From the NCBI RefSeq assembly GCF_902713615.1, contig NW_024055479.1:124001-188000 (forward strand): DNA of 64,000 bases, in the 5' to 3' direction. This document shows, in pieces, positions 1 through 64,000 of this stretch (positions within the stretch are counted from its first letter, which is position 1; each line of letters opens with the position of its first letter). The DNA comes from Scyliorhinus canicula (taxonomy: Eukaryota). The position numbers and the translations under genes are program-made. The notes under the pieces are model-generated. The model saw nothing but the letters and a program-made list of their open reading frames with translations. It was not told where the DNA came from and ran no database searches.

Positions 1-445
1 CCTTTATCCCCATTAGGTTGCCCATCACTACCTCCTTAGTGATAACAATCTTAGTGATAACAATCTTCTCAAGGTCCTCACCTGTCATAGCCTCATTTAT
101 ATCAGTCACTGGCATGTTATTTGTGTCTTCCACTGTGAAGACCGACCCAAAAACCCTGTTCAGTTCCTCAGCCATTTCCTCATCTCCCATTATTAAATCT
201 CCCTTCTCATCCTCTAAAGGACTAATATTTACCTTAGCCACTCTTTTTTGTTTTATCTATTTGTAGAAACTTTTACTACCTGTTTTTATATTCTGAGCAG
301 GTTTACACACATAATCTATTTTACTCTTCTTTCTAGCTTTTTTCTGTTGCCCCCTAAAGATTCCCAGTTCTCTCGTCTTCCACAAATCTTTGCCACTTTG
401 TATGTTTTTTGTATGAATTTTGTCAAATTCGTTCGTATACCAGCA
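1..445 (-). mobile_element. CR1-type LINE ORF2 fragment
   Basis: The reverse complement of about 20-200 closely matches 13895-14075 of the + strand CR1 copy. Confidence 0.8.
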
Positions 446-561
446 CTTTTGATGATTTGGGGAGGTATTTGTATTCAACAATCGCTGTTGTAGTTTGTGG
501 AAGGTTGAACTTGTGAAACCTATCGGGCATTGGGTCTCTTATCTTCGACAATGGTGACAAT

Positions 562-3500
562 GGAGGGTTTAAACTAATGTGGCAGGGGGATGGGATCCAA
601 TGTAGGAAGTCGGAGGGAAGTAAGACGGGGCCAGAATCAGAAAGCAGTCAGGGGGAAAGTGTAAGGCAGAGAAGCCAGAGTCAAAAATCAAAAAGGGTCA
701 CAGTACAGCGTAGAGTGACTGAGGAGAGTTTGAAAAGGGAAGAGGCCAATGCAGGATTGAGGATGTTGTACATAAATGCGCGCAGTTTACGGAACAAGGT
801 AAATTAGCTTGTTGCGCACATTGAAATTGGCCGGTACGATGTTGTGGGCATCACAGACACGTGGCTGCAAGGGGATCAGGGCTGGGATCTAAATATCCAA
901 GGCTATATGTCCTATCGAAAGGTCAAGCAGATGGTCAAAGGGGGCGGGGTTGCATTGTTAGTAAGGAATGAAGTTAAATCGACAGCAAGGAGCGATATAG
1001 GATCAGAAGGCATCTACTCTCTGTGGGTAGAGTTGAGGAATCGCAAAGGTAAAAAGACTTTGATGGGAGTTATGTACAGGCCCCCAAGCAGTAGTCAGGA
1101 TGTTGGACAGGAAATAAATCAGAAGACAGAAAAGGCATGTAAAAAGGCAATATTACAATAATAATGATGGACTTCAATATGCAAGTGGACTGGTAAAATC
1201 AGGTTGGCAATGGTCCCAAGAAATGGAATTTGTGGAATGTCTACGATTGTTTTTTGGAGCAGTTTGTGACAGAGCCAACCCGGGAACAGGCAATTCTGGA
1301 TTTGTTGATGTGTAATGAGGCAGACTTGATAAGGGAACTTAAGGTGAAGGAACACTTTGGGAGCAGTGACCACAATATGATGGAATTTACCCTGCAGTTT
1401 GACAGGGAGAAGCTGGAATCAGATGGAACAGTATTACAATTAAATAAGGGTAACTACAAATACATGAGGGTGGAGCTGGCCAGAGTTGATTGGATAAGGA
1501 GCCTAGCAGGGAAGATAGTGGAACAGCAATGGCAGGAGTTTTTTTTTTTGGGGGGGGGGGGGGGGTCCGGGTAATTAGGGAGGCACAACAGAAATTCATC
1601 CCAAGGAGGAGGAAACATGCGAAGGGGAGAACAAGGCATCCATGGCTGACGAGGGATGTCAGTGACAGTTAATAAAGCTAAGGAAAAAGCATACAAAGTG
1701 GCGAGGATTAGTGGGAAACCAGAGGATTGGGACACCTTTAAAAGCGAGCAGAGGACAACTAAAAAAGCAATAATGGGGGAGAAGATGAAGTACGAGTGCA
1801 AGCTAACTCGTAATATAAAGGAAGATACGAAGAGATTTTTTTCAATATATAAAAGGTAAGAGAGTGGCACAAATAGACATTGGAGCACAAGAAAATGTGG
1901 CTGGAGAAGTAATAATAGGAAGCAAAGAAATGGCAGACGGACTGAATAGTTACTTTGCATCAGTATTCACGATGGTCGACACCAGTGGAATGCCAGAGCT
2001 CCAGGAGAACCAGGGGGCAGAGGTGAGTGCAGTGACCATTACTAAGGAGAAGGTGCTGGGGAAACTGAAAGGTCTGAAAGTGGATAAGTCACCCGGACCG
2101 GATGGACTACACCCCTGGTACCTAAAAGAGATAGCTGAGGAAACTCTTGGAGGATTTAGTGATGATCCTTCACGAATCGCTGTCGGCGGGCACGGTCCCA
2201 GAGGACTGGAAGGTGGCTAATTTAACACCACTGTTTAAGAAGGGAGGGAGGCAGAAGACGGGAAATTAAAGGCCGGTTAGCCTGAATTCGTCATTGGTAA
2301 TATTTTATCGTCTGTTATTAAAGATGAGTTCGCAAAGCACTTCGAAGTGCATGGTAAAACAGGACTGATTCAGCACAGCTTTGTCAAAGGGAGGCCGTGT
2401 CTGACAAAACTGTTAGAGTTCTTTGAAGTGGCAACAAGCAAGTTAGACAAAGGACAATCAGTGGACTTAATTTTTTTAATTTCCAGAAGGTGCCGCATCG
2501 GAGACTGTTAAATAAGGTAAAAGCCCATGGTGTTTAGGGTAAGTTCCTGACATGGGTAAAGGATTGGCTGACTGGCAGAAGGCAAAGAGTGGGGATAAAG
2601 AGGTCTTTTTCAGAATGGCAGCTGGTGACTAATGGTGTGCCTCAGGGGTCTGCTGGGACCACAACATTTACAATATACATTAATGATTTGGAAGAAGGAA
2701 CTGGATGCACTGTTGCTTATTTGGCAGATGATACAAATATCTGTAGAGAGACAGGTAGTATTGAGGAAGTAAAGGGGCTGCAGAAGGACTTGGACAAGCT
2801 AGGAGAGGAGGCATTGAAGTGGCATATGAACTACAATGTGGAAAAGTGTGAGGTTACGCACTTTGAAAGGAGGAATCTGGGCATGGACTATTTTCTAAAT
2901 GGGGAAATGCTTCGGAAAGCAGAATCACAAAGAGACTTGGGAGCCCTTGTTCACGATTCTCTTAAGGTTAATCTGCAGGTTCAGTCGGCAGTTAGGAAGG
3001 TAAATGCAATGGTAGCATTCATGTCAAGAGGGCTAGAATACAAGAGCAGCGATGTACTTCTGAGGCTGTATAAGGCTCTGGTCAGACCCATTTGGAGTAT
3101 TGTGAGCAGTTTTGGGCCCCATATCTAAGGAAGGATCTGCTGGCCTTGGAGAGTGTCCAAAGGAGGTTCACAAGAATGATCCCTGGAATTAAGAACATGT
3201 CGTATGAGGAACGTTTGAGGATTCTGGGTCTGTACTGGTTGGAGTTTAGGTCTAGAAGGGATCTTATTGAAACGTACAAGATAGTGCGAGGCCTGGATAG
3301 AGTGGACGTGGAGAGGATGTTTCCACTTGTAGGAAAAACTAGAACCAGAGGACACCATCTCAGATTAAAGGGACGATCCTTTAAAACAGAAAGGAGGAGG
3401 AATTTCTTCAGCCAGAGGGTGGTGAATCTGTGGAACTCTTTGCCGCAGAAGGCTGTGGAGTCCAATTCACTCAGTGTCTTTTAGACAGAGATAGATAAGT

Positions 3501-3645
3501 TCCTGATTAATAAGGGGATCGGGGTTATGGGGAGAATGCAGGACAATGGGGATGAGAAAAATATCAGCTATGATTGAATGGCGGAGCAGACTCGATGAGC
3601 CAAGTAGCCGAATTCTGCTCCTATGCCTTATGGTCTTATGGTCTT
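562..3645 (+). mobile_element. CR1 (HER1-like) LINE, near-complete but disrupted ORF2 (AP endonuclease + RT) with 3' tail
   Basis: LRMLYINARSLRNK...VGITDTWL (endonuclease), DKSPGPDG, GVPQGS, YINDL...YLADDT (RT), RRNFFSQRVVNLWNSLP; tail (TCTTATGG)-like. Many stops and frameshifts. Confidence 0.92.
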
Positions 3646-3663
3646 CTGGTATGCCAGTTGTTT

Positions 3664-3726
3664 GGTGGCACGGTGGCACAATGGGTAGCACTGTTGCCTC
3701 ACAGCGCAAGGGATCCGAGTTCGATG
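3664..3726 (+). mobile_element. tRNA-derived SINE head fragment
   Basis: GGCACGGTGGCACAATGGGTAGCACTGTTGCCTCACAGC...GAGTTCGAT, with A-box/B-box-like motifs as in other SINE copies here. Confidence 0.55.
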
Positions 3727-6081
3727 GCGCCCTTCTGAACTACAGGGTTTCTATGATATTCTTCTATGAGTTATTCCAGAGTTACTTCTTCAACGTATAT
3801 TGGGAATGAAATATTTGACTGAGCAGCTGTCGATTTATATAAGAGTTTTATTTTGGTAGCATTTAAGAACAAGATGGGTACACAGAATTTAGTAGTTGAG
3901 AGTGGTTTAAAATCCCGTCCGGGTGGGCAGACGATACTGTCGTCACCCACATATTGTAGATGTATGTGTATTGTGGTTACGTTGGCTTTGGCGACCTTGG
4001 TTAAAGCGTTTTCCATCTAGAAAGTAATTAATACAGACTCCACTGGGCTGTTGATCTTTGCTTAGGTGACTATTCACTCTTTTAGTCAGCTCAGTCCAGA
4101 TTTAGAACAGGCCTCTCTCGGATCTCTCACTAAAGAACGTCGTAGCCATGAGATCATGAAGCAATTACAAGATTGTGATGAAGTATGTTTCATATACAAC
4201 CCATTGGAACACAATTCACTGAGCCTCGTGATATGTCCATACATAAATAAACACACACAACTAGATCCACAAACTCACAAAGTAAACACAGACGCGCGTA
4301 CCATTGCTGAAATGTTCTAGAGTTTACCAGTGCGCCTTTGGTTGTAAATTATTTGGATACGAATGAGAAACAAATTCAACACAAACAATCCGAGAAACAG
4401 ATCCATTCTGTCCTTGAGCAATGCGTGAACAACTGTGTCAATCAGTCGGAATATTCTCAAGGATCACAGGAGAGGCTGAACCCGCTTGCCCCGTGTCACA
4501 AGTTCTATTTCTGCCTTTCGCACTTCTCATTCTGAAAACAATAAATGTTGTCTCGGTTTCTCAGTACCACCTGCTATTGCAATTAAAGTTTGAATGCTCG
4601 TCCCTGAACAGGACGGAACGGATCACGTGATGCATGGAACCGAAGAAGCTGAAAGGAGTCCCAAGTTTCTTAAATTGTGAGCTTAAACAATCGATAGGAT
4701 GGCCTGAACTCCGTCGTCGAGTGATGTATAAGGGACCATGGATTTAGGTTTAAAGGTGGCAGCCTAAAGGCAATTCGAGAGAAAACGTATTCAACCAGAA
4801 GGTGGTGGGAATCTGTAACTCACTGTTTGTAAAGGTCTGAGCGTCAGAAGCTCACAAAACATTCTCTAATTGGATATGACCCTCAAGCAGTTTAAAGTAT
4901 AGGGCGACTGAAGAAGTCCTGGGAAATGCTTTCAGGCTGGATGGCTAATCGCAGGCTTTCGAACAACAATAAATGCATGGTTTGTTGAAAATTTCTGGAA
5001 TTATTGGAAGTAGATACTGGGATGAACAACTGATCAAAACTATTTCCAATATCACATTTATCATACTTCAAAGAATCACAATAGCACTACAAATTAAGCA
5101 CTACATTGATTTGGAAATATTTTGGAATCCGGTTATTTCAGGATTTTTATCAAATGGAGTTATTGGAGCGCGAATCCATCTGCAGCTTGTTCCAAACTCA
5201 AACGAACACCGCGAACACCGCCATCCGTTGGAGACTCCATGTAATGCCAAGGAGCTAGTTACATTCCCACCTTCTTACCGTCCACATGTCATCAGGAATA
5301 GTCGCCCATCCGTCCACCCTTTATTTTTTATCCAACCGTAGTAATTTTCAGCATTTTCATAAATGATGCCTGCGTATTTACCTCCACTACATTGTTCAAG
5401 GTGTGTGTGTGTATGTGAAGAATTTTGTGCTACCATTCCGAAAATCAGCTGCCAAAGTTTCAATGCATCTCCCGAACTTGTACCTCGACAGTTCAATTTT
5501 AATAAATTGCGAGCAGTGTTTAACTGCATTTACAATCTGATGCTTCAATTACCGTATTTGTAAATGGACACTTTTAATGCTGCTAATTAAACGATCCAAT
5601 CTGTCAATCTCCGTCACTACAAAACCTCGAGAGGAAGGGATAACCAGAGAATGACTGATGTCTTTTCCTCCTAAGTCTCTCTTAGACAGCGCGTGGAATA
5701 ATTTGAACATGTGTTTCTTCCATAATTGTGCATTCTACTAATATACTTCCCTTCAATGTTTCAAATCAACCTTAAACATGAACGATAAGTAAAAGTTTTT
5801 AATTCATTATCATCACCCAGAATGGTGTTACAGATCATGACTTTGGGATTTATTTCCGATTATATATCAGGCGATTTAACGGGACGTTGTGGGATCTCCT
5901 CCTGGAAAACCTTTCTAGCTTTGGTGACAGTTCCATTGGTGACCCTTGATATGGATGCCGCACTCCGATAAATAACACACATTAAATTCTTCAATTTCTT
6001 CAAACCGACTCTGCACAGATCGTTGTCAGAAAATTTGGAAATAGTACATTTTCTTCCCACTTCCAGGTGGGTAAGTTGCTC

Positions 6082-6330
6082 AGTCTGTGTTTGTGTGCGC
6101 GCTTGTGCCTATGTGTGAGCGTTTGTACGTGCATGTGTTGATGCGTGCATAGGTTTATGTGTGTGCATTGGTATGTGTGTAGATGGGTCTGTGTGCGCGC
6201 ATGTGTATGTGTGCGGATGAGCGTGTCTGCGTGTGTGTGGGCGTGACCGTGCGTGTGTGCCTATGAGTGGATATGTGTAGACATGCGTGTACATGTGTGT
6301 CAGCCTGTGCATGCGCGTGCGCGTGTGTGT
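6082..6330. repeat. Degenerate (TG)n/(CA)n purine-pyrimidine alternating tract
   Basis: About 250 nt of GTGTGT/GTGCGC/ATGTGT alternation. Confidence 0.9.
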
Positions 6331-8800
6331 ATCCCCAGAAAGAAGGATATAAATGGCAGGATCCGGGAACCATGGATCACAAGGGAAATTGTAAGTTTAG
6401 GCAAAAGGAAAAAGGGAGCATGCCTTAGGTCTAGGCATCGAAACAACGACGAAGCCCTTGGAGAGTACAGTGAAACTAAAAAAATTGGAAATAGGAGGGC
6501 TAAAAGGGACTGCGAAATGCCTTCAGCAAACATGGTCAAGAAGAATCCCAATACTTTTAATGCATATATTAGGACCAAGAGAATGAGTAGACCCACTCGA
6601 GGACAATGGAGGGAAGTTATGCGTGGAACCACAGGAAGTGGTGAACTTCATAATAAGTACTTTGTGTCAGTATTCACCAGGGAGAAGGGCATGGCGGATG
6701 TTGAGGTCAGGGATAGGTGTGTGAACTCTCTTGAGAACGTCAATATATCAAAGGAGGAAGTGTTGAGTATCTTAAATTGCATTAAGGGAGACAAGTCCCC
6801 ACGGCTGAATGAGAACTATCCCAATTTCTGCCGGAGGCAAGGGGAGAAATAGCTGGGGCCTTAACAGATATCTTCACATTTCCATTGACCACAGGCGAGG
6901 ATCCAGATGACTAGAGAATAGCCAATGTTGTTCCCTTGTTTAAGAAAGGAAGCATGGATAATCCAGAAAAGTATGGACAGGTAAACCTGACATCCGGAGT
7001 GGGAAGCTTTTGGAAAAAATTCTGAAGGACAGGAGATATGCATAGTTGGAGGAAAATAGACTAGTTAGTGACAGGAAGCATGGTTTTGGACGCGGAAGGT
7101 CATGTCTCACCAACTTAATTGGGTTTTTTGAATTAGTGACAATGAACATTGATGGGGGAAGGGTTGTGGATGTAGGTTATATGGATTTTAGTAAGACATT
7201 TGGTAAGGTCCCACACGGCAGACTGGTACAAAAACTAAAACCACATGGGATTCCGACTGCCAGTGGACTGGAGGAAGCTCCTAATGTGGTACGGTTATTC
7301 AAGAACGGCAGTAGGAATCAAACAGGTAAATAGAGGCCCGTGAGTCCAACATCAATACCAGGGAAATAGTGGGAAATAAATTCTGAGGGACATAATTAAT
7401 CTCCACTTGGAGCGGCAAGCAATAATCAAGGATAGTCCGCATGGCCTTGTGAGGGTGACATCATTTATAACACATTTGATTAAAGGTTTCGAGGAGGTGA
7501 CGAGATGTGCTGGTAAGGGCAGTGCAGTCGATGTAACCTGTGCAGACTTCAGTAAGGCTTTTGACAAGATCCCGTATGAAAAAGTGATCAAGAAGACAAG
7601 AGGACATTGCATCCAGGGCAATTTGGCAAATTGGATGCAAAATTGATTGAGAGGCTGGAGGCAGACGGCTATGGTCGAAAGTTGTTTTTGTTACTGTACC
7701 CCATGTCCAGTGGTGTACTTTAGGGGTCGCCGCTGGGTCCCTTGTTGTTTGTCGTCTCTATTAGGTGCTGTTTAGCACACCGGGCTGAATCGCTGGCTTT
7801 GAAAGCAGACTAAGGCAGGCCAGCAGCATGGTTCGATTCCCATAACAGCCTCTCCGAACAGGCGCAGGTATCTGGCGCCGGTATCTGGACAGTAACTTCA
7901 TTGAAGCCTACTCATGACAATAAGCGATTTTCATTTCCATTTTCATTTCATTTCATTAATGATCTAGCCTGGAATGTCGGTGTTCTAAGCAGTAAGTTCA
8001 CAGATGAAACGAAAACTGGTGGTGTGGTAAGTCGTGAATAGGTAAACATTAAAATATCTCATGATGTATACGGGGTGGTTAGATGGGCTGAACAGTCGCA
8101 AATGAAATTAAACCCTGAAGAGTGTGAGGTGATGCATTTCGGAGGGATTAACAAAGCATGTGATACGTTTTGAACCATGGAACCTTAGGGCGTATAGAGG
8201 AGCAGAGGGGCACTGGACTGCACCTCCGTAGATTTCTGAAGGCGGCAGTCAGGAAGATGTGATGGTTAAGAAGACAAATAGGATTCTTCCCTTCATTGGC
8301 AGATGCATAGCAGGTAAGAGCAGTGAGGTTATGATGAAACGGGGAAAAACACTCCTCAGGACACAGTTACAATACGTGTAGTACTGGTCACCACACTATA
8401 GGAAAAATGTGATTGCACGAGAGAGGGTACAGAGGAGATTCACCAGGATGTCGCCTAGGCTGGAGCGCTTCATCTGTCAAGATAGATTGGATAGGCTGAT
8501 GTTATTTTCCTTGGAGCAGGGAAAGCGTGATTGAAGTGTACAAAATTATGATAGGAGGAATCTTGCCCCCTTGGAAGAGTGGTCAGTAACCGGGGCTATA
8601 GATGTAAGGTAAGTGGCAGGAGACATAGGAGGGTCTTAGGACAATCTTGTTCACCCAGAGGGTGGTGGGAATCTGGAACTTGCAGCCTGAAAGGATGGCG
8701 GAGGCCGGAAACATCACAATATTTAAACAAATTTAGATGAACCCTTGAAACAACACAGCATACATGGCTAAGGATCAAGTGCTGGAAAATAGGATTAAAA
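6331..8800 (+). mobile_element. CR1 LINE ORF2, two juxtaposed overlapping fragments (junction near 7260)
   Basis: The RT motif region appears twice (RSCLTNLIGFFE...YMDFSKTFGKVPH, then ...CADFSKAFDKIPY); 3' region follows to about 8800, with a short tail remnant at 9100-9132. Confidence 0.8.
7763..7953 (+). mobile_element. tRNA-derived SINE, family B (TTTAGCAC...GGCTAAATCGCTGGCTTT head, (CATTT)n tail)
   Basis: Matches copies at 17461, 21536, 23984 and 32995; inserted into the CR1. Confidence 0.85.
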
Positions 8801-9097
8801 TAATCATAACAATCTTTATTGTCAAAAATAGGCTTACATTAACACTGCTATGAAGTTACTGTGAGAAGCCCCTAGTCTCCATATTCCGAGCGCCTGTTCG
8901 GGTACACGGAGGGAGAATTTAGAATGTCCAATTCACCTAAGAGCACATCTTTTAGGACTTGTGGGAGGAAAGTGGAGCAACCGGAGGAAACCCACGCAGA
9001 CACGGAGAGAACGTGCAGACTCCGCACATACAGTGACCGAATCAGGAACCCTGGTGCCGTGAAGCAACAGTGCTAACCACTGTGCTACCTTCCCGCA
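8800..9097 (-). mobile_element. SINE with HE1-like head and family-B-like 3' tail
   Basis: Reverse complement matches the + copies at 29853-30150 and 45230-45515. Confidence 0.85.
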
Positions 9098-9132
9098 CAA
9101 TAGATAGATAGGTGTTTGATGGTCGGCACAGC

Positions 9133-9387
9133 CATTCAGCCTCTGATCTCCGGGTCAGCATTCTACAAGGAGGCCTTCAGGAGACGCGACAACGCAAAAT
9201 TGCTGAGCAAAAACTTACATTCAGCCTCTGATCTCCGGGTCAGCATTCTACAAGGAGGCCTTCAGGAGACGCGACAACGCAAAATTGCTGAGCAAAAACT
9301 TACATTCAGCCTCTGATCTCCGGGTCAGCATTCTACAAGGAGGCCTTCAGGAGACGCGACAACGCAAAATTGCTGAGCAAAAACTTA
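9133..9387 (+). repeat. Three identical tandem 85-bp units
   Basis: Units start at 9133, 9218 and 9303; no mismatch found on base-by-base reading. Confidence 0.97.
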
Positions 9388-9642
9388 TAGCTAAGTTCCG
9401 CACGCATGAATGCGGACTCAACCGGGATCTGGGATTCATGTCGCATTACATTCGGCCCCCACCAACAAGCCTGGACTTGCAGAGGCCTACCGACTGAACT
9501 GGCTTGGGACAATTCACACCTCTTTAACCTGGAGTTACCTCTCTCTCTGCATCTTTGATGATTGGATTGCCTGCAGGTGCTCGCATTCCGGGGCATCTCT
9601 GACTGTGTCTATATAAACATTTCTGGAACAAGCCTTTCCATT

Positions 9643-9677
9643 CACCTGAAGAAGGAGCCGTGCTCCGAAAGCTCGTG
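9643..9677 (+). ncRNA. Minimal type I hammerhead ribozyme motif in the Penelope pseudo-LTR
   Basis: CAC-CTGAAGA-A-GGAGC-CGT-GCTCC-GAA-AGCT-C-GTG: core CUGANGA, 5-bp stem II, GAAA, palindromic AGCU stem III, UC cleavage site and CAC/GTG stem I. Confidence 0.75.
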
Positions 9678-9764
9678 TTTGAAACAAACCTGTTGGACTT
9701 TAACCTGGTGTTGTAAGACTTCTTACTGTGCTCACCCCAGTCCAACGCCGGCATCTCCACATCA

Positions 9765-10215
9765 TAAAAAACAATGACACCGGCATGAGGTGAAGCGTAG
9801 AGGAGTGTAGTATTATTCAGGTCAGTCCATAAGTGGGCCGTTGAGAAGTCTGGCAACAGCAGGGAAGAAGCTGTTTTTGAATCTGTTTGTGCGTGTTCTC
9901 AGACTTTTATATCTACTGCCCGATGGAATAAGTTGTACGCTGGGTGGGAGGGGTCTTTGATAATGCTGCCCGCTTTCCCAAGGCAGCGGGAGGTGTAGAC
10001 AGAGTCAATGGATGGGAGGCAGGTTTGTGTGATAGACTGGGCGGTGTTCACGACTCTCTGAAGTTTCTTGCGGTTTTGGGCCGAGCAGTTGCCATACCAG
10101 GCTGTGATGCAGCCAGATAGGATGCTTTCTATGGTGCATCTATAAAAGTTGGTAAGAGCCAATGCGGACATGCCGAATTTTCTTAGTTTCCTGAGTTGCC
10201 GAATTTCCTTAGTTT
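9765..10215 (-). mobile_element. Rex1/Babar-like LINE 3' fragment
   Basis: LTNFYRCTIESILSGCITAWYGNC...LQRVVNTAQSIT...IIKDPSHP; same family as 16895-17420 and 18160-18870. Clade assignment from memory. Confidence 0.7.
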
Positions 10216-11670
10216 CACTTACTCAGCAATAACCGGCTCACGGACGCTCAGTATGAATTCCAGTGTCCCTCAGCTCCTAACCTCATTGAAGCTATGGTTC
10301 AACCATGGACAAAAGAGTTGAATGCCAGAGGTGAGGTCAGAGTGACTGTCCTTGATATCAAAGCAGCATTTGACCGAATATGGCAATAGGAATCAGGGGG
10401 GAAACTCTCCGCTGGTTGTAGTCATGCCTGCAACAAAAGAAGATGGTTGTGGTGGTTGGAGGTAAATCATCTCAGTTCCAGAACATCACTGCAGGAGTAC
10501 CTCGGGGTCGTGTCCTAGGCCCAACCATCTTCAGTTGACTCAACAATGCTCTCGCTTCCATCATCAAGTCAGAAGTGGGGATGTTTGTGAATGATGAATA
10601 ATGTTCAGCACCATTCACGACTCCTTAGATAATGAATCAGTCCATGTCCAAATGCAGTAAGACCTGGATAATATCCAGGCGTGGGCTGACAAGAGGCAAG
10701 TTACATTTGCGCCACACAAGTGCCAGGTAATGACCATCTCCTACAAGAGTGGATCTCTGCTGTTGTAGCTCCACGTTCATTTTGCTTTCCCCGATGTCTA
10801 TGTTCATGTATTTACATTGTGCATTTATCATTTTGCATCCATTGAATGATCTGCCTGTTCGATGGGCAGAACAATACTTTTCACTGTACTTAGGTACACA
10901 TGACCAGGAATATAAATCTAACCATCACTTCTTTACATTCAATGGTATTACCATCGCTAAATTCCACACAAACAATATCCTGGGGATTGCTATTGATCAG
11001 GAACTGAACTGGACTGGCCATATTAATACATAGAAAATAGAAGAAGGAGGAGGCCATTCGGCCTTTGGCTATGAGGACAGGTAAATGGTGAGGAATCTTA
11101 CAGCGAGTAACGCCGCCGGGCCCCCCGAAACCTGTCCACCATCTACAAGGCACAAATCAGGTGTGTAATGGAATACTCTCCACTTGCCTGGCGGAAGCAG
11201 CTCCAACAACAATCAAGAATCTCGACCATCCAGGCCAAAGCAGTGTGCTTGATTTTCCTCACCCTTCCACAAACATTCAAACCGTCCACCACCAACGAAC
11301 AGTGGTGGCGGTGTGTGCTATCTACAAGGTGCACTGCATGGACGTGCGATGGTTCCTTAGACAGCACCGCCCAAAACTACGACCACTACCATCGAGAGGA
11401 CAGGAGAAGCAGATATCTGTGAACTCCACCACCTAGGGATCCTCTCCAAGTCATTCACCATCCTGAGTTGGAAATATATCGTCATTAATTCACTGTGCAC
11501 TGGCGCAAATCCTCGACTTTCTACCCTAACAGCACAGTGGGTGTGCCTACAGCTCAGGGGCTGCAGCGGTTTAGGAAGGCAAATCACCACCACCTTCTGA
11601 TGGGCAACTAGGGACGGGCAATAAATGCTGGCTTAACCAGCGATGCCCACATCCCGTAAATTAATTTTTA
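10216..11670 (+). mobile_element. L2/CR1-group LINE 3' part (second family), with small nested fragments
   Basis: VLDIKAAFDR and GVPRGRVLGPTIFS RT-like motifs; tail GGGCAATAAATGCTGG...CCCACATCCC followed by an A-rich end. Confidence 0.7.
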
Positions 11671-11759
11671 TAAACACTTAATTGTAAACAGATTCAGGGC
11701 ATGGCCATGCCTATACTGCGTAATATTGCAATATAACAAACGTTTCATACTACACTAGG

Positions 11760-12032
11760 TCCTATGCTAGATGATGCTGTCAGCCCAAGCCTGAATAATG
11801 TCCAGGGCTTTCTGTATTTTGGACATGGACTGCTTCATTATCGGAAGAGTCGTGAATGATGTTGAACATTGTGCAGTCTTCCGCAAACGTCCCCACTTCT
11901 GACCTTATGATGGAAGGGAGATCCTTGATGATGCAGCTGAAGAAGGTTGGGCCTGGGACACTACTCTGAGGACCTCCTCCAGTGATATCCTGGAGCTGAG
12001 ATGATTGAACTCCAACCACCACAGCCATGTCC
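11760..12032 (-). mobile_element. L2/CR1-group LINE RT fragment
   Basis: Minus ORF GGPQSSVPGPTFFSCIIKDLPSIIRSEVGTFAEDCT, homologous to 10460-10680. Confidence 0.75.
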
Positions 12033-12046
12033 ATTTAACGTCAGAC

Positions 12047-12210
12047 CGTGGGCTGGATTCTCCAATCCCCCCGCCGCATGTTTCTCTGTGGCTGTGGTGA
12101 GATTCTATCTTCCTGCCGCTTATCAATGGAATTGCCCATCAAAGTCACACCACACTGCCTGGAAAACCCGCAGGCGTGGTTGCGATGGTAGCGGGAACAG
12201 AGAACCGCAA
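12047..12210 (+). repeat. GC-rich short interspersed repeat (unclassified, MITE-like)
   Basis: Aligns by eye with the reverse complement of 32005-32200. Confidence 0.55.
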
Positions 12211-12594
12211 TATCCCTGTTGATATTACACAATGCGTGTCTCTGTTTATATTACACTGCACTCTGTCTCTGTTTATACTGGAGACGACCACGCCTCTGAT
12301 TCTTGCAGGAAGGTGTTTTCATAATGAAACTACATGTAAAAGGGAAACGTCGGTCTCCTCACGAACATGTTTCTGTGTTGCACTGATAATCTCTGTAAAA
12401 TTTGATCTATTTACATGCGCTGCTTCCAACAATTTTCACTCGGCATAAGAGGGGCACAAGCAACTTAGAAGAATCTGCTCGTCCACTTGAATGCCGGAGA
12501 TGCTTTTCTGTCCTTATGCACGGCCAGTTTCTTCTTAAATAGCTTTCTACCTTCTCATTTACAAATTATCACGATTTATGTGGATATTTAAAAA

Positions 12595-12880
12595 TTCTTG
12601 GGCCAGTATTCATTGTCCATCTGCATATTATTGAGGCTTTGGTGTCACGTGCCGGTACCAGTGAAGGACGACAGATTTTCTTCCCTTAATAGATGAATGA
12701 ACCAAACGTTTTTGAATGTTAAGCGACAATGTTTTCATGGTTGGTCATCATTAGGCTTTTAATTCCAGATTTTTATTCAATTCACATTTCACCATTTGTT
12801 GCAGTAGAATTCGAGCCTAAGTCTCCAAACCATTAACCTGGTTCTCTGGACCAGCGACAATACCACAATGGCACGACCTC
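12595..12880 (-). mobile_element. SINE family C (SacSINE/DeuSINE-like body), decayed
   Basis: Reverse complement resembles 52230-52570 and 26708-26930. Confidence 0.55.
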
Positions 12881-12884
12881 GCAT

Positions 12885-13205
12885 CTATAGAACCATAGAA
12901 ACCCTTCAGTGCAGAAAATGGCCATTCGATCCATCGAGTCTGCACCGAATTTCTGAAAGAGCACACCACCTATACCTACTCCTCCACCCAAACCTCGTAA
13001 CCCTACCTAATCTGCACAGCTCTGAATACTAAGGGGCAATTTTAGCACGGCAAATCCATCTAACCTACACATCTTTGGACTCTGGAAAGAAACTTGAGCA
13101 CCCAGAGGAAACCCAAGCGACAGAAGGAGAAAGTACAAACTTCCACACAGACATTCATCCAAGCCCGGAATCGAACCCAGGTCCCTTGTGCTGTGTGGCA
13201 GCAGT
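12885..13205 (-). mobile_element. HE1-like SINE
   Basis: tRNA-like head, GGATTGGCCATGCTAAATTGCCC-like body and CR1-derived tail on the minus strand. Confidence 0.8.
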
Positions 13206-13893
13206 TTTGACATGTTTAGTCTTAGACTTTAATCTTTAGACTGATGAATGATTTTAGATGAAGTCCGGGGCCTGCAGCAGAAGATGTCCCTCAGCAATTA
13301 GCGACAATGGTTTTATAGACATTTGAATGAGAGGAAAGCCAATTTTGTTGAACACAGGTCACTCCAGTACTTTGGGGAAAGTATTGCTAACAATGTTGGT
13401 ATTACACAGAGCTTTTTTCTCATTTCATAAGTCGTTTGAACACGTTTTTACCTCCCATGCCGTCATGTCATTGCTTTAACTCCTATTGATTCTGTGCCAG
13501 TAAATGCTAAACTTTACAATGTGTATTTTCATATTTCACTTGATCAGGTTTTAATTACAGTAGGCCCTGGTTCAATTATGACTGTACTAGATCGCGTATC
13601 AGTTCGCATTACATTGGGCCACTTCTCTGGTGTATTTGCACTAGCATCTGTCACCTTATTTTTTTCGTGAGGACACGCCTCTCTGTAAATTTTGGTATGC
13701 CTTTTCTGTAATTACTCCGATTGTCATTGTTTGCATTGGGGACGAACCCGGATCAGTTATGACTCCAATTGACATCAGCTAGGCCAGGTCTTAGATTTTA
13801 ATGCCGTTAAGTATGTTTCAGTTATTACACACAAGGCTGATTGCTTTATTAGTGGACCCGGCTGTGTCTAGAATGATATGAGAGTCGATTCCT

Positions 13894-15667
13894 ATTTTAA
13901 TAATGGGAGATGGGGAAATGGCTGAGTAGCTGAACAGGTTTTTTGGGTCGGTCTTCACAGTGGAAGACACAAATAACATGCCAGTGACTGATAGAAATGA
14001 GGCTATGACAGGTGAGGACCTTGAGAGGATTGTTATCACTAAGGAGGTAGTGATGGGCAAGATAATGGGGCTAAAGGTAGACAAGTCTCCTGGCCCTGAT
14101 GGAATGCATCCCAGAGTGCTAAAAGAGATGGCTAGGGAAATTGCAGATGCACTAGTGATGATTTACCAAAATTCACTAGACTCTGGGGTGGTCCTGGTGG
14201 ATTGGAAATTAGCAAACGTGACACCACTGTTTAAAAAAGGAGGTAGGCAGAGAGCGGGAAATTATAGGCCAGTGAGGTTAACTTCGGTAGTAGGGAAGAT
14301 GCTGGAATCGATCATCAAGGAAGAAATAGCGAGGCATCTGGATAGAAATTGTCCCATTGGACAGCCGCAGCATGGGTGCATAAAGGGCAGGTCGTGCCTA
14401 ACTAATTTAGTGGAATTTTTTGAGGACATTACCAGTGCAGTAGATAACGGGGAGCCAATGGATGTGGTATATCTGGATTTCAAGAAAGCCCTTGACAAGG
14501 TGCCACACAAAAGGTTGCTGCATAAGATAAATATGCATGGCATTAAGGGTAAAGTAGTAGGATGGATAGAGGATTGGTTAATTAATAGAAAGCAATGAGT
14601 GGGGATTAATGGGTGTTTCTCTGGTTGGCAATCAGTAGCTAGTGGTGTCCCTCAGGGTTCCGTGTTGGGCCCACAATTGTTCACAATTTGCATAGATGAT
14701 TTGGAGTTGGGGACCAAGGGCAATGTGTCCAGGTTTGCAGATGACACTAAGATTAGTGGTAAAGCGAAAAGGGCAGAGGATACTGGAAGTCTGCAGAGGG
14801 ATTTGGGTAGGTTAAGTGAATGGGCTCGGGTCTGGCAGATGGAATACAATGTTGACAAATGTGAGGTTATCCATTTTGGTAGGAATAACAGCAAACGGGA
14901 TTATTATTTAAACGATAAAATATTAAAGCATGCTGCTGTGCAGAGAGACCTGGGTGTGCTAGTGCATGAATCACAGAAAGCTGGTTTACAGGTGCAACAG
15001 GTGATTAAGAAGGCAAATTGAATTTTATCCTTCATTGCTGGAGGGATGGAGTTTAAGACTAGGGAGGTTATGCTGCAATTGTATAAGGTGTTAGTGAGGC
15101 CACACCTGGAGTATTGTGTTCAGTGTTGGTCTCCTTACTTGAGAAAGGACATACTGGCACTGAACGATGTGAAGAGGAGATTCACTAGTTTAATCCCAGA
15201 GCTGAAGGGATTGGATTACGAGGAGAGGTTGAGTAGACTGGGACTGTACTCGTTGGAATTTAGAAGGATGAGGTAGGGTCTTATAGTAACATATAAAATT
15301 ATTAAGGGAATAGATAGGATAGATGCGGACAGGTTGTTTCCGCTGGTGGGTGAAAGCAGAACTAGGGGGCATAGCCTCCAAATAAGGGGAAGTAGATTTA
15401 GGACTGAGTTTAGGGGGAACTTCTTCACCCAAAGGGTTGTGAACCTATGGAATTCCTTGCCCAGTGAAGCAGTTGAGGCTCCTTCATTGAATATTTTAAA
15501 GATAAAGATAGATAGCTTTTGAAGAATAACGCGATTAAGGGTTATGGTGTTCGGGCCGGAAAGTGGAGCTGAGTCCACAAAAAATCAGCCATGATCTCAT
15601 TGAATGGTGTAGCAGGCTCGAGGGGCCAGATGGCCTACTCCTGCTCCTAGTTCTAATGTTCTTATTC
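13894..15667 (+). mobile_element. CR1 LINE, RT domain to 3' end, few disruptions
   Basis: DKSPGPDG, GNYRPVRLTSVVGK, RSCLTNLVEFF, YLDFKKALDKVPH, GVPQGSVLGP, FADDTK, NFFTQRVVNLWNSLP; tail TCCTAGTTCTAATGTTCTTAT. Confidence 0.93.
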
Positions 15668-16254
15668 TCTTCCTGTTGATTCTGTGTCAGAACGCAAATC
15701 TTTGTAGGTGTGTCTTGCAGGTGTGTCTTGGTCCTGCAGTACGTAATAGTGCACTAGCTCCTCAGCATTTATCATTTTTGAGGCCCTGCCCAGTTACTGG
15801 TGCATTAGACTCTATCTCTGATCACATTACATGAAATCCCACCGCTGCTTCATTACACTAGATTATGTCCTGTATATTACATTACACCATTCAACTGTTT
15901 ATATCACTCTACTTCTATCTCAGTTGTTCGCAAATTAACTCTGTAGCTTTGACACAAATCTCTGACTTAGTTTTTTGTGCACTGGAATATTTTCAATTTT
16001 TTTAATTAAGACTTGGCCTTGCTTCTGATTCTTTGACAGTAGAGAACGTCTCAATTTCTATTATACTGACTCTTGACTTAGGAATTATTTCATTGGACGA
16101 TTTGCCGCTGTTCTCTATGCATCATGTCTCTCTCTCTAGTGTTCCACGGTGACCGTGTTTTTTCTCAATGCCCCGTTTCTACCAACGTGTCCGCTTATAT
16201 TGCATTAGACCATATCTTACTTATTGGCAAGGTAAGATAATGCTTTTGTTTACA

Positions 16255-16560
16255 TAATAATAATACTAATCTTTATTAGTGTCACAAGTATATTTTCATT
16301 AACACTGCAATGAAGTTACTGTGAATATCTCTTAGTCGCCAAACCCCGGCGTTGGGGTACACTGAGGGAGAATTCAAAATGTCCAATGCACCTAACAAGT
16401 ATGTCTTTAGGGACTGTGGGAGAAAAGAGCACCCAGAGGAAACCCACACAGACACGAGGAGAATGTGCAGACTCCACACAGACAGTGACCCAAGTCGGGA
16501 ATCGAACCTGGGACCTTGCACAGTGACGCAACAATGCGAACCACTGTGCTACCGTGCCGA
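16255..16560 (-). mobile_element. SINE with HE1-like head and family-B-like tail
   Basis: Same structure as 8800-9097. Confidence 0.8.
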
Positions 16561-16894
16561 CGTGAATCATTTCATATTTATCGGGTCCCTGATTGCTCGT
16601 ATTCATTTCCATGTTTTTTGACACTAAATTCTGTACCTGTTATTACTGCACGAAATAAAAAACTAAACCCGTCCCTCCCACGTGTCAGTTATTTCTGCAC
16701 TAAACCATGCCCTCGCCGATAATGGATAAGATTCTGAAAGTTTTGCCAATTATAATACCCTGGAACCTGACGCAGTCTAGATTATGTTTTATTTTTAAGT
16801 TATCGCTTCACTCAATCACACCCACGGTAACTTTAAGACCTTTCGGAGGGGTGGATGGGGGAGCAGAGTGAAGGTCACAGGATTAATGACGTGG

Positions 16895-17420
16895 AAACGG
16901 ATATCGTGGATTGGAGTTGTTTGTTTTTGTAATGTGTACAGTGAAAAGTATTTGTCTGCGTGCAGTTCAAACAGAACATTTGTACATGAAAGGAAAATAC
17001 CTAAAAGGGCAACACAAGGTACGCAATGTAAATGCAGACACTGGCATCTGGTGAAGCATAGAGGAGTGTAGTATTAATCAGGTCAGTCCGTAAGAGGGAC
17101 GTTCAGGAGTCTGGTAACAGCGGAACCAAGCTGTTTTTGAATCTGTTTGTGCGTGTTCTCTTTTGTATCTCCTGCCTGATGGAAGAAATTGGAAGAGTGA
17201 GTAAGTCATGTGGGAGGGGTCTTTGATTATACTGCCGACTTTCCCAAGGCAGTAGGAGGTATAGATGGAGTCAATGGATGGGATGTGGGTTCGTGTGATG
17301 GACTGGGCTGTGTTCACGACTCTCTAAAGTTTCTTGCGGTCTTGGGCCGAGCAGTTGCCATACCAGACTGTGATGCAGCCAGAGAGGATGCTTTCTATAG
17401 TGCACTTGTCAAGTTAGTGT
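16895..17420 (-). mobile_element. Rex1/Babar-like LINE 3' fragment
   Basis: NTAQSITRTHIPSIDSIYTSYCLGKVGSIIKDPSH...LPSGRRY. Confidence 0.7.
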
Positions 17421-17460
17421 GAAACTTTCCGAAGAGCAGCAAGTGTTTCATTCTTTCCCA

Positions 17461-17665
17461 AGCAGGGGCTGGTTTAGCTCTCTAGCAGGGGCTGGTTTAG
17501 CTCTCTCAGCTAAATCGCTGGCTTTTAAAGCAGACCAAGCAGGCCAGCAGCACGGTTTGATTCCCGTACCAGCCTCCCCGGACAGGCGCCGGAATGTGGC
17601 GACTAGGGGCTTTTCACAGTAACTTCATTGAAGCCTACTCGTGACAATAAGCGAATTTCATTTCA
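17461..17665 (+). mobile_element. SINE family B with tandemly duplicated 23-nt head
   Basis: AGCAGGGGCTGGTTTAGCTCTCT twice (17461-17483, 17484-17506), then the normal body and tail. Confidence 0.85.
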
Positions 17666-18159
17666 TATGTATTCCAGTCAAGACCTTGGTGTGCAGGGCG
17701 CATATTCTAAATGTTCAGATGATACAGAATTTGTAATGCAGCCTGTCATGATCGCAGTGTAGAATTTCAAAGGAACATAGGCAGGTTGCTGCAATGGTAG
17801 GGAAAGGGACATATTACATTGTAAGCAGATATATGCAAAGGTTTTGCAGAACTAACGAAGAAAACAACATAGAATCAATTGTGCAATTGCAAAGATCTCA
17901 TCCTCAACAATATGCCTGCTGGAGATGCATCTGTCCATGACAGTATCGGTAGAAGTGACCACCGCACAGTCCTTGTCTAAGACCCGACTTTGTGGTGTGT
18001 GGCATTACCACTGTGCTAAGTGGGATGGACTTCAAACAGATCTAGCAATTCAAGACTGGGCCTCCATGAGGTGCTGTGGACCATCAGCAGCAGCAGATTT
18101 GTATTCAACCACAATCTGAAACCTCATGGTACGGCATATTCCCACTCTACCATTACCAC

Positions 18160-18870
18160 GATTGGATTGGATTTGATTGGATTTGTTTATTGTCACGTGT
18201 ACCGAGGTACAGTGAAAAGTATTTTTCTGCAAGCAGCTCAACAGATCATTCAGTACATGGAAGAAAAGGGAATTAAACAAAATTCAAGAAAATACAAGAA
18301 AATACATAATAGGGCAACACAAGATATACAATGTAACTACATACGCATTGGCATCGGATGAAGCATACGGTGTGTAGTGTTAATGAGGTCAGTTAATAAG
18401 AGGGTCATTTAGGAGTCTGGTGACAGTGGGGAAGAAGCTGTTTTTGAGTCTGTTTGTGCGTGTTCTCAGACTTCTGTTTCTCCTGCCCGATGGAAGAAGT
18501 TGGAAAATGGAGTAAGCCGGGTGGGAGGGATCCTTGATTATGCTGCCCGCTTTCCCCCGGCAGCGGTAGGTGTAGATGGAGTCCATGGATGGGAGGCAGG
18601 TTTGTGTGATGGACTGGGCGGTATTTCACGACCCTCTGAAGTTCCTTGCGTTCCTGGGCCGTGCAGTTGCCATACCAGGCTGTGATGCAGTCCGATAGGA
18701 TGCTTTCTATAGTGCATCTGTAAAAGTTGGTAAGGGTTAATGTGGACATGCCGAATTTCCTTAGTTTCCTGAGGAAGTATAGGCGCTGTTGTGATTTCTT
18801 GGTGATAGCGTTGACGTGAGTGGACAAGGACAGATTTTTGGTGATGTGCACCCCTAGGATTTTGAAACTG
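18160..18870 (-). mobile_element. Rex1/Babar-like LINE 3' fragment with (CCAAT)n tail
   Basis: KKSQQRLYFLRKLRKFGMSTLTLTNFYRCTIESILSDCITAWYGNC; GATTG repeats at 18161-18183 form the tail. Confidence 0.75.
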
Positions 18871-21230
18871 AAGCCAGGGGATCAACGCAGGTTCAGTAGT
18901 GTGCAGGCTAGCATGCCAGGAGCAACACCAGGCATACCTAAAATTACTACAATACAGGGCTAATTATGTGTCAAACAGCATAAGGAATAATTAATAGACA
19001 GGGCTAAGCAATTCGAGAACCAACGGATCAACTCTAACCCCGAGAGTCTTGTCACAATTCAGCAGTGAATGGTGGTGGACAATTAAACAACTCACTGGCG
19101 GAGGAGGCTCCACAAATATCCCCAATCCCAATGGTGGACGAGTCCAGCACATCTGTGCAAAAGACAAGATCAAAGAATTCACAGCAATCTTCAGCCAGAA
19201 GTGCCGTGTGGATGATCCATCTCGGTCTCATCCGGAGCTCCCCAGCATCACAAATGCCAGTCTTCAGCCAATACAACTCACTCCACATTATATCAAGAAA
19301 CGGCTGAAGGCACTGGATACTGACTGCAAAGGCTATGGGCCCTGACAATATTCCAGCAATAGTACTGAGGACTTGTGCTCCAGAACTTGCCGCAGCCCCA
19401 GCTAACGTGCTCCAGCCCAGCTATAACACTGGCATCTACCCGGCAATGTGGAATACTGCCCAGTTGTGTCCTGTATACAAGAAACAGGACAAATCCACCC
19501 AACTAATTACTGCCCTATCGGTGTACTCTCCATCATCAGCAAAACGATGGAAGGACTCATCCACAGTGCTATCAAACGGCACTTGCTCAGCAATAACCTG
19601 CTCATGGAGGCACAGTTTGAGTTTCGCCACGATCACGCAGCTCCTGACCTCATTACAGCCTTTGTTAAAACACGGGCAAAATAACTGAATGTCAGAGGTA
19701 AGGTGAAAGTGACTGCCCTTGACATCAAGGCAGCATTTAACCGATTATGGCATCAAGGAGTGCTGGCAAAACTGGGGTCAATCTGAATCAGGGGAAAATA
19801 ATCTCCTCTGGTTGGAGTTATACCTGGCACAAAGGAAGATGGTTGTGGTTGCTGGAGATCACTTATCCCAGCTCCTGAACATTATTGCAGCAGTTCCTCA
19901 GGGCAGTGTTCTAGACAATCTTCCACTATTTCATCAATGACCTCCCTCCCAGCATAAGATCAGAAGTGGGGATGATCACAGTATTCAGCACCATTCGTGA
20001 CTCCTCAGATAATGAAGCAGAAAATGCAGACAATACTCAGGTTTGGGCTGACAAGTGGGAAACCTCACTCCACACAAGTGACAGGCAATGACCATCTCAT
20101 ACAACAGAGGATCTAACCATCGGCCTTGACGTTCAATGGCATTACCATCGGTGCCACCCCCGTAATCAATACCCTGGGGCTACCATTGATGAGAAACTGT
20201 GGCTACCAGAGCAAGTCCAAGGCTAGGAATCTGATGGAGAGGAACTCACTTCCTGTCGCCCGAAAATCTGTCCACAATCTACAAGGCACAAATCAGGAGT
20301 GCAATTCAATGCTCTCCACTTTCCTGGATGAGTGAAGGTCCAAAAACACTCCAAAAGCTCGACACCATCCAGGAAAAAGCAATCCACTCGATTTTAAGCC
20401 CTTGCACAAATATTCAATCCATCCACCACCGACGAACAGTGGAAGCCATGCGTACCATTTACCAGCTGCATTTTTGGAAATTACCATGGTTTCTTAGGCA
20501 GCACCTTCCAAACCCAGGACTACTGCCACCTAGAAGGACAACAGAAGCAGAGACGTGGGAACCCCTCCATCTGGAGTTTCTCCTCTATGTCACTCACCAT
20601 CTCAACTTGGAAACATTGGATTGGATTAGTTGATTGCCACGTTTACCGAGATACAGTGGAAAGTATTGTCCCGCGTACAGTGCTGACAGATCATTCCGTA
20701 CATGAAAAGAAAATACATAATATGGAAAGCATAAAATACACAATGTAAATACATAGTCACAGGCATTGGATGAAGCATACTGGAGTGCAGTACTCCTCAG
20801 TACAGGTTAGGTGGATTGGCCAGGCTAAATTGCCCTTAGTGTCCGAATAAATAAGGTCAATGGGGGTTGTTGGGTTAGTGGTAAAGGGTGGATACGTGGG
20901 CGTGAGTAGGGTGATCATTGCTCGGCACAACATCGAGGGCCGAAGGGCCTGTTCTGTGCTGTACTGTTCTATGTTCTATGTTCTAGATCAGATCAGTCCA
21001 TAAATCCAGCAGTCCATAAGAGGCTCGTTTCGGATACATCGCTGTTTCTTCACTATTCCTGGATCAAAATCCTCGAACCTCTTCCCCAACAGCATTGTTG
21101 GTGTAACTGCACCTCAGGGACTTCAGCGGTTCAAGAAGGTAACTCACCAACACCTAGTGGATGGCAAATAGGGATGGGCAATTAATGCTGGCCCAGCCAG
21201 AGACACCCACATCCCCTAAATTAATAAAAA
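18871..21230 (+). mobile_element. L2/CR1-group LINE (RT to 3' end), interrupted at about 20616-21000
   Basis: GPDNIPAIVLRTCAPELA, NYCPIGVLSIISK, LDIKAAF, VPQGSVL; tail shared with about 11600 and 41370. Confidence 0.75.
20800..20985 (+). mobile_element. HE1-like SINE 3' half
   Basis: GGTTAGGTGGATTGGCC...GGGCCGAAGGGCCTGTTCTGTGCTGTACTG(TTCTATG)n. Confidence 0.85.
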
Positions 21231-21384
21231 CGGGTAGTGCAGTCATATAATTACTAGGTTAGCAATCCAGAGGCCTGAATCAAGGCTCTGGAGAGAGAAA
21301 TTCAAATTACACAACGGCAACTTGGGGCATTTCAATTCACTAATTTAATAAATCGGAAATAAAATTGTTTGTATCATTTTTTAA

Positions 21385-22745
21385 AAAATGTTTTTTATTC
21401 AGTCTTCATGTTTTATATTGAACAAATTACAAATTGTTAGAGAGAGAAAAAAAAGAAAAAGAACACGGAAAAATTAACATATATATTTACAGGTAAGCAT
21501 CTTCGTAATAATAGCTGTGGCCGCTCCCCTTTAGCCGGCTGGTTTAGCTCACCAGGCTAAATCGCTGGCTTTTAAAGCAGACCAAGCAGGCCAGCAGCAC
21601 GGTTCGATTCCCGTACCAGCCTCCCCGGACAGGCGCCGGAATGTGGCGACTAGGGGCTTTTCACAGTAACTTCATTGAAGCCTACTCGTGACAATAAGCG
21701 ATTTTCATTTCATATTTTACATTCCCCAATATGGCCGAGGCACATGTTTATAGGCATTTATTTACAGTTTGGTTTTGGGCCTTAGCTAGCCATCAAACCC
21801 CCATAACGAACCCGTAGCCCCCCCCCCCCCCCCGGGCAACCTTCCCCCGATTCCCATCCATTTTCCCCCTGATTCTTGGCCACCCGACTATTCTTCCTCT
21901 TGTTCGTTGGCCACAAACAGGTCCCGGAACAATTGCATGAATGGCTCCCACGTTCTGTGGAAGCCGTCGTCTGACCCTCGGATGGCGAATTTGATTTTCT
22001 CCATTTGGAGAGATTCCGAGAGGTCGGACAGCCAGTCTGCAGCTCTGGGCGGTGCTGCTGACCGCCAGCCAAACAGGATTCTACGGCGGGCGATCAGGGA
22101 GGCAAAGGCAAGGGCGTCCGTCCTCCTCCCCAGGAATAGATCTGGCTGGTCTGAAACCCCGAAGACCACCACTATTGGGCATGGCTCCACCCTCACCCCC
22201 ACCACTTTGGACATAGCCTCGAAGAAGGCTGTCCAGTGCTCCACAAGTCTGGGGTAAGACCAGAACATGTGGGCGTGGTTGGCCGGGCCTCTTTGGCACC
22301 GTTCGCATCTGTCCTCCACCTCCGGGAAGAACCTGCTCATACGGTTTCTTGTTAAGTGGGCTCTATGTACCACTTTTAGTTGCGTCAGGCTGAGCCTTGC
22401 GCACGTGGAGGTCGAGTTGACCCTATGTAGTGCTTCGCTCCAGAGTCCCTACCCTATCTCCAATCCCAGGTCGTCCTCCCATTTCCTCTTGTTGCGCCCA
22501 GTACGGTGTTGTCCCTTTCTACCAGTCGGTCATACAAGTCGCTACAGTTCCCTTTCTCTCGGATACTTGCGTCCAGTAGGTCTTCCAGTAGTGTCTGTCA
22601 TGGCGGTTGTGGGTACGTCCTTGTCTCCTTTCGTAGGAAGTTTGTGAGCTGGAGGTACCGCAGCTCGTTCCCCCCAGCTAGCCGAAATTTCTCTGTCAGC
22701 TCGGCCAGTGTTGCGATCCTGTCGTCCGTGTATAGGTCTATTGTT
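21385..22745 (-). mobile_element. L1/Tx1-like LINE 3' part
   Basis: VHRAHLTRNRMSRFFPEVEDRCERCQRGPANHAHMFW (C-terminal CCHC-type zinc knuckle); T-rich tail near 21390. Confidence 0.8.
21536..21712 (+). mobile_element. SINE family B inserted in the L1 3' region
   Basis: Nearly identical to 17484-17665. Confidence 0.9.
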
Positions 22746-22825
22746 TGCATCATTAATGACAATCTAAAAACGACCGAAATTTAGTCACCGCCCATCTGGT
22801 TCATTAACACCCTTCGGGAGACAAG

Positions 22826-23171
22826 ATAGAACATAGAACATAGAACAGTACAGCACAGAAAGGCCCTTCGGCCCTCGATGTTGTGCCGAGCAATGATCAC
22901 CCCACTCAAACCCACCCTATACCCGTAACCCAACAACACCCCCCCCTTAACCTTACTTTTTTTTTGGACACTACGGGCAATTTAGCATGACCAATCCACC
23001 TAACCCGCACATCTTTGGACTGTGGGAGGAAACCGAAGCACCCGGAGGAAACCCACGCACACACGGGGAGGACGTGCAGACTCCGCACAGACAGTGACCC
23101 AGCCGGGAATCGAACCTGGGACCCTGGAGCTGTGAAGCATTTATGCTAACCACCATTCTACCGTGCGGCCC
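22826..23171 (-). mobile_element. HE1-like SINE, full length
   Basis: Reverse complement nearly identical to 57492-57850 and 61542-61888. Confidence 0.9.
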
Positions 23172-23789
23172 TGATATTCTTTCTTTAACCGGTCTGTCCT
23201 ACATGTGACTGTGAAATTTCTGAGCAAGCCATTTAATTTAATCGAAGCTGCAATAGAAAGGCAAACCCAATTAAAACCAACCGATGTGCGAGTTTTCATA
23301 AAGATGATTCACGAGCGCCTTTTCAGAATGGACAATTAATGCTGACTTTCGCCTCTGCCCTTCCCGCCTGCACGGCACTCCACCAGCCCTGTGGTGGTGG
23401 CGGCCCTGAGAGTCTGGGGGCAATGGAGGAAGCATGTGGAAGCAGAGGGAGCATCCATCTGGTCTCCAATCTGCAATAATCATCGGTTTGCCCCAGGGAG
23501 GCTGGATGGATGGTTTTGGAGATGGCAAAGAGCAGGGAACGAGAGGATGGGAGATCTGTTTATACAGGAGAGTTTTCCCAGCCTGAGGGAGTTGGAGGAA
23601 AAATTTGAATTGACGGGAGAGAATGAGTTTAGGTACCGAAAGGCACAGGAATACGCAGACAGGTCTCAACTTTCCCGCTCCTACCACCCAAAGGGATACA
23701 GGACAGGGTAGTTTCCAGAGTATCGGTGGGAGAAGAAGGGTTTCGGACATTTATAAAGAACTCATGGGGTCAGAGAAAATGAAAAAAAA

Positions 23790-23905
23790 ATGAAATGAAA
23801 TGAAATGAAAATCGCTTATTGTCACAAGTAGGCTTCCAATGAAGCTACTGTGAAAAGCCCCTAGTCGCCACATTCCGGCGCCTGTTCGGGGAGGCTGTTA
23901 TGGGA
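23790..23905 (-). mobile_element. SINE family B, 3' half
   Basis: (TGAAA)n tail plus body on the minus strand. Confidence 0.85.
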
Positions 23906-23983
23906 AACGCAGGCCAAGGAGCAGAAACGCAAATGTGAGGAGGAGTTAGGAGGAGAGACGGAGGATGGCCTCTGGGTGGATGC

Positions 23984-24150
23984 ACACTGGGCTAAATCGC
24001 TGGCTTTTAAAGCAGGCCATGCAGGCCAGCAGCACGGTTCGATTCCTGTACCAGCCTCCCCGGACAGGCGCCGGAATGTGGCGACTAGGGGCTTTTCACA
24101 GCAACTTCCTTGAAGCCTACTCGCGACAATAAGCGAGTTTCATTTCATTT
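23984..24150 (+). mobile_element. SINE family B
   Basis: CTGGGCTAAATCGCTGGCTTTTAAAGCAG...(CATTT)n. Confidence 0.85.
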
Positions 24151-25117
24151 CAACATGTCCCAGGTTCAGGCTGATACAATTTAAGGTCGTTCACGCAGCC
24201 CACATGACAGTGGCCCGGTTGAGCAGGTTCTTTGGGGTAGAAGACAGGTGTGCAAGGTATACAGGCGGACCAGCAAACATGTCCATGTGTTCTGGGAATG
24301 CCAGAAGCTTAGAAGATTCTGACAGGGGTTTGTGGATGTTTGTGGATTTTCACGGTGTTAAAAACAAGGGTTGCACCGAGTCCAGCGGTGGCGATTTCGG
24401 TGGCGATTTTCAGAGTGTCGGAAGACCCGGGAATCCAGGAGGAGAAAGAGGCAGACGTTCTGGCCTTTGCCTCCCTGGTAGCCAGAAGACGGATATTATT
24501 AGCTTGGAGGGACCCAAAGCACCCAAAGTCAGAGACCTGGCTATGGGACATGGCTAACTTTCTGTGTTTGGAGAAAATCAAGTTCGCCTTGAGAGGGTCA
24601 ATGTTAGGGTTCCTGGAGGTGGCAGCCGTTCGTCGACTTCTTTTGGGGAAATTAACTGTCAACAGAAAGGGGGCGGGGTTAGGGTCTAGCTTTGTTTAGA
24701 TTAGTTTGTAAGAAAGGTGGGACCTGTGAGGAAGGAAGACGGCCTTTGCACTATGTTTATATTTTTGTATGTACATTGTTTCTTCTTTTATTGTAATAAA
24801 ATTATAAATACCTCAATAAAATGTTTATAAATAAGTAAAAGAATAATGCTGACATTGTCAGTGATGCTCATGATCCCTTTTCGGAATAAAAACAATGCAT
24901 AGTACTGCGGATTTGGGTAATCTAAAACAAAAACAACAAAAGAAGCCTCCACACCAGGCCAGTGAGCACCAGCCCAGAGAGAAACCAATTCACTTTTCAT
25001 GTGGATGACCAGTTACAAAATCTCATTGATATGATTCTAAAGCGCAGGCCTGTCCTCCAGAGTATCCTAAACCATTGTGCATTCTTCAACTAAAATCACA
25101 GATTAGCTGGTCATTCA

Positions 25118-25833
25118 GAATTATAGAATTTACAGTGCAGAAGGAGGCCATTTGGCCCATCGAGTCTGCACCGGCTCCTGGAAAGAACACCCTATCCAAG
25201 GTCAATACCTCTACGCAATCCCCATAACCCAGTAACCGCACCAAACACTATCATAGATATCATAGAATTTACAGTGCAGAAGGAGGGCATTCGGCCCATC
25301 GAGTCTGCACCGGCTCTTGGAAAGAGCACCCTACCCAAGGTCAACACCTCAACCCTATCCCCATAACCCAGCAACCCCACCCAACACTAAGGGCAATTTT
25401 GGACACTAAGGGCAATGTATCATGGCCAATCCACCTAACCTGCACATCTTTGGACTGTGGGAGGAAACCGGAGCACCCGGAGGAAACCCACGCACACACG
25501 GGGAGGATGTGCAGACTCCGCACAGACAGTGACCCAAGCCGGAATCGAATCTGGGACCCTGGAGCTGTGAAGCAATTGTGCTATCCACAAGGCTACCGTG
25601 CTGCCCACTTTTTTTTCTTTCTTTTTTTGGACATGAAGGGCAATTTATCATGGCCAATCCACATAACCTGCACATCTTTGGACTGTGGGAGGAAATTGGA
25701 GCACCCGGAGGACACCCACAAACACACGGGGAGGATGTGCAGACTCCGCACAGACAGCGACCCAAGCCGGAATAGAACCTGGGACCCCGGAGCTGTGAAG
25801 CAATTGTGCTATCCACAATGCTACAGTGCTGCC
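25118..25833 (-). mobile_element. Head-to-tail array of three HE1-like SINE units (head+body, full, tail-only)
   Basis: Units at about 25607-25833, 25251-25606 and 25118-25250 share long near-identical blocks. Confidence 0.85.
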
Positions 25834-26707
25834 ACGGTCAACACCTCTGCTTCATACCTCTGTTTGTTGGAGCTTGTTGTGCTCAAATTACCTGCTGTAG
25901 TTCCAACGTTACAACAGTTTCTAAATTCAGAAAAAGTAGATCAATGAGTTTTAAGTGTTTTGGAAAAACCTACTGTCGGGTAATGCGTCCCATTGATGCA
26001 AGTTCTTTCGAAATGTTAACATTTTAAAATGCAAGTAGTGAAACGTTGGAAACTCTGAGATTAATGTGATTATAGGTCACTCCACTGACTGATATTTTCA
26101 ATTATCCAGTTCAAATGAGTGAAATCTTCAATCAGATTAACCGTCTGTGGTATACCAGCCTATTAAAAGAAGCTTCATTGATTGTGATATCTGAACTTTC
26201 AAACTGAATTCTGAATTTAAATGTTTTTTTATTTGAATTAAATAACATGTGTCGGACGTTCAAGAAGTCTCTCTTCATTTTGAACCAACTGACTTAAAAT
26301 ATGTCCCTATTTTGAGTTGAAAATAATCAATAACATACTATGTCTATCTGGTTTTGCTACCATGCACACTTTATTGTAACCAAGGAGTTGCTTATGTAAA
26401 TAAATACAGAAACAGAAGCCCAGAATAGATTGTGGACTGACAAAAACACAACAAATATTTCCCCGATAGCGTCGGGATTTTTTCACCCATAAAATCTGGA
26501 GGAACTGAATGTATTGGACTGACACAAAGGAAAACAGGACCTGTTCAATTTACGAATTAGTCAAGCACAAGGTGAGAACAGCATGTGTCAGGCCTATCTG
26601 TCGATACATCTATCAAATCATTCATTGATTCCACGAACAAAATATTTCGGCATTGATGTATTGTTCATTCGAGCATCAACATTATCATTACTTTTTGTGT
26701 GGTGTGG

Positions 26708-26930
26708 GGACAGACAGTGGCATAGTATTGATGGTATTGGTCTGGTAATCCAAAGGCCGAGGTCAATGATCTGGCGTAAGGCAGCTGGTGGAATATGAAC
26801 AAATCTGAAATACATGGTAATGGTGAACTTGGAAACACCTCTGCTTCACCAGTGAAGAAAATTAGCCATCCTTACCTGGTGTCACTGACATGTAACTCTA
26901 GGCGGACAGCAATGCGACTGACTCTGCAAT
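26708..26930 (+). mobile_element. SINE family C, decayed
   Basis: CAGTGGCATAGT...GTAATCCAAAGGCC...GGCAGCTGGTGGAAT...CCATCCTTACCTGG, similar to 52230-52570. Confidence 0.5.
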
Positions 26931-27990
26931 GTCTACTAATATGACCCAGCAAACCACTCACCTCAAGAGTACTGGGGACCGGCGACAGATGCTAATCTTC
27001 CCAGAGACTCCCAAATCCCATGGACGAATCAAGGGGAAAACACAAATATCCATGTTTATCTATTGCAAAATGTATCCTCTGCCTGATAGTCTGCCTTTCT
27101 TTATTTCTATACATCCATCACAATATTATGAGATATTGGAGGGATCTTCCAACAGTTTCTGTTGCCAACATGGTGTCAAAGAAGCTGGATAACTCTCCTC
27201 TCCTGACAGATGGGAACTGTTCACATAAGTTCACAATTCAAAACATAGAAAATGATCTCCAGTGGTGTTGCTGGGTGAGTTTGTCTATAAATAGTCTTCT
27301 TGAAAATACAGAGAGTTTGAAGTTGGCTTGCAGCACCAAGGAACCCATGTATTTTGTTTACTGCAAAAAGCCACCAGATGCTTCCTGTCAATGAGACTGC
27401 CTGGCTGCAGCCAGTTGGGTTGCTGCCAAATACTGTGTGAGACAGATCCGCGCCAATATGAATGGACAAAGTGGGATTCAGCCACGACGAATCAATGTTG
27501 TAATCGCACCTGAAGTACACATTTTAAATGTTATTTCACAAAAATAATCATTTTTAGTGAATTCCCTGTTCAACGTGAGATATAAAACGATCCTAAAATA
27601 GTAAACTAAGAATACAGTGTTTAATTTGTATACTTGCCAAGTAAAATTAATTCAAGTTATTAAAGACGGTTATTGAGAACGTCATGAAGTGCGAATGAAA
27701 TGGATGTTCCCATAAACAGCATCTAATGGGGTCAGTGGGATGGCAAAAATACATTTATATTAAATTAAAAGAGAATCATAGTATCATTTGGAATATTCAC
27801 CGTGTTGAGCCCCTCATTTAAACGGAGGCATCTATGATACCCAATTAGCACCGTGTTCTGTACAGTTTAATTTGTGCTGATTTCCATTATTTAACAATCC
27901 CTCTTATTGCTGCCAATGAGTGGAGAAATGACCCGTTCATGACCTGTTTTAGTGGAAGATAAAACATTTATTCTTGTGATATTTTATTAT

Positions 27991-28200
27991 AGAACAGTAC
28001 AGCGCAGAACAGGCCCTTCGACCCTCGATGTTGTGCCAAGCAATGATCACCCTACTCAAACCCACGTATCCACCCTATACTCGTAACCCAACAACCCCCC
28101 CCTCCCCCCCCCCCCCCCCCCCCCCCCTAACCTTACTTTTTAGGACACTACGGGCAATTTAGCATGGCCAATCCACCTAACCCGCACATCTTTGGACTTG
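27991..28200 (-). mobile_element. HE1-like SINE 3' half with expanded poly(C)
   Basis: AGAACAGTACAGCGCAGAACAGGCCCTTCG...CCTAACCCGCACATCTTTGGACT; C-rich run at about 28095-28127. Confidence 0.85.
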
Positions 28201-28919
28201 TTATATTCCGCAAAGTCCCGATATCCTGTGTTCCCAACACTAGTGAATGTTAGACAGCCGGTGGCCAATACAAACTAGCTGCAATTATTTGGATGCTGAA
28301 GGAGAACTTTGCTGATCGCCGGATCCCTTCTGATTCATTAATTTTTCTGTCCAATGCTGATGTCAATTTTATGTTTCTCTGTCCACTCACAATGCGATAA
28401 CGGGGAAAACGGAGTTCTTTTCCCGCTAATATTTACAGGACTGTCTTAATCTCAAGAGAATTTCGTGAAATGTCAGGAGAAATATTGTATAATGTGAGAA
28501 TTCCTCTTACCCACAGTCCCACATTGTACAGTGATAGGCACCCACACGGGAAATACAATCACTTTGTTCATCCCGTCATTTGGTTACAGAAACCGATAAC
28601 AATTCCTCTGGTAGATAATACTTTATTGTTGTAATGGGAAAGAGACCCAAGGTGGTCGAAATCAGACTGACAGACGATTCGTTCCCTGATACTATCATTG
28701 AATCTGTTTATGTTCACTCCCTTATATTGGAGTGTAGAAATAAAGGGGCTTAATTTACAATGGAATTAGTTTTTATAACCAAATATTCAGATGTAATTTT
28801 GCCATTAGGAAGAGGAGAGGTATTACAACGAATCAATTCAGACAAATAAATATTCCGATACAGATAAAATGTCAGTTTTAATAATAACCCTATAGTAAAT
28901 CTCTGAGTCCATTCTGTTG

Positions 28920-29016
28920 GGGGTGTGGAAGGCGGGACGTGGATCCAGTCGCCGCCTCCACCAGGGAATCAACAGGCGGCGCCTGGAAAGCCGCCCCCTT
29001 CTGCCGGGTATTTAAA
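28920..29016 (+). promoter_or_regulatory. Candidate VH promoter (GC-rich boxes plus TATA-like element)
   Basis: TATTTAAA at 29009-29016, about 90 nt before the leader ATG, preceded by GGGTGTGG and GGCGGG in a local GC-rich patch within AT-rich DNA. Function inferred from position only. Confidence 0.55.
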
Positions 29017-29107
29017 TGCCGCTCACTGGGACCCGAATCCAACAGTCCGGGAGCTGGTTTGTTCACTGAGTTCCTGACACAACCATTTCCCCCAAATGGC
29101 CAGAAGG

Positions 29108-29153
29108 ATGAGGTGGGCCATTTCTCTCAGTTTGTTGCTGACTTTCTTATCCC
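29108..29153 (+). CDS. IGHV: IgH leader exon 1 (signal peptide MRWAISLSLLLTFLS + 1 nt)
   Basis: ATG at 29108, 15 hydrophobic codons plus 1 nt, then donor GTGAGT at 29154. Joins in phase 1 to the acceptor TTTTTACAG|GT at 29282, giving R-V-Q-S before mature QVVLTQ. Confidence 0.95.
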
Positions 29154-29281
29154 GTGAGTAATTTTTATTGTCCAAGTCTCTCACTGTTACTGTCTCAGTG
29201 TTAGTCTCTCTCTGGAATGTTCCAGAGTCACCAATCATTTCACCAGCATTAATCCTCGGGCTTTTTGATATATTTTTACAG

Positions 29282-29646
29282 GTGTCCAGTCGCAGGTTGT
29301 GTTGACTCAGCCAGAGGCAGAGACCGGGCGTCCCGGAGGCTCCCTGAGACTGACTTGCAAAGCCAGCGGGTTCCGCGTAGGCGGCTTCAGCCTTCATTGG
29401 GTCCGATTCGTCCCCGGACAGGGTTTACAGTGGTTGCTTTACTATTATACTGCATCCAACAATTACTACGCCCCAGGGATTGAGAACCGATTTACTGCGT
29501 CCAAAGACCTTACGAAGAACATCTTCGCTTTGGACATACGGAATCTGAAGACCAAGACATCGCCATCTATTACTGTTCATGGCAGCCTACAAAATACTGG
29601 GGTGGCGAATACTGGGGACAAGGCACCATGGTGACAGTGACGGCAG
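29282..29646 (+). pseudogene. IGHV: Pre-joined VH-D-JH exon of an IgM heavy chain, frameshifted by a 1-nt deletion near 29554
   Basis: Reads [87 protein letters not shown], then after a one-base shift (ACC AA GAC) [30 protein letters not shown] and donor G|GTCAG at 29647. The exon is 365 nt where 366 is needed for phase 1/phase 1. No RSS lies between V and J. Confidence 0.93.
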
Positions 29647-29852
29647 GTCAGATTCTTGCATTTATTTATGCCTACTCACAAAGTTGTTGCCATTATTCCA
29701 ATTTTCTGGTTATGTTCCGAATTAAATAGTTTGTTGGCGAGCGGGCTCCTTGAATTCCATGTTGAATTTTAATTGTACCAGGCATTTGTTTTGGTTGGAA
29801 AAATATGCATAATAGAAGAAAAACAGCTGCGTCTCCATGAAACGTGTTTCAG

Positions 29853-30150
29853 CGCACGGTAGCACATTGGTTAGCACTATTGCTTCACAGCTCCAGGGTC
29901 CCAGGTTAGAGTCCCTGCTTGGGTCACTGTCTGTGTGGAGTGCACGTTCTCCCTGTGTCTGCGTGGGTTTCCTCCGAGTGGTCCGGTTTCCTCGCACAAG
30001 TCCCGAAAGACATGCTGTTAGGTAATGTGGACATTCTGAATTCTCCCCCTCTGTACCCAAACAGGCGCCGGAGTGTGGCGACTCCGGGCTTTTCACAGTA
30101 ACTTAAATGCAGTGCTAATGTAAGCCTACTTGTGACAATAAAGATTATTA
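29853..30150 (+). mobile_element. SINE with HE1-like head and family-B-like tail, about 200 nt into the J-C intron
   Basis: GCACGGTAGCACATTGGTTAGCAC...GGCTTTTCACAGTAACTT...GTGACAATAAAGATTATTA. Confidence 0.85.
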
Positions 30151-32004
30151 TTGACGTGATTTGGTATTTTTCTACGGTGGAGAAGATGTGACTGCGTTAC
30201 TTTGAATAAGTAAAATTTGTGGAAACATTTTGCGTTTCTGACTTGCTCATGCATTGTTTCAACTCCGTGAGATTGCGCGGTTAAACGTTAACTGATTGCA
30301 TGAAATACTTCAAGCACGATTGTAGGCAGAAAACAGGCAGACGTTAAAATGAAAAATTAACATTTTCAGATATGTTGGTGCATTTTTAAAAATTGTGATA
30401 ATTGCAGTTTAAATAAAGACAGGGTTTATGATGCTCGCTCAGAACATATTTTGTAACTGTGGTCACAAACTATTTAATTAACAAGTTCACCAAATGGAGA
30501 GTAAAATGAATGTCATTCAAACAGCTAGAATGAGCCAATATCTCTCCGTATTGAATAAAGGTGCGGTTAAATTAATATCATTATCATCAATCCCCTTTCA
30601 CAATGCTGCTGTGTACTGGGCACAAACAACATGAACGGAAAACTTCAAGTTGTAAGTATTTTTTTTATTATCCCTGCAAATATTTCAATAAGACATTCTG
30701 ATTCCAATCAGTGTTCAGTTTCACAAGCCATTTTGAAGTAATTGTTATATCCCAGGCTAAAACAGATAAATGAACGTTCGCATTTACTTACATAGGAGTT
30801 TTATATTGCATTTTGGCAATATATGCATCCGGTTATGATATTATTTGTGTGCAGCCGCAACTATATTATCCCATCAATTTTATTTGTACTTTGACAGTGA
30901 GGTAATTATAATTAACCTAATCCTAAACGGTTTTGTGAAGGAATTGTTAATAATGATGGTTAAATAGTTGGTGTATTTGCATATGGCTAGAGATTTGCAA
31001 ATAAAACAGGAAAGTGAGCGAATTATTTTAAATCAAAAGTCTGCCAGTAGCATCGAACCTGAAATCAATACCGTCTCCTATAACTGTGCTGCACACAGGA
31101 AAGAATCAGAGCTGAAATACTGATTATATCTGACCTTTATGGTTAGTTCTTTACTAAATATTACATTGAACAAGGAAATTGCGCCTTACTTTCTCGCAAA
31201 CGTTCTGAATGAATTGTTCCCAAGATTTAGATGCTTCAGTTTGGCTCTTCTCGAATTAATAATATATTTATTAACATATTTCCGGCAATTGTGTGAATTG
31301 CAGGTGTATTTTTGAAAAATTGCCCGAGTTATTAAATCCAGGTAGTACCGTTACCGCTCACAAACTGCGGATATATATAGGCCCTGGCAGTTTCTGATCA
31401 ATAAAGTTGCTGCCTGTAGGTTATAACACAGACATTTTTTAAATATTCACTCCTGTAATAATATATATAGTTACGATTTACGACAATATTTAAATATGAG
31501 AGTCTTGTTTTGCCAACCAGCTGATATTACAGCCCATAAACCGACCGTGCGAAGTGGCCCACTCAAAATTAGGAACTACTTAAAATATTCCACTCAAATG
31601 CATCATGTAAACCACTTACAGAGGATTAATTGAGGTTATAATACATGAACGTCTTTACGAATATTTTAGTGTTTACATGTTTGTCGGTAAAAAGGGCAGT
31701 TATAGGTATTGCCCATTTTAAATTCTTAAAATGTGATTAGATTTAAATAAAATGACATATATGTCTCAATATTTCCCTCTGTTAATTTTATTTGTATTAC
31801 GTAACATAGGTTAAGTGCCATACTAATTCAGTTTACCCCAATTATTTCACAAAGTATTAGGCAGAAACATATTTTGAAATGTCAAAATTATTTTTTATTA
31901 TTGAGTACAAATCTGTTAACAAGCAAATTAACTGTAACCATAATAACTCGAACTTATTCTACACACATGTGATCTCCTACAACTGAGTAATTTCAGTGAG
32001 CTCA

Positions 32005-32200
32005 TGGCCCCGGCCGTTAGGATTCACTCTTCCCGCCGGCGGCGCACCCCCTCCGGCGGCTTTCCCGACGGAGTGGGGTGGCTTAAATGGAAAATCCTAT
32101 TGGCAAGTGGCAGGAGGGGAGAATCCCCCCCGCCAACGAGCGGTGCGGCACCGAGCAAACGCTTCTCTTGGATGGGAAAAACCAGTCTCAGATCTCAACG
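32005..32200 (-). repeat. GC-rich short interspersed repeat (same family as 12047-12210)
   Basis: Abrupt GC-rich island in AT-rich intron DNA, similar in reverse orientation to 12047-12210. Confidence 0.55.
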
Positions 32201-32994
32201 GTTAGGAAGAATGTTTAATTGCATCCAAAATGAATTGAGAAAACAACACATATATTTCGTCAACTGTAAGATGCTCGGTAAGGAGCTTTGCCTTGATTTC
32301 TTTGTTAGCTACATTCCATTACGAAATTGTTATGTCAAACCTGTGGAGAATGAGTTTTGAATATGAATGCTTCCCGGTTTGTGTGTTGCTTCCCCTGTCA
32401 CTGCGTGTCTTTTAAGAACATCAAATTATCCCTAATCTGCAAAGCTTGATATGCTCATATTCAGGGAAACTAAATCTTTGTTTTTTCAAGACTGAATGTC
32501 AAAGGCGTTATTATTGTGGTAATGGATCATTGATCAAATAGAATCACACCGTTTGAATGAAATTGACAGACTGAACGTATTTATCTGCTGGAAACTCGGT
32601 TGTAGCACTGCTTGTGTCTGTTCAGTTCCATGCGCCTGGTCACTGTGTTGTACCAGGAACCTTGCTGACTGGTTGTAAACCTTCCGCTTCCTTCTCCTGT
32701 TTTTCAAGGCGTGCAATCGGATTAATTTCTTCAAAAAGTATGCATGATCAATGTGAAAGTTTGACTTCATATTTAATTGTATGCATCAGAAATCGGACTC
32801 CTGACAGACCGGGAAAATCACACACAATCGACAGCCTAGCAAAAGAGTTTAGTTCGATTTGTAACCAGTAATATTGGGACTGTTGAATTAGGCAATTTGA
32901 AGTGAATTTTACTCTACATTTAACTTTTGCTCCTAATGTTCTCTGAATGAGATGGTGCAGAAGGAGTGAACAGACGGCATGAAAAAGTATACAG

Positions 32995-33168
32995 AGGGCT
33001 GGTTTAGCACACTGGGCTAAATCGCTGGCTTTTAAAGCAGACCAAGGCAGGCCAGCAGCACGGTTCAATTCCCTACCAGCCTCCAATTAAAGGCGCCGGA
33101 ATGTGGCGACTAGGGGCTTTTCGCAGTAAGTTAATTGAAGCCTACTCGTGACAGTAAGCGATTTTCAT
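32995..33168 (+). mobile_element. SINE family B
   Basis: GGGCTGGTTTAGCACACTGGGCTAAATCGCTGGCTTTTAAAGCAGACC... Confidence 0.9.
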
Positions 33169-33184
33169 ATTGATCTAAGATTAC

Positions 33185-33790
33185 ATGGCAAGGCCAGCAT
33201 TTTTTGCAGTTTTCTAGTTTAGTTTCAGAAAGTGTCGTTGAATCCTATAGAGTCTATGGAATCCTTTCAGTGCAAAAGAAGGCCATTCGGACCATCGAAA
33301 GTGTAGTTACCCTCTTAAAGGGCACGTTACCTCGGCCGACTACGCGACTTATCCCCCTAACACCGTAGCCCCACCTAGCCTGCACATGGTTGGACTATGG
33401 TGGAACCCCGGAGCACCTGGAGGAGTCGCATTCTTAAACCGCTGAAACAATGTGTGTCAGTACACTCAAAGTAATGTTAGGAAGCGAATTGCATGATTAT
33501 CCCCAGGTAAGAGTAAAGAAATGATTATATAGTTCAAATCATGATAATTGTGTATTCAAGGAGAACTGAAGGTTACACTATCGTCAGTGGGAGCCATTCC
33601 ACTTTCAGCTGGTGGAGGGACGTGGGTTGGGAAGGAGCTTTGTCGAGTCGTTGTTGTAAGGGACACTGTGCACCGGAGGTAGAGAGAGTGAGTTTTTAAG
33701 GTGGTGGGTGTGGTGCGAATTTTGCTGGCGACATTGTTCTTGACAGCGTCGAATTTATTGAATGTTGTTGGATTGGCATTCATAGAGGCA
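33185..33790 (-). mobile_element. Decayed HE1-like SINE fragment followed by an L2/CR1-group LINE fragment
   Basis: 33245-33425 resembles the HE1 tail/body; 33556-33783 resembles 40960-41290 in reverse. Confidence 0.5.
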
Positions 33791-36214
33791 TATGGAATTT
33801 ATTCAATAGTTGTCCCCCTTTGTGTCTTCTCTAGATGATGGTCGGCTTTGATATAAAATTGTTGAGTTACTCCGGGAGTTGGGGGTTTGGTGGTGGAAGG
33901 AGGCGGAGAGACAGGACTTGGGGCGGGAGGGTATTCAGAGGCAAGAGAGTCAGGAGAGGTCATAACTTCATAATTGTCCTGTGCCTGACCTGAACGTCTT
34001 CTCCCCACATCATTAAACACATTTAATCAGCTTCAATCTCAATAAGTATGTTCGTAAACACAAATTCTCCCGTTACTCCTGTGAACTAATGCACTTTAAT
34101 TGATTTTAACAATCTTTCTAAAAAATGAACATGCATGCATTTTACTGAATTAATTATGTTTAGGCATTTGAGTACCAAATAATCATTCCATGAGAGCGAC
34201 CTGACTTTGAACGCGGTTTTATAATACTTTCAGGAAGTGAGAGCAATGCTCCAGCGAGCGGCGTCTGTTCTGGTCTGATAGGAAGCTGCAAGTTATTTTC
34301 ACTCCCGAAATAGAGAATGATTAGACGCCCATGCCAAATAACCAACATAAGAAACTTTTGGTTCAAATTATTATTTCATTCTATTCTTTGAAATTGTTCA
34401 CTGACAAAAATAACAGGATCGAGGTGCAAGTATCCCACTGGGCCACCATACAGAGTATAAAGCCACAAAACTACATTTCTGTCACATATTTCAAGTGCTG
34501 CATTTAGTCTGAAATCGGCTGTTTCATCATAAACCTAATTCCTTGTGTGCATTCGATTGACTCAGTTACCTCAGATTAATCAGATCCCTTTATTTTAACG
34601 TAAGTTTCCATTATTCCAAACAATATAATGATATCAAAGAGCTGCAAGGGAGTATTAAACATTTTCTCCCATCAAATGAGAAAGAATGTGTCCAATGAGT
34701 CCTACAGACTGGTAGAATTATGTCGTAGATAACTGAGTAATTCGGCTCATTATGCCCATTTTGACTCTAAAATAGTTCCAATTTGGACCCACAACTCGTA
34801 AATCTGTTAATTAATTGACATATCAAATCACTTTATTCATTCCAGATGCAGCGAACCGGGGCAGACACAATGATCTGGATGATCTTCTCATTTGCAGTAA
34901 CCACTCTATAATTCCAAAGTCAACACCTTCTGACTGGAGCAAAACACGTTCTGCATCACCCTAAATTTCCTAATTATTTTGTCAATTGTTTCCTTTCGAT
35001 AACCAGCAGAAACATTTTCTCCTCAACTATTATATTAACAATATCTCATCATTTTGAACATATCTCTCCAATAACCCCATAAGACACACGGTTAGAACGT
35101 GAACAAGTTAGCTGGTGTAACCTCTCTATAATATTGAACTCTCCCACACGTGATATCACCTTAGTACATCCTCTCCGTATTCTCCACAGGGACTTGACCA
35201 TTTCCCTAAAGTGGTGGTCAGAAGTTTTCAGAAGATAGCGCAGCCTGGTGAGTGCTTGAAAAACGTCATCATGAATTTCTCCTTGTCGGGGCTCCTATTT
35301 ACAAGACTTCCATTCGCTTTTCAAGCCACCTTAACAACCTTTCCTGCTGCTTTCAAAAACGTTGTCAATGTGCATCCCTCTAATTCTCCACCGTGACAAA
35401 AATTAGTAATCCTTGATATTCCATACTGTAGAGTGTTATTTCCGAATAACTCAGGTATCTGAATCAGCCACAAAACAGAAGTGCGAGTTGATCATATCAA
35501 CAGACTAGATGATTCCGTTCTTTTATCTATGTAACCCATTGACATATACTCGAATTATGACGTTTAATGAGTGCAAGCGTTGATGTATACACAAAATGTC
35601 TGTCCTGTGATCAAACAGAAACAGCTGGTAAAATAAATAAGAGGTAGAACTTAGGAAGTTAGATTGCTAAATGAAATAGACTATTTAAACAATGGCGTTT
35701 TATATTTTCAACGCATGGAATTGTGCTCAATTAGTAGTATTAATTGAGTTGTCGGGCTGGGGTGCGGGGCGACCAAACTTGAGATAGACATTCAGTAGAT
35801 CTGTGTAGAGAATGTATGGGAGAGCACAACTCTTTTTCAGAAGGAAATAGATAAACTAGATTAAATGACTATTCACACAAAAATTCAGTTCCAGGTATTA
35901 ACGTTTGTAAAATTATCCCTCGCAACGCCAATGTCAAATGTACATTTATATGTGAAAGGAGTCATCGACCAGTTATTTCAAATATCCATTACTGTCATGA
36001 GAACAAAGAAAATTAGGATGAAATCTGGTGGAGGTGTTTTGTACAACAGAAAGGGTTTCTTCTTACTGGAATTCAAGAAGTTATTTCCCCAAATCAGATG
36101 TTGGTCTATAAAATATATTTTGTTTAAATAAACATGGAAACATTTAAGGGAGAAAGGATTGCAATTTATAAACGCTTGGTTGTTAGGACCGGATATGGCC
36201 TGTCAAAAAGTAGA

Positions 36215-37680
36215 TACATAGATAGATAGAACATTACAGTGCAGTACAGGCCCTTCGCCCCACAATGTTGCGACGAGCTGTGAAACCCCTCTAATGCCCA
36301 TGTACACTATTCCCTTATCATCCATACGTCTATCCAATGACCATTTGAATGCCCTTAGCGTTGGCGAATCCACTATTGTTGCAGGCAGGCCATTCCACGC
36401 CCTTACTACTCTCTGAGTAAAGAACCTACCTTTAACATCTGTCTTATATTTATCTCCCCTCAATTTAAAGCTATGTTCCCTCGTGCTGCACACTACCAGC
36501 CCAGGAAAAAGGCTCTCACTGTGCATCCTTTCTAATCCTCTGATCATCTTGTGTGCCTCAATTAAGTCACCTCTTAATCTTCTTCTCTCTAACGAAATCA
36601 GCCTCAAGTCCCTCAGCCTTCCCTCATAAGATCTTCCCTCCATACCAGGCAACATTATGGTGAATCTCCTCTGCACCCTTTCCAATGCTTCCACATCCTT
36701 CCTATAATGCAGCGACCAGAATTGCACGCAATATCCAAATGCGGCTGCACCAGAGTTTTGTACAGCTGCAACTTGACCTCATGGCTCCGAAACTCAACCC
36801 CTCTACCAATGAAAGCTAACACACCGCACGTCTTCTGAACAACCCTCTCAACCTGGGTGGCAACTTTCAGGGATTTATGTACATGGACACCGAGATCTCT
36901 CTGCTCATCCACACTACCAAGAATCTTCCCATTAACCCAGTATTCTGTCTTCCTGTTTTTCCTTCCAAAATGAATCACCTCACACGTTTATGCATTAAGC
37001 TCCAGTTGCCATCTCTCAGCCCAGCTCTGCAGCTTATCTATGTCCCTCGGTAACTTGTAACATCCTTCCGCACTGTCCACTACACCACCGACTTTAGTGG
37101 CATCTGCAAATTTACTCACCCATCCTTCTACGACCTCCTCCAGGTAATTTATAAAAATGACAAACGGCAGTGGCCCCAAAACAGATCCTTGTGGTACACC
37201 ACTAGTAACTGGACTACAGTCTGAACATTTCCCATAAACCACCACCCTTTGTCTTCTTACAGCTAGCCATTTTCTGATCCATACTGCTAAATCACCCTGA
37301 ATCCCATGCCGCCGTATTTTCTGCAATAGCCTACAGTGGGGAACCTTATCAAACGCTTTACTGAAATCCATATACACCACATCAACTGCTTTACCCTCAT
37401 CCACCTGTTTGGTCACTTTCTCAAAGAACTCAATACGGTTTGTGAGGCACGACCTACCCTTCAGAAAACCGTGTTGACTATCTCTAATCAAATTATTCCT
37501 TTCCAGATTATTATACATCCTATCTCTTATAAAACTTTCCAAGACTTTGCCCACAACAGAAGTAAGGCTCACTGGTCTATAGTTACCGAGGTTGTCTCTA
37601 CTCCCCTCCTTGAACAAGGCAACAACATTTGCTATCTTCCCAGTCTTCTGGCACTATTCCTGTAGACAAAGATGACTCAG
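36215..37680 (-). mobile_element. CR1 LINE 3' part (RT to tail), antisense in the J-C intron
   Basis: GNYRPVSLTSVVGK, YMDFSKAFDKVPH, GVPQGSVLGP, FADATK, GRFFTQRVVRAWNGLP on the minus strand. Confidence 0.92.
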
Positions 37681-38841
37681 TGGAATGCGTAATAGTTTGG
37701 TAAAATTGAACTTTTGAAAGGAAGATCAAAGTCATGATCAACTGAATAGCTTTTTTCCCCAGACATTATATTTCATAATTTATAATGCTGTTATTCTTAA
37801 AGAGCATGCAGTGATTTGTTTTAAACATGTGATAACTTGTATGACTATAAGTAACATCTATAATGAAGAAAAGTAAACCGATCCAAAAAATTTTTTAAAA
37901 TCCTCTAAATTCAATAGTGAGCTGCAATTGTATGACCACTGCAATGTAGTGCGACGCCCCAAACATTTTCCTCGACCTTTACAAGAGATGACCTACCCCG
38001 AGTCATATAATGAGAAGTTATGGCAGTTCCCCACAAGCTTTGTCCAAGAGGAAGGTTTAAGGCAGCTTTTAAAATGGAATGACGGATGAAATGTAATATC
38101 AAGAATGGGAGAATCCTGTGCAGATGTCAGGAGGCTGGTAGTAAATGTATGTAGGAGGTGTCCAATGGACAAAATGTGGAACAGTCTAACTCTAAAATAT
38201 TTAATACTGAAATATAAAATATTTGGGGAGTTAAGTGAGTTTCTCCACAGCAAACAAGATCTGAAGAAAATCGACGATTCAATGTTCCGAAGTTGCTCGA
38301 GAAAGCAACCTCATGGTCAGAATGCACCTTTCGGAATCATGGCCTTCATTTTCTGCAAGACTGGAATTATTTGAAGGTGTTTTACATTTGGTCTCACAAC
38401 CCACTTTAGCTCCAAGGGCACTGCAGGTCATGATTAGAAAATGTTGGAATTACTTTATCTTGTACTCAGGTTTAGAGTTGTAGGGCTATTTTATAAGCAC
38501 TCCCTGCCAAGCACCGTTTGAATCGGAGTTATTATTTTGTGAGGGCCATGGGGCTGGAGTGGCAAATTTCAATAAGGCCAGTTTCCAGTGCAACAACCTG
38601 ACGACGAGAAAACACTTTGTTCTTCACGAAAATGTAAATATTTTTGAAATGGTAGTTGCAATATTTGGAAAATGTTCTGCTCTTCTATTTTAATCTAACG
38701 AAGTCGACGTCATTCAGCTAAAATCAACATTTTAAAAATTGTGTCAGAGGCAGAGAAAGTGAACATGGGAAGAACAATTCATAATGGTACTGATGGAAAC
38801 TCAAATGCGGATGTACAGATTACTGTCAAAATAATGGAATA

Positions 38842-39068
38842 GGGCAGCACGGTGGCACAGGAGTTAGCATTGCTGCCTCACGTCGCCGAGGTCCCCGATT
38901 CGATTCCGGCTCTGGGTCACTGCCCGTGTGGAGTTTACACATTCTCCCCGTGTTGGCGTGGGTGTCACCCCCACAACCCAAAAATGTTCAGGGAAGGTGG
39001 ATTGGCCACGCTAAATTGCCCCTCATGTGGAAAAAATGAAGTGGGTAATCTAAATTTATTTTTAAAAA
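38842..39068 (+). mobile_element. Short HE1-related SINE just upstream of CH1
   Basis: GGGCAGCACGGTGGCACAGGAGTTAGC...CCCCCACAACCCAAA...GGATTGGCCACGCTAAATTGCCC; same subfamily as 49390-49592. Confidence 0.8.
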
Positions 39069-39168
39069 TTGAATAAATGTATAACTATAACCTAATTTTA
39101 AGTTGTTTGGTTACGAATTAAAAGCAAACAATTGGATCTGACATGTTCAATCCGTCTTTCTTTTCCAG

Positions 39169-39468
39169 CGACGCCGTCTCAACCCACTCTCTACAACCTG
39201 GCCCCCTCCTGTCAGCAACACAACACCGACGGCTCCGTGACCTACGGCTGTTTGGCGATGGACTACTCCCCAAAAATCAGCAGCCTTACCTGGAAGAAAG
39301 ATGGGCAGCCGATCACCACTGGATTGAAGACTTATCCGGCAGTGAGAAACATAAAGGGAACCTACACCCTGAGCAGCCAGTTAACCATCCCTGAGTCAGA
39401 GGGGGCATGCAGCAAAATCAGCTGTGAGGTTCGACACAACGGCTCAGACAAGAGCATTGGAATGACAT
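39169..39468 (+). CDS. IGHM: IgM heavy chain CH1 exon
   Basis: Acceptor TTTCTTTTCCAG, 300 nt open: [57 protein letters not shown]...SSQLTI...ISCEVRH, donor GTAAGT. C1-set Cys/Trp/Cys present; close to the shark mu CH1 I recall. Confidence 0.96.
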
Positions 39469-39678
39469 GTAAGTGTTGTGGAACCAGTACAAAATAGGAA
39501 ATCTATGAATACCTTGTGTAAGGTCTTGGTTATAACGCAGTTATAGTAATCACTGTATTCCTGATCCCAGGAAAATCCAGGTTCGTGTCTGTTGACCACA
39601 AAAACTGGCATGTATAACAGCTCATTTTATTTATTCTAAATTTCGTCTATAAGAAATATCTAACACTTGTTTTTGAAG

Positions 39679-39993
39679 GTCGTAAAAATGACAAACCTCC
39701 AAATCTTCTCCTCACTGTGAGTTCCAATGAAGAAATCACACGCACTAAATTTGCAACCATCGTCTGTTCAATCATCGATTTCCGTCCAAAGTCAATGGCG
39801 GTGAAGTGGTTGAAGAATGGACAACCCATGGGTTCAGGAATTCTCACCTCTCCCGCCTGTGAAGTGAACGAGAACTTCTCGGCGAGCAGTCGGCTGACAG
39901 TCTCCGCTGGGGAATGGTTCAGCAAAGCGGTCTATACCTGCCAGGTCACTCATAAAGGGCTCACACAAAGTCGGAATATCGGCACATCTGAAG
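39679..39993 (+). CDS. IGHM: IgM heavy chain CH2 exon
   Basis: Acceptor TTTTTGAAG, 315 nt open: (C)[47 protein letters not shown]...[22 protein letters not shown], donor GTAAGA. Confidence 0.95.
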
Positions 39994-40129
39994 GTAAGAG
40001 AATCAAACCGGGGAAATATTGATCATTCTATGCTGCGATTTTAAGCATTATGCAGAATTTTATTAAGCTACAACTTCTAATTTATTGCCATGTTCTTTGT
40101 GCTTCACTCTGATGTAAGAGCTGTATTAG

Positions 40130-41625
40130 ATTGCTCAACATTCAGGATTTGATCACATCAGCAAAGACATGTTCCCTCGAGACTGATGTTATTCAGTGGC
40201 TGAGTTTCAGTCATTATTGACTTGCCTGGATAAGTGCAGCTCCAACGACACTCAAGAAGCTTGACACCATCCAGGGCAAAAGAGGCCGCTTGATTTGCAC
40301 CTCTTCCACAAACATTCATTTCCTCCACCTCCAACATAGAGCAGCAGCAGTATTTAGAATCTGCAAGATACAGTTTGCGCATTCTCCCTGTGTCTGCGTG
40401 GGTTTCAACTCTACAACCCAAGGATGTATTAAATAGATTTGCCACGCTAAATTACCCTTTGAAAAGATTTTTAAAAAATAATCTACAAAATACACTGCAG
40501 GAACTTACTGTGCCTCCGTTAACAGAATCTTCAAATCCCACGACCGCTACCATCACAAAGGACAAGTGCAGCAGGATGACTACCTTCTGGAATTTGCCCC
40601 CCAAGTCACTCGCCATTTTAAGGTCAGAAGAGCGGATGACTGCACAATGTTCAGCACCATTCGTAACTCCTCAGATAATGAAGCTGTCCATGTCCAAATG
40701 CAGCAAGACCAGGACAATATCCAGCAGTAATAAAAAGTGGTAAGTTGCATTCGCGACCATCTCCTACAAGAGAGGATGTAACCACCGCCCCTTGACATTC
40801 AATGGGATTACCACCACTGAATCCCTCACAATCAACATTCTGGGAGTTACCATTGAATCCTCCAGCAAGCAACTGACCTCCTGATCCCCCAAAGCCTGTC
40901 CACCATCTACAAGGCACAAGTGAGGAGTGTAAAGTAATACTCTCACTTGTCTGGATGAATGCAGCTCCAACAACACTCAAAAAGCTCGACACCATCCAGG
41001 ACAAAGCAGCCCGCTTGATTGCTCCCCCTTCCACAAACATTCAAACCCTCCACCACCGAAGAACAATGGCAGCCGTGTGTACCATCTACAAGATGCACTG
41101 CAGTAACGCACCAAGGCTCCTCAGACAGCAACATACAAACCCACCATCTCGAAGGACAAGAGCAGCAGATACCTGGGAACCTCACCACCTGGATGTACCC
41201 CTCCAAGTCACTCACCACCCTGACTTGGAAACATATCGGCGCTCCTTCACTGCCGCTGGGGAAAATCCTGAACTGCCTCCCTAACAGCACAGTGGGTGTA
41301 CCTTCACCTCAGAGACTGCAGCAGTTCAAGAAGGCAACTCAACACCGCCCTCTGCAGGGCAGCTAGAAATGGGCAAGAAATGCTGACCTAACCAGCGACT
41401 CCCACATCACATAAATGAATAAAAGAAAGAACATCTCGACCTCGAAATTTCTCACCATCCCTTCACTGTTGCTGGGCCAAAATTCTGGAATTCACTCCAT
41501 AACAAGGCTGGGGATATATACACCACATGGACGACAGTGGTTGAAGAAGACAGTTGACCTCCACCTCTCAAGATAAATAATGGATAGGCAATAAATGCTG
41601 GCCTAGCCAGAGACGCCGACATCGC
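40130..41625 (+). mobile_element. L2/CR1-group LINE 3' fragments (rearranged, two tails) in the CH2-CH3 intron
   Basis: MNAAPTTLKKLDTIQDKAARLI...LHHRRTMAAVCTIYKMHC; tails near 41370-41425 and 41585-41625. Confidence 0.75.
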
Positions 41626-41863
41626 ATTGATTTCTGGAACCGTTTACTGGTAACAGCTTCTGTTCAAAGCATTGGAAAGTGAATTTCTAAAACGGTGTCA
41701 CGTACGGAGGAAGCTGGTGTACCATTGTATATTGAAGATTTAAGGAATTGTTAAGGGTTGATACATCGAGGTTGGTATAGTTTCCTTTAGAAAGTGAAGG
41801 CTGAATACTGCTGTCCTGATGCTAAAGATGGAATTTGGGTTGATTTTAATTTGTCATTCACAG

Positions 41864-42172
41864 AGCCTGCCCCTTGCACTGATGTCTCAGTAAAAATACT
41901 GCCTCCGTCAATAGAACAGGTCTTACTGGAGGCGACTGTAACCTTAACCTGCATCATTTCGAATACTCCTTATGGAGTCAACGTGTCCTGGAGTGAAGCG
42001 AAGAAGCCGCTGAAATCAGAGATTGCTGAACAGCCTGGGGCAGATACTGGGAGTGTGGTGAGCAAATTAAACATCTCGACACAAGCCTGGCTGAGTGGGG
42101 CTGTGTTTGACTGTGTGGCGAGCCACCAGGATCTGCCAACGCCCTTAAAAAAATCCATCCACAAAGAAGAAG
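41864..42172 (+). CDS. IGHM: IgM heavy chain CH3 exon
   Basis: Acceptor TTCACAG, 309 nt open: [43 protein letters not shown]...[32 protein letters not shown], donor GTGAGA. Confidence 0.96.
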
Positions 42173-42669
42173 GTGAGATTGAAGCAAAGGCCTGTCCCTT
42201 ATATTTAGTGTTTAATGGACCACATTGATAATTGTTAATTCCAATAACGAAATCCTCCGAAAGCGCAGATCATAGATTTAAGGAGAAATTGGATAAGTGA
42301 ACGAATGAGAAAGGAACAGAAGGATTTAACACTAAAACAAATAAGGTGTTGAACCTAAACAGAAGCATCGAGCAGTTGCGCCGAATGGCCTGTCTCTATG
42401 CTCTAATTACGATTCAATTGTCATAGAAACATAGTAAATTGGAGCAGGAGGAGGCAGTTGGGCTATTCATTATGAACATGGCTGATCACCCAATCCAATA
42501 ATCTGTGCTGGCTTTCCCCCAATATCGTTTGGTCCTTTTAGAGTTATACCTGACACTGTCTCGATAGCGTCTCAGCTTCACCTGCTTCCTATTGCAGCAA
42601 ATAACGCAGTCTGACCACTCTCTGGGTGAAACAAAGTTTCCTCCTTTCATCCAAAAAGGTGCCTTAGAC

Positions 42670-43058
42670 CAGGGGTGGGCAAACTACGGCCCGCGGGCCG
42701 CATGCGGCCCGCCAAAGGTATTTCTGCGGCCCTCCAAGTCATTAAAAAAAATAAAAAAATAAAAAAAAATTTTTTTAATTTAAAAAAAAAAAATTTTTTT
42801 TTAAAGGTTAATGGGGGGGGGCTGTTGGGTTACTTACTGGTATAGGGTGGATACGTTGACTTGAGTAGGATGATCATTGCTCGGCACAACATCGAGGGCT
42901 GAAGGGCCTGTTCTGTGCTGTACTGTTCCATGTTCTATATGAGGCGCCCAGAATCATAACCGGGTGAAGTAATTATTTTACTTAATATACTATGCGGCCC
43001 TTTGTGAATTGTGAATTTCTGAATGTGGCCCTTGCACGGAAAAGTTTGCCCACCCCTG
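42670..43058. mobile_element. Non-autonomous hAT (Charlie-like) MITE
   Basis: Perfect 16-bp TIRs CAGGGGTGGGCAAACT / AGTTTGCCCACCCCTG; perfect 8-bp TSD CCTTAGAC at 42662-42669 and 43059-43066; subterminal GCGGCCC repeats. Confidence 0.95.
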
Positions 43059-43182
43059 CCTTAGACTATGACTTGGTTTGTGAACAACCCATGATCGGGA
43101 ATATCCTTCGTGCATCTACGCTGTCTAGTCCTATTGGGATTTTATAGGTTTCCCCCTCATTCTTCCATCCTCTAGCGAATAT

Positions 43183-43506
43183 AGAACATAGAACATACAA
43201 TACAGAAGGAGGCCATCGGCCCATCGAGTCTGCACCGACACACTTAAGCCCTCACTTCCATCCTATCCCCGTAAGCAATAACCCCTCCTAACATTTCTTT
43301 GGATACTAAGGGCAATTTAGCATGGCCAATCCACCTAACCTGCACGTTTTTGAACTGTGGGAGGAAACCGAAGTACCCGGAGGAAACTCAGGCAGACACG
43401 GGGAGAACATGCAGACTCGGCACAGACAGTTGCCCAGCAGGGAATCGAACCTGGGACACTGGCGCTGTGAAGCCACAGTGCTAACCACTATGCTACCGTG
43501 CTGCCC
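43183..43506 (-). mobile_element. HE1-like SINE, full length
   Basis: Head GGGCAGCACGGTAGCATAGTGGTTAGC on the minus strand with a CR1-type tail. Confidence 0.88.
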
Positions 43507-44429
43507 TATAATCCTAAATTACTCTATCCCTCCTCATACATCAGTCATACCAGCCCAGGAATCAGTCTGGTAAACCGTTTCTGTGCTCCCTCTATAGCAT
43601 GGAAATCTTTGCTCAGATCAGGAGACCAAAACTGCATAGAATATTCCAAATGTTGCCCCCCCCCCCAAAGAACTGTATAATTACAGCAAGTCATCTCTGC
43701 TCCTGTACTCGAATCCTCTCGCTGTAAAGGCCAACATAGCATTTGCCTTCTTCAGTGCCTGATCACTTGTATGCTTACCTTCAGCGCTTGGTATACGAGA
43801 ACACCCAGATCTCGTTGCACATGTCTCTCTCTTAATTTATAGCCATTCAGATCATAATCTGCAGTCCTGTTTTTGCCATCAAATTGGATAGCTTCACGTT
43901 TATCAACACTGCACTACATGTGCCCGCATTGTCTACTCACTCAGCTTGTCCAAATCACATTGACGCATCTCTGTATCCTTCTCACAGCCTGCCCTCCCAC
44001 CCAGCTAGGTGTCATCTGCAAGTTTGGAGATATTGAATTTAATTCCCTCGTCAAAACCATGAATATTTATTGTAAATATCTGGGCTGCAAGCACCAATCC
44101 CGACAGTTCACCAAATGTCACTGTCTACCATTCGGCAAAATTCAATCCTATTCTGTTTCTTGTTTACCAAACAGTTTTATATCCATCTCAATATACTAAC
44201 CCCAAACCGATGCGCTTTAATTTTATAGACTAATATTTTATTTGGCCTTTGTTGAAAACCTTCATAAAATCTAAACAAAGCACAGGCCCTGACTCTCCCT
44301 CAGTAACTGTACTCGCTGCATCTTCAAAGGATTCCAGTAGAATTGTCAAGCACAAATTCCATTTCGTAAATCCATGCTCACTGTCCGATTCTGCAGTTTT
44401 TCAAATCCATTGCTACAAACTCTTCAATA

Positions 44430-47400
44430 CATAGAAACGTACATAGAAAATAGAAGCAGGAGGGGGCCATTTGGCCCTTCGAGCCAGCTACCCCATTCAT
44501 TGTGATCATGACTGATCATCAAGTTCAATACCCTGATCCCGCCTTACCCCACATCACTTTGCCCCAAGAGCTATATCTAATAACATCTTGAAATTACACA
44601 ACGATTTGGCCTCAACTACCTTCTGCGGTAGTGAATTCCACAGATTCAGCACACTCTGGGTGATTAAATGTTTCCTCACCTCAGTCCTCAGAGGTTTATC
44701 CCTTATCCTCAAACTATGATCCCTAGTTCTGGACTCGTGCAACATCGGGAACTTTCTTTTACAAATCTGCACTGTCAAATATTGTGTAGGTTTCTATGCG
44801 ATACCCTGTCACTCTTCTAACCTCCATTGAATCTAATCCTAACCGACTTAACTCTCTCCTCGTATGACATCGCCATCCCAGCAATGATGTCGGTGAACCT
44901 TTGCTGCACTGCTCCATAGCAAGATCATCCTTGCTCAGATAAGGACACCAACACGGCAAACAATACTCCAAGTTTGGCCTCACCAAGGCCCTAAAGAATG
45001 TCAGTAAATCATCTGTACTCCTGTACTCAAATCCTTTCCCTATGAAGGCCAACATAGCATTTGCCTTCTTTACTGCCTCCTGTACCTGCGGGCTTACTTT
45101 CAGCGACTGATAATGGGTCTAGAATTTGCATCTCTGCCGATGGCAAGGTGACTGGTCAATAATTCTCTTTTCTATTTACATCCCTATGTAAGTAATGGTG
45201 TTAGATTAGCTATCATCTAACCTGGAAATGGGTGGCACGGTAGCATAGTGGTTAGCACTGCTTTGTCACAGCGCCAGGATCTCAGGTTCGATTCTTGGCT
45301 TTGGTCACTGTCTGGAAGTTCTCATCGTGTTTGCGTGGGTTTCCTCCGGATTCCTTACACAAGTCCTGAAAGACGTGCTTGTTAGGTGAATTGGAAATTC
45401 TGAATTCTCCCTCTGTGTAACGGAACAGGCACTGGAGTGTGGCGACTAGGTGCTTTTCGCAGTAACTTAATTGCAGTGTTAATGTAAGCCTACTTGTGAC
45501 ACTAATAAAAGATTTTATGATAATTATTATTTTTTTAAAACTGTTCCAGAGACAATTGTATATTGAAAGGTGACAACCAATACACCTATCACTTCTAGGG
45601 TCACTTCCTTCAACATTCTCGTATATACATTATCAGGTCCGGTGTCTATATGGACCATCAATCCTATCAATTGACCTAAAACCATTTATCTACTAATATT
45701 AATATTCTTCAGTTCCTCCCTCCCACCAGACCCTGTGTTCCCCAAAATATCTGGTATGTTATTTCTGTCCCCCGTTGTGAATGCAGAACCAATGTATTCA
45801 TTTAGTTGGCAGCCAGTCCTTTGTTCCCAATTATAAATCTCTCTGTTTCTGACTATAAGGGGATTACATTTATCTTCACCAATCTTTTTCGCGTCACATA
45901 CCTGTCGAACGTTTTACAGACAGTGTGTATATTCCCTGTAAACTTACTCTCGTCCTCTGTTAAGCGCTTCTGAATCAAACCGTTGGTTCCCTTTTACGGA
46001 ATTCTAAACTGCTCCTGTTGTTTTTTCCTGGCCAATTTTTATGCAACTTCCTCAGATCTAATACTGTCACTGATTCCATTGTACGCCACCGTTTGGTCAT
46101 CTTTCTCCTTTTAGTTTACGCCAGACAGGAGTAACGGATTGTTGCAACCACCCATACATCTTAGATTATTTGCCATTTCCGATACACCGTCATCCCTTTA
46201 CGTAATGTTTCCCAATATCTTATAGCTAACTGGCACCTCATACCATCCACGTTTCGTTCATTAAAGTTCAGGACCCTATTCTCAAACTCAACTACGTCAC
46301 TCTCCATCCAGATTCAAAATTCTATCATTTTATGGTCGCGCATCCCCACGGCGTCTCGCACAACTGTATTTCAAATTATTCCTTTCACGTTACACAACAT
46401 CCATTCTGGAATTATCTCCCCTCCCGTTGGTGGTTCAACGTTTTGGTTCAGAAAACCATCACGGATATACTCCAGGAATTCCTCCTCTACAGTACGATTG
46501 TCCTTTTTGATCCTGTTCGTAGATTTCTTTGCCTGTCACTTTTCTTATTCCCCTGACTGTCGTTAGTTCGTGTTCCTGATTCCCCCTTCTCTAACTACTT
46601 GCATATATTCCCACACCCTTGTCATTTTCGTTTCAGCCCTCCCCAACCACTCAGAAAATGCTCCCCCAAGGACAGTTTGTCTTGGTCCCACCTCCTGTTC
46701 CAGCTCCGAATTCCACAACATCTTAAACCTTCCCACTCGCGCCATATCATCAGCCATTCATTCATCCTATATATCCTGATATTTCGACGGTGACAAGCAT
46801 ATGGCACTAGTATTGATCCTGAGCTCACCATCTTTCAAATGCTAGTTCTCAACTTTTTACGTAACCACCTATATTTTGATTTTTAGGCCCTCATCCGTTT
46901 TTGTACCTGTGTGGTTTGTGTCAATATGTACCATGATCACTAGCTGTTGATCCACAATGTTCTCTAAATGCTCCAAGACATTGTTGACCCGAGCACCAGG
47001 GAGGCAATACCTTGCTGAATTCGCGCGTTTGCGGCCACAGAAATGCCTACCTATTGCCTTCCCTTGAAAGGCAGAATCGCCGATAGCTATTGCACTTCCA
47101 CACTTCTACCTGCTCCTCTATGCAGCGGAGCCAACTGACGAGTAACGGATTTGGCTTTTGCCATGTTACCACAGAGGTAATTCTCCTCAACAGTATCTAA
47201 AGTGGTATCTCAGTTTTTCAGTGGAATGGCCACAGAATGAACTACCTGTCTAGTCCCTTTGCTCTTTATGTTGGTTACCCAATCCGTTCCTGCCCCTGGA
47301 GTGTGTGCTTGCGGTGTGACGACCTCTCTATTGGTGCTATCCACTTCACTCTCCGCCTTAAGGATGCACCACAGTGTCCCCAGCCGCCTCTTGGTCTCGG

Positions 47401-47640
47401 AATGCAGATTTCCAGGAGGTGAAGCTGGACGCAATTCCTGCGAGCCCCTGGCAATGGAAATGTTCCCAGCTTCCCACGTGGAACACAAGGAGAAAAGCCA
47501 CGCCTTTGTTTTTTTCTGCTAAGACTTTTAAATTAAACCTTTCGTGGATGCTTGATGTCAGACAATATCCATTATTCTCGGGCACTTCTCTACTGGTCCA
47601 CGTTGCTATAGACTATTTCCCTTATAAACTATAAACCACA
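44430..47640 (-). mobile_element. Old, near-full-length CR1 LINE including an ORF1 remnant
   Basis: 3' end near 44430; RPNLEYCLPCWCPYLSK; decayed RT/EN; at 47210-47488 an ORF1-like segment (RLGTLWCILKAESEVD...VVHSVAIPLKN). Confidence 0.65.
45230..45515 (+). mobile_element. SINE with HE1-like head and family-B-like tail
   Basis: Same structure as 29853-30150. Confidence 0.85.
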
Positions 47641-48179
47641 AAAAGTCCTTATAAACTATAAGTGATAAAAACAGTAAATATTTACCCGACGTTACCCACT
47701 ACTTACCAAACTGCTCTCCCTTTTGCCTTTATTGCTGCAGCAGGGAAAGGCCACTCTCTGAATATTTTTTAAAAATTAGAAAGCAAACACAAAATATGAA
47801 AAAGGCAGCACTTTCCTCTCTGCATCGAATTGTGCTCCTAATTCCCGATACCCACACTCACTCTGGCTGTGTCTCGTACTGAAATAGAACTGAGGTAAGA
47901 TGAGATGACTCATGCGCCAGTTAAGCATCAATAGCAATCATGGTCAAATTAGTCCCTCGTTAGGATTCATGTGACTGGCAGATAATTGACACCAACTCTC
48001 AGTTTACAGAGAGACGGACTGCGCCCGCCCATACACCGGGATGGATAACAGGACAAACAAGAAAGAGGGATAGGAAAACATGTTAAATTGAGGGCAATGC
48101 ATATTCGTCTCACACCGAGCCACCTGCACCAATGTCTTTGGAATTCTATTTTTTAACATTTGTTGTACATTTTCTGCAG

Positions 48180-48571
48180 ATCCCAACCCGCGGGAACCGT
48201 CCGTCTCTGTCCTCCTGCCCTCGGCTGAAGACGTCTCCGCCCAGAGATTCGTCTCCCTCAGCTGCTTAGTGAGAGGTTTCTCCCCCCGAGAGATCTTCGT
48301 CAAGTGGACCGTCAATGACAAGCCGGTGAATCCCGGGAACTACAAGAACACCGAGGTGATGGCGGAGAACGGCAATAGCTCCTTCTTCATGTACAGCCTG
48401 TTATCCATTGCAGCGGAGGAGTGGGCCAGCGGCGCTTCTTACTCCTGTGTGGTGGGACATGAAGCCATCCCCTTGAAGATCATCAACAGAACGGTTGATA
48501 AATCCAGCGGTAAACCCAGTTTTGTGAACATTTCCCTCGCTCTGATGGACACCGTTAATTCATGTCACTGA
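48180..48571 (+). CDS. IGHM: IgM heavy chain CH4 exon plus secretory tailpiece
   Basis: Acceptor TTTTCTGCAG; [43 protein letters not shown]...[23 protein letters not shown], then tail [20 protein letters not shown] with NIS sequon and penultimate Cys. Internal donor G|GTAAAC at 48509/48510 serves the membrane form. Confidence 0.97.
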
Positions 48572-48599
48572 GAACCAATCAGACACATTTCGGTTCTTA

Positions 48600-48615
48600 A
48601 ATAAAATACAATAAA
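48600..48615 (+). terminator. Poly(A) signals of the secreted IgM transcript
   Basis: Two AATAAA hexamers (48600-48605, 48610-48615) about 30 nt after the secretory stop codon. Confidence 0.85.
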
Positions 48616-49128
48616 GGCCTTTCATTCAAAACTTAGCTATATGCACAATCGCTCACTTAATCCTGTGTAAATATGTCACGGAAATAATTATCTGCCTGGA
48701 GTCGTAAATTCTACCTTCCTCTGGCACAAGTCTTACATCCACCGCTCGCAGTTCAGATGCACCACAGACTAGAGATGTATTGGAGTTCATTCATTACATA
48801 ATTCCACAGAGTATTTTCTGCAACATGCCTCCTGCTGAATTCGGATAGTTTTCTATTCCTCAGAAACAGCTGCAGCAAATTGAAATATCGGTGTCCCTGG
48901 TTCGTTCATTATCTATCACTCAGAATTGGGGTCAGTTGTCAGTTTAGCATCGTGCGCCTAATGGGAATGGAGTGACGGCCATATAGGAACACGTTCTGCT
49001 GCTCATCAAAGAAAGTAGAAAGGTTAATTTGTTAACCCTCTACTCCAAACTGGAGAGGATAATTGATGATTGTTAACACGCTTTAACCTCGAATCCCAAC
49101 CCAGGCAGCAGAGAGAGCGCAAGGATGA

Positions 49129-49237
49129 ATTGAAAAATGAAAACCGCTTGTTGTCACAAGTAGGCTTCAAATGAAGTTACTGTGAAAAACCCCTAGTCGC
49201 CACATTCTGGCGCCTGTTTGGGGAGGCTGTTACGGGA
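49129..49237 (-). mobile_element. SINE family B, 3' half
   Basis: CTTGTTGTCACAAGTAGGCTTC...CCCTAGTCGCCACATTCTGGCGCCTG. Confidence 0.8.
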
Positions 49238-49389
49238 GCCCAATACACTTACCTGTGTACTGTGTACCCCTTGATAGGGGTGGGGGGCGTTGACAGAAAT
49301 TATTAACCCATTGTAATCACATTTCTCCATCAGAGTAACGAAAAAGGACAAATGTTTGCACATTGTTTTTTGAATTCCCTCCGAAGGAG

Positions 49390-49592
49390 TTTTTAAAAAA
49401 TACATTTAGAGTACCTAATTATTTTTTCCAATTAAGAGTAGCCAATCAACCTATCCTGCACAGCTTTGGGTTGTGGGGGTGAAACCCACGCAGACACGGG
49501 GAGAATGTGCAAATTCCACACGGACAGTGACTCGAACCCGGGTCCTCAGGGCTGTAGGCAGCAATGCTAACCACTGCGCCACCGTGCTGCCC
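49390..49592 (-). mobile_element. Short HE1-related SINE
   Basis: Reverse complement resembles 38842-39068. Confidence 0.75.
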
Positions 49593-49932
49593 TCCTTCCG
49601 AAGGAGTTAATCAATTAACTTGCATTCTGCACCAGAAGGAGGGGAAAGGCCAATTATTACTGAAGAAGGCAAACACTCCCTCGTTACATAATCGGCTTCT
49701 AGCTCACTGTGCGGCCGACGATCCCAACCTTTCCACTTGTGTTGGAGATATGTTCATATTTAAACATTCTGGTAATTTTAAAAAACTTATAACAGATAAT
49801 CATATTCAACCGGTTGAACTCCAATAGTCTATCCTCCAGGGCGCTTTCACAGTTCTGTGATTTATATTTCCAAAGGTAGTCCCGTGATTATTTTGGGATA
49901 TTTCAGCAGATGTCATATTGCATCTCTCAAAT

Positions 49933-50082
49933 AGTAAGAAGTCTTACAACACCAGGTTAAAGTCTGAGGAAGAAGCTGCGCTCCGAAAGCTCGTGTTTGA
50001 ATCAAACCTGTTGGACTTTAACCTGGTGTTGTAAGACTTCTTACTGTGCTCACCCCAGTCCAACGCCGGCATTTCCACATCA
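49933..50082 (+). mobile_element. Penelope-like pseudo-LTR with inverted 5' segment and degenerate hammerhead core
   Basis: 49964-50082 matches 9646-9764; 49933-49964 is the exact reverse complement of 50014-50045. Confidence 0.88.
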
Positions 50083-50099
50083 TCTCTCTTGTAACACGC

Positions 50100-50520
50100 T
50101 TTTGCACAGAGCTGTGAATACTATTCCCTATCATGCACGCCACCAGAACCAGGCATGGCTGTTGGTGAAACTTGTAGCAAAAATCAAAAATACCCACATG
50201 CAAACACACGCACAAACACAACCGCAGATAATATGCCATCACAAGCATGCACGCAAGCAGGGACCCACAGGTAAACATTAACAAATGCACTTGCAAACTC
50301 TAACAAACACAATAATGTAGACATGAAGACAAATATTATCTTGGAAATGAACACATATATGTGGACACAGATGCATGAACACTAACAGGCACATACAGCG
50401 ACACGCATTTCATAGATAAACTAACATTAACAAATTCACAGTGACACACATAGGCGCAGATGTTAACAGACACGCATAAGGACACAAATATATATGGCAA
50501 AAACAGACGTTACCACATAA
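50100..50520. repeat. CA-rich low-complexity tract
   Basis: Interrupted ACAC/ACAA/GCAC runs; a similar tract lies at about 51290-51600. Confidence 0.6.
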
Positions 50521-50524
50521 GTCC

Positions 50525-51275
50525 AAGAACATAGAACGTAGAACATTACAGCGCAGTACAGGCCCTTCGGCCCACGATGTTGCACCGTCCTGTGAAACCC
50601 TTCTAAAGTCCCTCTACACTATTCCCTTATCGTCCATATGCCTATCCAATGACCATTTGAATGCGTTTAGTGTTGGCGAGTCTACTACTGTTGCAGGCAG
50701 GGCATTCCACGCCCTTACAACTCTCCGAGTAAAGAACCGACCTCTGACATCTGTCCTATATCTGTCTCAATAATAATAATCACTTATTGTCGCAGGTAGG
50801 CTTCAATAAAGTTCCTGTGAGAAGCCCCTCATCGCCACTATCCGGCGCCAGTTCGGGGAGGCTGGCACGGGAATTGAACCCTGCTTTTTCTGCATTCCAA
50901 GTCAGCTATTTAGCTCACTGTGCTAAATCAGTTAATAATAAGAGGCGGCACAAATTGCCACAGTGGTTAGCATTGCTGCCTCACAGCGCCAGGGCTATGG
51001 CCTTGCATGACTGTCTGAGTGGAGTTTGCACATTCTCCCCTTGTGTGTGTGAGTTTCCTCCGGGTTCTCCGGTTTCCTCCCACAGCCCATAGATGCGCTG
51101 ATTGGGTGGGTTGACCATGCTTACTTTGCCCATTAGTGTCCAAAGATGTGCAGATTAGGCGGGGTTACAGGAATAGGGCAGGTTAATCGGGTTAGGTCGG
51201 GTGGTCTTTCGGATGGTCGGTGCAGAATCGATGGACCGAATGGCCTCCTTCTGCCCTTTAGGGGTTCTATGAATA
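50525..51275. mobile_element. Cluster: CR1 3' tail (-, 50525-50765), SINE B (-, 50771-50930), HE1-like SINE (+, 50945-51275)
   Basis: The CR1 tail is near-identical to 36230-36450; the SINE bodies match other copies. Confidence 0.75.
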
Positions 51276-51621
51276 AACAATTTAACAGGATCATACAGTC
51301 AAAAATATTAACATACACACAAATGGAAGGTCGAATGCATGCAAAAAGTCGTATATTGCACATCCAGACACTTAAACAGAGATAAATGCAAAGATCAATT
51401 TATAAACATACATATCAGCACAGCAACACATTAACGAGAAACACATATTCAGATCATGCATGTTGATTGATATATTACCACAATGCACACACACAGATGC
51501 AGACGCAGATGCATTAATATATCCCTCAATCCTCATTAGAATGTTTCCGACACTAATTAGAACTCATACAAACACAAGTGCAGAATAATTCAAATGAAAC
51601 GATACTGATGCATATTAGAGC

Positions 51622-51690
51622 GACAGAGAGATAGAATGGGAGAGAGGGAGAGATAGAGAGTGAGGGAGAGAGAGAGAGAGAGAGAAAGAC
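51622..51690. repeat. (GA)n microsatellite
   Basis: GAGAGAGATAGAATGGGAGAGAGGGAG...GAGAGAGAGAGAGAGAAAG. Confidence 0.9.
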
Positions 51691-52229
51691 GAAGGGCAAA
51701 ATCAGAATTCTGACGGACATTTTTTACAGCAACATTCGACTGTTTCGACAGCAATTGTCGTTAAATGACATGCACAAAAGCCAGATAACAGATAACAACT
51801 GATTTTATTTAATGATATACCAACCATTTCCATCACACACAAAAACATGCGTGAAACTCTGTTCGAATAGCTCTATTCACTGTCTTGTCTGAAGTAGTTA
51901 TCTGAAACTATCATTACGGTGACCACTATCAATGTGTAAACCTTCTTTTGTGTCTCACCATAATATTCCCTGATGATAGACCATTTAAAAATTGATTCGC
52001 AATTAAGTTGCATCTGACGGTGAAGAAAAAATACAACATTTTTAAACACAGATGTATCATTGTTTGCTGTTACTGCTTGCTTTGTGAGCTAGAACCTGTA
52101 GATGTTGCAACATGCAAGGCACAGGATGTTCCCATGCGTGCTGCATTTGATCCAACCAGCAACAAGAGCGTGACTCATTGCAGCGTTTTGATAGGTCACC
52201 CAGATCAGGTCAAGGGTCAGTGAAGATCC

Positions 52230-52570
52230 GTGCAAGGGAGGCAGTGGCGTTGTGGTATTGTCACTGGACTAGCAATCCAGAGACCCAGGGTAATGCACTG
52301 GGGACATGAGTTGGAATGCCACCAGGGCAGATGGTGGAATATGAATTGAATAATAATCTGAAAGTAAAATCCTAATAACGACCATGAAGCAATGGTCGAT
52401 TGTTGCAAATGCCCCATCTGGTTCGCTATTGTCCTTTAGGGAAGGAAATCTCTCATCCTTACGCAGTCTACATATGACTCCAGATATACTGCAATGTAGT
52501 TGACTCTTAAATTCCCCCGGAGATCGGTAACAATGCTGACCCAGCCAACGCCACCTATATCCCACGAACG
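52230..52570 (+). mobile_element. SINE family C (SacSINE/DeuSINE-like)
   Basis: GGCAGTGGCGTTGTGGTATTGTCACTGGACTAGCAATCCAGAG head; CCCATCTGGTTCGCTATTGTCCTTTAGGGAAGGAAATC body; tail resembling the L2/CR1-group LINE tail. Family name from memory. Confidence 0.6.
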
Positions 52571-53289
52571 AATCCAGAAAATCTGCAACAGGATAATAGG
52601 TTCCATGCACATAAACTGCTGTTGTCAATCACGAGAAGCTGAGTTGACAGGCTCAAAAACAGGAAGGCAGAACCACAGGCAAGTGAACTTAATATATGTT
52701 AGAGCATGGGCATAATCTGCACATTTTTGGATTGTAAGTAGGAATATAAATTGTGAGTAGGATATACAGAGGAGACTGGTGACTAAGATATTTTCAGTGA
52801 CTGTCGTCACAACCAGATAATATAATGAGAATTGGGAAATTGTCAAATATTTGAGGAACAAATTAAAAATAAGCATATTAGCGAATGTGTGGGAGATTGC
52901 AGAGCACTGCGATTTAGAGAGGACTGTATTTCCTCAAGTGTGAAATGAAAACGGTTAGTATGCAGGGCCAGCGAGTAATCGGGAAAAAATGAATCTAGTT
53001 TTATCATGTGGGTAATTGAATACAAAAGTAGCGATGCACTGCATCAGTTACACAGAGAGTATGCTAGATCACACCTGGAGTCATTGCGCACAATCCTTTG
53101 TATAAAGTCGGGATATATCCTTTCCTAGAATCAGTTCATGGTCACAATCTGACTTTTAACTCCATTTTTTTATTCTACTCAAATTTCACTACCTGTCATG
53201 ATGAGATTTGAACCCAGGACCACAGCTCATTCTCCTGCTTTGCTGAATTACTAGCGCAGCGGCAGTATGATTACGCCACTCCCCACTCC

Positions 53290-53750
53290 TTGCTGAAGGA
53301 AGGATGTAATTTCGCTAGAAGCAATGTTTGCCAGAGACTACCATGAATACCACCGGTTGTTTTATGATCAAAGTTTATATACGCTAATGTTATATGCACT
53401 GGAGATTAAAAGCATAAGAAACAAGTTGATTGAAACATATATAATGCTGAGGTGTCTTGACATAGTCTCTGTGGAAAGGATGTTTGCTCTGCTGGGACAA
53501 TCGGGAACGAGAGGTCACTGTTCAGATATAAGAGGTCGCCAATTTCAGGTAGAGTTGAGGGGAATTGTTTTGTCTCTCAGAAAGTCGTGAATCTTTGGTC
53601 CTCACTGCCTCAAAAGCCGATAGAAACTTAGTCTTTGAATGTATTTGATAGAAAGATAGATAGATTCTTCAGAAGCAAGGAGTGATAGGTTTATTGGGTT
53701 CGGCAGGAATATGGGGGTGAGGATACAGTCAGATCGACCGTGATCTCATT
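53290..53750 (+). mobile_element. Decayed CR1 3' fragment
   Basis: LIETYIMLRCLDIVSVERMFALLGQSGTRGH...IRGRQF. Confidence 0.7.
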
Positions 53751-54709
53751 GCGTAGTCGAGCAGGCGGTCGGGGTTGACGGACCTCCGCCAGTTCTCAGG
53801 ATGCATAGTTCGGGAGAAGACCTGGAGAGCAGGAAAGGCAGCAGATGTGTGGTGGCTTCCTGATGCGCTTCGAGAAGCCAACGGTGACCCTTTGGAAACA
53901 TGGCGATCTTCTATATCTGGCTGAGAGTTGGTGCTGGAGTTTAGCCTCAGGAATCCATGGGAACGTTGTCGCAAGAAGCGCGATTGAAAACCTGGCAGGT
54001 GAGAAGTCATGGAAGCAGTCCGGGGGATTTACACAGTAACTTCATTGCAGTGTTAATGCGAGCCTACTTGTGCCAATAATAAAGATTAGTATTATTAGAA
54101 GGAGCTATTTTTAAAGGCAATTCAGAGGTTCGATATTTGGAAAGGAATGCTCGAGTTCCCTCTTGAGGGGAGATAGTTTGAACCAGTATCGTGTAACACA
54201 TAATTGATAAGGACGCCTGGCTGTGTTGTGTCGGGGTCTGTGGAATCTATGTTCGTCACATCGACCATGCATTGTGCAAGTTTGTGTGTTCGACTGCAGA
54301 TTACCTGTTAATTCAAATGTGCCACGTGTTGATTCTGAATGTTTTTGATTAAGATAGGTATTGCAAATAACCACACTTCTTTGGCTTTGTAGAGTGATGT
54401 TTAATTTGTTTGTGCAAAGACTGTATGGCTTGGAGTGTACATTGGATATTAAACTTTGCAAACGTAAAACCGAATCATACCAAAAACCTGGTGGTCTGAT
54501 CTAGGATCATAACAGAACATATTTATGGAATACAGCGGTGGTATTAAGTATTAGATATGTATTGATAAGAGAGATTAACTTAGCATGTTGACCCCGGTTG
54601 AAAGTTTAATTATAGAACAAATTGCACTTTAAGGAAAGTAAAAGAGGAAGTAGAACATAATTAGGATTTTAACCGACTGAAATACGTTTCAACTTTCCCA
54701 TCTCCGTAG

Positions 54710-54837
54710 ACATTAGAGGCCACATCTGGATTGAAGACGATGGGGATGATAATGGTAATATCGGGACAACCGCTTCCGCATTTATCACTCTGTTTGTCTT
54801 CAGCATATTCTATAGCACTGCAGTGACTCTGGTGAAG
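54710..54837 (+). CDS. IGHM: IgM transmembrane exon TM1
   Basis: Acceptor CTTTCCCATCTCCGTAG, phase 1 start; DIRGHIWIEDDGDDNGNIGTTASAFITLFVFSIFYSTAVTLVK (acidic spacer plus CART-like TM helix with FYS); phase 0 donor GTGAGA. Confidence 0.95.
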
Positions 54838-54961
54838 GTGAGAAGATTCAATCCATTCACTCTACCATCTCTCCACATTTCTACAAGTTTAATTTAAAAA
54901 GAAATTAGATAACTGCAACGGATCACTAAATATTTGTTTCATTCTTTTATCTCTCGTACAG

Positions 54962-54970
54962 ATCGAGTGA
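54962..54970 (+). CDS. IGHM: IgM TM2 exon (ATC GAG TGA = I-E-stop)
   Basis: First AG after the pyrimidine tract ATTCTTTTATCTCTCGTACAG, 124 nt after the TM1 donor; two codons plus stop, the usual TM2 architecture. Confidence 0.85.
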   Translation: ME

Positions 54971-55032
54971 TCAGTTGAAGTTCAGGCGCCGTTCGTTTTC
55001 CTCAGTGTTTATAGGCACCTCTGGATTACAAT

Positions 55033-55038
55033 AATAAA
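55033..55038 (+). terminator. Poly(A) signal of the membrane IgM transcript
   Basis: AATAAA about 60 nt after the TM2 stop. Confidence 0.75.
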
Positions 55039-55244
55039 CATCTTCTCTTGATCACTCTTAAAGAAAGACGTCTTTATTTTATGATGCCAGTTTCTTTTGT
55101 GACGAGAGAAACATCTTGCTGAGGTTCTCCATTTTGCACATCCAGAATCTTCGGAATCATACCTGTGTTTTCAGCAATATTCAAGTGCAGAGTGATCAAG
55201 CGACTGTTTCGATTCGTAACCTGTAGTTGAAAAGAATCATGATT

Positions 55245-55450
55245 GGACATCTTGCGTGTTTTTGTTTCGTTGTTCATTTTTGCGGGATGTGGGTTTCGCT
55301 GGCTGGGCCACCATTTGTTGCCTAACCATAATTGCTCTTGAGAAGGTGGTGGTGAGCTGTCTTCTTGATCCGTTGCAGTCCATGTGGTGCAGGTACATCC
55401 ACTTTGCCATTGGGGAGGGCGTCATCATTATACGGTTAAGGTAACTTCGA
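55245..55450 (-). mobile_element. L2/CR1-group LINE 3' tail
   Basis: GGGATGTGGGTTTCGCTGGCTGGGCC...CTTGAGAAGGTGGTGGTGAGCTG, reverse of the tail at about 11560-11660. Confidence 0.7.
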
Positions 55451-56354
55451 TTTTCACTTTAGTTTTTGTTAATGTGCTCATAAATAGCTTTTCTGGCTCC
55501 TGTGCTCAGATGTTTCTTCCTTTTATGTCGCAGTTATATTTGCTCACTGGTATGTTACAGGTGTAGATAGTGCTGGTAGCTCAGACCCCAAGTGTTCTTT
55601 TCTCAATTACTCTCTAAGCTGTTGTATCCTCTTAGTGTAAGTTTGAAACATACGTTCTCCCGAACATACTCTGTGTGAATTTGTCAATAAATTGTTAAAT
55701 TAATTAACTTGAAATTGTTTGCATTTCTTTTTCTAAGGTTCCTCCCCAGCTTTCGATTTTCCCTATTAAAGCCTCCCCCCCCCCCCCCAACCCACTCCGC
55801 ACTGCCCCCTCCCCCCGCACACACACACGGAGGGATCATGGCAGCCCATCACTTTCGCATGATGTTATCAGAAAACGCAGAGGCAGAATGACCACACAGC
55901 CAGAAGAACCTCTCTGAACTCTCTCATATGATGATTCGTCAAAATCACATGCCAGTTTCTTGTAAAGGGCACCACACTGATCAATCCCAGCCCGAACAGA
56001 ACGGAAATTGGAAAATTAAAACTGCCTGTACAGTGTCTCAGTCAAACGCTACGGTGCAGGCACAGCATGGGGTTAGATTCAGAGTAACGCGGCTGTAGAC
56101 TGTGCCAGCATACATTCCCAAGGCATTTTCAACTTACCCGCAGTTCCAATTTAACCATTTGGGTTGTGGATACCCTCGGATCTAATATATTCCATGATAG
56201 ACACACAGTGAAGTTCCTTCTTCAACGACCAATCAGTGGCTTTCCCGACGGGTACATTCGGGGTTAGATGGAGAGAGAAACTCCCTTTATGCTGCACCTC
56301 TCAAACACGGCTTGGACAGGTTTAGTGCTGGATTAGATAGACAGTAAACCCCCT

Positions 56355-56640
56355 CTATATAGAACCATAGAAAAGGTACCGTGCAGAAAGAGGCCATTCA
56401 GACCATAGTGTCTGCGCCGGCCACGACAAGAGAAAATCCACTAGTCGCTCATTTCTCTCTCACTTTCCAGCAACTGGTCCGTAACCTTTCAGGTTACAGC
56501 ACTTCAAATGCACCCCCAGGTATCGTTTAAATTAGTTGAGCTTTTCAGCCTCAACGACCTTCCGAGACAATGAATTCCAGACACCCACCACCCTCTGAGT
56601 GAAAAAAAATTCATCACGCCCCCGCTAATTGTTCTACTAA
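56355..56640 (-). mobile_element. CR1 3' tail fragment
   Basis: ATAGAACCATAGAAAAGG...GAATTCCAGACACCCACCACCCTCTGAGTGAAAAAA. Confidence 0.65.
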
Positions 56641-57491
56641 TCATCTTACTACAATGCCTCCGAGTACTTCACGACAAACCTTACAACATGCCAAACATCA
56701 GCTGGCCAATACTGTTACTTGTTTCGTGCTCAGACGAATTAATTTCCATATTGCTACTATCCATTATATTATATGAGCTCCATACTTAATATCACAATCC
56801 CAGGCCAGACCCCAATAGTGGATAGGATACTTGACCGAACCCCCAATGTTTTATTTTAATTTTGTAAAACTATGATGAAACGATACCTTGCTCCAGGAGT
56901 GATTGCACGAAGAAATCGAGATATGGTCTATTAAAACAAACAAACTTTATTACTAACACGATATTAAAATCGTTAGCATAATACCCGACAATAGCTGTCA
57001 GATATTCTAGCTGCATGTCTTCAAAGGCTGCTTCAACGGGCTTGTTTCAGCTCACCCGTGTCCTCAGGCACATCGGTATTTCTTTACATACGGTTAATCT
57101 CTTTTCACTAACTTATAGTGGGGGTTTCACTGTGCGCATAGCTTCGGCCAGATCAGAACAGAATCCAAACTCCTTCCTCAAACTATCTGATGCCTTAGTT
57201 CCACCCAGCAATGACAGCATCTCCCCAAGCTGAAAACGAATTGACTCCATTAATCAAAACAAAATTGCATTGCCCAAGCTTTTTACGATGGTTAATCAAT
57301 CTCTAGCTCCCAAAAGCGTGTTGTCTTGAAACATTAGAATCTTTGAAAACAATGTTTCAGCAGTCAACACACTCTAACCCAGGCGTTTAACCCTTACTTC
57401 TCCAACACATAATACAAAATATCTAAAATTCCTACACTCATCACAACTCCCTCGGCTGTGGTGCAGCACATTTTCTAAAGACTTCTCTTAA

Positions 57492-57850
57492 GGGGCAGCA
57501 GGGTAGCATGGTGGTTAGCATAAATGCTTCACAGCTCCAGGGTCCCAGGTTCGATTCCCGGCTGGGTCACTGTCTGTGTGGAGTCTGCACGTCCTCCCCC
57601 TGTGTGCGTGGGTTTCCTCCGGGTGCTCCGGTTTCCTCCCACAGTCCAAAGATGTGCGGGTTAGGTGGATTGGTCATGCTAAATTGCCCGTAGTGTCCTA
57701 ATAAAAGTAAGGTTAAGGGGGGGGGGGGGGGGTTTGTTGGGTTACGGGTACAGGGTGGATACGTGGGTTTGAGTAGGGTGATCATGGCTCGGCACAACAT
57801 TGAGGGCCGAAGGGCCTGTTCTGTGCTGTACTGTTCTATGTTCTATGTTC
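57492..57850 (+). mobile_element. HE1-like SINE, full length, young
   Basis: GGGCAGCAGGGTAGCATGGTGGTTAGC head (A box), GGTTCGATTCCC (B box), (TTCTATG)n tail. Confidence 0.92.
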
Positions 57851-58114
57851 TCGAAGCCCATCAACAGAAATGGCCGCATTAACCATCTGTGTGACTCATC
57901 ATAAAAGTCAACTAAACTTAATTAAACTTCATTTGCCATTACCAAGTCATTGTTGTATTAATTGATCAAGAAGTCGGTTCCAGCTGGTTCCACTGATGTG
58001 CCACCTTATCAACATTCCTGGAGTTTCCAAAAGTTAGATTGTGCATAATTGCGGATCAATGTGGCTGATTTGTGAACATTAAGGTGTGCGACGGGGCCAA
58101 GTATCTCAGTTGAA

Positions 58115-60665
58115 CAAATAACAAATAATAAAGGAAAGTACAGCTCAGGAACAGGTCCTTCAGCCCTGCAAGGCTGTGCCGTCCATGCTGCCTGCCAAAT
58201 CTGAAACGTTTTACAATTCCGAGTTCTGGATCCCTCTATTCCCATCCTATTTATGTACATGACAAGACGTCCCTTAAATGTCTCTATGGGACCTGCTTCC
58301 ACCATCCCCTCCGGCAGCCAGTTCCAGGCAACTACTACCGTCTGTGTAAAAAAACGTCCTTCGCAGATCTCCTCTAAACTTTGCCCCTCACATCTTAAAC
58401 CAATGTCCCTTCGTAATTGACTCTTCCACCCTGGGAGAAAGGTTCTGACTATCCAATCTGTCCATGCCCCTCATAATTTTGTAGACTTCTATCAGGTCGC
58501 CCCTCAACCTCTGTCATTCCAGTGAGAAGAAACAGAGTTTATCCAACATCTCTTCATAGCTAATGCCCTCCATACCAGGCAACATTCTGGTAAACCTCTT
58601 CAGTACCCTTTCCAAAGCCTCCACATCCTTCTGGTAGTGTGGCGACCAGAATTGAACATTATATTCCAAGTGGTCTAATTAATGTTCTATATAGCTACAG
58701 CATCACTTGCCAATTTTTATACTCAATGCCCCGGCCGATGAAGGCAAGCATGCCAGATAGCTTCTTGACTACCTTCTCCACCTGCGCTGTCACTTTCAAT
58801 GACCTGTGGACCTGTACACCCAGACCCCTCTGCCTGACAATACTCTTAAGGGTTCGGCTATTTACTGCATATTTTCCACCTGTATGAGACCTCCCAAAAT
58901 GCGTTACCTCACATTTATACCGATTAAACGTCATCTACCATCACTCCGCCCACGTTTCCAACCAATATCCTGCTACATCCTCTGACAGTCCTCATCACTT
59001 TCTGCAACTTCAAGAGCCCTTATGTCATCCGCACAGTTACTTATCCGACCAGTTGCATTTTCCTCCAAATAATTAAAATATATTACAAAGAGCAAAGGTC
59101 CAAACACTCATCCCTGCAGAACACCACTAGTCACAGCCCTCCATTCAGAAACGCACCCTTTCCACTGCTACCCTCTGTATGCATCTTGCCAGCTCACTTC
59201 TAATCCCGTCTGACTTCACTTTCTGAACCAATCTGCTGTGATGGATCTTGTCAAGTACCAAACTGAAGTGGATTTAGACATCATCCACTGCCCTGCCGTC
59301 ATCAATCATCTTTGTTACTTCCTTCAAAAACTTAATCAAGTTAGTTTTCTCTCTTTCACAAAACCACACTGTCTCTCGCTAATACATCCATTTGCTTCCA
59401 ATAGGGAGTAAATCCTATTTCAAAGAATCCTTTCCAATAATTTCCCTACCACTGACATGAGGTTCAGCAGCCTGCAATTTCCTGAATTATCATTGCTACG
59501 CTTCTCAATCAAAGGAAAAACATTGGCTATTCTCCAGTCCTCTGGGACCTCATCTGTAGCCAGCAGGAATGCAAGGATTTCTGACAAGGCCCCAGAAATT
59601 TCCTTCCTTGCCTCTCTCAGTACTCTGGGTAGATCCAATCAGGCCCTGGGGACTTATCTCACTTAATGTTTTTCAAGACGCTCAACACCTTCATCTTTTC
59701 GATCTCAATGTGACCCAGAGTATTTGCACATCCTCCCCCAGGCTCATCAACACCAAGTCTTTCTCTTTCGCGAATACTGATGCAAACTATCATTCAGTAC
59801 CTCGCCAATTTCCTCTGGTTCCACGCATAGATTCCATCCCCTGTCCTTGAGTTGACAAGCCCTTTCCCTGGCTGTCCTCTTGCTCGTTATTTACGTGTAA
59901 AAATCCTTGGGATTTTCCTTAAACCTATTTGCCAATGACTTTACGTGGTCGCTTTTAGCCCTCCTGACTCCATGCTTTAGTTCTTTCCTACTTTAGTTGT
60001 ATTCTCACGGGCTTCCTCTGTTCTCCGCCTTCTAACCCTTACAAATGCTTATTTTTTCCTTTGGACGAGGCTCACAATATCCCGCATTATCCAGGGTTCC
60101 CAAAACGTGCCATACATATCCTTCTTCCTCACAGGAACGTCCCTGTCCTGAATTTCGAGCTGCTGACATTTGAAAGCCTCCCACATGCCAGATGCTTATT
60201 TAATCTCAAATGTCCGCGCCCGACCTCGGATCTTCAGTTCCTGCGAATTTGTATATAAATGGCCTTCCCCCAATTTAGCACCATCAGCCGAGAACTACTT
60301 GATCTTTGTCCAGCAGTACCTTAAAACGTACTGAATTATGATGTCTGTTGCCAAAATGCTCCCCTACTGAAACCCGACCACCTGGCCGGGTTCATTTAAC
60401 AACACTAGATCCAGTATGGCCCCTTCTGTAGTTGGACCAGCAACATTTTGTTTCAAGAAACCTTCCTGGATGCAACTTACAAACTCTGCATCATCCATGC
60501 CCCGAACACAAAGGGAGTCCCAGTCATATAGGGGATGTTAAAATCACCCACCACACCAATCCTGTTGCTTTTACACCTTTCCAAATTCTGCCTACATATC
60601 TGCTCTTCTATCCCCCTGGCTGTTGGAAGGCTTATAGTAAACCCTCAGCATTGTGACTGAACTCT
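58115..60665 (-). mobile_element. CR1 LINE, about 2.5 kb of ORF2 and 3' end, decayed
   Basis: Minus ORFs with NCRLLNLMSVVGKLLERIL, CEVTHFGR, QRGLGVQVHRSLKV, GMLAFIGRGIEYK. Confidence 0.85.
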
Positions 60666-60699
60666 TCCTATTCCTCAACTCTACCCATATTGCATTGTT

Positions 60700-61541
60700 G
60701 CATGAGCCATCTGAGGTGCCCTCCCTGAGTAGACCTGTGATATTCTCCTCAACCATGATGTCGGAGGTCTTTGTGATCCAGGCGAGAGGACAGGAGAGGA
60801 GGCTCGGGGAGATGCAATTTCAAGTGATGCGAGGGGGTTTTCAATACTTGGGAATTCAGGTGGCACGGGGATGGGAGCAGTTACATAAATTAAATCTGGC
60901 CCGATTGGTTGAGTAAATGAAGGAGGATTTTTGGAGATGGGACATGCTCCCGCTGTCACGGGGGAGGGGGGGGGGGGTACATACCCTAAAAATTATGGTT
61001 TTGCAGAGATTTCTGTTTATTTTCCAGTGTGTCTCTGTTTTTATTCCAAAAGCTTTTTTTAAGATGGTCAATGCAGTGATTTCTGGGTTTGTATGGGCGG
61101 GTAGAACCCCGCGAATAAGGAAGCTGCTGTTCGAGCGGAGCAGCGCGGGGGAGGGGCTGGCTTTAACGAACTTCAGGAATTAATACTGGGCGGCAAATGT
61201 AGCTATGATCAGGGAGTGGGTAGTGGGGGAAGGTTCGCTATGGGAGCAGGTCGAGGCGACATCATGTAGGGGCACAAGTTTAATTTCACTGGTGATGGCA
61301 TCGCTGCCATTCTCGCTGGCTCGGTCCTCCACAAGCCCGGTGGTAGGGGCAGCTCTGAGAGTTTGGGGGCAGTGGCGGAAGCAGATGGGAGTGGAGGGAG
61401 CGGTGGCGTGGGCTCCAATTTGTGGGAACCACGCTATGTACTGGGAAGGTTGGAAGGAGGGTTTGGGGGGTGGCATAGAGCAGAGATTGAGAGGCTGGGC
61501 AACATGTTTATTGATGGGCGCTTTCCTTGTTTGGAGGATTA
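60700..61541 (+). mobile_element. L1/Tx1-like LINE ORF2 fragment
   Basis: FQYLGIQVAR (post-RT YLG motif), LKIMVLQRFLFIFQ, GLALTNFRNYYWAA-like, ALRVWGQWRK. Confidence 0.8.
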
Positions 61542-61888
61542 GGGCAGCACGGTAGCATGGTGGTTAGCATAAATGCTTCACAGTTCCAGGGTCCCAGTTT
61601 CGGTTCCCGGCTGGGTCACTGTCTGTGCGGAGTCTGCACGTCCTCCCCGTGTGTGCGTGGGTTTCCTCCGGGTGCTCCGGTTTCCTCCCACAGTCCAAAG
61701 ATGTGCGGGTTAGGTGGATTGGCCATGCTAAATTGCCCGTAGTGTCCTAAAAAGTAAGGTTAAGAGGAGGGGTTGTTGGGTTACGGGTATAGGGTGGATA
61801 CGTGGGTTTGAGTAGGGTGATCATTGCTCGGCGCAACATCGAGGGCTGAAGGGCCTTTTCTGTGCTGTACTGTTCTATTCTACTCTAT
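61542..61888 (+). mobile_element. HE1-like SINE, full length, young
   Basis: Near-identical to 57492-57850. Confidence 0.92.
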
Positions 61889-62991
61889 TTGTAGGAGGAG
61901 GTGGTCTTTCAAGGGTCTTTAGGCTCGTTCGGCCTAATGGCCTCCTTCCGCAAGGCAAATTCCATTATTCTCTGATTATCACCTGTAAAGTAAAATGGGA
62001 AAATATGTCATTGGAAACATGGAAGTCTGACAAAACCTGAGGGTACATTAGAAAATGTAGGGAAAATCTCACGAGGGGTTAACAGCAGCAGTAAAAGAAG
62101 GTAGCCTTTATGAAACAGGCGTTAAGAAAACAGCTTCTGACAGCTCATTATGTAAAACTGATGCCTGTCTTTCAAGTTAAAGCAGATTGATCTTTTAATT
62201 ACATGAAGGGATACAGTATTTCGCACCTTCTTTGAAGTTAATTATTTTAGTAAGCAGTTAAAAAAGAATTGCGAGGATATCCAGTTGTATTGGGTGACAA
62301 ACGATTAGGTGTGAAATCCTGCTGACACCAGTTGAATATGGGAAGCCAGAGACGATGTGTCCACGAGAGCACAAGTTAACACCAAGTCGTGGTCAGAGGT
62401 CTGACAAGCTAAGGGCACTATTTGGTAATAAAACAACTTTAGAAGTGACAGGAGCCAAATGTAACACCCCTCTAGGATCAAAGCACTTTTGAATATTACA
62501 AGGAAAAAAATGTAATCAGAGTTCGATGAACTAAAGTCATGCTCATCATGAAAACGTAGTTGTGTTAAATGTAATTAAGATTAAAGGTACACTGAACAGT
62601 CAAGAGCAAAACGAAGTTACTTTACGATAATGTCATAAATTTAACTACTGTTAGAAGGGCAGTTTAAACCCTGAATGGCTAGCAGCCAGCAGAGTCATCT
62701 CTCATAGCTGCCCTCGGTCATGGGACGGATAGAACACGAAAACCGAGCAAAACAGCAAATTATACCGGGGGATAACTGGAAATATTAGTTTTACCCGAAT
62801 ACAGCAGCACCTACTTAAGTCTGCATCGGAGTCAGGGAGTGAGAATCCCTGTTCACCATTTAGAATATCTTGATTTTTATTGGCATAGGGGGAATTCTAA
62901 GAATATTGGTGAGTTTTTTTACTTCACACCTCCTGCAACGTGGAATGCGCCAGCTGGTGGGTGTCTTGAGCGTACCTCATTTTAAATCCAT

Positions 62992-63030
62992 GAGAAGTCT
63001 CACAGCACCAGGTTAAAGTCCAACTGGTTT
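62992..63030 (-). mobile_element. Penelope pseudo-LTR fragment (about 40 bp)
   Basis: GAGAAGTCTCACAGCACCAGGTTAAAGTCCAACTGGTTT matches the reverse complement of about 9687-9725. Confidence 0.7.
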
Positions 63031-64000
63031 TCGAATGGCAAAGTTTCCAGCTTGATGAACCCTGCCATATCATTAATCCAAACTTTCATGCTTGGGGGCT
63101 TCATATCCCTCCACATTAGAAGGATCCTCCGCCGGGCTACCGGGGACGCAAAGGTCAGAACACCAGCCTTTTGTTTGGCTCCTGCACTCCCGGCTCGTCT
63201 GATACCCCAAATAATGCTATCCCCCAGCTCGGCTTGACCCGGGTGTTCACCACTTTGGACATAGTCCTCGCAAAGCCCCTCCAGGACCCCTCCAGCGCCG
63301 GGCACGTCCAGAACATATGGGCGTGATTTGCTGGGCTCCCCGAGCACCTCACACACCCCAAAAAACCTTCTCATCCTCGCCCCTGTCATATGCGCCCTAT
63401 GAACAACTTTGAACTGTATGAGGCTAAGCCTGGCGCAAGAGGAGGAATTAACCCTACTCAGGGCATCAGCCCACAGATCCTCATCCAGCTCCTCCCCGAG
63501 CTCCTCCTCCCACTTGCCCTTTAACTCCTCCACCGAGGCCTCCTCCACTTCCTGCAGTTCCTGATAGATCGCCGTGACCTTGTCTTCTCCAACACATACA
63601 CCCGAAATCACCTTGTCCTGAATTCTACGTGCTGGGAGCAGCGGAAATTCCCTCACCTGCCATCTCACAAATGCCCTCACATGCATGCACCTAAAAGCAT
63701 TCCCGGGAGGTAAACCAAATTTATCCTCTAGCGCCCCTAGGCAAGCAAAAGTCCCATCGATGAATTGGTCCCCCATTCTTTTAATCCCTGCCCGATGCCA
63801 GCTCAGGAACCCCCCATCCTACACGGGACGAACCTGTGGTTCGCTCGTATTGGGGACCAGACCGAGGCCGCCAAATCGCCCCTATGTCGCCTCCACTGCC
63901 CCCAGATCGTCAGAGTCGCACCACCACCGGACTCGTGGTGTATCTTGTCAGCGGGAGTGGCAATGGTACCGTCACCAGCGCCCCCAGACTTGTACCCACA
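63031..64000 (-). mobile_element. L1/Tx1-like LINE ORF2 C-terminal fragment
   Basis: LIQFKVVHRAHMTGARMRRFFG-CVRCSGSPANHAHMFWTCP (frameshifted zinc knuckle), ARRRILLMW; homologous to 21888-22373 and 24200-24600. Confidence 0.85.

What the first reader, a model, noticed from the sequence alone, without database searches (positions are those of the whole stretch)
29282..29646. Germline-joined VDJ IgM heavy-chain gene
Seen: V FR3 (YYC at 29568-29576) runs straight through a 36-nt junction into JH ([11 protein letters not shown] at 29613-29645). There are no heptamer/nonamer signals or V-D/D-J spacers, while the 128-nt leader intron and 9.5-kb J-C intron remain, which excludes a processed retrocopy. 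Known: cartilaginous fish carry cluster-type IgH loci, and partly or fully pre-joined clusters occur in horn shark, skate and nurse shark (IgM1gj). Inference: this is a RAG-type rearrangement fixed in the germline that hard-wires one specificity. Whether this particular gene has been described cannot be told from the sequence.
Basis: partly seen in the sequence, partly recalled or inferred. Interest (0 to 1): 0.8.

Follow-up and report, generated by a model that had tools for sequence, protein, structure and literature searches.

The report
Germline-joined shark IgM heavy-chain gene
This is a real, complete and transcribed shark antibody (IgM) heavy-chain gene whose V, D and J pieces are already fused in inherited DNA; such genes have been known in sharks since the 1980s, so it is a new example, not a new kind.

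Summary
One exon (29282-29646) runs from V framework 1 through YYC and a 36-nt junction into JH. It has no recombination signals, a 128-nt leader intron and a 9,522-nt J-C intron. Downstream lie four Cmu exons, a secretory tail and a membrane exon.

Contigs from four public runs all carry one extra A behind 29553. These runs are two DNA samples of this species, one RNA sample and one DNA sample of a sister species. With that A, the secreted coding sequence is 579 codons with no stop and GT-AG introns, so the frameshift is most likely an assembly error.

An RNA contig matches the CDR3/J region exactly and continues into Cmu1 at 39169. RNA-like runs from six studies hold 65-87% of the exon's words.

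The sister species has the same joined gene in frame (dN/dS 0.16, p=0.004), so the join is inherited, old and under constraint.

It has four C domains, unlike nurse-shark IgM1gj. Earlier notes of this scan (unchecked) report at least five other germline-joined IgM clusters elsewhere in this genome.

Verdict: new member of a known kind, modest interest.

The parts
29009..29017 (+). TATA-like box (TATTTAAAT) of the V promoter
   Evidence: It is conserved in position in bamboo-shark and whale-shark VH promoters. The RNA contig starts at 29055, downstream of it. No exact octamer ATGCAAAT lies nearby.
29096..29153 (+). Leader exon. The first in-frame ATG is at 29096; the ATG conserved in other sharks is at 29108.
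   Evidence: An RNA contig joins 29153 to 29282 (skips 128 nt, GT..AG).
29154..29281 (+). Leader intron, 128 nt
   Evidence: the splice is seen in the RNA contig.
29282..29646 (+). Germline-joined VDJ exon: V to 29576, junction 29577-29612, J motif from 29613
   Evidence: Single contigs in two DNA samples, one RNA sample and the sister species span 29325-29646 and beyond.
29553..29554 (+). Site of a one-base deficit in the assembly (AA where reads have AAA); it causes an apparent frameshift
   Evidence: 'Put in behind 29553: A' is shown at full depth in X1, X2, X16 and X11.
29577..29612 (+). 36-nt junction (CDR3, [12 protein letters not shown]). It contains the D-like core CTGGGGTGGC.
   Evidence: The same 10-nt core is in the whale-shark joined VDJ, L003. 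The first 20 nt or so could not be assigned to a D segment.
29647..39168 (+). J-C intron, 9,522 nt, with a SINE at 29853-30152 and no tandem array
   Evidence: The first ~60 nt are homologous to the J-flanking intron of an unjoined cluster.
39169..39468 (+). Cmu1 exon
   Evidence: C1-set E 4.4e-14. The RNA contig's run-on beyond 29646 equals 39169-39198 exactly.
39679..39993 (+). Cmu2 exon
   Evidence: C1-set E 1.2e-18; AG/GT sites and in frame.
41864..42172 (+). Cmu3 exon
   Evidence: C1-set E 2.1e-9; AG/GT sites and in frame.
48180..48571 (+). Cmu4 exon with secretory tail (..[20 protein letters not shown], stop 48569-48571). An internal donor for the membrane form is at 48509/48510.
   Evidence: C1-set E 5.2e-22. 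AATAAA occurs at 48600 and 48610.
54710..54837 (+). Membrane exon TM1
   Evidence: It is in frame from the internal Cmu4 donor and encodes an acidic linker plus a hydrophobic span. TM2 was not settled.

Best explanation
This is an intact IgM heavy-chain minicluster of a shark whose V, D and J segments were fused in the germline.

Shown: one promoter drives a leader exon and a ready-made VDJ exon. That exon is spliced to Cmu1 of the same cluster. With the base that all reads add, the secreted form is a 579-codon open frame and the membrane form is also in frame.

Inferred: the roughly 1 kb that separates V, D1, D2 and J in ordinary clusters was removed by RAG-type recombination in a germ cell of an ancestor of this species and its sister species.

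Inferred: the gene needs no somatic rearrangement. Any B cell that activates the cluster makes one invariant heavy-chain V domain (CDR3 [12 protein letters not shown]). By analogy with skate and nurse-shark joined genes, it would act as an early or innate-like antibody of preset specificity.

The frameshift in the window is most likely an error of the assembly.
For: Anatomy and absence of RSS.

Inherited join: a 560-nt contig covers 29325-29850 in DNA runs X1 (2024 study) and X2 (2019 study), with 1 and 0 mismatches. A 538-nt contig in sister-species DNA (X11) covers the same span with 23 point differences and the same layout.

Frame: the extra A behind 29553 appears in all four runs at full depth. 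With it the CDS is 1,740 nt with no stop and all introns are GT-AG.

Transcription and splicing: RNA contigs join 29153 to 29282. A 389-nt contig covers 29325-29646 with 0 mismatches and continues with the exact first 30 nt of Cmu1 at 39169. RNA-like runs of six studies hold 0.65-0.87 of the exon's words, while other runs of the same studies hold about 0.

Constraint: against the sister species there are 7 synonymous and 4 replacement changes, dN/dS 0.16, Fisher p=0.004. Intron divergence is 5.9%.

Homology of both flanks to an unjoined cluster: window 28733-29579 matches the promoter-to-V-end of L001, and 29607-29708 matches the L001 J plus intron.

Mechanism precedent: PMC2193156. Known class: PMC4279169, PMC5192425.
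Against: The tissue of origin of the DNA runs is not known to me, and one of them may be the sample the window was assembled from. 'RNA' is a guess of the index for X16; its spliced contigs are what show it is RNA. Contigs cannot give expression level, stage or cell type. The 30 nt of Cmu1 may be shared by other clusters. No protein evidence exists. The first ~20 nt of the junction match no D segment I could obtain, so no P or N nucleotides or hairpin footprints could be read. The sister-species contig could in principle be a close paralog rather than the ortholog. A private frameshift allele in the assembled individual is not excluded.
Confidence: 0.85

Rival explanations
1. Transcribed pseudogene: the one-base deletion at 29553 is real, at least in the assembled individual, and the joined gene makes no heavy chain there.
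For: The window as assembled is frameshifted. Joined pseudogenes are known in sharks (PMC2435157 lists pseudogene groups).
Against: All four runs laid, including two DNA samples of this species and the sister species, carry the extra A at full depth. The rest of the gene is flawless. dN/dS is 0.16.
Confidence: 0.06
2. Somatic rearrangement or misassembly: the joined exon came from B-cell DNA or chimeric reads, and the germline locus is unjoined.
For: Genome assemblies made from blood or spleen can in principle capture rearranged alleles. The tissue source is unknown to me.
Against: An identical junction is found in two DNA samples and in an RNA contig of another study. The same joined layout is found in another species with 23 scattered substitutions. 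No DNA contig leaves the V end into an RSS for this gene's own unique sequence (table 7). A clonal somatic junction would not recur across individuals and species.
Confidence: 0.02
3. The join arose not by RAG cutting in germ cells but by gene conversion or recombination with a reverse-transcribed rearranged transcript, or the gene is a relic of a never-split V gene.
For: No junctional footprints (P or N nucleotides) could be read here. The 5' block 28898-29383 is shared at 95% or more with tens of paralogs, which shows conversion or recent duplication in this family.
Against: Both introns are kept, and the sequence immediately 3' of J is homologous to the J-flanking intron of unjoined clusters. 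The junction contains a D-like core also seen in another shark's VDJ. Its V is closer to an unjoined V (71.5% nt to L001) than to the joined genes of other species (65.7-67.8%). That argues for a lineage-specific join, as shown for nurse-shark light chains (PMC2193156).
Confidence: 0.08

Closest known systems
Germline-joined (VDJ) IgM clusters of horn shark, skates and other cartilaginous fish (reviews PMC4279169, PMC5192425; clearnose skate remark in PMC2435157)
   Same: A minicluster with its own promoter. V, D and J are fused in one exon without RSS, and the leader and J-C introns are kept. The four Cmu exons are ordinary, and the gene is transcribed.
   Different: This is a specific gene of another species with its own CDR3. 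Here conservation of the join in a sister species under purifying selection is shown. Developmental timing is not known here.
Nurse shark IgM1gj (described in PMC4279169, PMC5192425)
   Same: A fully germline-joined VDJ and an invariant heavy-chain V domain.
   Different: IgM1gj lacks Cmu2 and has three C domains. This gene has a Cmu2 exon with good splice sites, in frame. Neonatal predominance and pairing with a joined sigma-2 light chain were not testable.
Germline-joined nurse-shark NS4 light-chain genes made by RAG-like activity in germ cells (Lee et al. 2000, PMC2193156)
   Same: The proposed origin is the same: recombination of a split cluster in the germline, after which expression is independent of somatic RAG.
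   Different: Those are VJ light-chain genes with hairpin/P-nucleotide footprints documented against close unjoined paralogs. Here no parental paralog was available, so the footprints are unread.
Joined VH genes fetched here: whale shark VDJ-joined exon (L003) and brownbanded bamboo shark VD-joined cluster (L002)
   Same: VH of the same family, no RSS after V; L003 shares the D-like core CTGGGGTGGC and the J.
   Different: Only 64-67% amino-acid identity in V, less than to an unjoined bamboo-shark V (70%). These are therefore probably independent joins, not orthologs.

Membership tests
Chondrichthyan IgM heavy-chain minicluster | Leader exon plus V-set exon, followed on the same strand by four C1-set exons | tested here: met
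   Pfam V-set and 4x C1-set. Exon map with GT-AG sites. It is the only V and only C set in 64 kb.
Chondrichthyan IgM heavy-chain minicluster | Secretory tail with penultimate Cys and N-glycosylation site, and an alternative membrane exon reached from an internal Cmu4 donor | tested here: met
   The tail ..[14 protein letters not shown], a donor at 48509/48510, and TM1 at 54710-54837 in frame. The tail is 85-95% identical to shark Cmu4 proteins.
Germline-joined VDJ cluster | V, D and J contiguous in one exon with no heptamer/nonamer signals | tested here: met
   By contrast, the unjoined L001 has V-CACAGTG, a D1 flanked by heptamers, and CACTGTG-J spread over about 1 kb.
Germline-joined VDJ cluster | The join is present in inherited (non-lymphocyte) DNA | tested here: inconclusive
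   The tissue of the DNA runs is unknown. However, the same junction is in two DNA samples and an RNA sample of another study, and the joined layout is in a sister species. Only germline inheritance explains this.
Germline-joined VDJ cluster | Introns retained (not a retrocopy) | tested here: met
   A 128-nt leader intron and a 9,522-nt J-C intron, both spliced in RNA contigs.
Germline-joined VDJ cluster | Open reading frame through the join | tested here: met
   Not met in the assembly, but met in every read-derived contig because of the extra A behind 29553.
IgM1gj type (nurse shark) | Constant region of three domains, Cmu2 missing | tested here: not met
   The Cmu2 exon 39679-39993 is present, with AG/GT sites and in frame. 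Its use in transcripts was not checked.
IgM1gj type (nurse shark) | Predominant expression in neonates; preferred pairing with a germline-joined sigma-2 light chain | not testable with these tools

The most novel reading that the evidence does not exclude
The gene encodes a dedicated invariant heavy chain that has co-evolved with one particular (perhaps also germline-joined) light chain. Its V domain carries F where 9 of 10 shark VH comparators have the interface glutamine (WVRQ to WVRF, Kabat 39), and K in the otherwise invariant TED motif. Both residues are kept in the sister species. This would make it a hard-wired, innate-like receptor maintained by selection for a long time rather than a by-product of stray RAG activity.
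Probability: 0.25. Interest if true: 0.5.

Novelty: new member of a known kind. Interest (0 to 1): 0.3.

Why it matters
Germline-joined antibody genes show that RAG has reshaped the germline of cartilaginous fish. They also show that an adaptive receptor can revert to an inherited, fixed-specificity one. This example is useful because it is complete, transcribed, spliced, conserved in a second species and under purifying selection. It is therefore a good candidate for asking what a hard-wired shark antibody binds and when it is used. It also flags a one-base assembly error that would make annotators call a working gene a pseudogene. It does not change what is known about the class.

Tried and rejected
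1. Species and closest published gene. Protein searches with the V piece and the Cmu4 exon gave at best 70% (V) and 85-95% (Cmu4) identity to bamboo-shark, cloudy-catshark, horn-shark and unnamed proteins. No near-identical database protein turned up, and the species could not be fixed. 'Catshark' comes only from earlier scan notes and is unverified.

2. A look-up of the 95% Cmu4 protein returned no DNA.

3. Assigning the junction to D1/D2. Only a 10-nt D-like core could be matched, via whale shark L003. The D segments of bamboo-shark L001 do not match, and no paralog of this genome was available.

4. Octamer ATGCAAAT near the promoter: none.

5. Switch-like tandem repeats in the J-C intron, reported by other notes for other clusters: none here.

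6. Literature search for a description of joined IgM genes in catsharks found only reviews. The library lacks most subscription papers, so 'undescribed' is not established.

7. Retrocopy, somatic-join and misassembly readings were rejected (see rivals).

8. TM2 was not settled; there are two weak candidates.

Full report
OBSERVATION

- A leader exon (29096-29153) is followed by a 128-nt GT..AG intron.
- The next exon (29282-29646) starts with [30 protein letters not shown] and contains YYC at 29568-29576.
- A 36-nt junction follows, then [11 protein letters not shown] at 29613-29645, and the exon ends at a donor g|gtcaga.
- The V part matches Pfam V-set (E 2.6e-8).
- Four downstream exons on the same strand match C1-set (E 4e-14 to 5e-22).
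- tblastn of each domain against the window finds no second V and no second C set, so the window holds one cluster.
- No exact heptamer lies in 29282-29900, and no heptamer-spacer-nonamer lies near the cluster.

For contrast, an unjoined bamboo-shark cluster (L001) has the V end followed by CACAGTG, a D1 flanked by heptamers, and CACTGTG directly before J. These are spread over about 1 kb.

THE FRAMESHIFT

As assembled, the exon is not one open frame. The V frame from 29284 reads ..[15 protein letters not shown].. and stops near 29632. YYC-CDR3-J lies in the next frame.

I laid contigs of four runs on 28250-29850. All four show 'put in behind 29553: A' at full depth: 13.7/13.7, 7.03/7.03, 23.3/23.3 and 42/42. 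The real sequence is therefore ACC AAA GAC, not ACC AA GAC.

With that base, the leader+VDJ reads ..[40 protein letters not shown]. The whole secreted coding sequence is 1,740 nt (579 codons plus the stop) with no internal stop, and every intron is GT-AG. The six exons are:
- leader, 29096-29153
- VDJ, 29282-29646
- Cmu1, 39169-39468
- Cmu2, 39679-39993
- Cmu3, 41864-42172
- Cmu4, 48180-48571

The membrane form is also in frame. It runs from an internal Cmu4 donor at 48509/48510 to TM1 at 54710-54837. AATAAA signals follow the secretory stop.

The frameshift is most likely a homopolymer error of the assembly. A private allele of the assembled individual is not strictly excluded, because I cannot tell which run, if any, is that individual.

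IS THE JOIN INHERITED?

The index finds the stretch in DNA-type runs of two samples from two studies (2019 and 2024). It also finds it, at about half the word share, in runs of a second organism.

Laid on the window:
- X1 and X2 each give one 560-nt contig spanning 29325-29850, that is, V through the junction and J into the intron, with 1 and 0 mismatches.
- The second organism (X11) gives one 538-nt contig over the same span. It has 23 substitutions, the extra A and one intronic 1-nt deletion, and the same contiguous V-D-J-intron layout.
- An RNA contig of a further study (X16) has the junction with 0 mismatches.

A somatic junction cannot recur identically in different individuals. Nor can it appear, with scattered substitutions, in another species. 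The tissue of the DNA samples is unknown to me, so the classical test (non-lymphoid DNA) is formally open, but the inference is strong.

TRANSCRIPTION

In X16 one contig joins 29153 to 29282 (skips 128 nt, GT..AG). A 389-nt contig covers 29325-29646 and runs on with 30 letters that equal 39169-39198, directly after the acceptor ttttccag. So the VDJ exon is spliced to Cmu1.

RNA-like runs of six studies hold 0.65-0.87 of the exon's sampled 31-mers. Words across the assembly error cannot match, so the ceiling is about 0.9. Other runs of the same studies hold about 0, as expected for tissue-restricted RNA rather than DNA.

Contigs give no level, stage or cell type.

CONSTRAINT

Against the second organism, the 107 covered codons differ by 7 synonymous and 4 replacement changes. 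The replacements are R51S in CDR1, T97S in FR3, and K124T and Y125H in CDR3. Nei-Gojobori dN/dS is 0.16 (Fisher p=0.004). The adjoining intron differs at 12 of 204 sites. CDR3 length and frame are kept. The numbers are small, but they point to purifying selection on the joined exon since the two species split.

HOW IT AROSE (INFERRED)

Window 28733-29579 aligns to the promoter, leader, intron and V of the unjoined L001 (71.5% identity). Window 29607-29708 aligns to the L001 J plus the start of its J-C intron. The TATA-like box and the initiator ATG (29108) are conserved across sharks.

The gene therefore looks like an ordinary cluster from which exactly the V-to-J intervening DNA has been removed. 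This is what RAG-type deletional joining does, and what Lee et al. 2000 (PMC2193156) showed for nurse-shark light-chain genes.

The junction contains CTGGGGTGGC, which is also present in a whale-shark joined VDJ (L003) and so is probably D-derived. The preceding ~20 nt could not be assigned. Without the parental paralog, no P or N footprints can be read.

The V is closer to the unjoined L001 than to the joined genes L002 and L003. The joins in different sharks therefore look independent.

HOW IT LIKELY WORKS

Shown: the gene has a promoter, an intact frame, and splicing to Cmu1.

Inferred: because no rearrangement is needed, any cell that opens this cluster makes one fixed heavy-chain V domain, as secreted or membrane IgM with four C domains. 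By analogy with skate and nurse-shark joined genes (PMC4279169, PMC5192425, PMC2193156), I consider early-life or innate-like use the most likely role (about 50%). This is not tested here.

COMPARISON WITH WHAT IS KNOWN

Partly and fully joined IgH clusters are a long-known feature of cartilaginous fish (PMC4279169, PMC5192425; PMC2435157 mentions many joined VDJ in clearnose skate).

The gene is not of the IgM1gj type, because it has a Cmu2 exon.

Earlier notes of this scan call the genome a catshark. They report at least five other germline-joined IgM clusters on other pieces of it, one of them with the same follow-up verdict. These are unchecked leads, but they fit. There the promoter-to-FR1 block has about 30 times the depth of the unique part, and a paralog contig continues from the Cys codon into D-like sequence without a heptamer.

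I found no paper on joined IgM genes of catsharks in the held library. That does not prove there is none.

UNUSUAL DETAIL

Against ten shark VH sequences, the V differs at five positions that 9-10 of them share. These include WVRQ to WVRF (Kabat Q39, the VH-VL interface glutamine by general antibody knowledge) and TED to TKD. All five are unchanged in the second organism. This is the basis of the 'co-evolved dedicated pair' reading, which is speculative.

VERDICT

The apparent pseudogene is an assembly artefact. The gene is an intact, expressed, conserved germline-joined four-domain IgM gene. It is a new member of a known kind, with interest about 0.3.

Noticed in passing
window 28898-29383: In DNA runs the contigs over the promoter, leader, leader intron and FR1 have about 30 times the word depth of the unique contig that starts at 29325, with loose ends at 28876-28890. 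This 5' block is therefore shared at 95% or more by tens of paralogous VH genes, through homogenisation or recent duplication.
   Followed up: partly
window 29554-29576 (contig of run X2): A paralog contig matches the FR3 end and then continues, right after the Cys codon, with D1-like sequence (..ATACTACAGCAGT..) and no heptamer. This is probably a VD-joined paralog elsewhere in this genome.
   Followed up: no
L002 10448-10520 (Chiloscyllium punctatum): This is a VD-joined cluster. The V runs into D1-like GTATACTACAGTAATTGGG, followed by a diverged RSS (CACTGCA, 12-nt spacer, ACAAAAACC). J follows about 400 nt later, behind CACTGTG.
   Followed up: partly
L003 10465-10545 (Rhincodon typus): This is a fully VDJ-joined exon in whale shark with the same D-like core CTGGGGTGGC. 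Its J motif reads WGQE instead of WGQG.
   Followed up: partly
window 29096-29110: An in-frame ATG lies four codons upstream of the ATG that aligns with the start codon of other shark VH genes. The high-depth paralog contigs differ at 29099 (G>A).
   Followed up: no
window 29405-29410, 29551-29556 (protein residues 62 and 111): The VH has F in place of the near-universal interface Q (WVRF), and K in the TED motif. Both are kept in the sister species.
   Followed up: partly
window 29853-30152 and at least 10 other places (e.g. 8806-9089, 16262-16557, 45235-45505): A SINE-like repeat of about 300 nt is scattered over the window on both strands. Much of 1-28000 is LINE/reverse-transcriptase debris.
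   Followed up: no
protein P0019: A protein labelled Salmonella enterica is 97% identical to the shark Cmu4 tail over a quarter of the query. This is almost certainly contamination of that bacterial assembly.
   Followed up: no
window 29647-39168: Unlike other IgM clusters of this genome described in earlier scan notes, this J-C intron has no switch-like tandem array (TRF found nothing).
   Followed up: yes
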